This document shows, piece after piece, positions 1 to 64,000 of a stretch of 64,000 nt of DNA; within the stretch, counting starts at the first letter, position 1; every line of letters begins with the position of its first letter. The position numbers and the translations under genes were made by a program. The DNA is from Leidyana gryllorum EB-2025a (lineage: Eukaryota; Protista; Apicomplexa). The notes beneath the pieces are model-generated. The model saw only the letters and a program-made list of their open reading frames with translations. It did no database searches and was not told the DNA's origin. The stretch covers positions 186,001 to 250,000 of the forward strand of contig JBLWGC010000213.1 in the NCBI GenBank assembly GCA_048772705.1, given 5' to 3'.

Positions 1-74
1 AACATGCGAACGTACCTTGCTTCTGCTACCTCGTAGCATGCAATCGTAGTGCATGTGATAATCACCAGGATTGT

Positions 75-2946
75 ATGGTCAGCTCCGAGATGCGTATGAA
101 GCCGCTGGGACACGGATCAGGAGGTCCGAGCCTGCGCGAGAAACATCCAGATGCGCGATGTGTATCTGTCACGACTCCTGCGGTTCCACTGGTCGCAGGA
201 CAGAATCCTTGCATACCACCTCGAAGTGTTGTAGCGATGGCCCACGCACAAGTTGGCCTGCAAGGCCCTGTCCCTCCCAATCAGGCGCGCCCAGACATCA
301 TGCTTCAAAAAGCTGGGGCTACGCAGACTAGGACCTTGAAAGATCCAGTCAAGAAGCAGACTGACGGTCGGTCAAAACAATCATCTACCCCGCCTGCCCC
401 TATAATCTCTAACACCCCACCGTCAAAGGTGCCGACTCCTATGGGCGCGTCTCCGGCGAGAATAGTCTCCCCGTCTGGTTTGCAGGGCGAGGTTGCTACT
501 CCTAGTTTCTTATCATCTCCTTCGAACGGGCACCGAAATCTCACGCGAGGCGCGAACCTCAGCCAGTCACAATTCCACTTACCCACCACATATGATATCC
601 CTCCCAATCTCACAATTCCTCAACCGCCGAGCGCTATGGGAATGCCTCCCAGCACACCGTTCCTGATACCAGGCAAAACGACTGTGGTCGCCACCCCAAT
701 GAAGAATTATAAGCTACCCGACAACTCTCCGTCACCGAAAGACATCCTCGAGGAAGGTTTGCGACAATACCTGCATCACAAATCCTACGCTCAATCGGAG
801 TTGAGTGATGGCCGAAGCTCTCACTGCTCGCCACCAACCCTTCACCCATCTCCAACTGGGATGAGACCACCGCAATTCGCGTCTGCCCATACAGTGACCC
901 CTTTCCCACCCGATCTGGCAGCTAAAGCGTGGCGGCCGTATTGCGAGCCTTGTCCGTGGGAGGATCCTCCTCCTGCACCAACTCGCAAAGCCCGTCATGG
1001 CGCATGTGCGGATTGGTTGGGGGAGACAGAGGATTCTCAAGCCACTTCTGAACAAGAAAGCGAGTATGCTGACGAGGCTCTGATTGGCTGCTTCTTGAAG
1101 AATATGAAGAAAAAGGTACGCAAAGGGTTGCGTACTGTCAAGCGAGCAGTTGTTTCGCCACCCAAAGACAAAGGTCTATTTCTGCAAACATGGAGTCAGC
1201 GAGAAGCCGAGCTCGATAAGTTCTCCAGTTCTATGCAGAAAGCGGTTAGAACGGATCATGGCATCCGTGCCTACCCTCCATGCGTACCTGCAAGCCTTGC
1301 CAATGCTCCCAAAACTCCAGATTGGAACAAACTCGAAGATCTACTGATGACTGAATTCAAGTACCCACCACCTGATATGACTGACGAAGAGCTGGATCAC
1401 TACGAAGATTGGCTTTCTACTTTGACTCCGCAACAAGCTCTGTATTGGCGCTTACACGCGGTCCGTACACACCGATCTAAGCTGATTATGAAGTGTATCA
1501 AGAAAGATATTGACGAGCGCAAGAAGGCGACGCAGTCGCAAGACGAAGCCAACGCTCGTTTGACACGAAACGCTTCTGGCTCAATGACTCCTGGCACCAG
1601 CAATATCTCAGGGGCGGCCACTCCCGCTCTCATCCCAGGTAAGACTGCTTCAAGAGGACATGCATGAGCGTTCTACTATAGATCCTAACAGTGGCATGTG
1701 TACTCTTCCCGGCGAGAAGCAAAGGCGAGTGCACCATGTTATCTGTCCCGCGATCGAGAACTGGCCAAAAGTCACCCCGGCAGAGGAAGCGGTCACTTGC
1801 GAACTTGAGCGCCAATTCGCCACCATCTCCTTCCGCAAGTGGGCTACTGCCGAGCAGATCCGGTTTCTGGACGGTGCCATGCCGTGGTTGAAGAAACGCG
1901 GCTGCAGGTTCACAAGGGAGTGTCAATGGACTGAACGTCAATCGGAGATGTTCCATGACGCTTGGGCTGGACGGCTTGTGTGAGTTTCAAAGCTTTTCGT
2001 TGTCAGCAATCAGCTTTCGTCGCAGGCAATGGATGTTTATGGATGAGATTGTGGATAAACCACGGGGCATGTTGGAGTATTTGTGTGACTCTGATATCCT
2101 TATGCAATGGCAGAAGAATCAGATGGACGAGTGTGCCAAACGTATCAGTCATGCTCGGTTTATGGCCCCGAAATTGGGTCAGTTGCTCCAGGACTGGCTG
2201 AAGGACAGAGTTAGACTCGTGCGTGAGTATCGCGAGTTGGAGCAACTGGAGTGGCGATGCTTCAAGGTAAGTGAAGAGAGTTCACGGGTGTGCGACGACT
2301 TGTCACCTTTAGCGACTCGCTGCGGGGGAGACCAACGCGTTTGATCCCCAGTCTAAGGGAGACCCAAAGTACGACCTTTTGGGTTGGCAGCCAAGCAACG
2401 CGTTCCAAGAGCCGTCAATTGATCCGGCGACAGTGCGGCTGACTACTATCGACTCGGAAATGTTCTATTTGGAGAACCGTCATCGGGAGACGATGGCTCA
2501 GCTCGGACGGGCTCGTTGTCCCGAAGAGGTTGATCTGCTCCGGTTCAGGTTGAACGGGATATTCGGGCAGATCTGGGCACTTCGGGAGTTTGAAGCGATC
2601 CGATGGGAATTGGATCCGGCTATGATTCCGTTCCCACGGAGTTGTCGAGCATACACCATATCTCCCAATGGCGAGGTGATGTTCGCTCGTCCCACCTGCC
2701 ACTTTGTCTTTAACACGGGGAGAAGAAGACGAGCCGAGGTTGAGGCTAAATTACGTCAACAACAGGCAGTGGAGAAAGAGCGGTGGATGTTTGATCGCGA
2801 GCAGGAGAATATGGAACGCGAAGCACAGGGGCTTTCTCGGTTGCCATCTGAACCTGAGGATTCCAACATCTTGAGTACAATCTTCTCTTCTGTCCGGGAC
2901 TTTTTCTTCTATCGCAGCCGATGAGGAGCACTTGAGAGCGAGCTGA
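75..2946 (+). CDS. Hypothetical protein, Pro/Ser-rich N-terminal half and helical C-terminal half; 5 inferred exons
   Basis: ORFs 75-1667, 1660-1983, 1955-2344 and 2379-2924 join in frame through GT-AG introns at ~1639-1681, 1980-2026, 2267-2311 and 2876-2917; no family recognised. Confidence 0.6.
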
Positions 2947-3195
2947 GACTGCAGCGATAAGGTGACTAGAACGCGCTTTACGTCCACGAGCGGTGCATTC
3001 CTGTGGGTGTGATTCTCTGTCACAAATGCGGAGTACTCCCTTGTGTGTCCATCGGGGCGGTTTGAGGGTTCTTAGCTCGTGGATACTACGAGCATCAGCT
3101 GCCTGGTGGGCTGGATTGCGGCTCGTGTTTTGAGGATGACAATAGCGAACAGAACCTCTTTCAGGTCACAGCACAAAAAAGTTGTTTGAGCATCA

Positions 3196-6006
3196 ATGCT
3201 TACTATTTCCAAGGCGCCACAGAGTGTGGAGGCGCTGGAGAAGTATTTGAGTAGTGGTAGCGGTGTGCAATTCGACGAAAGTCTGAACGAAGCTATCAAT
3301 GCCCAAGGGGGTGCTGGAGTATCAGATGTGGGTGTGAAATTGAACGATAACCCTTCGCTTCCCGAGACGAAGCGGCTGGTTGGTGCGTTGGCACTTGCAG
3401 CGGGTGCTCGGGCCGCGAGTGATCCGAAAGCTCGGGATCGGGCTGTAATTTTGGAGAAATTGATATCGTTGAGGGACTCGTTGAACAGCCAGTCGAGCAC
3501 GATTGATGCTGACCTTAGCGCTTTGCGGCCTTTGTTGAGGCATGAGCCTTTCGAAGAGATAGGCGCTGCATTGTATCTATGCCTGGTGGGGACTCATATT
3601 ATGCCGCAGATAGTGGCGGACGTTGGGTCAGCGGTGGAGTTGTGTGGTCTGAAAGCTGACATGTTGGCCTCGAAGCCTCCCGCAACTGCTCGGCCGGTGA
3701 CGAAAGAGTTGTCAAATCTGATGAATTGGTTGTTTGATGACTCGAAGATAACGGAGCGGAAGAGTTCGGAAGGGCTGACGACCTCATTGTTATTGGGGAT
3801 GGAGAGTGTGTTGTCATTGTCGCGGGATCTGCTGCAAGACCTCAAGTCTGAGTTTGACGCGTCGATGTACAAAGGCGTGGATCGCACTCTGGAGACTCGG
3901 AAGCGATTGATCGCTGGTAGATCTCAGTTTGTGAACCAGGCGCTCAGACCTTTCTGTGGCGACCTTTTGAGTCTGGTGAAGGTGGTTGTGAGTACCACCG
4001 AATCCGAGTTTCCTGCGGGGTCAGATGCGATTGCGGTCACTACAGAGGAGCTCGAGAAAGCGCCTCCTGCGGAAGCTGCGGTTTTGCGGGAGGCGATTGG
4101 GTCGGAGGGTATGGACAAAAGCGAAGCCCATGCGCTGCTTTCGCGGGTGGATAGCTGCGAGTCAAAGTGCAATGACCCCCAATCGGAGGCAGTCTCTTGC
4201 CTTATGGAGACGGTGGCTGTCCTCCATGACGGAGTGATGTGTTTGCTCAAAGTCAAAAGTATCCAAACGTACAATCGGGGTATGGAGAAGCTGAAACAAG
4301 GCAAGAAGTCTGCCAGTTGGACACTGAAGATGGGGAAAGGTGCCGAAAGTTACTGCAGTTTGTCCAAGTCTCTCGCTTTACCTCTGACTCAGCTGTCGGC
4401 TCTGATCCGCAATCGAGATGTGCTTACCCGGGCGTTGACGGCGAAGAATCAAGTTACGAGGAAACCCAAAGTGCCAAAAGGGTGTCTGGATTTCGAGCCG
4501 CATCAAATGCGTCTGCGGGAGGCGTTGTTGAAGCGTATCTGTGACGTCTTTAAGCTGTTCGGAGCCGAGGCTATTGATACTCCGGTTTTTGAACTCAAAG
4601 AAGTGCTGACGGGAAAGTACGGCGAGGACACCAAACTGATCTACGATTTGAAAGATCAGGGCGGCGAGCAGCTCGGACTCCGGTACGACCTCACCGTTCC
4701 TTTCGCTCGTTTCTGTGCCTCCAACGCGGTGGACAAAATCAAACGTTACCACATCGGCAAAGTATATCGACGGGACGAGCCGCAGGTGGCCAAAGGGAGA
4801 CTGCGCGAGTTTTATCAGTGTGATGTGGACATCGCCGGCACTTACAGCCGGATGGCGGCCGATTCGGAGATTGTGGCGGTAAGTGGTCGAATTGTTGAGC
4901 GGTGAGTCTTATTAAAAACGTCTGCAGATGGCCGTGCGACTGTTGGACGAACTGTCACCTCTGATTGGCAACTACATCATTAAAATATCCCACCGGCGAT
5001 TGTTGGACGGTATGATGGAGGTGTGTGGTGTCCCGAGTGATAAGTTGCGCGCGATCTCCTCGGCCATCGACAAGTTGGATAAGGAGCCCTGGGAGGCTGT
5101 GGAACGAGAGATGGTTGAGGATAAAGGGTTGGACCCCGGAGTGGCTGCCAAACTCAAAGAATTCGTCGGCTTCAAGGGTACCATCAAAAATGTCATCGAG
5201 TCACTCAAGGGTGTCGAGGGTGTGTCGGCTAATGCCGGAATCAAAGAAGCCTTTGAAGACCTGATGTTATTGGCCGATTATCTCAAAGACGTCCCTCGGT
5301 TCGAGGAGCGCGTTGTCCTGGACACTTCTTTGGCCCGGGGTCTTGACTACTACACGGGTTTGATCTACGAGGCCGTCGTCCTTGATGGCGATGTTCCGGT
5401 CGGCAGTATCGCCGCGGGAGGACGGTATGATAAGCTGATTGGAATGTTCTCTGGCAAAGACATTCCTGCTGTGGGCATCTCGCTGGGAGTTGAACGGGTA
5501 TTCCGGTTGGCCGAAGCCAAATTCAAAGTGAACAGATTCTCTTTGGAGCGGAAACAAGGCGGAGAAATGATCCCCACCAATAAGACTGACGTATTCGTGT
5601 GCTCCATCGGTGGCAGTTTCTTCTCGTAAGTCGACTATCTGTGATGAGTGACAATAGCTTCTGACAGCGAAAAGATGGCCGTTGCCAACTTGTTGCGAAG
5701 CGCCAATATTCGCACCGAGATTGCGCTGAGCGAGCAGAAATTAGTCAAGCAGCTCCCAGCCATCATTGAACAAAGTAAGCCGCCATTTCTCGAATACCCC
5801 TCCTTACCCTTTCCTTTATAGACATCCCATTCGGTGTTCTGTTCGGCGAAGACGAGCTGAAGCGGTCGGTGGTAAAGGTGAAGGAGTTTGTCGCCTCGGG
5901 CGAGGGAACAGAATCCGAAGTGGCCATCGATGAGGTGGCTGACTTTATCAAACGCAAAATGATAGAACAGGACCGCTGGCCCTTAGATCAGATTTTGTTG
6001 GGATGA
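3196..6006 (+). CDS. HARS: Histidyl-tRNA synthetase with N-terminal HAL-like extension
   Basis: Motifs [54 protein letters not shown]; introns 4879-4927, 5626-5667 and ~5775-5821 restore the anticodon-binding domain. Confidence 0.95.
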
Positions 6007-6074
6007 AGAGTGTGTGAGTGTTAGTGATAGCAGCGGAAAGGACTCTCTATCTAAGACTGGCGACTCATTGACGT

Positions 6075-8076
6075 TCATTCGGCTGTGAAGCCCAGCTCTT
6101 TGGCGACCTCTTCAGCCCTGCGGACTGCGTTTCCGAGATAGCAATCGATTGTTTCCTCCCAAAACTTGGGATCGTTGCCGTCGAGTCCGAACAACTGCAA
6201 TTTATTCACATTTATCCACAATCACCGATGTTGACTCACCTGCAGCTGCTCAGCCAACTCGAGATTGGCACCGCTGGACAGGAACTGTGCATAAGTCTCC
6301 TCAAAGTTCGGCAACTTTTTGTCCTGATACACCTTATACAAAGCGCCAGTAATCAATTGGGCGATGGTATAGGAGTGCACGTAGAGAGGATACATTGGGA
6401 AATGGGGAATGTACACCCAATTGTACGACATATCCTCGTACTTCTCAAACAGCTCGCCCTCTTCACCATAAAACTCCTTTGTGCACTGCATCCAGAAACC
6501 CTTCAAGTCGTCCTCAGACACTGTTCCATCAGCCCGAGCTGTATGGAACAGTTCCTCGAACCTATCCAAACTCGCCTGTCGCACTATTGTATTAATAATG
6601 TCGTCACATTTTGACATCAGTCGGATCAGTTTGTCCTGCGGCGTGGTACATTTGGACAACAGATTCATGAACACCATTTCTTCTCCGAATGTTGAGGCAG
6701 TCTCTGCCACCGCAGATCCCGGCACCGACTGCAGATACGGCAGCGCCTGGGTGGCATGGATTGCGTGCGTGGCGTGACCACATTCGTGGGCCAAAGTACA
6801 GACATCATCCATTTTGCCCAGATAATTCATCATCACATAAGGCCCGCTCTTCTCCGTTCCGAGTAAACAATAGGCGTTTCCCTTCTTCTTCGGCCTCACC
6901 AGCGCATCAATACGACCTTCTTTGACCAATCGATCGAATATTTTGGCGATATTGGGACTGAACGACTCAAATGCTTCTCTCACAATCTTCTCCGCCTCAT
7001 CGTACTGAATAACTGGCTGGGTTGTTCCCTCCAACACAATCAATGCATTCCGGTCTGCCCACGTGAACTCTGGCAACTTTTGCGTCTTCTTCAAAATCGC
7101 CTTCTTCAGTCGATAAAACCGCCTCGTCCACTCGCCTCCACGGGTACGCACGGCATTCAGCAACGCGTCAACCACCTCAACGGAAGTCTGGTTCCGCAAA
7201 CATTGCTCGTGGCGAAGTGACTGCGTGACAGAGGATCCAAACCGATCTCAACAACACCACAAAAGGATCTCACCGTAAACTTTCGCATCTTCCGCTCCAT
7301 GTGCCCCTCACCAGCCACCATATCCAGAGTCACAGTAGCGAGAGCGGAAATCCCGTTACCGCTCAGCCCTTTGTCCAGACACTTCAGAGCCGCATGCCGC
7401 ACTCGCCAGTCGTGATCGTGCAGGAATTGGAGCACTTCTTCCAACCCCAGACTCTCATCCTTCCCACTCACCGGGTGTTTCCACTCAAAACGAGCGTTTG
7501 TAACACTCCGGTTCTGGAACTCCACGAGAGGACGGGTGCCACAGTACGGCTCACGAGCTGTCAGTGCTTTCTCAACTTCCTCAGTCAGCTGATGGGGCCG
7601 CATAACACGGGCCCGTCTGATACACCGTATAAAGGCGTCGCTCAACGTGTTACCAGCGGCTTGCAACTGCTGCTCCACGTTGTCATCGTCCAAGCCACAG
7701 ACCTCAATGGTCCAAAAGCTCAGATACTCCGAGTACATCCTAATTACTCACAGTACGCAATTTGATACATTCCTTACTCATCAAGCTTTGCCTCCAAGAA
7801 GCTCCCTCGCTTGACGTTAGCGTCGCTACAATTTACATCGATGCACAACTTGATGAATGATTGCAAGTCAGCCTGAGTCTCCGTAATGCTGTTCAGTTCC
7901 AGCAGTGACGCAGCTAGCTTGTGTCCCAGTTGACCGTGATAGGCCGAATAAAACGCTTCCATACGTTTGCCCAAGGCTTCAATGGCGGTGTCATAGGCGG
8001 TGTCCTCGACTCCCTTGAAGCCGGAGAGCTTCTCAATGTCCCAAACTGGGATGATTTCGGTATTTAGCTCTCCCAT
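6075..8076 (-). CDS. pepF: Oligoendopeptidase F (peptidase M3B)
   Basis: TLAHECGHATH zinc motif, AETAS, KKGNAYC, WVYIPHF and N-terminal WDI motif; 4 exons joined by GT-AG introns. Confidence 0.88.
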
Positions 8077-8138
8077 TATGGCTCAATAAGAAATTTAGCC
8101 ACTGTGTGACGGACTTGAGCAACAGACAAACACGTTCG

Positions 8139-10976
8139 ATGAAGCCTGTCGCAGCTGTGCTACTACAGCACGCAGTCCTTGCACAATTTTTACCGAACCT
8201 AGGCCTGCGGAATGGATTGTTTGATACTGTGAGCAAGTTTGTCAGTGAAAGGGCCACTGCGCTCTCTGGCACTATCGCTTCGCAACTCAGTGATCCTGAA
8301 GCGCCCCTGGCTGCCTTCAAGAGAGAACTAGATCAGATTTTTGCACCCACTGAACCTCCCTCTACCACCACGACCGAAACTACCACAACTACAATCCCAG
8401 CAGGTCGTTTGGCACCGAGACATTTGATCCGCCATGCTAATCCAAATGATCCCACCGACTTGACCCTGGCAGCCGAAGAAGAACTCGAAATGAACAGGGA
8501 GACAATTCAAATGGTCGCACCTGGATTTGTTCAGGATGGCCCACTTGGAGGCTTGTTGAAGTCTGGTTTGGATGTGATACTTGGAATGATCAATGCTCAA
8601 CAAACTTTGGCATCAGCGAAGAGGCGATTCCTGAAATCACTCGATCACTCCTCGGTAACGTGGCTATATGCTAGTCAGGAAGGACTATTGAAAGAAATGA
8701 GGGGGGCAGGGTGTGTCTTGGCCTCCGACACGCCTTTTGACCCCGATGTGTACCACTGGGTGGCTCTCTCACCAGACGTAGACGAGCCTCACCTTCTAGA
8801 CCTGTCGGACGGAAGCACACTGATCCGAGCCCCTCTGCCGGAGGATTTGACAGACTTGTGTACCTCCGCACCTCTCCGCCGGCTCGACGAGCCAGCACAA
8901 GGTCTGATAAGCCAAGGGGCTCGCCTGATTGGCCGGCTGGGAGGCATTTTTGGTGCAGCAGCTAGTGTCGCTGAGCCAGGAGGCGGCGGGATCTTAGGCA
9001 GACTTTTACCAACGGTTTTGGGGCAATCGCCCCAAGCGGCTCCCCCACCTCGGATATCCACTTCTAGAACCCCACCGAATCTCCCACAAAGAAGTTCTGT
9101 GGCAGACCGCGCACAGTTGGAAAGATCTCATGCCGAACAAGTTGCCATTTTACGCTACCTATCGAGGCGGCCGTTTGATCCCACGGAACAACGGCCCGAC
9201 GCCTACAGTATCCTGATGGAAGGGCTCGAAGCGAATGGGTTTTCGCAATCTTCCGACTTTGTGGCATCCCTCGGAAGGGACTTCCTCTTACGCTCGTTGT
9301 CTGAAGTTGAAGACGCGTTGGACAACACATACGGCTTCGATGACAGCGTTGCTCGAGCCGACATGATCTTTGACTACGACGCGCTTCTGGCACAGGCCAC
9401 CTCCGACCGCTCGCACCTGCCATATATCCCTTCTCAACAGGAGGCCTCGCAGACCGAGGATATCAGAATGCGATCATTGCACGAGAAGTATGGACCAGAT
9501 GTAGAGATCGAAGAATATGACGAGTGTTTGTTGATGGACGCAGAGATTGTGGGCACCAGTTTGATAGTTATCCGTGCAACAGACGTTCTAGCTTGTCAGA
9601 AGCTATGTATGCGCAGTGCTCGATGTCAATTCGTGACCCTCCGCAAGGATGAAAACCTCTGCTACCAATATCAAGATGCCACCGCCCTCCAAGCGCGGAA
9701 GAACTCCATCAGCGCACCTCGGAAATGCCCCACAAGTGAAGAACAACTGATTGACGAGAGAGCTAATCGCGATACGGGAGCGATAAGGAACGGATTTGAG
9801 GATCAGGCACGAGAACACGCCACTATGAATGGTTATGCGGCGTCCAACAACCCAAACGCCCCCCACTATGCTGCAGAGTATGATGACGAAGAGTATATGG
9901 GGAACGCACAACTAGAGGGACAGCAGGTAGCGGCAGCAGGAGGAGGTGAGTGATTGCAACTGAGCCAGTTTACGATGTGAATTTTAGTGTTGGGAGGCGG
10001 TTTGCTTGGAGGACTTACGGGGGCCTTAGGTGGTGGACTCGGGATCGGTCAGTCGCTCGCAGGATTGGGGGCGGGCGGTCTGGGCAGTGGTGCTGGGGCT
10101 GCGCTCTCCGCGGCTTCGAATATGCTGGTCACTGGTTCGCAGATCATGAAAGCCATTCCCATTCAAGAGCTGGCCAAGGCTGGGGCTCAACTATCGGAGG
10201 CTGGTTACTTTAGGAATCGTGCCCGTGGAGGACCAGGTGGCAGGAATAAGGACAAAACCTCCATGCCGCCCCCACCCAATGCTGGATCGCCTTCGGTGAC
10301 ATGTCGCACGGAGGGTATGAGTTGCTGTGTTCCCAGGAACGCCGTACCAGACTGGCAGAATCATCCCCCATACCTCAACCAGTATGACAAACCGGGTTGC
10401 AGAAGTGTTTACGTGTCGGCGTATGACCAGATGTGCGCCACGGCGTCTTTTGAAGGGCGGAATGACGAAGAGCGATGTGGTGTTGTACTTACTGACACTT
10501 CGGATCTACAGATCTACAAGCACGTTTTGACTATTCCAGCCAGGAACATGAACAATGCGATTTGTGAATGCTTCCGCTCACCCATTCAAGATGCATCGTC
10601 CGAGGATTTGACCCAAGGAGCGGCTCGATGGGAGTTTAGCATTTTGGCGGTCGAAGAAGCGGCTCACCGCAGGAATGAGACTGAGGCTACAGCTCAGAAA
10701 CTGATCAGAACTGCGAACGCCGCAATGACTCTCACAAACATATTGGGTCAAACTGCCAATTCGGAATCTCAGGGGGGCATGAGCGGGGCGAGTATGCGGA
10801 GCTTACCAGGAGGTGCTGGGATAACAGCAGTGGCTCCTATGCTGGATGGACCGAGTTCTGGAGGACGGAGTCAGACTGTTCAGAATGCAGGATCAGCGCT
10901 TTCGGCATTAGGGACAGCGGTGAATACGATAGGATCTTTGGGGAACATGGTGAATGGTTTACGGCGAGGCGGCTAA
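8139..10976 (+). CDS. Secreted protein with PAN/apple domain, Gly-rich segments and a second Cys-rich domain (microneme-like)
   Basis: Signal-like MKPVAAVLLQHAVLA; PAN pattern C...ACQKLCMRSARCQFVT...LCYQY...SAPRKC; intron ~9946-9987 links the two ORFs. Confidence 0.7.
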
Positions 10977-11129
10977 GCTCGAAGGTCAATGATGAGAAGT
11001 GTTGAAGGAGTTATTCAGATCATTGCTGTCTTGTACGAGACTCTGCATCAGAGACACATCATTTCTGGTGGGCAAACACAGATAGCTCCTGCAGTATCAA
11101 AAGGGAGGATCTCAGCAGCGCACCACAGG

Positions 11130-13256
11130 TCAAGGCAGGTTGGTCTTATGCTCCGTACAGGTGGAGATCTTGTCGATGCGTCCCCAAACGCGAGAAGTGC
11201 TGCTGAGTTGGGAGATTGTCGCCCTGGCTTCAATAATTTGATCATTAGATCTATTCAATGATTCTTCTAGCTTGGTGATTGAATCCTTTTGCTTTTCCAA
11301 TTCAGTCCGATATGACCGATTTTCGTCTTGGAGTTTCGCAATATCTTTCCTGAGTTCATCGATAGTTGTGAGAGAGTTCAAGTGTTGGAGTTGTGCATCG
11401 TCGATCGCCTTTTTGGCAGCATCGCGTTCCTCTTCCACAAGTCTGAGACTACTTCGAGTTGCGTCTAACTCACGTCGCGCAATGGAGAGTTCAACTTTGG
11501 TTGCGCCGGTGCACTTGCTTAAGTCTGTGTGTTTGGCTTCCAGAGTACTCTTCTCATCGCGGGCGGTCTTCAGTTGAGACTTGAGCTCGCTCACTTCGTC
11601 TCGCAGCTTCTCTATCTCCTGATCCTGGGCATCGATTCGAGTCTGTCGGGACTGTAATTCTTCCTGCAGGGTCTCTTCCTCTTTGGCTGCGGTTTTGAGC
11701 TTCGCTTCATGGCGTTCTGCGAGAGATCTGAGACGGAAGAGCTCGTCTTGCATGTCAGTGATCTGAGATGGAGGTCGATTGAGCCGCCCTCATTACAACT
11801 TTGTAGTTACCTGTTGTCGTGTCCGTTTGGCAGAGGCAGATGACTCGGAGACCTTTGTATTCATCTCTTCGCGTTCGCCCTCGAGTCTCTGGACGGTGCC
11901 TTGGAGTTGTTCTTTCTCCCTTTTCCACTCGATACTCTTGGCCCGCAGATCCCGCTGGGTTTCCTTGTTGGCGGCCTGTGCTCGTTCGAGTTGGAGGCGA
12001 AGCTGCGTGAGCTCGCGGATGCGAGAGACATCTACAGCTTCGGAGGAGGGTTGCGACAGCTTCTCTCTGAGCTTGGCGACCTCTGATCGGAGCTCTTCGA
12101 CTTGAAGGACCGGAGTTGCTTTGGGCTGCTCGACAGCTTCCCGCACGACCGGTCGAGAGTGGACCGGAGCCGGTCGGGTAGCGAGAGGGACGGGGCGGGC
12201 GTTTGGGGGCGGCGAGGTGACTGTGGAGAGGGGCACAGTCAAGGGAACGACGCTTGGGGAAGGACGGCCGGGGACTCCGATACGGCGTTCGGTTGGGAGC
12301 GCCCGTCGATCATCGGCGATGGTGTTACGTCGGTCTGTGACAGCTCCGAGAGCGGAGTTTCGCTGTGTGGTAGTGGATAGTCTGGAAGTGGCCTGTCTGT
12401 ATGCTTGCCAGGAGGGATGGCCCTCGATGCGGACTTGGGTGGATGTTGTATTGACCGCAGGCGTGATATGCGGTTGGTTGGGCGTGGCACGGGCCGTTAC
12501 AGGCGGTCTGCGAGTGGCGTCAGGGGGTCCTCGAGCAGTCTCGAGCGGCCCACGAAGGGCGTCGAATGGCACCCGAACGGTTTCGAGGGGCACACGAAGG
12601 GTCTCCATGGGCGACGCACGAGCAGTTTCGAGGGGTAATCGGGCAGTGTCGGGTCGGATTAGATAGGGAGAGCCGTGTGTGAGATTGGCGGGAGAGGCGA
12701 TCTGTTTGGTGGTTTCGAGGTCAGTGTGTGCGGGGGGAGGCGGAGTGAGATTAGCTCTTGCTGTGGCAGGAGGAGGCGGTAATGTATCTTTTGAGGGTTG
12801 AATAGTCTTTGGACAGGCGAGAATGTGGGCCTTTCGTCTGGTTTCGCGTATTTCTTGAATAGTCGGGAATCTGGTGAGGCCTCCGACGTGTAAAGTATTT
12901 GATTCTGAGATCGGTGCTCCGACCGGTAGGGAGAACTGACATGGGAGAAGTTGTAATGCATTGGGTCCGAATCTGGCAATGACAGGATTCGTTTGTACCG
13001 CGCCCGGTGTTTTGACTTCGGGCGGGGACCCAGTGACCCTCCGGGGGGAGATCTCCTGCTGAGAGAGGGCCTCGAAAGCCACGCCCTGTTGTTGTTGGAG
13101 TTGTAGTCTCAGCGCTTGTTGAGCTTTCTGGTTGGCCGAAGAAAGAATGGGTAGTGAACGACGTCTTGAGCTCTGCCACCTGGAAGGCGCGCCCAAGTGC
13201 GGGACAACGCGTTCACCTTGGGGTCGCTTATCAGCACGATCGAACCAAGACCACAT
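11130..13256 (-). CDS. Pro/Thr/Arg-rich plus long coiled-coil protein
   Basis: ORFs 11793-13256 and 11130-11753 joined by an intron at ~11763-11810; E/K/L heptad-rich C-terminus. Confidence 0.65.
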
Positions 13257-13276
13257 TGACTAGAGGCATGCGCATG

Positions 13277-15538
13277 TCATCGTGGATATTCTTCAAAGAG
13301 AACGCAAGTGTTGAATAACGATGAGAATGTCTCAGCTGGGAGCGACGACAGCACGAGACTGTCGTCGGCCGGATGGAGTGGGACCGATGTCAGTACACTG
13401 GACATTGAGGCCCTTCGGCTGCCGGTCCTAAGGCTCTGTGTACTTGGAGTGCACTGCTCTTCATCGTCGTCACTAAGGCTGTATATGGATGGTCGGTAGG
13501 CCGGGGCCTGGTATGTACGTGCGGTGGCCTTCGACGACGAGGGGACCGGCGTCATTGGGGGACTGGAGGTCTCACTTTTCTGGACCTCCTCCGCGTCAAC
13601 AAAATCTGGCCGGGGAATGACTGCATGATCCGGCACCATATACCGCACTTCTGGTGCTGAGGACTCTGCCGTTTCGTCATCTCGACTAAAGGGAATTCGT
13701 AAACTGACAGAACTCTTCCGGGCTGACTGACGCCGTCGCAGTTGACGCAGACTGCGCCCTGTCATCGGTGAAGTGTCCGCTGTGTCATACTGATTCTTGC
13801 TGGGACTCAACAGCGAGCTGAGCGGTCGGTGGGTATACTGCAGTGTCGTCGCATCCGACGGAGCGTTGCTCCGGTAGTCACTGGCGAAATGGTGGTCCGC
13901 CGTCGAGTCGTCTCGAACGAGGCTCAACGGTATCACAGTCGAAAACGTCACCACAGCACCATCACTGGCGCCCCAGTTGACACTGCGGTGAGTCAGAGCC
14001 TCGTCCATAGTACTCAACTTCCGTCGGTGCTCAGGCGATCGCGAAACTGCGGATTTGAGAGGGGACGGCCGCGGTGTGACGTCGCTGTCGTCTGACGCGA
14101 CCAGCCGGGCCTTTGCAAACTCCTCGAGCTCGATTATCGCCGCATCGCTACCCTGATGCACCAAATCTTCCGTTGTCGTTGGCAGAGTGGCAATGTCGTA
14201 TTCTGACGCAGCCTCTTCCACCAATCCACCTCCACATTTTATTCGGTGGTTCAGAAAGGTTCGAGTGTTCGCGCAACCCTCCGGGATCAACATGGCGTAC
14301 AGCACATAGCCGCAAGTCATTACGATCGAGGCGCCCAACAGCCCCCCGTCGAAGGTCCGCCAACCCAAACTGACCTCCAAAATCTGGATTGTGGGCGCTC
14401 GTATGCCGAGAACGACCACTCGCATAGTGTCAATTCCAGCAGAAGTCAGCCAGCGATAAGTGACTGTGAATACCATTGTCGCAAAAATGAAACACACAGC
14501 TAATATACCCAGAACCTTTGAATAATGGATCTGAAAGAGGCCGTCGCGGATGTTCTCCCATCCCGCCTCGTGGATGACTGGCATCACAGCCAGCGTTAGA
14601 TAGCCGCCCGCAGCGCCTTGAAGTGAGGCAGCAAGCATGGCATCGAGGTCGCAACGTGTACGCAAGTAATCTTCCCAGACCATTTGCAAAGTTTGCGCGA
14701 GACAACTACAGAGGCAATACGCAACTCCTATATACTTTTCCGCTTCAGTAACTCCCTCAGCAGCTCTCGAGGTACTCGCTATCAGTATACATGCAACGAA
14801 GATCAAGGACGATCCTATCACCTCATACAGATGCAGTGATCGTCGGACTACCATTGTTCGAACCTGGAACCCGGTGTGTGAGATGGAAGAAAGATTGAAC
14901 CAGTGAATTGATCGATCGATAACTTTGACAAACGTGTGTGGGGCAAAGAGACAGACGGAGGGGAGAGTGAAGTCGAGTAGTGAATGAGTGTAAGTGGGTG
15001 CCACTTTGCTCTCAGACACCTACAGTGCCGGATGTATTATATCTCTTACCACTAGTACGCTGACGATAAGGAAGTTTCGCAAATACGAGATACTTGAGGC
15101 ATGTAGATACTTGAAGGCAGAGTGATGCAACAGTGCACTAGCGAACGCCAAGATAGAAGGACTGATCCACCACCAGGCTGACGATCGACGGTGAGTGGTC
15201 GTTCCTGTGGGACGCATTAACGCCGGAACTATGCACCCCTTGAGGCCATATACGCCAACGCAAGCTAACTCTCCCAGAAACTTGAAAAGAGTCTGCAGAG
15301 TCGCCTGGTGATAGGGGACCTCGGCACAACCGGTACATGGCGCAACGCGTTCGTTCCACATCATGCTGACCAACACAATGGTGGCAACTGAAGATATCCA
15401 ATAGAAAACTAAAGCCAACACACGGCTGGCCCAGATACTCGGCCAATAGTCTGCTGGGCCTCCTGCACTGATGACAGTGGTCGCATCGTCGCCAGAATGA
15501 CTGTGGATCCCAGCCCAACTCTCAACCAAACCTGCCAT
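13277..15538 (-). CDS. Multi-pass DMT/SLC35F-like transporter with long disordered C-terminal tail
   Basis: About 9-10 hydrophobic helices; motifs QTLFKFLGELAC and QMVWEDY resemble SLC35F6-type; Ser/Arg-rich tail; at least one intron near 14900-15050. Confidence 0.6.
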
Positions 15539-15574
15539 ACTAAGGTTACATTCTAAGGTTTATTTTAAAAGGGG

Positions 15575-17406
15575 TCATTGCTGTTCTGGGATCGACTCTG
15601 ACTCATTTGAAACTTCACCAAGTCGCTCGTACAGCAAAATGTAGGGACAAGGACCATCCGCTGCAAAGACACATTTAAGTTGCCGCCAGCACACACACGC
15701 ACACACGTCACTTACCCAGACCGCCTTGCAAGTCGATTGTCTCCGTACCGACTTGAGTCACCTTGTCGTCATCAAACTTCACCCAGTGATCCCCTTTGTA
15801 GACCCAACAAATATAATGTCCATGGATGGCCGAACGACCAGTGTGTGTGACGACAGCTTTGAGTGCATATCGCCCATCAGCAGTCTTGAGCTGGGGGATC
15901 TGCTCGCCGGTCTTCTTAGCCGTTTTTCGGACCGGTTCGTCACTTTGCATCGCTTCTCGTACCCTCTCAAGCTCTCTGTCTCTCTCAGCGGCTGCCTCCC
16001 GACGGCCCACCTGGAGGTGCGCCTTGAGCTCGTCAGTGGTGAGGTTGAAAAGATCTAGAAGCGTCGGGTACTCCACCCGGCGCAACACTTTGGCTCGGCC
16101 GGCCTTACTCCCCGCCAACGGAGCCGCCTTCTTCCACTCGAAGCGCACCATATGAATCAAAAGATACGAAGGCTGATTGGTAAGCCAAGTTTGAGCGGGG
16201 GCGGAGGAGGGGAGACTCACGAGGGTTGCCAATTTGCGTTCGCGTTTGAATAGCAGATTTCCATTCACTTCGTCACAGTGGCGTTCCAATTCGTCGTGCA
16301 TCGCCAACTCGACTCCCTGAAGGACGAACCCGACCGGTTTGACTGAGGTTCCCATATAACAGGACAACTTGAATGCCTCCACATTGCTGACAGTCTTTGG
16401 GGGGTTCTGCTTCAAAGCAGACTCCTCCGGCAAAGATTCGAGAACCGCAGGAGACAGTTCCATTCTGTGGACGGATTGAAGCGTTGTAACTTTGGGGCCG
16501 AGCTTACGTTTCTTTCATGGAGAAGGCGAAGGGGTTCTCTTTGGTGGAGAAGAGTCCGAGCATATGGGATAAGCACTCCTCAGAGTCTTGTTGCTCCGGG
16601 ATCTCCTGGTCTCCGATCCTTTTCTGTCGAGAAAGTCTTTGAGGACTGAGAGGTTTATTCAACGCTTACAGTGGTGGCGAAGGCAGGGAATCGTTTCTGC
16701 AGCTGTCTCCATACACTGTGCATACCGAGAACCAACATACCCTCCTTGTCATCCTTCGTTTGATACAAATTACGCCAAGTTTGGAGGACGTTCCGAGTGT
16801 CCGTGTCATATCGTTGGTGAAGAGTGGAGTCAGAAAGGCTGTGGCAAGTTGGGATGGAGATTGAACTCTTCCAGAAGCTCAGTGTGGCACTCACTTTAAC
16901 AAGTTGCGTTTGAAGCCGGCTGCTTGTTCCAGTAAGACGAGTGTGCTCCCGAGATAGCAGGTGTTCCCGAGATTGGGGTACCCAGCTGGCAGCTTCACCA
17001 ATGCGGGATCATTCGCTTGAGTAGTGGAGGGGACGGGTGCCGCTGTGCAGAATAAAAGTACTCAGTGCCGCCTGCAGACTCACTCACCTGGAGTGTGTAC
17101 GAATTCGTCTCCCACGGGCGTGCCAACTAACATCCCTTTCATTTGGGGTTGGAGCTTAGACTCTTTGGCCAGAAGGTCAGTACAGTTGCCGGCGAGCATC
17201 TGCTTGGTGACTTTCAACCCTGGAACCATGAGCGATTGGCGCTCAGGGGGGACCTTGGTCGCCTGGAAGATGAGATTAGCGAGCTCAGCCACCGTGGTGG
17301 TAGCGTCATCCACGACTATGGGATAGTCACCTCCCTTCCATTTGAGGGTTACTGAAATCGTATGTGCATATCCGAATCAATAACACTTACTCGTTGAGGC
17401 TGGCAT
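15575..17406 (-). CDS. USP14: Ubiquitin C-terminal hydrolase, USP14/Ubp6-like (UBL + USP domains)
   Basis: UBL MPASTITLKWKG...TKVPPERQSLM; Cys box GYPNLGNTCY; His box HTGRSAIHGHYICWV and WVKFDDDKV; several GT-AG introns. Confidence 0.85.
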
Positions 17407-19860
17407 ATGAGTGGGCTCAAAAATTGTGTCATGGAAATCTCACCTCTGGCTCGCTTCCAGAACCTGCGATTGATCACCAAGTGTCCTCCAGAGGTTGGCT
17501 GCGGTGCTTTAAATGTCAGTCAACAGAGTGATGAACAACAGAGTTTCGGAGTGGAGGAGGAGGTGGGGAACTATTTGATGGACACTGGACCTTACGCACG
17601 GCACCTCGTGTGGAGTTTGCCCCTACATGAAGCTTTCAAAGAAGAGATCGAATTGCCCTATATTGCAATCCCTCTCGCTATCGGACGGGAAAGAGTCAAT
17701 CCGCTCTACATCCAATACTGTGTCCATCACCCCAGTTTCATATGGCCAATTCTTTCCCGCTCGCCCGGCGAACCGATCGCTAGAGGGGCCGACCCATTCC
17801 GCCAACACAAAAAGACGACTGCCCAAGCTAAGCTCAGAACCCCAGCCGAGATTGAAGCAATCAAAAACGATGTGGAGCTGCTGGCAATACCCACCTACGA
17901 CGTTTATGGAAAACCCTTCGCCATCAACTTTTACTGGAACCTCCCCAATGACGAACTGGCGAGAAAATGTACCGAGGCCAACATGTGGGAGATCAAACAC
18001 ATATACAGACAGGCGTTCTGGAACTCGGAAGGGGCCTCTATGCGTTGTTATGCGCCGGACGTAGAGTTCGTGGCCTTTCCGTCTCCCCCTGGAGTAGATC
18101 CAGAAGCCTATCGAGAGGCCAACCGGCGTCGGAGAGGTCCACTGCCGCCCTGCCACCCAACCCAACCCCGTTGGAACGCTGGTGAAGATCAATTGAATAA
18201 ATGGCAACTTATTATACGCTATATGATGATACAGAACAATACACAGCCCCGCACCGGCTATAGTTTGATGCAACATATGATGCGCACGTTCCTTTTGGCC
18301 CATTGGCAGACTACTTCGTCTCGCAAAGTCGCTCATGTCTTAACCCCGCTTGTGGGGCAGTACCTCAAACGATTCAGAGGAGGAAGACGTACAGACGCGG
18401 AACACGGTGTGGAACGGGCCTTTAAGACATTCGCGGCAAATGTACGCGAGCAACACCCCACTCGTGAGCTGAGCGTTGCGGCTGAGCGACAGCTGGTGCG
18501 CTTCTGGGTTGAAATACTGAGCGGAAAACCCAATCTGACGGATCCCAGGTCTAACGGGGATTTCAAAGATCCAATCAGGACTTCGACAGTCGTTATGGAA
18601 CTCGGACGAAAAGAGAAGATCACAGTGCCGTACTTGGTGGTCATGGAACACGTCGGTAGTCGAACCGCCGGCCATCAGTCTCAGTGGGGTGAAACTTTGG
18701 ATCAGTGGAAGCCGATTGCCGTCCGAACAAATATTAAAACTCCGTCGTGCAGTCAAAGCGGTAATGACCTCCATTATAAGGAGGAGCAAAGGAGTACAGT
18801 TGTTGACTTATCCGAACCCGACTTTAGCAATCTTCAGTCTTGCGATTGGAAGACGCACAATTGGCGCATCTTAGATCGCGAATCTCTCGATCTTTACAAC
18901 ACTCGCTTCACGGATTTGACACCTGTGCCTCTCAATGGTGGGCCCTGGCCCCACGACAGCCATTTTGGCGTGCACATCCCCGAGTTCGACGCCATCGCAC
19001 ACCCCGTTGCGCCCGGCGTGATGTACATTGAAGAACTGAAACTCTATATCAACGTACTGAGCGCAACCGGACTGAAAAGAACCGCCAGTCTCGGCCTCTT
19101 CCCAATATCCAAATATGGCGACGCCGCGCCAGCTGCCGCACAGCAACACCTCTTAGTGCGCCTGCAAAGGCCCTACAACGCAGAAAGTGCTGTTATGCCC
19201 GAAGTCTACGGTGTTGCATGGAGACCCGAGCGGCTGGCTTGGCTGGCCGCTCGCACTGACTCGGCTGTGTGCTTCGACGCTATCGAAGAAGGGGTACAGG
19301 CCGCCTGGGTACGAGCTGTGGTATGGCGACTAAGCGGTCAGAAGGTCGAGGACCCTCCCGCTAGGGGCCTCCCCTTCAAAACCTTCGCTCACGATCGGTG
19401 TACAGACGGTGACGAGGTGTACTTTGCTGTCGCTCAAGTCTGCCACTTCTTCTCCACCACATCCTGGGCCGGCCTGCTCGAGGCCGCAAGGCTCCCTGAT
19501 CCATGTGTCGTACTTTCTAAGCGGGGCTGGGCAAAGAAAGGGGAGTGGGTGCTGATCAAAAGCAAATTCCAGAACAATGAAGGCGCAGAAGGTGTTCGCT
19601 TCGTCACCGAGGCCGAAGCCCGACTTGACAGGAAGGTTAGACAACATTGCCAACCGCCACCCATCCCAACGGAAGATGTTGGACGCCAGATGAGCCTTCT
19701 CCTAGATCTCGTTCGCACCGAAGTTTGCTCCTTACTGGATGACAAGCAATCGATGAGATTGCCTCAGAAGCAACATCTGACTGTGCCGTCCGCCGACGTG
19801 AACCAAGGAAATGCTTGGATCCCCTACATGCGCAGGAGAGTTCTAGGTCTTATTGGTTGA
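17407..19860 (+). CDS. Intronless hypothetical protein (817 aa; true start may be ATG 17431 or 17578)
   Basis: 2.4-kb open frame with globular composition; no family recognised. Confidence 0.7.
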   Translation: MSGLKNCVMEISPLARFQNLRLITKCPPEVGCGALNVSQQSDEQQSFGVEEEVGNYLMDTGPYARHLVWSLPLHEAFKEEIELPYIAIPLAIGRERVNPLYIQYCVHHPSFIWPILSRSPGEPIARGADPFRQHKKTTAQAKLRTPAEIEAIKNDVELLAIPTYDVYGKPFAINFYWNLPNDELARKCTEANMWEIKHIYRQAFWNSEGASMRCYAPDVEFVAFPSPPGVDPEAYREANRRRRGPLPPCHPTQPRWNAGEDQLNKWQLIIRYMMIQNNTQPRTGYSLMQHMMRTFLLAHWQTTSSRKVAHVLTPLVGQYLKRFRGGRRTDAEHGVERAFKTFAANVREQHPTRELSVAAERQLVRFWVEILSGKPNLTDPRSNGDFKDPIRTSTVVMELGRKEKITVPYLVVMEHVGSRTAGHQSQWGETLDQWKPIAVRTNIKTPSCSQSGNDLHYKEEQRSTVVDLSEPDFSNLQSCDWKTHNWRILDRESLDLYNTRFTDLTPVPLNGGPWPHDSHFGVHIPEFDAIAHPVAPGVMYIEELKLYINVLSATGLKRTASLGLFPISKYGDAAPAAAQQHLLVRLQRPYNAESAVMPEVYGVAWRPERLAWLAARTDSAVCFDAIEEGVQAAWVRAVVWRLSGQKVEDPPARGLPFKTFAHDRCTDGDEVYFAVAQVCHFFSTTSWAGLLEAARLPDPCVVLSKRGWAKKGEWVLIKSKFQNNEGAEGVRFVTEAEARLDRKVRQHCQPPPIPTEDVGRQMSLLLDLVRTEVCSLLDDKQSMRLPQKQHLTVPSADVNQGNAWIPYMRRRVLGLIG

Positions 19861-19904
19861 TGTAGACGAGTGACTGACACAAAAAACCAGAAGAACTGTC
19901 ATAT

Positions 19905-20375
19905 CTACTTCTCGTTGGCACCGAGCACTTTCTCTTCCTTGCAGGCAGAAACGACAGTCAGGAACACGTCCTTGCCGGCCTCAACCTGCTTCTTCCACTC
20001 CTCAACACACTTATCTTCCTTGCCATCTTTGCCAATGGGCCAGGTCAAGTCCTCACGGAGCTTGCCACTGGTTTCCATAAGAGTGATATGGGTGTCCTCC
20101 CAGCCCACCAACTGGTACTGGTTACGAACTACAACGGGCTCTTCCATGTTGTGGGAAGTGGGACAGTTCTCATCCAACTTCTTGCCAGTGAAAATGTCAA
20201 TTCCCACAATAGAGGCTTTAGCATGTCCGTGCTTGCCTGTCTTGGAAGTCGAATACTCAACAACCTTGCAGGGACGACCCTTCAACATAACAAAAGAACC
20301 CTTCTTCACGGAACCGGCCTGAATGGGGCGGACATCTGAAGCGCCAGCATTAGTTGTGTCGAACTCGTCAGACAT
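19905..20375 (-). CDS. EIF5A: Translation factor eIF5A
   Basis: Hypusine motif STSKTGKHGHAK; intronless. Confidence 0.97.
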   Translation of the reverse strand: MSDEFDTTNAGASDVRPIQAGSVKKGSFVMLKGRPCKVVEYSTSKTGKHGHAKASIVGIDIFTGKKLDENCPTSHNMEEPVVVRNQYQLVGWEDTHITLMETSGKLREDLTWPIGKDGKEDKCVEEWKKQVEAGKDVFLTVVSACKEEKVLGANEK

Positions 20376-20480
20376 TCTTGTGCTCTATTAACTGACTCCT
20401 CACTTGTCCCCAACGGCTCGCAAAAAAAAATCCCGCTTTGTGTGTGTTCGTTGTGTCGTGTGATCGAAGTGGGAGACACC

Positions 20481-20871
20481 ATGTACCAACCAGACAACCC
20501 GCGTGACCATCTGGCCCGTCTGCAGATTGAGCGTGCTGACCGCGCCCACGAATTTGTTCATTACCTCCGGGACGCAGTTCGCGAGCTGACTGATTTGAAA
20601 TCTCAGCTTGAAGAGATACGTAGGGCTTCCCTACCAGCGTCTATCAAATCGAACGCATACCCTAGCCCTTCACGCTTCAGCCATGTTCCCAGTGCCCCTC
20701 CCAAGGAAGTCCGTCACCCATGCTGTCATAGACAATGTCGATAAATCTTCATTTCACTCAACGTACCAGGCAGTGCAGCTTCCTTCTCATCTACTTTTCT
20801 GCGCATCTGGCGTGCCAAATTCACGGAAAGAACCCGGCCGGCCAATTCAGCACCGTTCATATTTACTATAG
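20481..20871 (+). CDS. Small helical protein, possibly prefoldin-alpha/URI-like
   Basis: ATG 20481; a putative intron 20620-20665 gives [20 protein letters not shown]; the 3' end is uncertain (20744 if unspliced). Confidence 0.35.
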
Positions 20872-21198
20872 CTTCTCTTGCATCGCCTTCCTCCTCAAAT
20901 TCCATGAATCCGAACCCTCTGTGTTTACCTGCCAAAGACGTTCTACCGCGAGAGGAGATTAACGACTGCCAACCCTACCCGTCTGCCTATTGAGAGGTAC
21001 TTCGCAGGTTCGAATCTCTCCAAAAGGAGCAAAGGCATGTAGAAGCACCGACTTGTCCACCACATCTTCGTCCAGGCCCCCAATGTACAATGTGCGATTC
21101 AATCGCCCCTTGCTGACTTCCTGAATGTGCTTTGTGATGACTCCATGGTCTGTGTCAGGCGCAGCACTCCCCTCTAGCTCGTACTCCACCTCCTGCAT
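20670..21198 (-). CDS. Single-RRM protein resembling the cyclophilin E (PPIE) RRM
   Basis: RNP2 LYIGGL and RNP1 RGFGFMEF; intron 20722-20765 gives the tail LPAWVTDFL. Confidence 0.85.
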
Positions 21199-21224
21199 TT
21201 GTTTCAGTCAAGTTTTTTGGACCC
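21199..21224. promoter_or_regulatory. Putative 26-bp bidirectional promoter (RRM/RCC1)
   Basis: ttgtttcagtcaagttttttggaccc lies between the divergent ATGs. Confidence 0.4.
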
Positions 21225-23722
21225 ATGCACTGCCCATCATGGCTGAGTTGCAGTGGGGATCGTGAACGAGCCAAACTTGAGGAAACCGAGGTATTCGAAA
21301 TGCTTGTAGATCAGATCCTTGCCTAGAAAGCAGCTTCTATTGTGCCCGCACTGGCAACGGTTCTAGTCGATGGGTAAATACTGCCCCACAGGGAGAATTA
21401 TTATTCGATTCGCTTGGAGTGCAGAGCCGATGTTGTGCCAGATGCATTACCAAAGACAGGTTCTGACTTGCAGTCCCCAGGTTTGCGACCGGGCAAGAGT
21501 CAGGTGTTGTCAGTGGATCAGCATTCTGTGATCCGGATATGGGGGGGTGAGAACTATGGATCAGTGTGTAAACGATTGAGCAGCTCGGCCCTATCAAACT
21601 GAGGAAGATAATGGTCGCGAGGCGCAAGAACACTGGCGCTCGGTTGCTTTCTATTCGTCTGGAAAGAACAGTGAGTGCTGGGCGTGTGTGGTGATCGAGC
21701 TTAATATTGTATTCAGAGCAGAGTGGTCGTAAAGGCAATGACGTCACGTCCCAAGTGCTGGACGGAATTAAGTCACTGAACCCTGGACACGGTCCAGGAC
21801 TGCCAGCGAGTTTCCCAGTACAGCTGGATACATTGGCCGACGAGGAGGTCATAAAAGTGGCCACTGGGCGGACTTTCATATTGTACCTTACAGCATCTGG
21901 TCGGGTGTATTCCATGGGGATCGGCGACAGGGGTCAGCTGGGTTTGGGAGAGAAGGTGGCGATCCAAAGGACTCCGACGGCAATTCACTTTCGTGGAGTA
22001 TCCCTGCCACCAGCTGTCCATCACGAAATGCACTCTACTCCTGAACGGATGATAGAGCTGCCTGAAACGGACATGAGTTCGGTGTCGAGTATGGCGTTGA
22101 CTAAGTCCATCAGAGTTCCTCTTCCTCCCGACAACGAAATGGAAGCGAAGCCGGAAGTGTTCATAACCGATATAGGCGTAGGATCGGACCACGCCATAGC
22201 ATTGAGTCAAGAGGTCAGTGTTCTTCTTCTTAAGCAAAGACGGCGGGAACATTTTAGGGTCGCGTATATGTCTGGGGTGCCCGCAACGCTCTCGGTCTGG
22301 CCAGTTTGCACGACGTTTTCGTGCCGACAATGCTGGACAGTCAACTGATTCGAGTCCCCGAAGGTAGGGTGAAGGAGGCCATACTGGCTTTGCTCATCGT
22401 ATGTGTTGTGCTATTAGATTCGTTCTATACAGCTCGCTTAGCCGAGGCCGGTGTGACAACACCTCCATCGCACATTGTATCGACTATTGGCGCTGGATCT
22501 GGATGGTGTTGCGTAGTGACTGAAGCAGGACGAGTGTTGATGTGGGGTGATTTGCCAGGTGGTCACCTGACACGACATCCCGAGCTGATTGCCACCCTCA
22601 CTTCGATAGCCGACCCTATTGTCTCGATGTCGTTCGGTCAAACCTTTGGTCTTTTATTGGGAGGTGAGTTGGAGGCCACTGTGTGCTGTACTGATTGTTG
22701 TTGGACTGAATGCAGCCCAAGGCGGTGTATACCAGGTTGGGATTGGTATTAGTGGCGAGATTCTACAGCGTTTTGAGACTCGTGATCCTGAAGACCGGGG
22801 GAGAAGAGGGTTGGGTGACGAAGAAGGGGCGGTTGGCAGGGGAGGTTTGGCCAATCCTTATATGATTGAAGCTGTTCCACACCGATTGCATCACCTCGTT
22901 CCCGACTATCTGGGGGGCTACGAAGAGTTTTTGTTTGAGAGTTTGGGTGTGATTACCCAAGTGGCTTGTGGTGACCGGCACGCGCTTCTGTTGAATGAGG
23001 AGGGTCAAGTATTTGCCTATGGAGATAGTTTGTGGGGTCAATGCGGCTTGGGGTCCCACAAACAGATTCTGAGATCACCCACGGTAGGATAGGGGAGTAG
23101 AATCGATTCGATCGCTGACTATTCATCAGTTGGTGCCCATTTCCAGTGCTGGACGTCAGCTGCGGGCTCTGAAGATTGCGGCGGGCGGCAAGCAGTCTGC
23201 GGCTGTGACGGAGGATTACGGGCTGTATTTGTGGGGCTGTTCGTCAGATTACCGATTAATTAACGACGCAGTGAAAGACTGGATAGAGTATCCGCTGATG
23301 GCTATGGCTACGGGTCAAGATCGTTGTTTTGATGCACATCCACGAACGCGAATGGGCGTAGCCGAGCAGTCGTGTCTGCAATCGGCTGTCCACCACGTGA
23401 GTTCAGGGCGCGTGCGTGTTCGCGGTGTCAACAAATTGTGCTGTAGGCTACGGTGGTGACGGCATTGACGCCTTTCCGAGTTCACATGGTGGCATGTGGT
23501 AGAAACTACACTGTTGTAGTCACAGGCAATCCGCTGACGGGCATTGCTCCCAGTCCGTTGCTGACTGATGGCACATCGCAGCAGAGGGAGCCGCTGGGAG
23601 ATGATGCGGTGGTTGCTGAGCCCTCCAATAGCCACCCAGTGGGAGGCTCAGAATCCAGTCTGCCTAAAGGGCCTCTAGATAGCATTATGATGGCGATACC
23701 GGAAGGTCAGAATACAGTGTAA
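21225..23722 (+). CDS. RCC1-repeat protein (multi-exon)
   Basis: Repeats VATGRTFILYLTASGRVYSMGIGDRGQLGLG, VACGDRHALLLNEEGQVFAYGDSLWGQCGLG and IAAGGKQSAAVT. Confidence 0.85.
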
Positions 23723-23749
23723 CCACAGATAGCCACCTCGTTTTTTGGA

Positions 23750-25751
23750 ATGGCCACCTACCCGACTATTGAAACTACTGATCTCGCCTGGGAATTTGCC
23801 CGCAGTGTCACTGGGTATGGCTATGACAGGCCCGTCGAGACCACCAACGTAGAGTCGCAAGCCCCGGCTGACGACGCTGCCAGCCCAGCCCGCGATCACG
23901 ACGGAGCGCCGTCCGACCGTCGGGATCCATTGGACTACTCCAAGTGGGACTCTCTGGCGAAGGAGATTGAGGCGGAGGACGAACCTCAGCCAACTGGCGG
24001 CGCTGGTCCGGATAACCCGAGTCGGCTGATTCGAAGTATCCAAGAGGCACGTGACAATCCCGAGGAAGCACTGAAGACCTTAACAGGGCAGAACCAGATT
24101 GAGGAGGATCCCAATGCAGATCCTCAGGATGTGTCCGCGTATTTTGCGGACAATCCAATGAGAAAAATGGGTGGATGTGCCCACGATCGCAGCAAGGAAC
24201 GTGCTGTATATGAGCGGCCAAACTCCGAAAAGCTACGCATGGCGAAACGATTCCGTACTGAAGGGAATCAGTATTTCGCCGAGAAAGACTACAGCCAGGC
24301 GGCTACTTTCTACAGAAAGGCTCTCCTATACTACGACTACACTATCCCCGAAACTGACGAAGAGATCTCAGAGTTTAATCAGAACAAAATAGCGGCGCAT
24401 CTGAATTTAGCAGCTGCTTATCTGAATCTAAAGGTGAGTGATGTTGATAGCGGCGCTTTCAAAACGTGTGTCCGTGATCCGCACACAGCAATACGAAGAA
24501 TGTCGCACGCAATGTTACCAAGCGACCCAGATAGACCCTAAATGCACCAAGGCATATTATCGATAGTAAGTTCCTGATCACTACGCGTCGCGTGCTGAAA
24601 CACTCTTGTATTAGTGGACAGGCATATATGGGGCTCGACGAATACGATAAGGCCATGGAGGTAATGCGCGACATCCCTTTGTTCGTAATCTGACTGTGTG
24701 TGGCACCATAGCACTTTGAGAAAGCCCGGTCGTTTTCTGATGGTCCGACTGACCCGGGAGTTACGAAAGCGATTAATAATTGTCTCAGGAAGGTGAGAAG
24801 TCAGGCAGCATATTTGTGTGTGCGCGCATACTCCTCCAACAGAAAGAAGAATGGAAGATCAAATCACCTGCCTTGTATAAGAAAATGTTTGATGGAGCCA
24901 CTCAGCAGCAGTCAGAGGAAGATCACCAAAATCTTCCTGCGACTGGCGAGGTAGCAGGCGAAACGCGACTGCACAAACTCATGAGCGATGACGAGGCGGA
25001 AGCTGAGGCGGATAAAATGGAGCAAAGGAGCCAGAAAGGGGATGATGGCGAGCAAAGGAGCCAGAAAGGGGATGAGGACGATCAAGAGTCGGCGGAGGGA
25101 GGCCCAGTGGGGGAGAAGGTGGAGGAATATGGGGGACCCCAAATGATAACGTTGGGTTCGGGCTCCAGTGACATGGAAGGGCCCGATGGAGCCACCAAGA
25201 CGGCTGAAGAATTGAGCGGGAAGGAGAGGGAAGAGATCAAGTCAACCAGCCCGGAGCCGTCAATTGTTCGGATATTCTCCGATCAGAGTCCAGTCTTAGG
25301 TGCCACCGCCCCACCGAACTCACAGGTCCCCACCGAAGGTGACAGTTGCAATGCAACTGCGGGGAGCTCCGTGGTCCGGACCGAAGACAGTTTTGTCGGA
25401 GGCACGAAGCTGACGAACCGGGGGAGAGGGAGCCGGCCTACAGCTCTTTACAAATTGTCTGGAGATGAAGGCTCAGCCTCGAAAGAAGTCGGGCAGCAGC
25501 CTAAAAGTTGGTGGTCGGAGAAGGATGTGGTGGTGACCGATCATAAGCGATGGATGGCGATCGGGTTTGTTGTGGGTATCATGACGGTGATGACTCTACT
25601 GTGTCTATTCGCAACGTGGCAAGCGCTGACGAGCTCTCAGGAGCAGTGTATGTCGGGAACAGAGTTGCTGTCGTACGCTACTCTGGCGATGCCCGTAGTC
25701 ACGGTGGGAGGAATTGCCCTAGTCTGGGTAGCGCTGCACTGGGGCGCTTGA
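23750..25751 (+). CDS. TPR co-chaperone-like protein with C-terminal TM helices
   Basis: DYSKWD motif; FKBP-type TPR RTEGNQYFAEKDYSQAATFYRKAL...HLNLAAAYLNLK; two hydrophobic helices at the C-terminus; several introns. Confidence 0.75.
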
Positions 25752-25800
25752 ACGGTTCAAAAAATACAACGCGAAATTCCCCCGACCAGTTTTTGGCAAT

Positions 25801-26900
25801 ATGAGAGGCGGTGCAGGTGAGAGTTTTACACATTGTGGGCCCCATTGATCGGTCGCAGGCGGACGTGGCGTTTTCGGAGGCGGCCGTGGAGGCTCTAGTC
25901 GCGGAGGCGCATTCGGCGGTGGTCGCGGTGGCTCCTTTGGTGGTGGTCGCGGTGGCTCCTTTGGCGGTGGCGGTGGCCGCGGTGGCGGGTTTGGCGGTGG
26001 ACGTGGGGGCGGCCGTGGCGGGCGTGGAGCTCCTCGCGGTCGTGGTGGCGCGCGCGGCGGCCCCGGCTTGAAGCCCGGTGCCAAGGTGGCCGTGGTCCCT
26101 CACCACCGGTTCGAAGGAGTCTTCCTGGCGAAAGGAAAGGGCGATTCCCTGGTGACCCGCAATATGGTCCCGGGTGAATCAGTTTATGCTGAGAAGCGCG
26201 TTGACGTTGTAGACCTCAATGGAGAGAAAGTAGAATACAGAATGTGGAACCCGTTCAGAAGCAAGCTAGGAGCGGCAATCCTCGGCGGTGTGTCTCAGAT
26301 GCCCGTCAAGCCCGGCGCCAAGGTGCTCTATCTGGGGGCAGCCAACGGCACCACCGTCAGCCACGTCTCAGATGTGGTCGGACCAGAAGGAGTCGTGTAT
26401 GCTGTGGAATTCTCGCATAGATCAGGAAGAGACTTGACTGATATGGTAAGTATCAATCGAGATGCCACCCAATTCACTCTTTATATATAGGCTAAGAAAA
26501 GACCCAATATCGTTCCCATTGTCGAAGATGCTCGCACACCCACCAAGTATCGCATGCTGGTTGGGATGGTAGACGTCATATTCGCCGATGTAGCCCAACC
26601 GGACCAGAGTCGCATTGTTGCACTGAACGCTCACTATTTCCTCAAGCCCAATGGCCATTTCGTCATTGCCATCAAAGCCAACTGTGTGGACTCTACCGCC
26701 GCCCCAGAAGCCGTTTTCGCCAGTAAGGAAGAAGGAATGCTGTCGTTGTTGTAATACGCTTTTGTTTCACCCCGTCAGGCGAGATAGATGCGCTCAAGAA
26801 GGAAAAATGCAAAGCGGAGGAGCAAATGAGTCTGGAACCGTACCACAGAGATCACTGTGTCGTGATCGGTCGTTATAGAGCCATAAAGGAGGGGAAATAG
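25801..26900 (+). CDS. FBL: Fibrillarin (rRNA 2'-O-methyltransferase)
   Basis: GAR/RGG N-terminus, [33 protein letters not shown] and ADVAQPDQ; 3 introns. Confidence 0.97.
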
Positions 26901-26924
26901 GGCTTTTTTGTGTCCATGTGACCT

Positions 26925-27547
26925 ATGGAGAACAAACAGGTGGCAATTGAGTCGATTTGTCGTTATATCAGTAACTGTGCGCAATGCGTGTCACTTGCTG
27001 AACGTATAGGCCGAATGGCCTATAAATGCCAGTGGTGCTCGTCTGGTGCCGACTCGGGAGGCAACATGCGTAAGGCTGAAATGTGGTCGTGTGTATTAAT
27101 TACTATTACTCTTTGAGTCGTTTCCTTCACTTCGCTTCGTTTCCTTCACTTCACTTAACCCCACTTCACTCCACTTAACTTCCCCCCTCAATAAATCGCC
27201 CACTTTAATCCACCAACCCCTTTCATCCCACCCACTACTCACTCCACTCACTTGGCTGTTCGCTTCTGATCTTTGTTCCCATAGGGGGTGCTTGCTTCCT
27301 GCCAGAGCTCGAAAGATGCGATTACACGATAGTTGACGCAGCGGGGGAATGTCCCAGCCACAAATGGAAAAATATCGCCTTGGCAACAGTGGCTCTATCT
27401 GGTATCATCTTCCTAGCGATATTCCACTTGGGTTATTTCGTTCTCAAGTTTTTCGAGGCGCTCATTCGCGACTCCAGGCGTGAGCAGGCACGACGAGACC
27501 AAGCTGAACAGCTCTTGGCCGAGTTTGCGGGAGATCACAAAGCCTGA
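26925..27547 (+). CDS. Small PSI-domain single-TM protein (PTTG1IP-like architecture)
   Basis: Exon 1 CRYISNCAQCV...CQWC joined by intron 27069-27284 to GACFLPELERC...ECP, a TM helix (IALATVALSGIIFLAIFHLGYFVL) and a charged tail. Confidence 0.6.
27120..27255. repeat. Degenerate 5-bp (CACTT)n pyrimidine-rich tract inside a 216-nt intron
   Basis: ttccttcacttcgcttcgtttccttcacttcacttaaccccacttcactccactt. Confidence 0.6.
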
Positions 27548-27594
27548 CACCTGTGGGACTACGTATTTTTACATGCATCTGCGACTCCATAAGA

Positions 27595-29649
27595 ATGACT
27601 TTGCCACAAGACATCGCGATGACAATTGATAGTCGTTCCTCACTACGATCCTACCCTACATTGTCTCCCAATTACTCGCCGCCCCAAACTACTACGTCCA
27701 CCGATTCAGATCTCTACAGTTCGAGTTCCATTATGGGGGAAGTTACTGGCCAACAACTCGACGACGACGATCTTCGCCAACATCGACATCACTATGAACA
27801 ACAGCCTCCCCCCTCACCTTCCCCCCTCACAACAGAGGAGTTAGGCCTCGGGGATCCCCCCTGTCTCGCCTCTGCCTTGCGGAACTTTGTTGACCAGCAG
27901 TTCGGGGGTAAAGCCGAAATCATTTGTGTACCGAGCGTCCTCTGGGCCGACACTTGTCGACCAGTTCCCGGCTGGTACGGTCTCTTCAAACCCCCTCCGA
28001 GTCGATGGCTTTTACGTCAACCGTTCAATCGCAAACGTTCCCGAGGAGGTGTGCTCCCTCGCATGCGCGCTCCTGAATGACAACTCCTTCCTCTTTCATA
28101 TGTTCTCGACACACTATCGGTGAGAAAGGACAGATTCTCCGTGTCGACGCTTCTGTTTCTCACCCACAGGAACCCCAAGTGCTGCGGACAGCGCGCGAAT
28201 ATTGGAGAGACTTAAAGGAGCGGGGTGTCCGACTCTCCCTTCTTCGGCGTTGCTGTCCAAGCGGATCGAAGTGAGGAAAGCCGCCTTGTCCAACAGCTTC
28301 CAAACCCCTCGTGCCTCGTTTGACCCCACCCCAGCGACGGTTCCGTCTCCCACTGGAATACAGGCAGTGGTGGCCCATGACTCCACTGGCAGTAGCAGTG
28401 AACTGAGTGACCCGTCCGTATGGGATCAATTAGGTCAAGAGACTCCCCGGCATCATGATCCTCAATTGTGGTCCGTCAAGCCCGCCGCAAGTGCTCAATG
28501 TTCAACGAGTATGGGCATGACAGCCACGAATAGGAGTGCCCAGTCGCGCTCCCTCGAAATTATACATGAAGAATGTAAGCGACCGCCCAGTTTGTTCTGC
28601 TGCTTTCCACCGGTAAATATCTCACAGTCAACAACTCGGGGTCGAACTCTGTCTGTTCGGCCTCCTCCATGGCCGCATCGACTGCTCAAAGCGAAGCGCT
28701 CCCGCAGCGAACCACCAGACCTCCATTGACTTCGTCGCGTACCTTAATCCCAGGAAGGAAGACTTCGCAGATCGTTATCGATGGTCCAGCTGACGTCCTA
28801 GTGCCGATGCAGGCGGATGACCATCTCACGACCAGCGTCTCTGCTCTCTGCCGGGTCAACAGCTTATGCGAGGTTCCAGAGATTCGACTCCCCCTCCGAG
28901 CGGCCGTCGCTCGAGCCAACGTTCCACCATCATCGGGACGTTCACAGAGCACCAACCATCAACATCATCATCATTCTGCCGATCCTTTGATCTCATTGTA
29001 TTCAACTTTTCGGACCGGATCGCGCCCCCGCGATTGGATCCGGGCTGTACAGGCTCACTGCGACCCTCATAACTTCTTGTCTTTCATCAACCCCAGTGCC
29101 GAAAGGCAGAAACTACTCATTCAATGTGCGCTACTTCTAGTTTGGCCTGAACCACTTATCAGGGGCCCCCCTCCTCACTATCTGGAATTGCCCTGGGGCG
29201 TACCCCCCCTCAAACGCCTCGATATCACACAAGTTTGCGATGCTGAGAAGGTACTACGCGCTCAGTGCTGCAGACGCGTCATTAGTGAGTATATTCACTC
29301 CCAAATGCGGTCCACCTGCGAGCAACGAGAAGACCAGTTACCCACCACAACAACATCCTGGACGCTCACCCATATCATCAAAAGACCTCTAATACCCCCA
29401 GCGGTGCAGTGCTCAGATCAAACGGACGAATGGACGCCATCCAATGGCAAAATGTATTGGTTTCCGACACGCATCGTCCCAAGAGCTCCGTCTCTTCGCA
29501 AACACAGCTCCCCTGCTGCTGCTGCGGTTGGGTCGTCCAAACACACTGGTCTCCTCACCTCCATCGTTAGGTTTGTTAACAAGGGTCAAACGCCGCCGCA
29601 TCAAAGTTTTGATCTCACCAATCTCCTGAGTCAAATTCTGCCACTTTGA
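27595..29649 (+). CDS. Hypothetical protein (multi-exon, Ser/Pro-rich)
   Basis: Successive + ORFs (27553-28080, 28202-28729, 28669-29649) with plausible GT-AG introns; could be more than one gene. Confidence 0.45.
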
Positions 29650-30221
29650 AGGGTTGCCATAGCAGAGGACGGGGTCGACATTGACAAATGTCCAGACAAA
29701 CAAGATGGACTTGCGCCTCCTCCACATGAACTGCACCCATACTGAGGTTCTGTTAGGTATATATTTGGATCTCTGAGAGATAATCGTTGTTTTGTGACAG
29801 ACCACCACCAATTGCAAACAATATTTGACAGCATCCATATAAGGCCTCCCGAAACAAAGGGCACACCAGACAAGTCAACTTTGCTCTCATTGCTGATTGC
29901 TGATCGTGTAACAACCCTTTGCGCGGACGGGCGGGCGCGCGCGTGCGTGCGTGTGTGGACACGCCGCAGTATCATATGACAAAAACCCATGCTGCGGCTT
30001 TTAGCTGCTCACCTGAGCATAGCGTATCCATGAGGGCCCATAATAGGGCGACCGTTCTCGTCCTCAGCAGCGATTTGTTGTAGTACGGGTTTGGACTCGG
30101 ATGGTGGGCTCGGGGGAATGTTTTCCTCCTGGAATGCATCGCACATCGATCTCCCCCAATAGAACGACGCAGTAAGGCTTGCAGCGAGGAGACCTCCAGC
30201 TGTGACGAGGAGAAAAGCCAT
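29631..30221 (-). CDS. Small hypothetical membrane/secreted protein, 2 exons
   Basis: Hydrophobic start MAFLLVTAGGLLAASLTASFYW; an intron ~29917-30012 joins it in frame to ORF 29631-29990. Confidence 0.45.
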
Positions 30222-30279
30222 GGTGCGACTGGTCGCACGATTTATATTGGCACTCGGTCCGTCAATTTTGGTCACCTCA

Positions 30280-31278
30280 TTATACAGTCGTGGCCTTATG
30301 TAAATCCAGGGAGGATTGTACAGCTGTGATTGGCACGAGCTCTTCACCGCGTGCCTTATCGTCAACTTTGACCAGCGACTGGCCGACTGTGATGAACAAA
30401 TAGTGGTAGTATGTGTAGTAGCCTATCAATCCCAAGATGTACCCAAGAATGGCCCCTGCCACTACATCACTTGGGTGATGACGGTGGTCGACTATCCGGG
30501 TCCCTCCTACAAACCCGGGGACCAGGAAGGCTAAGAATATCGAGACAGTCATCGATACCCCAGGAGCAGTGAGCAAGCCTCGAAGGATGCGACGCCACCG
30601 CCTGTCGGTCATGCCTTTCTTGTCCGCAGTACACCGCACGGTGCTTCCGACCCTCCATAAGTACAGAGCAGAGCATAGACATACGCTCGCGAAGTAGGAT
30701 GTATGTCCAGATGGGAAGGACTTGCGGGAATCTACGAGTTGAGCTCGGCTAGTCAATCCCGAAGTCTCACAGTGCGGTGAGAGCGCCATCGCTTCTTCGA
30801 TCTCTGCCAAGGTAGGTATGCTTTGGTCGAGGAAGAGTGATGGGTAACATCTATTGAAATAGTCGGGCCGAGGTCGTGGTATAAAGAGCTTCAGCAGGTT
30901 GGTGACCACAGCAGCTGTCAAGAAGGCAAAGCTCGAGGCGAGACCGAAATAGATCAGTTCGAGGAAGGCGGTTTTGATCGTGAATTGTCGTCGGGGCGAG
31001 AAGGACAGCAGAAGGCAGCCCCAGAGACCCGCGAGTACCGCGACCGCAATGACCAGAGGGACGAGGATAGATCCGGGTATCATGGGGTTCGGGTTGAAAG
31101 GATAGCTGTACTCAGGCCATTGGCTTATTTGGCCATTATATTCCCTAATGGGCTTCGTGAGACGCACCGTGGCCCAGGTGGCCAATAAGAGAGCCCGAAC
31201 GATGACTTCTCCGGCAAAGAAACTGCTTAGAAGGAGTCCAATTATTGAGTCGAACTGATATTGTACTCGTGGCTTCAT
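30280..31278 (-). CDS. PAP2-family lipid phosphate phosphatase
   Basis: Catalytic motifs KLFIPRPRP, SFPSGH and TRIVDHRHHPSDV; about 6 TM helices; likely ATG at 31278. Confidence 0.92.
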   Translation of the reverse strand: MKPRVQYQFDSIIGLLLSSFFAGEVIVRALLLATWATVRLTKPIREYNGQISQWPEYSYPFNPNPMIPGSILVPLVIAVAVLAGLWGCLLLSFSPRRQFTIKTAFLELIYFGLASSFAFLTAAVVTNLLKLFIPRPRPDYFNRCYPSLFLDQSIPTLAEIEEAMALSPHCETSGLTSRAQLVDSRKSFPSGHTSYFASVCLCSALYLWRVGSTVRCTADKKGMTDRRWRRILRGLLTAPGVSMTVSIFLAFLVPGFVGGTRIVDHRHHPSDVVAGAILGYILGLIGYYTYYHYLFITVGQSLVKVDDKARGEELVPITAVQSSLDLHKATTV

Positions 31279-31304
31279 GAAGTGTGGCGGAGAAATTTTT
31301 GAGC
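31279..31304. promoter_or_regulatory. Putative 26-bp bidirectional promoter (PAP2/PNO1) containing AATTTTTGAGC
   Basis: Only sequence between the two inferred start codons; the motif recurs as the exact reverse complement at 17415-17425. Confidence 0.45.
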
Positions 31305-32147
31305 ATGGAGGAGTACGGCAAGAAGAAGAAGTCACGCTCAAAGACTCCGAAAGCTCCTTACAAGGATGAGTCGATGGAAGATGAGCACATGGAGATGATA
31401 AAGGAAGTTGTCCCAACCGTCCTGGCTCCACTTTCAGCAGAAGTCCAGATGGCTGAGATGGAGGAGGAGAATCAGGCCGTGACTGAACAGTTCACTGCCA
31501 TTGGTGCTCAGAGCATCACAGCTAGTGGAGTGCAAGCCGTTCCAATGAGAGAGGGGGCGATAAAAATGAGACGGATCCCCGTTCCCCCCAACCGTCAGAC
31601 ACCTCTGAAAGCTAACTGGGAGGAACTGATAGAGCCATTGGTGGTTCAGATGAAGCTGCAAGTGCGCTTCAATACCGCTACTCGCAATGTGGAAATCAGA
31701 CCCGCTCCCTCCAACCAAGGCAATGACGCTTCTCTGGAAAAGGCAGCCGAATATGTCAGAGCATTCCTTCTTGGATTCAGTTTGATCGATATAACAGCCC
31801 TCCTGAGAATGGAAGACATGTTCTTGCAGTCCTTTAGGGTAAGAATGGATCTTTTGGCGCACACTATATTCTGATTTGTGCAGGTGACTGATGTCAAGCG
31901 ATTGGTTAATGACAATTTGGGTCGTGCTATTGGGCGCATAGCCGGCAAAGACGGGAAGACTAAGTATGCTATAGAGAACGCAACACGCACCCGGATAGTA
32001 ATTGCTGATAGACAAATTCACTTGATGGGATCCGCTGAGAACATCATCTTGGCCAGAGACTCAATCTGCTCCCTCATTCTCGGAACTCCACCCGGGAAGG
32101 TGTACAATCACCTTAGAGTTGTAGCTCGCAGACAAAAGGAGCGCTAA
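31305..32147 (+). CDS. PNO1: Pre-rRNA-processing KH protein PNO1/Dim2
   Basis: RRIPVPPNRQTPLKANW, RAIGRIAGKDGKTKYAIENATRTRIV and GTPPGKVY; intron 31839-31883. Confidence 0.95.
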
Positions 32148-35100
32148 TCCCGCTTCACCAGCCAATTGCGTCGTTGCTCAATCCACTGCAAGATTTTATC
32201 ACTAACCATCTATTCACCATTCGCTTCTCACCTCTTTCGTAGTTCTCTCTAATTCACTCGGTACCATCCACACTGGGTGGGTAGGTAAGAACTTCTCGCC
32301 ATTTGTCACTGGTATCGTCCACTGCAAAATGAAGCGTCACACACGCGCTGCACACACAGAGACACGCTCACCTTTCCGCTTTTCACTCGCTCAGCACGAC
32401 TCGGGTCCAACACCGGATCCAATAGCGTCCGCTCAGGTAGATAGACCCTCTTCGCCATCTGTAACTCACTATATGCGTCCAGCAACTTGAGTTGATCCCC
32501 TTTTGGGGTTCCACTCATCGACCAAGGCATCAAGCACAGAGATCGTATGTCACGGGCGGTGCCTGTCACGCATTCCTGGTGAAGGACATGCGACGGATTC
32601 ACCCGCTCCCGTGATTCAGTGATGTCCAGCTTGTCCAAACAATTAGGCTCGGTACACACGCGTCTCAGCAACTCGGCCATACCGCAGGCGTCATACAAAG
32701 TGACTTTCCGCACCCGTTCCTTGGTATGGATGGCCTGTCTATAACACTCGCTGGGCAGCAGGAAGCTCGGCTTGTCTGCAAAGGATGTGTCGCAGATCAA
32801 AGGGGACAGGTCATCGAGGAACGTCAGACAGAGGCCCCCCCTTAGGCTCTGTGCGGCTGCAGTCAGACGATCCCAGTCTCTGGGCTTCGCTTTGACGCAC
32901 TGTAAGAGCATCGCATTGTGGGGGGTCTTCTGGCTCTCAGACAGAAGCCGGTAGTTGAGTACCATTCCACTCAGGTCCTCAAACTTGCCCGTCCCATACG
33001 CCTGGAAGACGCTGCTCAGGTATGATTCACGGAACTGCACATAGTTCTGCTCATCTTGGGGGCTGTTATACCTGTCATTGCGCGTGTCGTGAGGGTTCAA
33101 GTCGGTGTGTGTGTGACTTACGGTGGAGCGGCCCAGCGCGTGGTACCAGCCTCTCGGATCCACCGCAATGAGACTTCCTGGACGCTGCGAATGGCCAATG
33201 CGTTCATCCAAGCGCGCCACTCTTTCAAATGGCCGAGATAGACATCCGTTGTTGTCAGCAACAAGACCAGGACGGGACAGAGGTGTACCGGATCCATTGC
33301 GAGTCGCGCTTGCAGAAAGTCCATGATGAACTGTTTGAGGAAGCGATTGACGTCTATTGTGGCTGAGTCCATAACATTACGTTTGGACCCATCCAGGAGG
33401 GCCGCTTCGACCGCCAACATTATGAAGGGCTCAACGACATTGAAGGAGCTTCTCCACAGCCACTTTTGCAGGTGATCAACAGGCCCGACTTGTAGATGTT
33501 CCCACAAGGCTTCAATCTGTTGCAGTACGAATTGCGAAATAACAGAGTCTCCAATGTGCGACACGTCGCCGGTCAATGAATCTGAAGTCGCAGCAAAGAT
33601 GTTGGTGGGACAGGACACATCGCAGACCTCACCCAATTGAATAACCAGTCGTGCGAGTACCAAAAACTTGCACACTCCTCCAGTGTTAGCCTTCAGGATG
33701 CCGCCTTCTGCTGAAACTTGGCCAACAGTGGCGCCCAAATGGTCGAGCAGACCTTTCCGCAAAGTATACATTCCTCGCCTCTGCTTCGACAAGGCCATGG
33801 CGACCACGAGCCCGCGGCAGTCGCTATAGGTCAATGCCCATCTTTTCGTGTCCAGCGGTTCCGCCTTGATGAGACAATTGCACAGCTCAGCAGCCTGTGA
33901 CTCTGTCAACATGTCCGGGCCCAAATTGGCGATAAATCTGCTGAGCCCGGCGATTCGAGCATCCAGTGTTAAGCTCTCTTTCCGCAAACACTCTGAGAAG
34001 AGGAGATCCACTCTCTCTCTCTGCTCAGTACTCGACTCGAACTGACTCGTCAACCGACCAAATAAGCCCAAAGCCAAAGAGAAGGGCCAAACCTCGTAGC
34101 TGCCGAGACATTCACTCTGGACGCTCACACGCACACACAATCAAACTCACGGGCTGAGCTCGGGGGCCATAATTGGGGTTAAGGCGCCGACGGCGAAATC
34201 GAGTTTTTCCTTTGCGGAGGGTCGTTTCCGGATGTCAACCGCCAACGAGACGACTTCCACTCTCCAAGCGTTGAAGCTCTCGATTTCGAGAGCCAACGAG
34301 TTCATATCTCGAACCGCAGCCTTACAGATGTCTGTGGAGGAAGGTCGGGGTGTGAGTGCGTGGGTGGGAGTCGACACTCACCGTCCAAAGCTTTCTGGGC
34401 GTCTGCCAACGGCACAATCTCCAGATACGCCTCCCGCATGAGCCAGAGACGCAGTCGACACCAATAGACTGTGGAGGATCGCTGATGATTGGGGGGGAGG
34501 CTAAGGTTTCTTACGCGCAGTGATTAATGATTTGTTGGTACGCTCATCGGGGTGGCGTAGAGGGGCATTACGGAGACATTCCCACTCATCTGTGACCTCC
34601 TGAACGAGAGTGGCGGCGACTCCCAGCTGAACATTGGCCCGTTTTTCCTCCTTTTCAGTGATACTGGGCTCCTGTCGAGTCAAGGCTGCCTCGTACAAGA
34701 GACACCAGGCTTCACGGAGTTTGTCAGTGGCCCGACTGACAAAGGGGAGGCCCGGCTGGGCACGACACAGACGTGCGAGGTTGGCTAGACGGCCCAAGAT
34801 TTGACGCAACGGCCAGGGCGTGGCCTTCTGCTCAAAGGCCATACCCTCTGCCATCATGTAACCGATGCCCGCAAAGAGGAGCTCCCGATAGTTCTCTTCT
34901 TTGGATAAAACGTACTGACCAACGAGATCGCATATCTCGCCCATACTCGGACCTGGAAGAAGAGAGTGGAGAGAAAGATCACACCGTTCGTCTTACCCCA
35001 GCCGAGGGCCACTAGGACGTCCAAAACGAGTGAAGCAACATGCTGGAAGTTGTCAATAAAAGCTTCATTCGCAGCATAGCTCTCTGGTGTGGTAATGGTA

Positions 35101-35426
35101 CTAATGGCCGTAGCACCTTCCCGAAGGAGTTTGAGGAGTTCAGGGATCAATGTTTGAAGTCGAGGTATTGTGTCCGGGTCCGGAGAGTTGCGATACAGAA
35201 GACTAATCTCCCATCCCCTGCCATTCCGAATAATACCAGAACCAGCGCAACACGTCATTTCTTACATTACCCACGCTTTGCCTTCATTGTTAGTTGGTGG
35301 AGTCCATTTAGTCAGCACTCGCAGCCCCTTGGCCCACTGTCTCTGTGAGATTAGTGGCTGTAACTGACGCCGGACCTTCGCCGGAGGGACGAAATAGGGA
35401 ACTATCGGGTTTGTGAGCGCCTGCAT
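32144..35426 (-). CDS. Large multi-exon hypothetical alpha-helical protein
   Basis: Chain of - strand ORFs (34854-35258, 34501-34944, 34147-34377, 33118-34140, 32306-33220) with GT-AG junctions; both ends inferred. Confidence 0.5.
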
Positions 35427-35689
35427 CAGCACTTTTTTTCGGCCTCGACACTACTTGGTCAACTAGACATACTCTCAGACCAATGTCAGAACTACTGCAA
35501 AAACGCTCTCACCACACCCAACACCAACTCCACTCAGAACAAACACACAAAATCTCCACCCACGACGACGACGACGTCTCAGATCAACGAGTATGCTGTC
35601 GCCAGGAGACACAGTGAGTGACGGTTATTGTCCTATATATACACACACGCGCGCACACACGCGATTGGTCAATGTCAGTCAATGTTTCA

Positions 35690-38393
35690 CTAAGCGGGTG
35701 GTGCTTCTTCTGTGATCCTAATGGTTAGAATTTTGATATCTTTCAATGGTCTGTCTTCCAGGTTAGTGCGCGTTTCTTCAATCTCGTGGACAACACTCTG
35801 ACCCTCTTCGACTCGGCCGAACACAGTGTGTTTGCCGTCCAAGAAGGGAGTGGGAACTGTGGTGATGAAGAACTGCGATCCGTTGGTATTGGGCCCGGCA
35901 TTGGCCATTGACACAGTGTACGGTCTATCGTGCTTCAGCTTCCGGCAGAACTCGTCCGCGAACTCTCCGCCCCAGATCGACTCGCCTCCGGTACCGTCTC
36001 CACGCGGATCGCCCGTCTGCACCATGAATCCCCGAATTACCCGATGGAAGACGATCCCATCGTAGTATTTTCGCTGAGCGTGGACAGCAAAGTTCTCCAC
36101 TGTTCTCGGACACTCGTCGGGGAAGAGTGTGATCTTGATGTCTCCGTATGTGGTATGTATGGTGGCACGGGTCGCTCGTCTGATCAGAAGCTGCTTTGAC
36201 TCCTCGCCACCCGGAGCGGCGGATTTGTATTGGCCCGCAGTGATACTCGCCTCCTCGGTGTTGAGCGTCTCATTTTGTGAGTCCCGCGTCGCATCGATTG
36301 GCACTTCGTAGGGGGTGAAAACATAAAATCTCGCTGATTTGTAGGCCGTGGCGACGAGCAGCGGGACTTGGACGGACTGCTCAGTGTACCCAGACGCGGA
36401 AGTGAAGCCGAGGAGTCGGGAACCGCTCTGTGCATTGGGCACGAGAGCGAGAGTGGTGAATCGCAGCGAGGATTCATTCTTCCCGATGGCACCCACCACC
36501 TTGTTATCGGCCAACCGAAGGACTTTCATCCCCACCATAGTGGGATAGATAAGAAACTGTTGCGTTTCATCGAAAACGAGAGTCTGGCGACAATGAGAGT
36601 CTCCGATAATCTCTTTTTCGGATACGACTCGTTTGTCAAAGTCCGCTTGAGGCAGTTTGACGACAGAGTGTTCGGTGGACTTGGCTTGCAGCTCCACCTG
36701 GGCGGAGACACTCTCATCGATCACTTTCCGTATCTTTCCGGTTTGGACTCGTAGCACTCGCAGTTTGCCGTCGGCTCCGAGTATAGCGAGATTCCGTCCC
36801 ATGGGACAGAGATTCATCGCGGTGGCGTAGGTTTTATCCTTTTGCAGACAATAGAGATCAGTCTCAGACTTGAATGTGAACTTGAGAAAGTTGGGATGTG
36901 ATTTGGAGTTGGCCGCCGGGTACCCCTGGTGGAAGTCCGGGACCCAAAACTCTATTCCGCCAGCCTTGTCTGTGCTGATGACGAAGCCGCCCGGATGATT
37001 GAGCATTATGTGGACTCCATTCTTGAGATGGCGTTTGAAAGGCGGTATTTTCTTCAACGCGGGCGAGTCTATCAGGGGGACCAGGTGGACTACCGGACTG
37101 TCACGATCCGATCTGTGTGGGGGTAAAAGATTGAATGATCGATTATTCTCACTTACACGGCGACGAGAGAATCGTTTCGGTCTGGGCCCTCGATGAAAAT
37201 GGCGCATTCTGGGGCAAAGGACAATTCTGTCCGATGTATCATATCAAAGTCAATGATATTATAGAGCTTCAGAGTGTTGTCATGCTGACCCACACTCAAC
37301 AATTGACTCTCATTCCCGTTAACGGTCATTGACTGCACCGGACCCACGTGAGCGCGGTACGTCTTGACGAACTCTAACCCCTGATTCCGCCGCTTCCAAA
37401 ACTTGACGTGGCCATCAAGTGATCCCGTCATTACAAACTCACAGCTCCGTGACACTGACACTGACACAACGAGGGAGAAACGGGTTGTGTCTTGAGAGTG
37501 GGCGAACACCATTTCGGCTTACCGTGAGTGACAGCTCGTCGATGCATGAAAGACTGAGTATATGTTCGAGACAGAGGCACACCAGCAATCACGTGCTGTC
37601 CGTCACTGGGCGGCCCATCACTCATCATATTCGCTTCTGCCACTCTGGACCGTTTCGAAGGCTGGCCAGGGGTGGTGGAATCGACCTTCAAGCCGCGTTT
37701 CCCTCCAGCATCCACGTTTTCCTCCCTCACAGAGTCTGGTTCTGGGGCAGAAGTCTTAGCACCCTGAAGATTCTCGGCATCCGCGCCATCTTCAACATCC
37801 GGGGCATTCGAGGTATCTTGACTGCTCGACTCAGCCGGGCTGTTTTGCCCGTCTTTCCGATCCCGAACCAGCTCTGCTTCGCCAGCCTCTGCTTCGCATC
37901 TGTCTCCCAGCCCAGCAGTGCCCACAGACTCTTTTTGAACGCCCCGTAGTCTGCGCTTAGCACCTTCTTTGCCCTCATTGGGTTCTTCAGAATCTTTGGC
38001 ATTGGGCAGATTGGGTCCACCAGCTCCACTGCTTTGCTCGTCACGTCCAACGCTTCGATTGCCTTCGCCCTCCACCACTCTGTCTCCACGTTTTTCAGCA
38101 ACTCCGTCGGTATGTTCGCCCATTCCTCTGTCAACGACATTATCCGCCTGACTGGAGCCATCAACTCGTCCAGCGAGCTCATCCCCCGGCGGATCAGAAG
38201 TGTTTGGCATCGGTCCACCGCCGGGATTCGTGGGCGAAGAACAGAACTCATGCGATTTGGACGTAAGTGCTCTTTCTTTTTGCTCTATTGGGTTGGGCAG
38301 CGCTTCGCTCACCGCAACACTCTGACTGGGAGCTAAAGCCGAGTCTTTTGGCTCAAAGGAACGTTCACTTTTATGATCCTCGTTGGGAATCAT
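35690..38393 (-). CDS. PPWD1: WD40-repeat cyclophilin PPWD1 with acidic N-terminal extension
   Basis: [10 protein letters not shown]...[17 protein letters not shown]; cyclophilin [32 protein letters not shown] and KHTVFG. Confidence 0.93.
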
Positions 38394-38749
38394 CTCGCAC
38401 AACCACAAAAGTAGTGAAAACTGTCTGGTTGCTTATGACCTCAAAGTCTTGAGCACCGATCATTGCTGTCAGATTAGGCAGCGGCCTTTGCACCTCATCG
38501 ATCGGCGGGCTCATAACCAGAAGTGTGCGCCTTTGAGAGCACACACTCTCAAAAACAGTGCCAGTGGTTGGGGTTTCGCGCGAGTTCCGCCACCATGAAT
38601 TCGCAGTCAGCTCGGGCGGGTTCCGCCTGCGCGCATCAGCCTCACCAGCGCGGCTCCCAAACTATGTTTGACGGACTTGAGAGATTCTCAACTGGGACCG
38701 CGCCTGGTTCCTGGCGAGCCGGCTACGCCATGGATGGGTCTTTCTTTTC

Positions 38750-39991
38750 TCAATGCAACAGATTCTGGCGATACATATGATAGTCTGGATATTGGGTTCG
38801 AGGGGGACGGGGAGGTCTGGGATTGCGAGGCTGTCGCGGGACTCGAGGTTGACGCGGGTTTCGCGGGTTTCGCGGATCTCGCGGATTTCGGGGGTCCCTG
38901 GGAGTGCGAGGCTCTCGACCGGTTCCGACAACAGTGTCCAAACAACTCCCCAGAAGTGCAAAGGCGAGCCGAGCCAGAAAGTAGTAACCCAGGAAGATGA
39001 GGACGACCAATACCACTGGTGCCCCGATGATGCTCGCTAGCCAGGGAGCCACTCCATGTGTCTCTAACCAGCCGATTAATCGCTGACTGCCAAACAGTGA
39101 CGCGTTCCACGACGCGTTCCAAATGGCAGTAGAAACTTGAACAAAGATTCGCCAAGATACCGTGAGTATTATCCAGAGTTGCCGAGCACATCTGATTATG
39201 AAATGTTCCACTTGGGCGACTTCATCTTCGGAAGCCTCGGTGTCCTCATCGGTGGAACTCATTATCTCCGTTGGCATCGGCGCTGTGGATGTCTCCAATT
39301 TGGTATCAGACTCTTCGATAATAGCCACCTCTGTCGTCTGCGTGGTGGAAGACTCTGTCGTAGTAAAGTCAGTCGGACTCGTCATAGAGTCAGTCGGACT
39401 CGCCGTAGGATCGGTTGGGCGGATGTCGTGCACTGTTCCGGCGTCTCCTGATACCATGGCAGTCGTGGTGACCGCGCGGTGACCATCATGCCACCAATGC
39501 TCGATCTTTTCCCACTTCGACAAGTCAGATTCGTGGCCGTCTGAACGATGGTCTTCGATCTCTACAGGGCTCGAGGCGGCTGGAGAAGACGTCTCCAGAC
39601 CGCTTTGGGTACGGCCGACGGACGACTCTGGTGCCTTTCCTCGTAGCTCCTCCCAGACATGTTCGATCTGGTTCAGAGGCTTCTCAAACAGTCCGGGGGG
39701 ACGAACTGGCGGTGTTACAGTGACTTGTTGGGTGAGAACCGCGCGTGTTCGACTTTCTTGCTTTGAACCGATGGTTTCACGATGCTCCACAGCGTCAGTT
39801 TTGGTTAAGAGGTGATCGATGTATTTCCACCCACCCTCGAGCTGTTCATGAAGAACATTACGATCAAGAAATTTATGATCGATGTGATGATGTTTAGCCG
39901 TGCTTTGCAGATCACCACTCGTACTGATCTCCCCGTCCACACCCGCCGAGCGTAGAAGCGGTAACAATGTCAAAGAAAAGAAGAAGTACAT
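38750..39991 (-). CDS. Signal-peptide, mucin-like Thr/Ser-rich membrane protein with cytoplasmic PRx repeats
   Basis: [17 protein letters not shown]; [18 protein letters not shown]; [21 protein letters not shown]; tail [18 protein letters not shown]. Confidence 0.65.
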
Positions 39992-40032
39992 TCGTGGGGC
40001 GTTTCAACAAAATATTTACTGTCTCATAGCGA

Positions 40033-41881
40033 TCAACCCAACCAAGCACCACTATCGTGAGCCTTCCAAGTCGATCGAGCAACCACCCGCCTCGAGTAAT
40101 GGGGTTCCCCACTGTCTTCCGATGACTTAAAGGAAGGAGGAGGATTGTGCCTGCGCAATCTTACTCCCTGTCCGACATCTTGGCCACACGGAGGCCAATG
40201 TTTCTCTCCGAAAACAGATTCAGAGCGGTCAATAACGACGTTTCCCGGGTGATCTGTACTCGAACATGTAGAGAGGGAAGTGAGAGTGCTGTTTTTGGTG
40301 GGGCCGGTAGTAGTTTGGTGGTGAACCTCAGTTGCGCGATCATCTCTGGCGGCTCGGATACGAGCCTGCAACTCCACGCATGACCGCCAGAGAGCTGAGC
40401 AACCAAAAGACAGTGAGTCCTTGAGTACCGGTGTCACTGTTATCAGTAACTTAGCCACCACTGTCGCAAACGCTACAATTAGGTCCACCACTTTCAGGAT
40501 TAACAGTCCAAACGGCAGACCCAAGAAACGACCGATCAGAAGAGGCAGGATTACGGCTGGGTGCCCGATTATGCACGCTAAGAAGCGGGGGACTCTGGCC
40601 ATCATCAACAATTCGCACGCACTGGGTATCTCCGGCATCTTTGGCAGCTCAGGCAGCTTAGGCAGCTTAGGCAGCTCAGGCAGCTTAGGCAGCTTAGGCA
40701 GCTTAGGCAGCCCGAGTCGGAAATCGAGAACCCGTGAGCCGAAATCGCCGAGCTGCTGTTGGGCAGCTTTCGATGTCGCTAATGCACACAGTTTGGACAC
40801 ACCGATCAAATGTGCGACTCACCTCTCACGCGTTTGACTCCTGATACCACATTGGAAGCGGTGTTTGTAAGGGATCTAATCACCTGATGGTCACAATTCA
40901 GTGGATTTTAAATGTTCGAACGCACCCGGATGCCATGTGACTTGTCAGCTCTGTCCAGATTCCCATCAGCGTTTTTCGGTTCCTTCTTTGGGACCGTTAA
41001 TGCGTCTTCTTGGGCTGGGAAAGTGGAACGTATGTTGCCAAATGATGCGAGCCACTGCACCGCGTCGACCGCAGAAGCAACCGAAGATCCCAATCTGCTG
41101 CCCAACTCGGGATCCTGAGCGACTTCAGTTACCGCATTCGATGCGCTCTTGAGTTTCCCCACCACATCGACCTCTTTGATTGCATTCGATGCAATTTTTA
41201 CTTTGCCGACCACATCGACCTCTTTGATAGTCTCGGAGGCGATGTGCAGTCCTTCAGCCACTCGATCAGTCAATTTCATAGCTTGGATTGCGTCCACTGT
41301 GGCTGTCATTCGCTCTTGCAGGGCCTCCTGTGCGCGAACACGACCGCTTTGGATCGCGTCCACTGTGACTGTCATCTGTTCCCTGAAGGCTTCGCGAGCA
41401 CGACCGGATTGAATCGCTTTAACACCCTCCTCCACCGTTTGGCCGATCTTGTCGCCCAGTTTGGGGTCTCGGACGGTTTCAATGATAACTGAGGCTGTCT
41501 GCGCAACTGTATGCAACGCCTGGCGTGTCTCGGCAAGCGGTATCTCGCCCTTGGCTATGCTGCTCGTCACATCCGCGAGCCACCGCATCACGCCCGGCCG
41601 CCGGGGGGTACTACTCTTCTGCGGGTCGTCCGCTTCATTGTGCTCACCTCGGCGAGAGCGTCCTGCTGCAAGCTGTTCTGTGCAGCCTGGCAGTAAGTCA
41701 GCATAGCACACCGGATGGCGCGGGGCGATGTTATCATCGTGAACATTAATTCCATTGAAGGCTGTTTTTCCCTGCGGTGGTGGTGGTGGTGGCTGGGTTT
41801 TGGCAACATCCGACTCACTGTCTGCGCGGTGCAGCTACAACAAGCAGCAGCGATAGCGATCAAGACGGAGACGAGCCGCAT
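40033..41881 (-). CDS. Signal-peptide membrane protein with amphipathic repeats and a (PKL/PEL)n tract
   Basis: MRLVSVLIAIAAACCSC; ORFs 41588-41881, 40908-41711 and 40033-40809 join via GT-AG introns; IKEVDVVGK x2; LPKLPKLPKLPELPKL. Confidence 0.6.
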
Positions 41882-41908
41882 CGCTGACTTTTATTGGGGG
41901 ATGGGCAT

Positions 41909-43791
41909 CTAACGGTGGTTGACGGTGAGAGATCTGCTCGTCGTGGTGCGGGCTACGGCGGCAGGGGAAAATTTGTCTCCGTTGGGTCTAGCCTGTTGCT
42001 GCATCTTCAACTGAGTCTCGGCCATCCGGATAAAGCGGGGTGGGGGAGCTCGAATATTGAGCCACGGTTTCCGCGACCGGAGGCGAGCAGCTGCTTCGAG
42101 TGTAGGGAAGTCGTAGACTAACTGTTCAGGCTTTAACCAGAGACGCTCTCGTCGAGGTACGGCTTTTCGTAACCTTCTGTCGTCCACGGCGGGTCTTTGG
42201 GATTCTTCGGCAATCAGTCGGAGGTGGGACACATCTATCCCTCTTTGGTCAGAGTGTGCGATAGTGTGCAGAAGAGACACAGCCTTCTCATACGCTTGGA
42301 CAGTCCTGTCATGTGCGCCATATAACAACTTGAGTTTTGTCAATGATCTGGTCGGGTGCAGAGTGAAGGAGGCCACGCGCTTTGTTCGCTTACGTTGAGG
42401 TGAGTTGCATGAAGGTCTTGATATCACCACTAGCTAAACTCAGTCTGATCAGCACCGAACTCCAAGGCACCAAATCAGAAAAGTCGGCTTCCGGCGCCAC
42501 AGCTTCCACAAATTTGATAAACTTAATCCCGTGGTCAATGGCCAAATCTCGGTACTCGGTGGTCTGTTCACCACCATTCCACACACCGGCGTAGAATCTA
42601 GAAAACAGAAAGTGGCAGGCACCCACCAACCAGTGCATCGGCCCGAGCACCATCAGTGTGGTTCGATAGAGATACGTCAAGTAATGCATCCACGTCTTGG
42701 GGTCAGGATGGGCGAACATGCTGTCCAGCTGCTCGTATAATCCTTCCAATGTGGATTCGACCGCGACTGGCAGCACAGCCGAATTATAGGTCATATGACA
42801 CACAGTACACATCCACCAATCGTCCGAATCTTTGCATTGAGAGGCATTCATCTGTGATCGATAGTCAGATGAAGGCCGACCGCGGCGCCGAAGCTGCTTA
42901 CTTTTTGGGTCAACTGGAATTGAGGTAGATTCTTCAGACCGGTTGCAGGTCCAACGAACGTGGCAAAAGCCGGTTTGGGTGCTTTGCCTTCCTTCAACTC
43001 CTCTTTAGTTCGGCAGTGCGGACACCACACACGTCGCAGGGGATCCACTTCCTTCTGGCATCGATTGCACTCGCAGATGAATAACTTTTGCTTCAACAAT
43101 CGTCCAGTTCGGAACTGGGCGCTGGAGAACAGACAGTCCGTGTAGGTGACTGTTATCTCTTCTCCGGCTTTTATGGGTCTTACGGCAACGTACGTTAATA
43201 CGCCGTCCTCATTTCTGATTGTGGCAGGAGACAGGCGTGTTCGATCGCCGGGTGACTTTCTCTGACGACAACTCACCGATAACACACATTCGGCGAACAC
43301 GAGTGGTTGGCTTTCACCGCTTTGGCATATATTGCCCAGATGGGGACGCCATGTGCAACCCCGTGTCCGTTACATTTCATTAGTGCGTGGAACCATCTGT
43401 TAGATAACGACGCGTTGGCGCGCGTGTGATATCGGACATCTAGCGACCACGCGCTGCTCACCGGAAGCCCGCGTAGAACGGTGATGACTTGGGTACCCTT
43501 TTGAGCAGCTCGGCTTCGTCTCTTTGGGAAAGCGCAAAGGTGTTGGCGTGCAAGCCGGAGAGGAACTCGAGCTCGTCATCCGTGAGTGCTAAGAACCTTG
43601 CGTAGAGGCCTTCGGGATCAATGGGAGCAATAAGATATGGGGTTTCCTGAGGGTGGAAGGTGGTCGTTGGTGGTTTCCAGGCTGTTGCTCACCCGTAGGA
43701 CGATCTCGCCGACCGAAACGTCGCGCTTTACTTTCAGTCCCGCGCCAACGAGTGTTTTTACTTTCCGCAGGATAGCCGAGTCACTGCCCAT
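41909..43791 (-). CDS. SMYD-like SET-domain lysine methyltransferase
   Basis: GLKVKRDVSVGEIVL, ANHSCSPN, VRPIKAGEEITVTY, post-SET FICECNRC and CPHC/CTVC; multi-exon. Confidence 0.88.
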
Positions 43792-43818
43792 GTCAGGTGT
43801 GGAAATATTTATTTGGCC
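43792..43818. promoter_or_regulatory. Putative 27-bp bidirectional promoter (SET gene/Cys-loop receptor)
   Basis: gtcaggtgtggaaatatttatttggcc lies between the divergent ATGs. Confidence 0.4.
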
Positions 43819-46800
43819 ATGATGCGTCAACTTCGCTGGCTGATTTGGGGAGTATTGGTGGTGGGAGCTGCGAGACTAGAGGATCGGATAGAGGATTTCG
43901 TCCGAACTGAATTCGAGAAGGCTTTGACGGGGCGGCACGATAATGGATGGTCCGACAGTGAAGAACGGTCGTTTCACACGGCTTCAGCTGTATGGGAGCT
44001 GAGTGACAACAGCTGGACAACACTGAATGAGGGAGGTGAAGCTGAATCGCGCACGAATCTTCAAGAAGCGCGTGCCGCCGTGAGTAGGCGGCGACGACTT
44101 CAGAGTTCTACAGGCGCGGCTCTTCCTGGGGATGACGAAGGGGTCAGCGGTCGGAAGCCGCGACGTCGAGGTCGACGCAACCGAGCGAAAAAACGTCGGC
44201 ATGGCAACAAACTAGTCGGCCGAGCTTATGGGCGCTCCACCGGCGACATGAGCACTGAGGATGAGGATGGTGATGGCTTGGACGTAGGTGCTGCCCGTCC
44301 TCCCCCACACCTTCGCCGTTCGCGCACCCCCAGTCAAGCGCAACCACCCCCTCCCCCACTTCCCCCTCTGGCAACATTTACCCCCTAACATGATTGGTCA
44401 TTTAAGATGTACGCGGAACAAAGGGGCGGGTGGTGCGCGAACGGCTCTTATATCTGTTTACCTGCTTCACATGTGTAGTCAGGCGATCTATGATCTTCTC
44501 GAAGACCAATTATCACCCGAAGTCCCACCCTTGATGCAAAATATCTCTGCAGTCTGTGACACACCCTATGCACAGAGTGCCTCCAAGGCAGGCAGGTTGC
44601 CAAGCTCGCGGGTATCCGAGTCACGCAGAGTCCTGGCACAGTGTAATGCGAATGTATCTCCTACGCTACGAATCGGCGTGTCGCTGCGGTTTTTCAAGAT
44701 CGTTCAAGTAGAATTTGCGCGCGGCGAATTCGCAGTATCTGTGTGGTGAGGCCCCGCTCAGCATCTAGGATTGCCAATGACAGACCATGCGGCCAGGGTG
44801 CGAATGTTCTGGCCGGACTTGCGGCTGTTGTACAAGGGTGAGGACTACATTGATGATTGGTCTTCCAGCACTGACTATGTACCTATTGGTGTTCACGAGC
44901 CGGGTGACAACGAGATTTGGGTGGGTTTTTCTACGCCTTATGATGAATCAGCCCACCCGCGATGCAGGTTCCATACCTTGCATTGGTCAACAACATGCAA
45001 CCGGATTTGCAAGAAACTCTTAATTACTTCTTCCCCGCCAAGGTCTTCGACACACATTTCCTACGCGTACGTCCGTTCGTGTGCCCAACTTGTCAAACAA
45101 ATGTCATACATCACTACCAATAGGCTAAAGGCTATAATGTATATTGGGCACGACAAATGGTGTTGAGAGCAGTCTGCCCTCCACACGTCCTGATGTTCCC
45201 CTTTGACATGTAAGTCGTCTGATATCCTGATGGACTGTAAGTCTGGGTACCGCCTATTCCGGTAGCCAGTATTGCCCCTTCGACTTCCAATTGTGGGGAC
45301 TTAATCCCGAACGGTTCACTTATTCGTTCGTTGCGGGGGGCTATCCTCCGGTGGTAGAGTCCTCCTTCCCGTCGGAAGCAGAGGTCTGGGATGTCGAGCA
45401 GGCTGTTGTGCACCCAATGTCTGAAACCCTCAGTAAGAGTCGTGCGTTGTGCCACAAATACCACCATCGTAGCTGGCGACATTACGAATTTGAGGTATAT
45501 GATGGCAATGGCCCGGGATCCTGACTACTACGTATCTAATTTTGTCTGGCCATTGGCATTGGTCACCTTGTTTGCTTACCTATCCTTCTGGTTGCCATTC
45601 CAAATGTATGATCGAGTCACTCTCTCGGTCACTATCCTTCTTGCGGTCTTTGCTATAATGTACATAACGGCTGCCAGCCGACCCCCCCTCGGGCAAGACA
45701 CATGGATTGACGTCTATCAAGCTGGATGCATTGCTTTATCTCTCGTACCGGCCGTAGAAACCATCATCATTTCCCGTCTCCGGGAGCAATTACACAGAAG
45801 GTGAGCGAGCTGTCACTAAGCGTATCTGTACCGCGAGAATCAAAATGAACCTCAGAAACCAACAACGGGAGGGGGAATGGAAACGTCTTCGCCACTCCGC
45901 CACCGACGCGCCGAACAGCGGCTCCATGACTGACGCAAGAGGGACTCCCACCAGTCCGTGTGACACTCCGATGCCATCCTCACGTCCTCTGCTGACCACC
46001 ACCGGCCCTGCCTTCAGTACCCTGCCGGCTGACATTCCGGTGCCCGAGCCGCAAGGCTTAGCCCACCACCACGAGAGCAGTGACAGCATGTTGTTCTGGC
46101 ACTTACCTGTGGTTACCCCCACTGTGGCTGTGGCTCCGACGTCAATATTGTATGGTTCAACGGACGAAGCTCATGTGACGGCCGAACTTGAAGCCACATT
46201 CGGTCCCCGTGGACTGTGGCCTCAAGTCCGGCCCGTGTACGAGTACGGACGGGCGCTGTCTTGCACCTCCCTGCGCAGAGAAGGAAGTTTTTCCTCTAAT
46301 TCTTCGCTAAGATCCACCAGTGAGGAGCCGGCTCCCCTTGACATTCGCAAGATTTCCGTGTATCTGGTGAGTAGTCAACAACTTACAGCCCTGTGGTCAC
46401 AGCCAGGTGGCCATTAATCTCCTTTGTTCAGAATCAAGACATACACGGGTCATCGCCTCCATCTGTGCCTGGAACTGCGCAACGGCGTGTGCGCTTTGGT
46501 GCTCGGAGTGAAGACTCTCTGTCTCGAATATCTTCAGACACGAGAAAGTCCGAGGAGGATAGTATAGCCGCCCCCCGGCGGATTGGGAACCCTTTCAAAC
46601 GTCTGCGCACAATTAAAGATAGTAAGCGTTTGAGACGAGCTCAACAAGCGGGCAAGGTGAGATCGTAGAGACGATAACTTGACCACGGCTTATTTCAGCA
46701 TCATTTCGCACGTTCTCTTGGCTTGATGATGCATCCTGAACGGCCTGTGTTGCACTCTTCAACACTAGACGGTCACTCCCCGCTTGGACGTCGATGTGAG

Positions 46801-47950
46801 TGCCTCTGCAGCAGCCTGCACACTTCACATCACCCAGTTCGTTCTCAAACCACTGGCACAACTTCGCGATCTCCTCAAGATCGCACGACATCATCTCGCT
46901 CTCGACAGCACTATGAAAGTAACTCCTCCAGCTGTCGATCTAACGTGAGTTTGTGGAGATCATTAAGAGTATGAGACTTGCTCGCTGCAGGATCTGACCC
47001 CGCCATTCACACCCAAGGGGAGCTTCTCGCTCCCAACGCCTGAAAATCGCTCTCTGCTGTCTTACAGTCTGAATCGGTGGGTTTCGAATGGGATCCTGCT
47101 GAATATGAAGTCACAGAGAGCTTCCGCGACGTGACTTTGAAGCCACTTCTGAAAGGAGTGGACTACTAAATGAAGTCGGTGTCTTCTCTATACCTAAACC
47201 CCAAGCCGCTGACCCAACTGCACTGCCTAACTTCATTGATCGCATGTTCCAAGTAGGGTTTGTAACATCCTGTGACACTGATGACGCTCGATATGCAGAT
47301 TGTATATCCCGGTTTCATGTTAACCTTCTTCATTGAGAGGTTCTTCTTTATGGAGGTGAGTGGTGTGTGTGCGCGCGCGGAGACACGCACTTGATGGTGA
47401 CAGATCCACAATCCTTTGCGGCTATTTGGGGTGGACCGCATATCAGTGACGATCCTGGCTGTTGCAGTAATCAGCTGCCTGTACCTACTGTGGATCTTTG
47501 CCGTCGCGTCTCATGTAAGTGGCGTTTGGTTGGATGAAGATTGAGAGTGGTTTTATTCAGGTTGCGGTGGCCTTTCCCTCATCCCAAACTCATCTGGGAT
47601 ACAAGATAGCGGACGCCCTGAATCTACGACTTGATCGCGCAGTGCAGCGCCAGCATCAGGCGATGTCGTCGTCGCCGTTGCCGACCGAAATGCGTTCTGA
47701 GTACATTGCACACGGTTCTGGAAGCGCATTCAACGAGTTCAAGCTGCCAGCTGGGGGTGATTTCGCTGGCAGCACACTGGAGACCATGGGGAGCCCCGTT
47801 GTATCTGGGGGGCCTTTACTTACACTTCACAGCTCCGATGAGCATGCACAACAACATCATGAGGATCCCTTGTTTTGGGGTGATTTGTCAACGAACAAAG
47901 ACGGGGGAAATTCTCAACCAGGCGTCGCTGGGGTGAAAGCACGCTTGTAA
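43819..47950 (+). CDS. Pentameric ligand-gated ion channel (Cys-loop receptor) subunit
   Basis: Spliced product: signal peptide; IYDLLEDQLSPEVPP; IGVSLRFFKIVQV...WVRMFWPDLRL; IWVP; CPPHVLMFPFDIQYC; R-DPDYY-M1 (NFVWP...SFWL); M2 DRVTLSVTILLA; M3 WIDVY; M4 IDRMFQIVYP. Confidence 0.88.
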
Positions 47951-47995
47951 TTCGCACCGTTAATTATCTTTTTTTTTCTTCCCAACTCATCCACT

Positions 47996-48841
47996 ATGGT
48001 AGCTCAAATGCCTGATGCCCGTCGACGTGACCCACGTTCGACGGGGCGTATGTTGTCGAAGATCCTTCGACACACAGCAGTGAAGGACAGAATACCGATG
48101 CGAACTGATGGCTATGTCCGGCTGACTGATCTTCTGACAATGGCAAAGAGACCGCCAGGCTCCTGTGTGGAAGACATCGTGCATATCGTCAAAACTGATG
48201 AGAAATTCCGATTCGGGCTTGGACTGCGTGTGGACCCTCCCAGATTGGATGCCTCACACGAGGTGCAAGTCAATCCGTTCACCGTGGAAGCATTTGAAGC
48301 CATGAACCCGACTGCGCAACGGGCGGTGCACGAGCGACTCTATGTCCGTGCCCACCAAGGCTTTTCCATCAAGACGGTCTCGGAGGAGCGTGTGTACGAA
48401 AAAATTCAGAACTCCGCCGAGCTTCCCGTCTGTGTTCACGGAACCAAGCGCACATTGTATCGAACTATAATGCAATCAGGACTCCAACGCATGAAAAGAA
48501 CCCATATTCACTTCGGGACTGGACTGCAAATTGATCCTACTGCACAGGGACGCATCCGCAAAGACGCAGAAGTTGCAATTTACATCGATGTCGCTCGCGC
48601 CATGAGAGACGACATTGTTTTCTGGAGAGCTCACAATGGTGTCATCCTGTCCTCCGGCAAAGATGGATGCATCACCAAAGAATATTTTGCCCGAGCCGTC
48701 GACCTCACCAACGGGAAAGACATTCCACTCGACCCCGACTATTTTGTCGATCAACCACAACTTGAAGCTGGGACGCACATCAACGTCGATCGGATCACAT
48801 CCAATGTCTCAAGCCTCTCCGACTCCAGTGGAGGCGCGTGA
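47996..48841 (+). CDS. TPT1: tRNA 2'-phosphotransferase Tpt1/KptA
   Basis: LSKILRH, DGYV, RAHQGFS, HGT, GLQRMKRTHIHF and NGVILS. Confidence 0.93.
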   Translation: MVAQMPDARRRDPRSTGRMLSKILRHTAVKDRIPMRTDGYVRLTDLLTMAKRPPGSCVEDIVHIVKTDEKFRFGLGLRVDPPRLDASHEVQVNPFTVEAFEAMNPTAQRAVHERLYVRAHQGFSIKTVSEERVYEKIQNSAELPVCVHGTKRTLYRTIMQSGLQRMKRTHIHFGTGLQIDPTAQGRIRKDAEVAIYIDVARAMRDDIVFWRAHNGVILSSGKDGCITKEYFARAVDLTNGKDIPLDPDYFVDQPQLEAGTHINVDRITSNVSSLSDSSGGA

Positions 48842-48880
48842 CCTAGAGCCCCAGTAAGGGACCTAGAGCCCCAGTAAGGA
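48841..48880. repeat. 20-bp tandem duplication directly after the TPT1 stop
   Basis: acctagagccccagtaaggg followed by acctagagccccagtaagga. Confidence 0.9.
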
Positions 48881-49780
48881 AGCTTTCGTTCAGGATGTGT
48901 AGCAGCATTATTACAGTGAGTCACTCACGACTGGCTCTCCCCCCCTCACTCAACACGTGCGTCTTCGCCTTCTCAGAAGCGATCGCAGGTAAATAGAATT
49001 TGCCGCCCTCTGACAATGAGAGACACACATTGGAGGGAAGCAAACACATATAACTTGAGTAATTGAAGGGAGGTGGATCGACCACATATCGTCTTTCTGC
49101 GGTCCCTCTTCGAAGATGCCGACAATTCTTCTCTGTGTTCGGTGAAATTCTGTAATGGTAATAATTGCTTTGCACTGGGGAGGTTGTCGAAGGTCCGCTG
49201 CCCGCAACTATGTCAGTCACAAACAACTCTACATGAGGGATTGGAAGTGTCGAGCAGCTTTTATAAAGACAAAGAGAATTCTGCGATATTCGACCACGCA
49301 GTCATCACCATAGAAAATCTATGTGTTTGTCGATTGTGTGATACACTCTGTCTGCGTGAGTTTTACTTTACATCACTACTCCCCAACACACATGTGTTTG
49401 GTGGCCAAGAATTCCCGACCAATTTTGTACACAACCATGTCATTTGTACTCATAACACAACAACAAGAATTAGCTAATTCCCTCTGAATGAGAGAGAGAG
49501 AGAGAGCCACGACTCTACCTCTCCAAATCTTTGTCCAAAATCATTGCCCAAATTCATTGCATGGTGCAACTCTTTCGCACAATCCGAGCGCGATCTGCAC
49601 AACGGTACAGATAGTTGCGCATATCACGTTGCAAACACCCAGATCGCCCAATTGCACATCGAGTTGCACGATGTTGCTCGAGTTGCACAGATGTAGAGTC
49701 GCGAGAAGGGCAAAATTAGTGCAGTTTGCGACATGTTAGGATTGCCAGACAAAATTATCGCATCAGCACGCAGATGAAAT

Positions 49781-50086
49781 TCATTGGGTCTTCAGGGCCT
49801 CTCTGAGAGTCTGAACACCTTGCAAGAACTCTTGGACCTGAGCTTCCTTGCCAGGGCACTCCTTGTTCAGATAGTCCTTAACTTTAGCATAGACAGCTTT
49901 CAAGGTTTCATCACGCTCAGCTTCCGGGACGCTGTTGTATTTGGCCTTCATGTCAGCGACAACTTCAGGCGTGAGGAGCATCCTCATCTTGGCGAGGGCG
50001 GCTTCAGCACTCTCATTGATCAAGGCTTCCTTGCATTGGTCAAGACGCTCCTTGTGAGAAGCAGCGAGAGCAGCCATGTCAACCAT
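49781..50086 (-). CDS. Small alpha-helical protein, tandem paralog 1
   Basis: 101 aa, intronless, strong AAG/GAG codon preference; about 55% identical to 50301-50606 (manual count). Confidence 0.85.
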   Translation of the reverse strand: MVDMAALAASHKERLDQCKEALINESAEAALAKMRMLLTPEVVADMKAKYNSVPEAERDETLKAVYAKVKDYLNKECPGKEAQVQEFLQGVQTLREALKTQ

Positions 50087-50300
50087 CTTGATGTGTTTGT
50101 TGTGTGAGTAATGTGCAAATTTAGAAAGGGTTTTGGGTTTGTGGGTGTTATGAGATCAATGGCCACGGTGGCTGAGTGTATTTGTGTGTGCGAGACAGCT
50201 GGCTGTGCGGTGTTTGGAGTTGGATAAGAGTAGCAGCAGTGATTTGACGATCAATTTGACACTTTCAGAAGAGTTTCGGTTCAATTTCTATTCACTTTGT

Positions 50301-50606
50301 TCATTGAGTCAAAACACCATCTCTGAGCTGACGGATGGTCTTGAGGAACTCTTCGACTTCCGCCTCCTTGCCAGGGCACTCATTCTCGAGATAGGTCTTC
50401 ACTTTGACACTGATTGCTTTGACGGTCTCCTTGCGTTGTTCCTCGGGCAGATTGGCATAGTGGGACTTGAGGTCGGCAACAACTTCGGGTGTGAGAAGGG
50501 ACTTGAACTTGGCGACAGCGGCTTCGACGTTCTCGTTCACGAGCACCTCCTTGCACTCAGCGATGCGATCCTTGTAGGCAGCAGTAAGAGTCTGGAGGTC
50601 CACCAT
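50301..50606 (-). CDS. Small alpha-helical protein, tandem paralog 2
   Basis: 101 aa, colinear with paralog 1 (LLTPEVVAD and ECPGKEA conserved). Confidence 0.85.
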   Translation of the reverse strand: MVDLQTLTAAYKDRIAECKEVLVNENVEAAVAKFKSLLTPEVVADLKSHYANLPEEQRKETVKAISVKVKTYLENECPGKEAEVEEFLKTIRQLRDGVLTQ

Positions 50607-50731
50607 GATGTAATCGAAGGAGTGTTGGTGTTTATTTGCTTAATAAATTTGATTCGCGTGTCGCGGGGGAGACGCGCGTAGTGTGCGAAGTCTTGATGGG
50701 TTTTTAAGGTGCTTCCAGTTGACGATTTACA

Positions 50732-51966
50732 ATGGTGATGTACATTGGCGAGTTCGAATTTAGAGATGTTACTGAAGCTCTTAGAAGACGTGGAGTACGG
50801 CGAGAGAAGGTTGAATTAGAATCCTATCAGGCTGGAAAAGCTCATCAAATCAGCCAAATATGCTCCGATCAGTCACTCGCCCTGCGCTCCCTTGTGGTAA
50901 CACCAGCCGAACCCCGGATCGCGGCGAACTTACGCCTTCGAGAGGTGAGAGGCTTCGTATTTACTTGACACACACGTTTGTTTGCCAGTGTTTGGAGCAA
51001 TGGGGAGTTCTGAGGAGCTGTCAGGTGGCTCCGCACAAGCCGGTTAGAGTGATTGACTGGCCCTGCATGGGTCTGCAAGCGAGCATCGAGCCTTGTTCAA
51101 TCACATCCCCCCCGAATGCGATCCTTGAACCCTATATCAATGGTACTTGGAAGGTAGAATTCAAGCCCAAAGCACCTGTTCCCTTCATGTGTGACGCCAC
51201 CTACAGTCGCTTCACCGTGCTAAGCGCTGGGGCCTACTGTCCCGAAGAACTGTGTGATGCCGTGGATTGCGCTGACAATTGGCGCATATTGAATAGTATT
51301 AATACTCTGCGACGAAGTGGTCGGTTGCGACTGTCCGAAACTATCAAGAGGATAGCCCAAAGTGAATGGGAGGCTTGCCAACAAATAGCGCGGGTCCTGG
51401 CAATGTCCACCCCGCTACGCCTCTTCTTCGAGGACCTTCGGATTATTTCTGCTTTTAGTGAAGGTATACAACCATTTGTGGCTATCCTCCTCGATATGGG
51501 GGTGTGTCCGCCCATCGAAGACCTATTTGTACCCTCCAATTCTGTCTATGCCCCCCTGGAGACCGATTCGTCCGACTTTTTAGTCGCGACTGAAATTGCA
51601 TTGCTCCTCCAATTGACGAGAGTCGACGCAGTGCGCGATATCGCACGCAGCGTTCAAAAACACAACGCCGCCTACGCTTTGGACCTCGCCACTGCAGCTC
51701 ACACCAGGCGCGATGAACCTCTCTTCCAGCAAATGGCCAGACGACTGCTCATGCGCTTCTTTGTCGGTCGCGCCTTTGCAGACTGTTCTTTGATCTGCGC
51801 CAAATCGCTTCAAGGACACTTGGACGTCTGGATCGTCGACCTCGACGTCAAAGGCTACCAAAAGGTTCGAGAGTGGGCACAGCAGTACGAGGAATGTGTA
51901 CGCTATTGGAGCGCTCATCCTGAGACTCCCCCGGAAAGTGAGGAAGGCAATCGTCGGGATAACTGA
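50732..51966 (+). CDS. IPK1: Divergent inositol-pentakisphosphate 2-kinase
   Basis: YIGE at the N-terminus, VEFKPK, YCPEEL, ADCSLI and IVDLDVK in the order of the Ipk1 motifs (YxGEG, EIKPK, YCPLDL, KDCSI, DLDxK); intron 50945-50988. Confidence 0.65.
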
Positions 51967-54900
51967 TGTCAGTGTCTTTCATAGGTTACGGCCAAACCCG
52001 TATTCCGCCCCCGCCTCCGCCTCCGCCCGCGTCTCCTCCCCCCACCGGCGAGGACAAAACCACAATTGAGCGCGTGCCGTCTGTAATGGACCCACGTAAG
52101 GTAGGTACAGTGCTTCGCGCGCGCGTGTGTGCGTGTGTGTGTTCGTGTGTTCGTTCGGGTGTGTGTGCGCTTGCTGGTCGGATCATCCGATTATTGCAGG
52201 ACCTCCGAGAATCGGGTCCGCTGTCGCTTTTCGAGGAGAGCACCGTGTATGCGCGCAAGGCCGATCAGTGGACCGGGGATTGCTGGTTCGTTAACCGACA
52301 CCGGCCTGCACTGGTTGCCCAAGCTATCACGCGGCACGGGTACGGTGCCAACGATAGTGAGAATAAGATTGACCAAAGTACTTATGAGTCGATGACTGAG
52401 TTTCCGCCGCTCGAGTCGGTAAAAGATCTTGTTGATGACAAATCGAGCCGTAGAGGCGGCAACAAACACCTCGTAACTACTTGCACGTCAACAACCACGG
52501 GCAGCGGTGAGCCTCTGTTAGTGGCCAAGGGCAGTTCGGTAGAGCAACCCGTCGCCGTGCCCGCCCCCGCCGGACCGAAGAGCGTCGATAAGTACCTGAC
52601 TGCACTAGATGACACCGATTCGCTCCCAGAGCCTCCGCCCATAGATCTTCTGTTGCACGGCACCCTTAGAACAACATCGGACGCGTACAACAATTCTTCT
52701 TCTTCTTCGTGGCAAGTCATATCAGTACTTCAGCCGGAGAATGAAAGTTGGGATGACAGTTGGAATATCCCTCGGCCCCCCGAGTCCTCACCTGTAGATC
52801 CACTCTGTGGACTTGGGCTCGAGGAGGTGGCTACGCCGGGCGGCCCCAATAGGGCTGTTGGTGCCAACAGCCACAAGATAGTCAATCGCTGCTCGACAGT
52901 GTCAGTGACAGTGAAGGGCAAACCCGTTGGCGACTCCAACGGAGCCGATGACGAAAGCATTGATGCCTTTCGAGAGCTGAACGCAGACCTCGTCGACGGG
53001 GACCTCAACGACGACAGTGATCCACCCCTATCCCAGTCCGTACCGAGGGTGATTGAGTTTGCGGCGACCCGCGGGGCCCCTGCTGTGGGCAGTGGCCGGC
53101 GGCAGATTGAGCCAAATCTTGCTGAAGCTGCTGCCGGGGCCGACCCGAGTGCGACTCCTCTGCAAATTAGAGCACATCCAGTGGACGAAAGGCGTTGCAC
53201 GGAAAAGAGCGTTGGTGTGGGAAAGGAGAATGTGGTCTCTCCGACGCGAGGAGGAGGGCCGACTCTCGAGCTGCTTCCTCCGGGTGGCGATCTGATGAAG
53301 TCTGGAGATGAAAGTCGTCGTCAAATGACCAATGGAGGCTATAAGGACGACGAGACCCCACTTCCTGTGCGCAGTGCCAATAAGACATTTGCCCCAAACC
53401 GCGTGGTGGACTCGGAAGAGTCGACACGCGACGAGGAGTCGTCAGGAAGACACGTTCGCGAAAGTTGCGGGGCAAACGAGTGCGATCGCGTGGTTGGGAG
53501 AAGCTCGTCTGGTCACGTTCGGCAGAATACGTCAAAGAAAGATACGAGTGTCTGGGCTGGAATTCATAAGAAATCATCTGTAAACCGCAAAGCCGCTCCG
53601 CGTTGGCTCAAGAAGGAAGAGGGAGGGTCGTCCGGTGAGAATATCAACGTTGTCACACTCCTCACGGCAACCCGAGGCGGCGGCGGCGGCAAGAAAATGG
53701 AGAGGAAGAAGAAGATCGATCAGGCCAGCATTCTGGCGAACAGTATGAAGGTCGCCGAAGCGCGTGTCGCCGCCGCCTGCCACCGCTCTGTCAATGTGGA
53801 CGGCTCACCGCTGCAGTCCGAATACAGCTCTGAACTCGATACCACCACAGACTGCTCGCGGCGCTGCCGCGGTGACTTGGTGGCTCTAACTGGCGATGCC
53901 TCGTCAGTGGCCACATCGCAGGCCTACGCCTTAGAGACTGAAGACCTGTCGGCTTCTCAGTCGGGCACGGCTCAGGGATCCTCCCGAATCGCTCCCAATG
54001 AAGACGAGGAGATCGATCCGGTGCACGTCGACATGGAAGACGACGTCGACAGCGGAGACGACGAGACGCTGAATGTGCGGTCGAGCGAGAGTGGTGTTGA
54101 AAGAGAGCGAGACGAGGGGGGCGAGAGGCTCGAAGACGACGGTGGTGAGGCTCAGTCCTCATTCGACGACAAACCCCCCGAAGAGCCTTTCGGAGTGCGA
54201 TGGAAACGTGGCGGATTGGGTCCAATTATCCACTTCAGATCTCTGCCCAAAAACGTTTCAATTAAGATGCCCGCCAAACGTCCGCGGCCACCGGTGTATT
54301 TGAATATCCCAACCGTGGCTCCCTGTGCCCGAACTGCCTCGTCAGTGGCTGAGGAAATCCCTCCCTCGGCCCCCGCCCGCGCACATTCTATCGACAGTCT
54401 CGACGAGTGCGATTACAGTCCGCCAGGATTCGGTCGCTCGAGGACCGTTGACGCCTGCGTCGCGTTGCCGACCAAAGACAAAAAACTCCGACCTCCAGCT
54501 CCACAACATCATCATCCCAATTATAAGTGTCTGGTCCACAATCTCGGACCCGAACGCGCTGAGAGCCCCATTACTGCTTCATCCGTCTCCTCACCCTCCG
54601 CCCCGCCTTCCCCTCAGTGCGACAAACTCGTCATGCCTACAGCTCCGCTCGTACCCAATTACAATGCCAACTTGTACCCCCAATACATACCGCTCCAAAC
54701 AATCACCACTGACCCAGCCGTATACTACGTGGGGCATTCCGCTGAGGAGATAAACAGTAACAACACCACCGCCACCACATATCGGGCCCCCTCCAGCGGC
54801 AGCAGGATGGATCCGAATGCACAGCCATTCGAACAAAGATATTTCAAGCCGTTCGTGCACGACACTCTCTACTATCAGCTGCCTCCCCAGGCCCAGGCTC

Positions 54901-55294
54901 ACCCACCACCACCTCCGCCTCCTCAGCAAACCACAAGATATCGTGCACCGCCCTACCGTCGGCTTCAAAACCTACAAACCCGTCCTCCGGTCCCTCCACC
55001 TCTACCCAACCCGGTCTACAGCCGCTGGGAAGAGGAACAGACTTGGGGCCCACTACGCGCACTGTCTTCGGTTCGGACTCCCCCCACTTGGACGCTCCCA
55101 TCGCTCGAAGGCGAGCATCAAGAGGTAGCCTTACTGAGAGCAGGGCAACGAGTGCTGCGTTTTTAGATAGATAGCTTCAAAGACCCCCAAAAGAATTTAA
55201 TGATTACTTGAGATCCTGCCGACAGATCTCTGGATCTTCGAGCCTGTCACGCGTCTATTCTCAGATTATTGAAGAAGAACGGAAGACGCAGTGA
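51966..55294 (+). CDS. Large low-complexity/disordered hypothetical protein
   Basis: 1066-aa ORF containing a probable in-frame intron 52101-52199; last exon inferred via intron 55124-55174. Confidence 0.6.
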
Positions 55295-55329
55295 TACCAA
55301 CAATGCTCCCACTCTACCGAAGGATTTGC

Positions 55330-55445
55330 CTGTCTGTGTCTGTGTTCGTTTGCGTGTGTGTGTTTGCGTGTTCGTTTGCGTGTGTGTGTTTGCGTGTATT
55401 CTTGTCTGTGTCTCTGAGCCTTTGTCTGTGTGTGTTGGTCTGTCT
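55330..55445. repeat. Degenerate (TG)n/TGTTTGCG microsatellite
   Basis: tgtgtgtttgcgtgttcgtttgcgtgtgtgtgtttgcgtg. Confidence 0.7.
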
Positions 55446-55662
55446 GAGTCTGGTGGTGGCTTGATATGTGGGGTTGATTTCTTTCGATGTTAGGAAGAGA
55501 CTTCAAGGGGCCAATCAAATTAGTTCAAAATCCAGCAGACTGACAGTTGCTTCAGTTTGAGTAATTTTGTAACCCTTATTGAGGTTTGATCACATTATTA
55601 GGTGACCCTTGGTGGTGCAGAGACCGTTTGTAGAAGCAGAGTGTGTCTCCCTCCCTCCTGAA

Positions 55663-56494
55663 ATGACTTGTCTTGAAAGAACCCAGTGTATTGTGACTCC
55701 TCCTCCCCCTCCCCCCTACAAGCCCACCGTGAAGCGGCGGTTGAGTGAAGAGCCCGAGACGCGTCGTTGCCCTAAAGTGAGACGTTGCAGTCTTACGAAC
55801 CCGTCCACGCCTGAGTCAAGCTCTCGGGTTAGGCCCACAGATCAGTCTACCTCAGACCGCGTTAGCAAGACTGAGCCCCGTCACCCTCGTAAATATCACT
55901 CGCTCCCGTCTCCGTCCGACTTCCAAGACCGTGGCCACTCCAGTAGTGACTCATCGCCCTCGGCTTGGCCAATTGGTGAAGCTGCTACTGTTACCTGTCC
56001 CTCTCCTAGTCCGACTAAGAAGGACAGTGCTGTGCAAGGTGACGACGAAAAGTCACCTAACAGAAGCCCTGCTGCTCCTGCGAGAACACCAGACTGTCAA
56101 CGTCAAGCCTCTGAAGCTGCTGAAGAGCTTCTAGGTCAATTTGTTGGTGAAGGAGGATCGCAAAGTTCTCTAAATCCTCTACCAATGGGGAACTGTATAG
56201 CTCGCAAGCATGTTGCTGACAACGTGGTGGAGCCCACTGGCGCCTCTTCCAATCCTCGATCCCAACCTGCCGTTGAAACGCCACGCGACGAAGGCTTAGC
56301 GCAGGCGAACACTGACCTACAGGGTCCCCAGTCCTCCGAGTCGCCGCCAGCGCCGGGCTCCTCTGGCAGTGTCGGGAGCGCCAGACACGGTAATCGCAGA
56401 CGTCTTTCACTTATTCATGCCGAGCCGATCACTCATGCGTCCGAAGAAGTAAGTCAGACAAAGCCACACTCAAATTCACACACACACACTCAAA

Positions 56495-56526
<32 letters not shown>

Positions 56527-57860
56527 AATTCACACACACACGCACACACTCAAGCTCAAACTTAAACTCACACACCGACACGCACACCCACCGACAACTC
56601 CACACATACATTGGTTAGGGACCGCGCGGCACTGCAAAAGTGTATCCCAAGAAGCCCACCAGTCTGGAAACCAAGTTATCACTGGAGGGTGTGCTCGCCC
56701 AAAATGGCGGTGGCACGAGGGTGTCGATAGTCGGAACGGCTTCGCAACGAGTACAGACGAACTTTGAGGTACGATGAGTGTCGATTGGGGGTTATTTATG
56801 TGTGTCGGTGTTGGCAGTCGAAAGTTGAGACGTTGCGTGGTAATGCCCGCGCAACCGTGCTGATGGAGTTGGGTATCGGGCACGTGTGCCGAAAGGGCTT
56901 GAAGCCAGAGAGTCCGAATCAGGATGACTTCTTCGTTTACCACTTGGAGAACGTCGGTTTGTATGGAGTCTTCGACGGTCACGGACCCTTCGGCCATGAT
57001 ATCGCCAACTTTGTCCAGCAAAATCTGCCCAAGTTTCTATACAACCACGAAGAGTTTGAGTCCAACCCACTTGAAGCGATCCGATTCGCTTTCCGCAAAG
57101 TGAGTTGGCGGGTGTCACGACCACTTACGACTTTGCCACTTTCAGACACAAGCAGAGATTGAACGTAGTTGTGAGCGCCGTGACTTTGATGCGGCCCTGT
57201 CGGGCTGCACTGCGACAGTGGTAATTCACGACATGGCCAAGGGTATGTTGTATGTTGGCCATGTTGGAGACTCTCGAGCCGTGATCGGGCGCCGCTGTGA
57301 CGACGACAAGAAAGGCTTGGAGGCGGCGAATTTGACAGAAGACCATAAACCCACTCTCCCGCAAGAGAAAGCCAGAATTGAAGCCCACGGAGGGGAGGTC
57401 AAGCGTTTGGAGGGAGACATCCCTCATCGAGTGTTTCTCAAAGACAAGTTGTACCCGGGCTTGGCTATGTCGAGGTAAAACTCCAATCCGATCTATGCGT
57501 CGCCACACACACTGTCATCAGAGCTCTGGGAGACCTCGTCGCGGGTTCGGCTGGCGTGTCTGCCGAGCCTGACGTCGGTGAATGGAAAATCGATTCAGAC
57601 AAAGATGTATTCCTCATTATTTGTTCCGACGGTGTCTGGGAATTCATTAGTTCCGAGGAGGCTGTTCAAATGGTATCGTCGACGACCAAAGGCAACGTGA
57701 GTCCGACGGCAGTCACTATTCTGCCTTGACATCTCTGTCCTTTCAGCGGACGCAAGTTCAGCATAGTGCTGATCTGTTGGCCCGTGAGAGCTGGAACCGA
57801 TGGATCCAGGAGGAGGCCGATGTCGTTGATGATATCACGGTTGAGGTTATATATTTCTAA
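55663..57860 (+). CDS. PP2C (PPM) protein phosphatase with disordered N-terminus
   Basis: KGLKPESPNQDDF, GVFDGHG, GHVGDSRAV, DHKP, GLAMSR, CSDGVWE and DDIT; several introns. Confidence 0.93.
56466..56610. repeat. (CA)n plus CTCAAATT compound microsatellite inside a PP2C intron
   Basis: ctcaaattcacacacacac occurs three times. Confidence 0.8.
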
Positions 57861-58065
57861 TGTCGCAAGCGAAGTGTACACTTTACCCCGTCAATGTATC
57901 CGTCGTAGATAGTCCACATACAATGAATGTAGTTAGAAGACGGAATTAGTCATTGCCCTGCTGCGGCGCAAAAGAGTGTTGCGAAGCGGCAGCCCTCAGT
58001 AAAATAACCATCAGCGAGTTGCTGCTCAGACATACACACAGGAGGCGACCATCGCAGACAAAGGC

Positions 58066-58226
58066 CACGAAGCCGCGATGCCACACAGCCACGAAGCCGC
58101 GATGCCACACAGGCACGAAGCCGCGATGCCACACAGGCACGAAGCCGCGATGCCACACAGGCACGAAGTCGCGATGCCACACAGGCACGAAGCCGCGAGG
58201 CCACACAGGCACGAAGCCGCGATGCC
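58066..58226. repeat. 24-bp minisatellite, about 6.7 copies
   Basis: Unit CACGAAGCCGCGATGCCACACAGG with single substitutions in three copies; no spacers. Confidence 0.95.
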
Positions 58227-58481
58227 CCAATGCACTCTCCCACAGAGCCCCACAGAGCCCTTTCGACTTGGAGAGGAGAGATCTCTCCTCCGCAAGGCCG
58301 CCCCGTAAGAGAGATATCCAAGTCTAAGTCCAAGTCAGATCCCCTCCGCCTGAGATCTGAGATCTTTGCCGCTTAGATGTGAGAGATCATTATCACAATG
58401 AGATTAAATAAATATATCATTGAAGAGTGTAAACTAACTAAAGCTAATAAAGAGTCTCTCTCTCTTTGGTGAGAGTCTCTC

Positions 58482-60476
58482 TTAGGGTTTGGCCGATTTG
58501 GTCGATCGAGTAGTCACGTTGGACTTTGTGCAGGACTGGAGCTCTGCAGGTTTCATTGACACCGAGGTGGCGATGGGTGCGTGTTTTCGTTTGTCTTGGC
58601 TCGCTGCCTGCGAGGCAGTGAGGATGGCAGTGTGGCGCGGCAGACTTTTGAGGAGAGTGGGCTCGATTCCCTGGAAGTAGCAGTTGATGGAGTGGTCCTT
58701 GATGGAGTCAGCATGCCACACTGGTTCCCTCAACAAGTCAACCAGCGCTTGGCCTTCGAAACGAATCAAAACGCACTGGCCATCCTTTGAAGGGGTCACG
58801 GGGGGTTCCTTCTCGGCGATGAGGAAATGGATTTTTGGAACGATGAGGATAGTCGATCCCGCCGGCATCATCATCTCGTTTTCAGGTGACTCGTGCAGAT
58901 TCATTATTCGGCCGAGAGTGTCGTTCAACATCATCTTCTCATTGCGGATCTGCTGTTCTGTCATCTGCGAGAGCTTAGGGGCGCGGTTGCGTTTGAAGAC
59001 GCGAGAGAACCAGCCGGGCTTCCGGGGCTCCACTCGGTAGCTGTTGACACGCTCGTCCATCTCGCGAGCACGTTGACGTACGAGACGTCTCAGCTCTTTG
59101 AAGGAGATCGGAAGCGATAGGCGGACGAGAGTTAAGTCTCGACGCAACAGAGCCCTGCGATCTGCGCCTTTCATTCTCGGAGCATAAGACTCGGCCGAGG
59201 TGGGCGGCGACGACACTGTGCTCCCTGTCGTCTCGCTCGAGTCATCCACGTCTCCAAAAATGTCGACCGCGTCATCTTCCTCCAATAAGTCGACTTCAGC
59301 ATCACTGGCGGCACTCTCAGAGTCCTCTTCGTCATCACCGTCTCTGTTGTGTATGTCCTTCAAGGATCCGTTTCCGTCAACTCGCCAGCTGGCCGAGAGG
59401 CCGTGTAGGGTGACCAGAAGATCACGAACTGTTCCAAAACTCAGTCGGCTGACAATGTCCCGCCCGTAGATGATGGAATAGATTTGATCTTTGTAGCGAA
59501 TGGCGTCCTTTTGGGACACCACACACGGCGCGCCGAAACTATAGGCTTGGATCTGATGGCGATGCTCTTCCGGTAAGAGATTGATCCACCGGATCGCCAG
59601 GAGCGTAGCGGTGCCTCCGCCCAGGGAATGGCCAACCAGAGTGACCTTCCAGTCTCTACGGCCGTTGCGCAAGTACGACACCAATGTATCACGGATCTCA
59701 ATATCCAAATTCAGAGCGGCCACTTTCATGCCGTGATGCTGGCCAGAGATCTGGCTCGGATTGCAGACAATGTTAGTGATCCAGTCACTCTTTGTGTGGG
59801 ACCCTTGAATGGTAACGATAACTTCTCTGACACTTTCTAAACTATACATCGCGAAGCCGGGTTTCTTGACTTCGGATTTGTCGCGTGACATTAACAATTT
59901 AGCTTTGGGGAAGTAATATTTGACCATTTGGTCAACTTTGGCTTTCTTTCCCAACTTTATCGCCGCCAGAACGTCATGGCTCATCAACGTTTCCGCCGGG
60001 TACACACACGCAGCAAACTTGAGGTACCGCGCGAGACGCGTCAAAAGTTCGGTATCGACGGCAGGATTCACTACGGTCCCCTTACTGAGATTCGGTAAAT
60101 ACGGAACTTGGCACAGTCGCTGTAAGCGCGAGAAAACTTTGAATGTAGAGTACGCTTTCCGCGGAGAGAGCATAAGTAATTGCACAACCAAAGGTCGGAT
60201 TGCTCTAAAGGCGGCCAGATATCCGTGGATACGTCGTCCTATCGCCAAATATCCAACGGTCCCAGCCAGTGTAACTTCGAAATCGGTCAAACCCACACCA
60301 CGTATCCGTGTGACAGAAGCGGACTTTGTCAAACTTGTCGGCGGAGTAGAAGAGGTGGTCGCTTTGGACCCCGAAATCGGCTTCTGCTGTTGACCGTCCT
60401 CGAAACTGTCAGGTGTCTCCGCTGGTGCAAACTTGTCATGAGCAAGCGCGGGCGTCATTGCCACTGCAGCAGTCAT
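58482..60476 (-). CDS. Class 3 (DAG-lipase-like) lipase
   Basis: VIVTIQGS, LVGHSLGGG nucleophile motif, SFGAP, DIVSRLS and DHSINCY; intronless; first ATG at 60476. Confidence 0.9.
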   Translation of the reverse strand: MTAAVAMTPALAHDKFAPAETPDSFEDGQQQKPISGSKATTSSTPPTSLTKSASVTRIRGVGLTDFEVTLAGTVGYLAIGRRIHGYLAAFRAIRPLVVQLLMLSPRKAYSTFKVFSRLQRLCQVPYLPNLSKGTVVNPAVDTELLTRLARYLKFAACVYPAETLMSHDVLAAIKLGKKAKVDQMVKYYFPKAKLLMSRDKSEVKKPGFAMYSLESVREVIVTIQGSHTKSDWITNIVCNPSQISGQHHGMKVAALNLDIEIRDTLVSYLRNGRRDWKVTLVGHSLGGGTATLLAIRWINLLPEEHRHQIQAYSFGAPCVVSQKDAIRYKDQIYSIIYGRDIVSRLSFGTVRDLLVTLHGLSASWRVDGNGSLKDIHNRDGDDEEDSESAASDAEVDLLEEDDAVDIFGDVDDSSETTGSTVSSPPTSAESYAPRMKGADRRALLRRDLTLVRLSLPISFKELRRLVRQRAREMDERVNSYRVEPRKPGWFSRVFKRNRAPKLSQMTEQQIRNEKMMLNDTLGRIMNLHESPENEMMMPAGSTILIVPKIHFLIAEKEPPVTPSKDGQCVLIRFEGQALVDLLREPVWHADSIKDHSINCYFQGIEPTLLKSLPRHTAILTASQAASQDKRKHAPIATSVSMKPAELQSCTKSNVTTRSTKSAKP

Positions 60477-60673
60477 TGCTTCTAATATGAAGAGTAATAA
60501 TACTTCCACCAAAGGGGGGAGATGCTTTGGAGGGGAGATACTTTGAACAGAGAGAGATACTTTTTGTTGATGGAATTCAAAGAGAGACGGCGTCCTCACC
60601 AAGACACCAAAATGACTCTCATTGATGAACAATGGAGAAAGAGAGAGTGTGTATGTGTCTATCCTGCCGGTAT

Positions 60674-62553
60674 CTAAGCTAAGATGTTGAGGATCTTTCC
60701 GACAGCGATGGTTTTGCCTGCGAGACGTTGGTGAAAGGGAAAGATGGATGATTGTGGAGACCTACCCTCATCACGTAAGGTGAAGCGGCCCAATTGAGGA
60801 CGAACGGAGAAGGGTTCCAGACACATCACCTGCCCCTCGGCGAGCTGTAGAAGACATTATTGGGTCTAGAATAAGTCGGTCTCACCTTAAGTCGGCAAGT
60901 GAGAATGACATCTGCCCGGACAAACGCGGGGCGTTTCTGCTTCTTTTTGGTACTGCGGTGGACGGCCTCGAGCAGTTTGTCAACCTCGACCTCTTCACAA
61001 GCCGTATGGGCGTGCATGACTGGAGGCGGTGATGGCAAGGGGAAAGTATCGATTGATGGCGACTTACCGGCTTTGTATCCGCTGGTCAGGATGGGTCGGT
61101 GCTCCAGGAGCTCAACAACGACCATTTGGACCTCGAAAACGCGAGCAATTGACACTCTCTGGTTGATGGAGGAAAGGACGCATCCTTTGCGGATGGCGTC
61201 TTCTTCGACTCCGAGGAGACGCAGCTCGACGTTCTCACCGGGTTTGGCGTAGGCGTAGTCGTCCTCGTTGCTCCGGACGCCGAGAATTTTGACTTTCTGT
61301 CTGCTGGGCATCAGGAGCGCGGGCTGGTCCACCATAGCCACCCCGGACTCAACTTTGCCCACAGCCATGACGCCACCGTCTTTGTAGCCCGCGAGGAGCG
61401 GGATTCTCAGAGGACCAGTTGAGTCTCTCTTGGGGGGAGTGATAGCACTGAGGATTTCGAGCAGAGTGGGCTTCTCACGGGGATACCAGCTCGCCTTGGG
61501 CTCGTAGCACTTGTGATCCTTATCAGCGACGTGGTAGAGGACGTTGTGGCCATTGAGACCAGACATGGGGACAAAGGAGACATCCTTGCCGAAGCCGCAG
61601 GATCTCAAGAAGACAGTGAGTTTGGTGACAATATCCTCATATCGCTGCTCGCTCCACTGCACTGTGGTCTCATCCATCTTATTGACGGCGACGACCAGTT
61701 TGTCCACACCGAGTGTCTTTGCCAACATGGCGTGTTCACGGGTCTGACCCCCGCGTTCGAAACCGGCTTCGAACTCGCCTTTTCTGGCACTGATGATTAA
61801 GACACCCACATCAGCCTGGGCAGCACCCGCCAACATTTCAGGGACGAAACCTTTGTGGCCCGGAGCATCCAGGATGGTGTAGCGAACGTGATCCAAGTGG
61901 AATGCTGCGCGTCCAACTTCAACGGTTTTACCCTTAGTTCTCTCCTCCTCATTTATATCCATAACGTACGCGTAGTACCAAGTGTCACGGTTCTTCTCTT
62001 TCGCCTCTCTCTCGTACTTCTCGATGGTACGAGCGTCCACTTGGCCGGTGCTGAAGAGGATGTTACCACAGGTGGTACTCTTTCCGGCATCGACGTGACC
62101 AATGAACACCACATTCATGTGGGGTCTCTCATCGGGTTCCTTCAGACCCTTTTTGAGCAGCTTGGCGACAGCCTCTTCAGTGAAAGTCACGTCAGCTTCG
62201 TCCTCGTCAACCCCTCCCGCAGTGACCACGTCACCCAAATTCTCACGCACGGCACTGCCCCGTCGCTGTTGACCGGCTGGTGCGGCCGCAGCCTGAGTTT
62301 GAGCCGCAGGTGCAGCACTCGCAGACTCCTCCTGCGCCTCTTCGACCTCTGCTTTGTCAGTGACCTCCTCCTCCTCCTCCTCGTCGCTCAGAGCATCAAA
62401 GGTGTCCTCCTCCTTGTTGGGGACCTCCTCGTCCTGCTGCTCGACAACAACATCCTCGGTATCACAGACACGGGCGTCGGAACCACCAGGTAACTCATTC
62501 TGGTCTGTTTCTGTGTGTTCCCCAGTGGGGGGGACGTACTGTTCCTCCTCCAT
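60674..62553 (-). CDS. SUP35: Eukaryotic release factor 3 (GTPase)
   Basis: VVFIGHVDAGKST, KGKTVEVGRA, DAPGH, SARKGEFEAGFERGGQTREH, NKMD and LGRFTLRDEGKTIAVGK after 3 introns. Confidence 0.95.
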
Positions 62554-62596
62554 GGTGTTATTTGGGCGAGGTAAAAAAAAGAGTGATTTTGAGCGG

Positions 62597-64000
62597 TCAT
62601 CGCCTAACAGTGCTGCGTTTCTTAATCTTCTGCTTCTTGATGTGCTTCTTCATCTTATTCTGACGTTTCTCCCTATTGGCTGCTTTCACCTGTCGTTTCC
62701 ATTCTTTGGGGTCAACACCTTCGGGGATGTTTCCATCAAATTTCACTCCCTCTTCCTCGTCCACTACACTCTCGTCTGCTGCCGGCCGCCCAGACGACGT
62801 CGTCGCATCACTAACGCTCTGACTACTACAAGAATCATCCCCGTCGTCTGCTGGTAGCAACTCAGTGAACCTAGTCTTTTCTCCTCTTTGCTGAGCAGCT
62901 ATCTCCCGTTCCAAAGCTTTCATGTCCGGAATCTGCGCGCGAGAATATTTCAATGCGGATAAGGGAGCTGTACTCAATCATTCTACTCACCTCATGCAGA
63001 CTTGCAGCGGGAATGGTGCCAAAGAACTCTGGCTGTGGCTCCAGCGCACTCGTGTGCTCGCGCTCACTTGTGGTATTGATCACATAATTCAGAGTCCGAG
63101 AACACTCCCGGCCGAACCATCGACGCCGTAATCGGAGTTCGTCCAAACTCAATTGTTTGCCGCCCGCGAAGACGGGTTTTATCACTTCCACTTCGCCAAT
63201 ATCTTCAATACTCTCCTTAGCGGCCGTGACTGTGATTTCGCTCTTCTTTTGCATCATGGGGGCCGTGCCTCTCAAACGCTGACCCTCGAATAGCGCTCGC
63301 CACTGACTTTCTTGGAAAGGCAAATCAAAGTCAGGCCACTCGGCGACGGTCTCTTCAGTCGCCAAAGTGTCAATCTTTTGGGTTACAAAGGTGTACATCT
63401 CCTCCACAGTGAGCAGATCTTTGAAGCTTACGTCCAGCTGCTCCTTCAGCAGTCCTTCGTTTAGTTTGAAAGCGTCTTCCTCGGCAACAGAAACAGTCTG
63501 TGGGCGTATTATGGGCATCAACGAGGCCTCGTGATTGTACTGCACATTGAACCCGTCGTCAGCCTCCACCACTTCGCCCCCCTCGCCCTCGCCTTCGCCC
63601 TCCTCATCGTCGTCGTGATTGCCGACGACGAGTTGATCCGCCGCCGCCACCGCAGTTAAACCGTCGTCGTCCTGACTGCGTAATATTCGGGACCGGAAGA
63701 AGCGCGTGAGGTTCAGACAATCGCGTTTCAAGAAGATCTGTGAGTGACAATGATCACTCTCCATACTCTGAGATACATCGATGAGATAGAGATGGCCTCG
63801 GTGGAAAAGAATGTTATATTCACTCAGATCGCCGTGTATCAGTTTGCACGACTGGAGGAGCACTCGCGTCATTGTGAGCGCTTCAATGTACAGTCGTTTC
63901 CACAGAATCATATCGCGGAAGGCACAATCCTTCAGGCGGGGAGCCACTTGATCGATATCGGAGCCGACGAGGGTCATTAGCAGTACGTGGCTACGGAGTT
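62597..64000 (-). CDS. RIO1: RIO1 kinase (5' part outside the window)
   Basis: APRLKD, LIHGDLSEYNIL, LIDVSQS and FLKRDC; basic C-terminus KAANREKRQNKMKKHIKK after intron 62933-62990. Confidence 0.92.

Follow-up and report, generated by a model that had tools for sequence, protein, structure and literature searches.

The gregarine locus at positions 43819-47950 of the window, by which is meant the whole 64,000-nucleotide stretch of Leidyana gryllorum contig JBLWGC010000213.1 analysed in this study, is very probably a real, intron-split gene for a Cys-loop ion channel subunit. That it is more than a chance resemblance follows from the score of exon 7 against PF02932, the match of exon 5 to PF02931 and a transcript-derived ortholog in which the loop is contiguous. 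The sequence-only reading of this DNA had proposed a genuine Cys-loop channel concealed by introns in a protist with a compact genome, and the gene model, with its short introns, the Pfam matches and the ortholog bear it out for this gregarine pLGIC subunit. The gene is a further member of the already known protist Cys-loop receptors, and it places a ligand-gated channel family in Apicomplexa, a phylum where none is discussed.

Gene structure and the Cys-loop

The model comprises 15 exons, all on the forward strand, separated by 14 introns which are all of the GT-AG type, and these exons join into one open frame that begins with the ATG at 43819 and closes with the stop codon at 47948-47950, giving a predicted product of about 1,097 amino acids. 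Thirteen of the 14 introns are 40-65 nt long and the remaining one (intron 1, 44284-44482) is 199 nt. From the genomic sequence and the ortholog's mRNA we infer that these introns would be spliced in this species. The spliced protein was assembled from the window sequence for translation, alignment and tree building, while the Pfam and homology searches used single exons.

Exon 1 (43819-44283) supplies the ATG, a signal-peptide-like N-terminus (the first ~23 amino acids) and a basic low-complexity extension, and ends at a GTAGGT donor at 44284. It is the least supported exon of the model: a Pfam scan of it gave no match, and comparative support for it and for the 199-nt intron 1 is absent, the ortholog transcript being 5'-truncated and ending short of this exon. 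The frame runs on into exon 2 (44483-44745), which encodes the N-terminal helix and strand beta1 of the extracellular domain (ECD), shows homology in local BLASTP to the beginning of the ECD in Cephaloidophora and metagenome relatives, and joins exon 3 within a tryptophan codon (TG|G). Exon 3 (44797-44920) carries WPDLRL (44810-44827) and the final I-W of loop A, and aligns without gaps to the ortholog, P0001, from the first residues of the latter. The V-P-Y of loop A and strands beta4-beta5 follow in exon 4 (44968-45066), which is colinear with the ortholog.

The Cys-loop is divided between exons 5 and 6. Exon 5 (45124-45209) encodes beta6 and the first half of the loop, from the cysteine at 45175-45177 to F-P-F-D and part of an isoleucine codon; exon 6 (45266-45432) encodes the second half (Q-Y-Cys, with the cysteine at 45273-45275), the loop-B tryptophan (45294-45296), beta8-beta9 and a short loop C. 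Between them lies intron 5 (45210-45265; 56 nt, GTAAGT...TAG, phase 2), the removal of which gives C-PPHVLMFPFDIQY-C, with both cysteines encoded by TGC, 13 residues between them and F-P-F-D in its canonical place. The junction codon after splicing is AT|C (Ile), and retention of the intron leads to a TAA stop one codon later. The spliced model therefore has two cysteines 13 residues apart around [F/Y]-P-x-D, the strict form of a Cys-loop. In the ortholog protein the loop is contiguous, and the alignment is colinear and gap-free over the intron 5 junction; the coordinates and this contiguous loop agree with the sequence-only reading that excision of the intron makes a C-x13-C loop with FPFD. 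By analogy with the family, a disulfide between the two cysteines may be inferred.

Downstream of the loop, exon 7 (45473-45800) encodes beta10, the pre-M1 arginine (45514-45516), M1 with its proline (45550-45552), M2 (45610-45678) and M3 (~45703-45777). Exons 8-12 (45856-46366, 46432-46656, 46699-46944, 46991-47076 and 47117-47252) make up the M3-M4 cytoplasmic loop in an open spliced frame. The M4 helix (IVYPGFMLTFFIERFFF) is encoded by exon 13 (47299-47355), colinear with the ortholog, and exon 14 (47404-47514) encodes an additional hydrophobic helix beyond M4 ('TM5', ~47440-47508). Exon 15 (47561-47950) holds a C-terminal tail of ~129 amino acids, the first ~40 of which are conserved with the ortholog, and the stop codon. 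The motifs pointed out beforehand (WxDxRL, loop A IWVP, the pre-M1 Arg, the M1 Pro, the 9' Leu, M3 and M4) are all present.

The Gregarina ortholog and superfamily membership

A HMMER search with exon 7 against 1.84 billion representatives returned 555 matches at E<=1e-3, the best of which, 85% identical, was P0001 of Gregarina sp. Poly1 (EukProt EP01054), whose protein set goes back to RNA libraries published by Salomaki et al. 2021 (PMC8051059). The spliced model and P0001 are 71% identical over 311 amino acids covering the ECD and M1-M3, and their alignment is gap-free over eight predicted junctions (amino acids 284, 317, 345.7, 401.3, 510.7, 912, 931 and 968).

Membership of the superfamily was examined with PF02931 (Neur_chan_LBD) and PF02932 (Neur_chan_memb), as the sequence-only reading had suggested. 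With 33.1 bits, exon 7 by itself exceeds the PF02932 cut-off of 28.1, and its region reaches 36.8 bits in a scan of the species' own genome. Among ECD exons 2-6 scanned singly against Pfam, four of the five gave no match, the exception being exon 5, whose 28 amino acids match PF02931 at Cys-loop positions 113-136 with an E of 0.039. Since the other ECD exons have no single-exon match, the assignment of the ECD rests on the ortholog and the alignment: P0001, which is 71% identical over the domain, clears both thresholds, with 35.3 bits for PF02931 (cut-off 26) and 34.2 for PF02932 (cut-off 28.1). The proline and aspartate of the Pro-loop, the pre-M1 arginine and the M1 proline, all present in the model, are invariant in family alignments of 8 and of 80 sequences.

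In an AlphaFold2 model of P0001, residues 1-300 are mostly predicted at pLDDT 85-97 and the ECD folds as a pLGIC ECD. Foldseek places this model with muscle nAChR, alpha4beta2, RDL and GluCl (probability 1.00, E ~1e-13), and the predicted fold of the ortholog matches solved nAChR, GABA-A and GluCl subunits.

The putative agonist site

Of the aromatic residues of the agonist box, the loop-B and loop-D tryptophans are present and the loop-A position is valine. The cation-pi position of loop B is aromatic in both Gregarina-type proteins, being Trp here and Tyr in the ortholog. Loop C is short, with no aromatic residues and no vicinal cysteine pair. In loop A the aspartate of WxPD is replaced by tyrosine (V-P-Y) in this gene and in its Gregarina ortholog, compared with P-D in the other members of the clade. 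Given the short, non-aromatic loop C and the change of the WxPD aspartate to tyrosine, the principal face of this subunit may be unable to bind an agonist.

The pore, the fourth helix and the C-terminal tail

M2 has aspartate at -1' (45610-45612), arginine at 0', leucine at 9' (45640-45642) and alanine at 20'. Positions -2' to 0' read Y-D-R, retaining the acidic -1' and the basic 0' but not the glycine at -2'; the pattern is [Y/F/N]-D-[R/K] in the clade, compared with G-E-K/R in animal cationic and P-A-R in anionic receptors. The PDB sequence matches of exon 7 are nAChR beta2 and delta, 5-HT3A and ELIC, and the aspartate aligns with the -1' glutamate of 5-HT3A and nAChR. The earlier view that an acidic -1' residue marks cation channels and that Y-D-R conforms to this signature is in keeping with that alignment, and the clade-wide aspartate suggests a channel that would be cation-selective.

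The M3-M4 loop is ~400 amino acids long, rich in Ser, Arg and Pro, and predicted to be disordered in the ortholog model. It is poorly conserved with the ortholog, save for two short blocks and the block before M4, where it ends in the motif F-I-D-R-M-F-Q. M4 lies outside the Pfam match and is modelled with low confidence in the ortholog (pLDDT 43-48); what identifies it is a hydrophobic helix preceded by the I-D-R motif, both conserved with the ortholog and the paralogs, and an I-D-R...Y-P-G motif is conserved in relatives and paralogs. TM5 forms the strongest hydropathy peak of the protein (2.67), is conserved in P0001, P0002, P0005, P0006 and P0008, and is predicted as a helix in the ortholog model (pLDDT 64-78). 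With a conserved extra helix beyond M4, the subunit would have a topology that is uncommon in the superfamily.

Paralogs and wider relatives

The scan of the species' own genome found two further PF02931 loci, at about 286.5-289 kb of contig C109 and 33-35.5 kb of contig C36, each with its Cys-loop within a single exon, and the genome contains three Cys-loop channel genes in total. The sequence-only reading had held that the open reading frames never show the loop intact; this is correct for the gene at 43819-47950, no single ORF covering its whole loop, but not for these two paralogs. Their orthologs in Gregarina sp. Poly1 are P0005 and P0009, and all three paralogs have one-to-one, transcript-derived orthologs in that second Gregarina species. 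Loop C of one paralog is rich in aromatic residues. As loop C of the present gene has none, the subunits may mix paralogs.

One hundred of the 156 sequences gathered by the exon 7 search and cluster look-ups have a C-x13-C loop; the labelled non-animal sequences among these are apicomplexan or dinoflagellate, and many others are unlabelled metagenome or assembly predictions. Other early-branching apicomplexans share the family. After the Gregarina transcript, sequences from Rhytidocystis, Cephaloidophora and Porospora come next at 30-35% identity, and animal receptors are ~20% identical. Two word searches, one with P0001 residues 1-330, which returned P0001 alone, and one with a profile of eight clade members, which brought back its own first member and animal receptors scattered through the family, both ran behind a length window and a word pre-filter and do not amount to an inventory.

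With its transcribed members from four genera or more, this well-defined clade speaks for an origin of the Cys-loop and the cationic pore signature before that of animals. The labelled relatives come from parasites of invertebrates (gregarines, Rhytidocystis) and not from human pathogens, and practical value as a drug target is low unless relatives occur in pathogens of humans or livestock.

Proposed function

As a ligand-gated cation channel, the protein might work as follows. The signal peptide would direct the ligand-binding domain to the cell exterior or into a lumen, and five subunits, perhaps a mixture of the three paralogs, would surround an M2-lined pore. Agonist bound at a subunit interface would move the interface between the Cys-loop and the M2-M3 loop and open the gate at the 9' leucine, the loop-B and loop-D tryptophans being retained, and the ring of aspartates at -1' (Y-D-R, conserved in the clade) would favour cations. 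The long M3-M4 loop could provide regulatory sites, and the fifth helix would bring the C-terminal tail back into the cytoplasm, where it could provide further ones. Sensing of small molecules of the host and use as a drug target are both speculation.

It is quite conceivable, although on the whole somewhat doubtful, that the gene encodes a genuine pLGIC which is no neurotransmitter-type receptor or sensor of host ligands at all, but opens in response to protons, divalent ions or an endogenous metabolite, resides in an internal membrane, or serves as a structural or complementary subunit. Gating by pH or calcium has its precedent in GLIC and DeCLIC. The short loop C with neither an aromatic pair nor vicinal cysteines, the valine in loop A and the tyrosine in place of the WxPD aspartate all speak for such a role, and the presence of three paralogs suggests heteromers; moreover, not one protist pLGIC has a known biological role (PMC4795631). 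Against it are the retained aromatic residues of loops B and D, and a signal peptide and overall architecture like those of surface receptors.

A fuller scenario built on the ligand-gated cation channel is, taken as a whole, rather unlikely: that gregarines and marosporidians have kept an ancestral myzozoan set of Cys-loop cation channels (three in Gregarina) which was lost in vertebrate-infecting apicomplexans, that TM5 puts the tail in the cytoplasm, and that the subunits form heteromers at the trophozoite surface which are gated by a small amine of the host gut and control attachment or gliding. A set of no more than three genes in a 15-Mb genome makes a tractable system for the role of such receptors in a cell that has no synapses.

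Integrity and origin of the gene

Most of the ECD exons fall singly below Pfam detection, as might be the case in a decaying or unexpressed pseudogene whose exon structure is fortuitous. That reading is very unlikely, however, since 15 exons keep a single frame of ~1,097 codons through canonical GT-AG sites only and every family-invariant residue is retained (both cysteines, the proline and aspartate of the loop, the pre-M1 arginine and the M1 proline). Furthermore, comparison with a transcribed ortholog shows the pattern that purifying selection leaves, with 71-85% identity in the functional domains and free divergence in the cytoplasmic loop.

In the phylogenetic tree, the gene and P0001 are paired with a support of 100, and this pair lies inside a nine-row clade (95 SH-aLRT) with Porospora, Cephaloidophora and Rhytidocystis, all labelled members of which are apicomplexan. 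A branch supported at 98 separates the 72-row group that contains this clade from a 12-row group with the labelled animal receptors. The free tree thus puts the gene among labelled apicomplexan members and not within the animal cationic clade, in line with the sequence-only reading, which had judged contamination unlikely. An AU test with the Gregarina pair and the animal rows forced into one clade gave an lnL 26.7 worse (p 0.064), which is not a formal rejection, and the deep placement is soft for this reason.

Because the gene sits in a clade of gregarines and Rhytidocystis apart from the animal receptors, contamination from an insect or other animal host is largely refuted and, together with recent transfer from such a host, extremely improbable: although animals are the best-known holders of the superfamily, mollusc nAChR alpha7/alpha9-like clusters come nearest by features in the ESM Atlas and the AU test leaves a union with animal rows standing, the composition is uniform over the 64-kb window holding the gene, the 40-65-nt introns fall among the short lengths described from gregarine genomes (PMC9250747), the Gregarina transcript is far closer than any animal receptor, and the three paralogs have their one-to-one counterparts in a second Gregarina species.

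Comparison with known receptors

The sequence-only reading had taken the Cys-loop to typify animals, a view that is outdated, as Jaiteh, Taly and Henin (2016, PMC4795631) have already reported bona fide Cys-loop receptors, both cationic and anionic, in four protist species. Alveolata are listed there among the protist groups holding pLGICs; the text contains no occurrence of apicomplexan or gregarine, and the only alveolates named are ciliates, with Cys-less sequences. No such channels were found in the apicomplexan genomes available to Tasneem et al. 2004, and in a 2022 review of the ion channels of parasitic protozoa, ligand-gated, pentameric and Cys-loop channels go unmentioned. Our literature search for pLGIC or Cys-loop receptors in apicomplexans, gregarines and alveolates found no paper describing this gene family.

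Like the protist 'Pro-loop receptors' (PMC4795631), the gene belongs to a unicellular eukaryote and has a bona fide 13-residue Cys-loop and an acidic M2 -1' residue of the cationic kind. What sets its clade apart is Y/F-D-R in place of G-E-K/R, the great length of the M3-M4 loop, and an additional hydrophobic helix and tail conserved beyond M4.

Animal nAChR and 5-HT3A are the best PDB sequence matches for M1-M3 and the best fold matches for the ortholog model, and they have in common with this gene F-P-F-D, the loop-B tryptophan, the pre-M1 arginine, the M1 proline, the 9' leucine and the acidic -1' residue. With an identity of ~20%, the gene is nevertheless placed apart from the animal group by the free tree; it lacks the vicinal cysteine pair, the loop-C aromatics and the glycine at -2', and has instead alanine at 20', an N-terminal extension, an intracellular loop of ~400 amino acids and a fifth helix.

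A further comparison is with gregarine relatives that are annotated only as hypothetical or uncharacterized, namely KVP18_000677 and KVP18_004476 of Porospora cf. gigantea and transcripts of Cephaloidophora cf. communis and Rhytidocystis pertsovi. They share the clade, the Cys-loop, the aspartate at -1' and two hydrophobic segments beyond the cytoplasmic loop, and differ in their identity of only 25-35% and in keeping the canonical WxPD aspartate, which is tyrosine in the Gregarina pair.

Prokaryotic GLIC and ELIC have the same two-domain fold and pore architecture, and ELIC ranks near the top of the PDB sequence matches to M1-M3, but neither has the cysteine pair, the long cytoplasmic loop or the signal-peptide and extension architecture seen here.

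Gene structure and the Cys-loop

When 43600-48200 was read in the three forward frames, the coding pieces of the putative channel gene (43819-47950) were found to shift frame at short GT...AG intervals. The predicted model has 15 exons, all on the forward strand, at 43819-44283, 44483-44745, 44797-44920, 44968-45066, 45124-45209 (exon 5, 28 aa), 45266-45432, 45473-45800 (exon 7, 108 aa, M1-M3), 45856-46366, 46432-46656, 46699-46944, 46991-47076, 47117-47252, 47299-47355, 47404-47514 and 47561-47950, and is open from the ATG at 43819 to a TAA-type stop ending at 47950, about 1,097 codons. All 14 predicted introns start with GT and end with AG, 13 of them being 40-65 nt long and the first 199 nt, and any one of them, if retained, would shift the frame or end it early with a stop.

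Removal of intron 5 (45210-45265, forward strand; 56 nt, GTAAGT...TAG, phase 2) joins A-T to C as an Ile codon and restores a Cys-loop, C-PPHVLMFPFDIQY-C, with its cysteine codons at 45175-77 and 45273-75, exactly where the sequence-only reading had placed them. The other landmarks of that reading also lie at the places noted: WPDLRL (44810-27), the I-W|V-P of loop A straddling intron 3, the pre-M1 Arg (45514-16), the M1 Pro (45550-52), the Y-D-R at the mouth of M2 (Asp codon 45610-12), Leu 9' of M2 (45640-42), M3, and M4 with F-I-D-R just before it. As was also claimed, the loop is never intact in the ORF track, none of the listed ORFs spanning it. The gene and its Cys-loop are real.

Exon 1 opens with a signal-peptide-like sequence and continues into a strongly basic stretch with Arg/Lys runs (43819-44482 region), and the intron directly after this exon is atypically long for this gene. 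Both are predicted only from the open frame, the splice sites and the good signal-peptide-like start, and both fall outside the ortholog alignment because the ortholog, P0001, is 5'-truncated. An alternative start, ATG 44391, would leave out the signal peptide. At the other end, a single-exon ORF of 281 aa (47996-48841), a putative tRNA 2'-phosphotransferase (Tpt1/KptA-type) protein, starts only about 45 nt past the stop.

Ortholog and splicing support

With exon 7 as the query, HMMER matched 555 of 1.84 billion representatives at E<=1e-3. The best was P0001 (EukProt EP01054; 1,048 aa), 85% identical to exon 7, from Gregarina sp. Poly1, a gregarine of the cockroach Polyphaga aegyptiaca that was sequenced as RNA (Salomaki et al., 2021; PMC8051059). 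Among labelled matches, it was followed by Rhytidocystis pertsovi (TSA GHVQ01), a further two proteins of Gregarina sp. Poly1, Cephaloidophora cf. communis (TSA GHVH01, identified from PMC10304595) and two genes of Porospora cf. gigantea that are annotated only as uncharacterized.

The transcript-derived P0001 has an uninterrupted loop, C-PPYVSMFPFDIQY-C, and in a script alignment the spliced model is 71% identical to it over 311 aa (ECD and M1-M3). This alignment is gap-free at junctions 284, 317, 345.7 (the Cys-loop intron), 401.3 and 510.7, as is its M4/C-terminal part at junctions 912, 931 and 968, which speaks for at least 8 of the 14 predicted joins being correct. The cytoplasmic loop between the aligned blocks has diverged nearly completely, and this combination of gap-free conserved blocks with a diverged loop points to purifying selection on a functional gene.

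Family membership and fold

Pfam and structure searches were run on single exons, the joined model being used only in script alignments and the tree. Membership of the Neur_chan families held up: exon 7 alone scored 33.1 bits on Neur_chan_memb (cut-off 28.1), and exon 5 alone matched Neur_chan_LBD positions 113-136, the Cys-loop region, at E 0.039; the remaining short ECD exons, scanned singly against Pfam, gave no match. P0001 exceeds both thresholds (LBD 35.3 vs 26; memb 34.2 vs 28.1). Among solved structures, exon 7 matched nAChR beta2, nAChR delta, 5-HT3A and ELIC (E ~2e-6), and in these alignments its Asp stands opposite Glu -1' of cationic receptors, its Arg opposite 0', and its M1 Pro and pre-M1 Arg opposite their counterparts.

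The fold was modelled on the ortholog P0001 with AlphaFold2 and an 80-sequence alignment. The pLDDT was ~85-97 across most of residues 1-300; the cytoplasmic loop was disordered and M4 of low confidence (43-48). Foldseek matched this model to PDB entries of muscle nAChR, alpha4beta2, honeybee RDL, GluCl and glycine receptor subunits with probability 1.00 and E ~1e-13.

After M4, the window gene encodes a second, very hydrophobic helix (~47440-47508) and then a tail of ~129 aa (47404-47950 in all), both colinear with P0001, in whose model this helix is moderately confident (pLDDT 64-78). An equivalent segment occurs in the Rhytidocystis, Cephaloidophora, Porospora and metagenome relatives. Of the tree rows, 63 belong neither to the apicomplexan clade nor to the animal group, and a crude hydropathy count gave five segments in 22 of these, so the helix may not be confined to that clade. 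If it spans the membrane the tail would be cytoplasmic, and five membrane helices would be an unusual topology in this superfamily.

Phylogenetic position

The C-x13-C loop with [F/Y]-P-x-D was present in 101 of 157 sequences (the spliced model and 156 from the exon 7 search or cluster look-ups). A tree was built from 84 sequences having most of the ECD and M1-M3, with fragments and near-identical cluster members omitted (IQ-TREE, LG+C20, quick search, SH-aLRT support only). The window gene paired with P0001 (support 100) within a 9-row clade (support 95) holding Rhytidocystis, Porospora (two genes), Cephaloidophora (two genes) and two metagenome proteins. Together with a sequence of the dinoflagellate Gymnodinium smaydae, among others, this clade falls in a group of 72 rows, and a branch of support 98 splits that group from 12 rows with the labelled animal sequences (C. 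brenneri UNC-49, a Gordionus nAChR, a sea-urchin and a jellyfish protein). Forcing the Gregarina pair and the 12 animal-group rows into one clade was 26.7 log-likelihood units worse (AU test, p 0.064), so the deep position of the gene is not firmly fixed by this data set.

Contamination from the host animal is excluded by identities of 71-85% to gregarine transcripts vs ~20% to animal receptors, by the conservation of three paralogs, by the uniform composition along the window and by the 40-65-nt introns, which fit the short introns reported from gregarine genomes (PMC9250747).

The view of the Cys-loop as an animal hallmark, taken in the sequence-only reading, is out of date. Bona fide Cys-loop receptors of cationic and anionic types were described in four protist species, with Alveolata among the pLGIC-holding groups and these clades concluded to be older than animals (Jaiteh, Taly & Henin, 2016; PMC4795631). 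The kind is thus already known, and the window gene is a new, well-supported member. The 2016 text names no apicomplexan, no such receptors were found in the apicomplexan genomes available in 2004 (Tasneem et al., 2004), and neither the Porospora genome paper (PMC9250747) nor a review from 2022 on ion channels of protozoan parasites mentions such channels. A literature search for the family in gregarines found no description, and the 9-row clade, in which every labelled member is an early-branching apicomplexan, seems to have been undescribed before. The host-sensing and drug-target roles suggested for the putative channel are unsupported.

Predicted pore and binding site

At M2 -2' to 0' the 9-row clade has [Y/F/N]-D-[R/K] in the alignment, in which cationic animal receptors have G-E-K/R and anionic ones P-A-R. 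A conserved acidic -1' ring is an established cation signature. Given its conservation in the clade, the earlier reading of a cation channel is reasonable and cation selectivity the better guess, though selectivity itself is inferred. The pore-facing M2 residues are T2', T6', L9', A13' and A20'. In the dinoflagellate-containing Cys-loop group of 22 rows (P0019-P0046 and others; one Gymnodinium smaydae), the acidic -1' is lacking: M2 reads G-P-R or G-x-R there, with K/L-L-L-C in its middle. This group may represent a pore lineage of anion type or one that is distinct in another way.

In the binding site, the loop-B cation-pi position, seven residues past the second Cys, is Trp (Tyr in P0001), the loop-D Trp is present and the loop-A aromatic position is Val. 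Tyr takes the place of the near-universal Asp of WxPD (W-V-P-Y, 44968-44976) only in the window gene and P0001; P-D is kept in the other clade members that were read. Loop C is short and without aromatic residues. It is a plausible though speculative idea that this subunit joins a heteromer and contributes its complementary face.

Paralogs

The PF02931 profile, run in six frames over the genome in which the window is contig C213:186001-250000, hit two more loci, C109:287205-287672 (51.8 bits) and C36:33797-33976 (30.9 bits), and missed the window gene because its ECD exons are short. Cys-loop subunit genes therefore number at least three in this genome. Both paralogs have M1-M4 and a full Cys-loop in one exon, C-DFDLSRFPFDEQV-C on contig C109 and C-NAFLKAFPFDQQA-C on C36. 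The first (C109:285705-289172, ORF 826-2175 of that stretch and downstream exons) has an N-terminal extension of ~230 aa and is orthologous to Gregarina sp. Poly1 P0009; in both, the M2 9' gate position is Trp, not Leu. In the second (C36:32297-35476, ORFs 1450-1956 and 1957-2202 of that stretch), an ortholog of P0005, an intron separates M1 from M2; its loop C is aromatic-rich, and it is a candidate principal (agonist-binding) subunit. Each of the three genes is thereby paired one-to-one with a transcript of a second species, Gregarina sp. Poly1.
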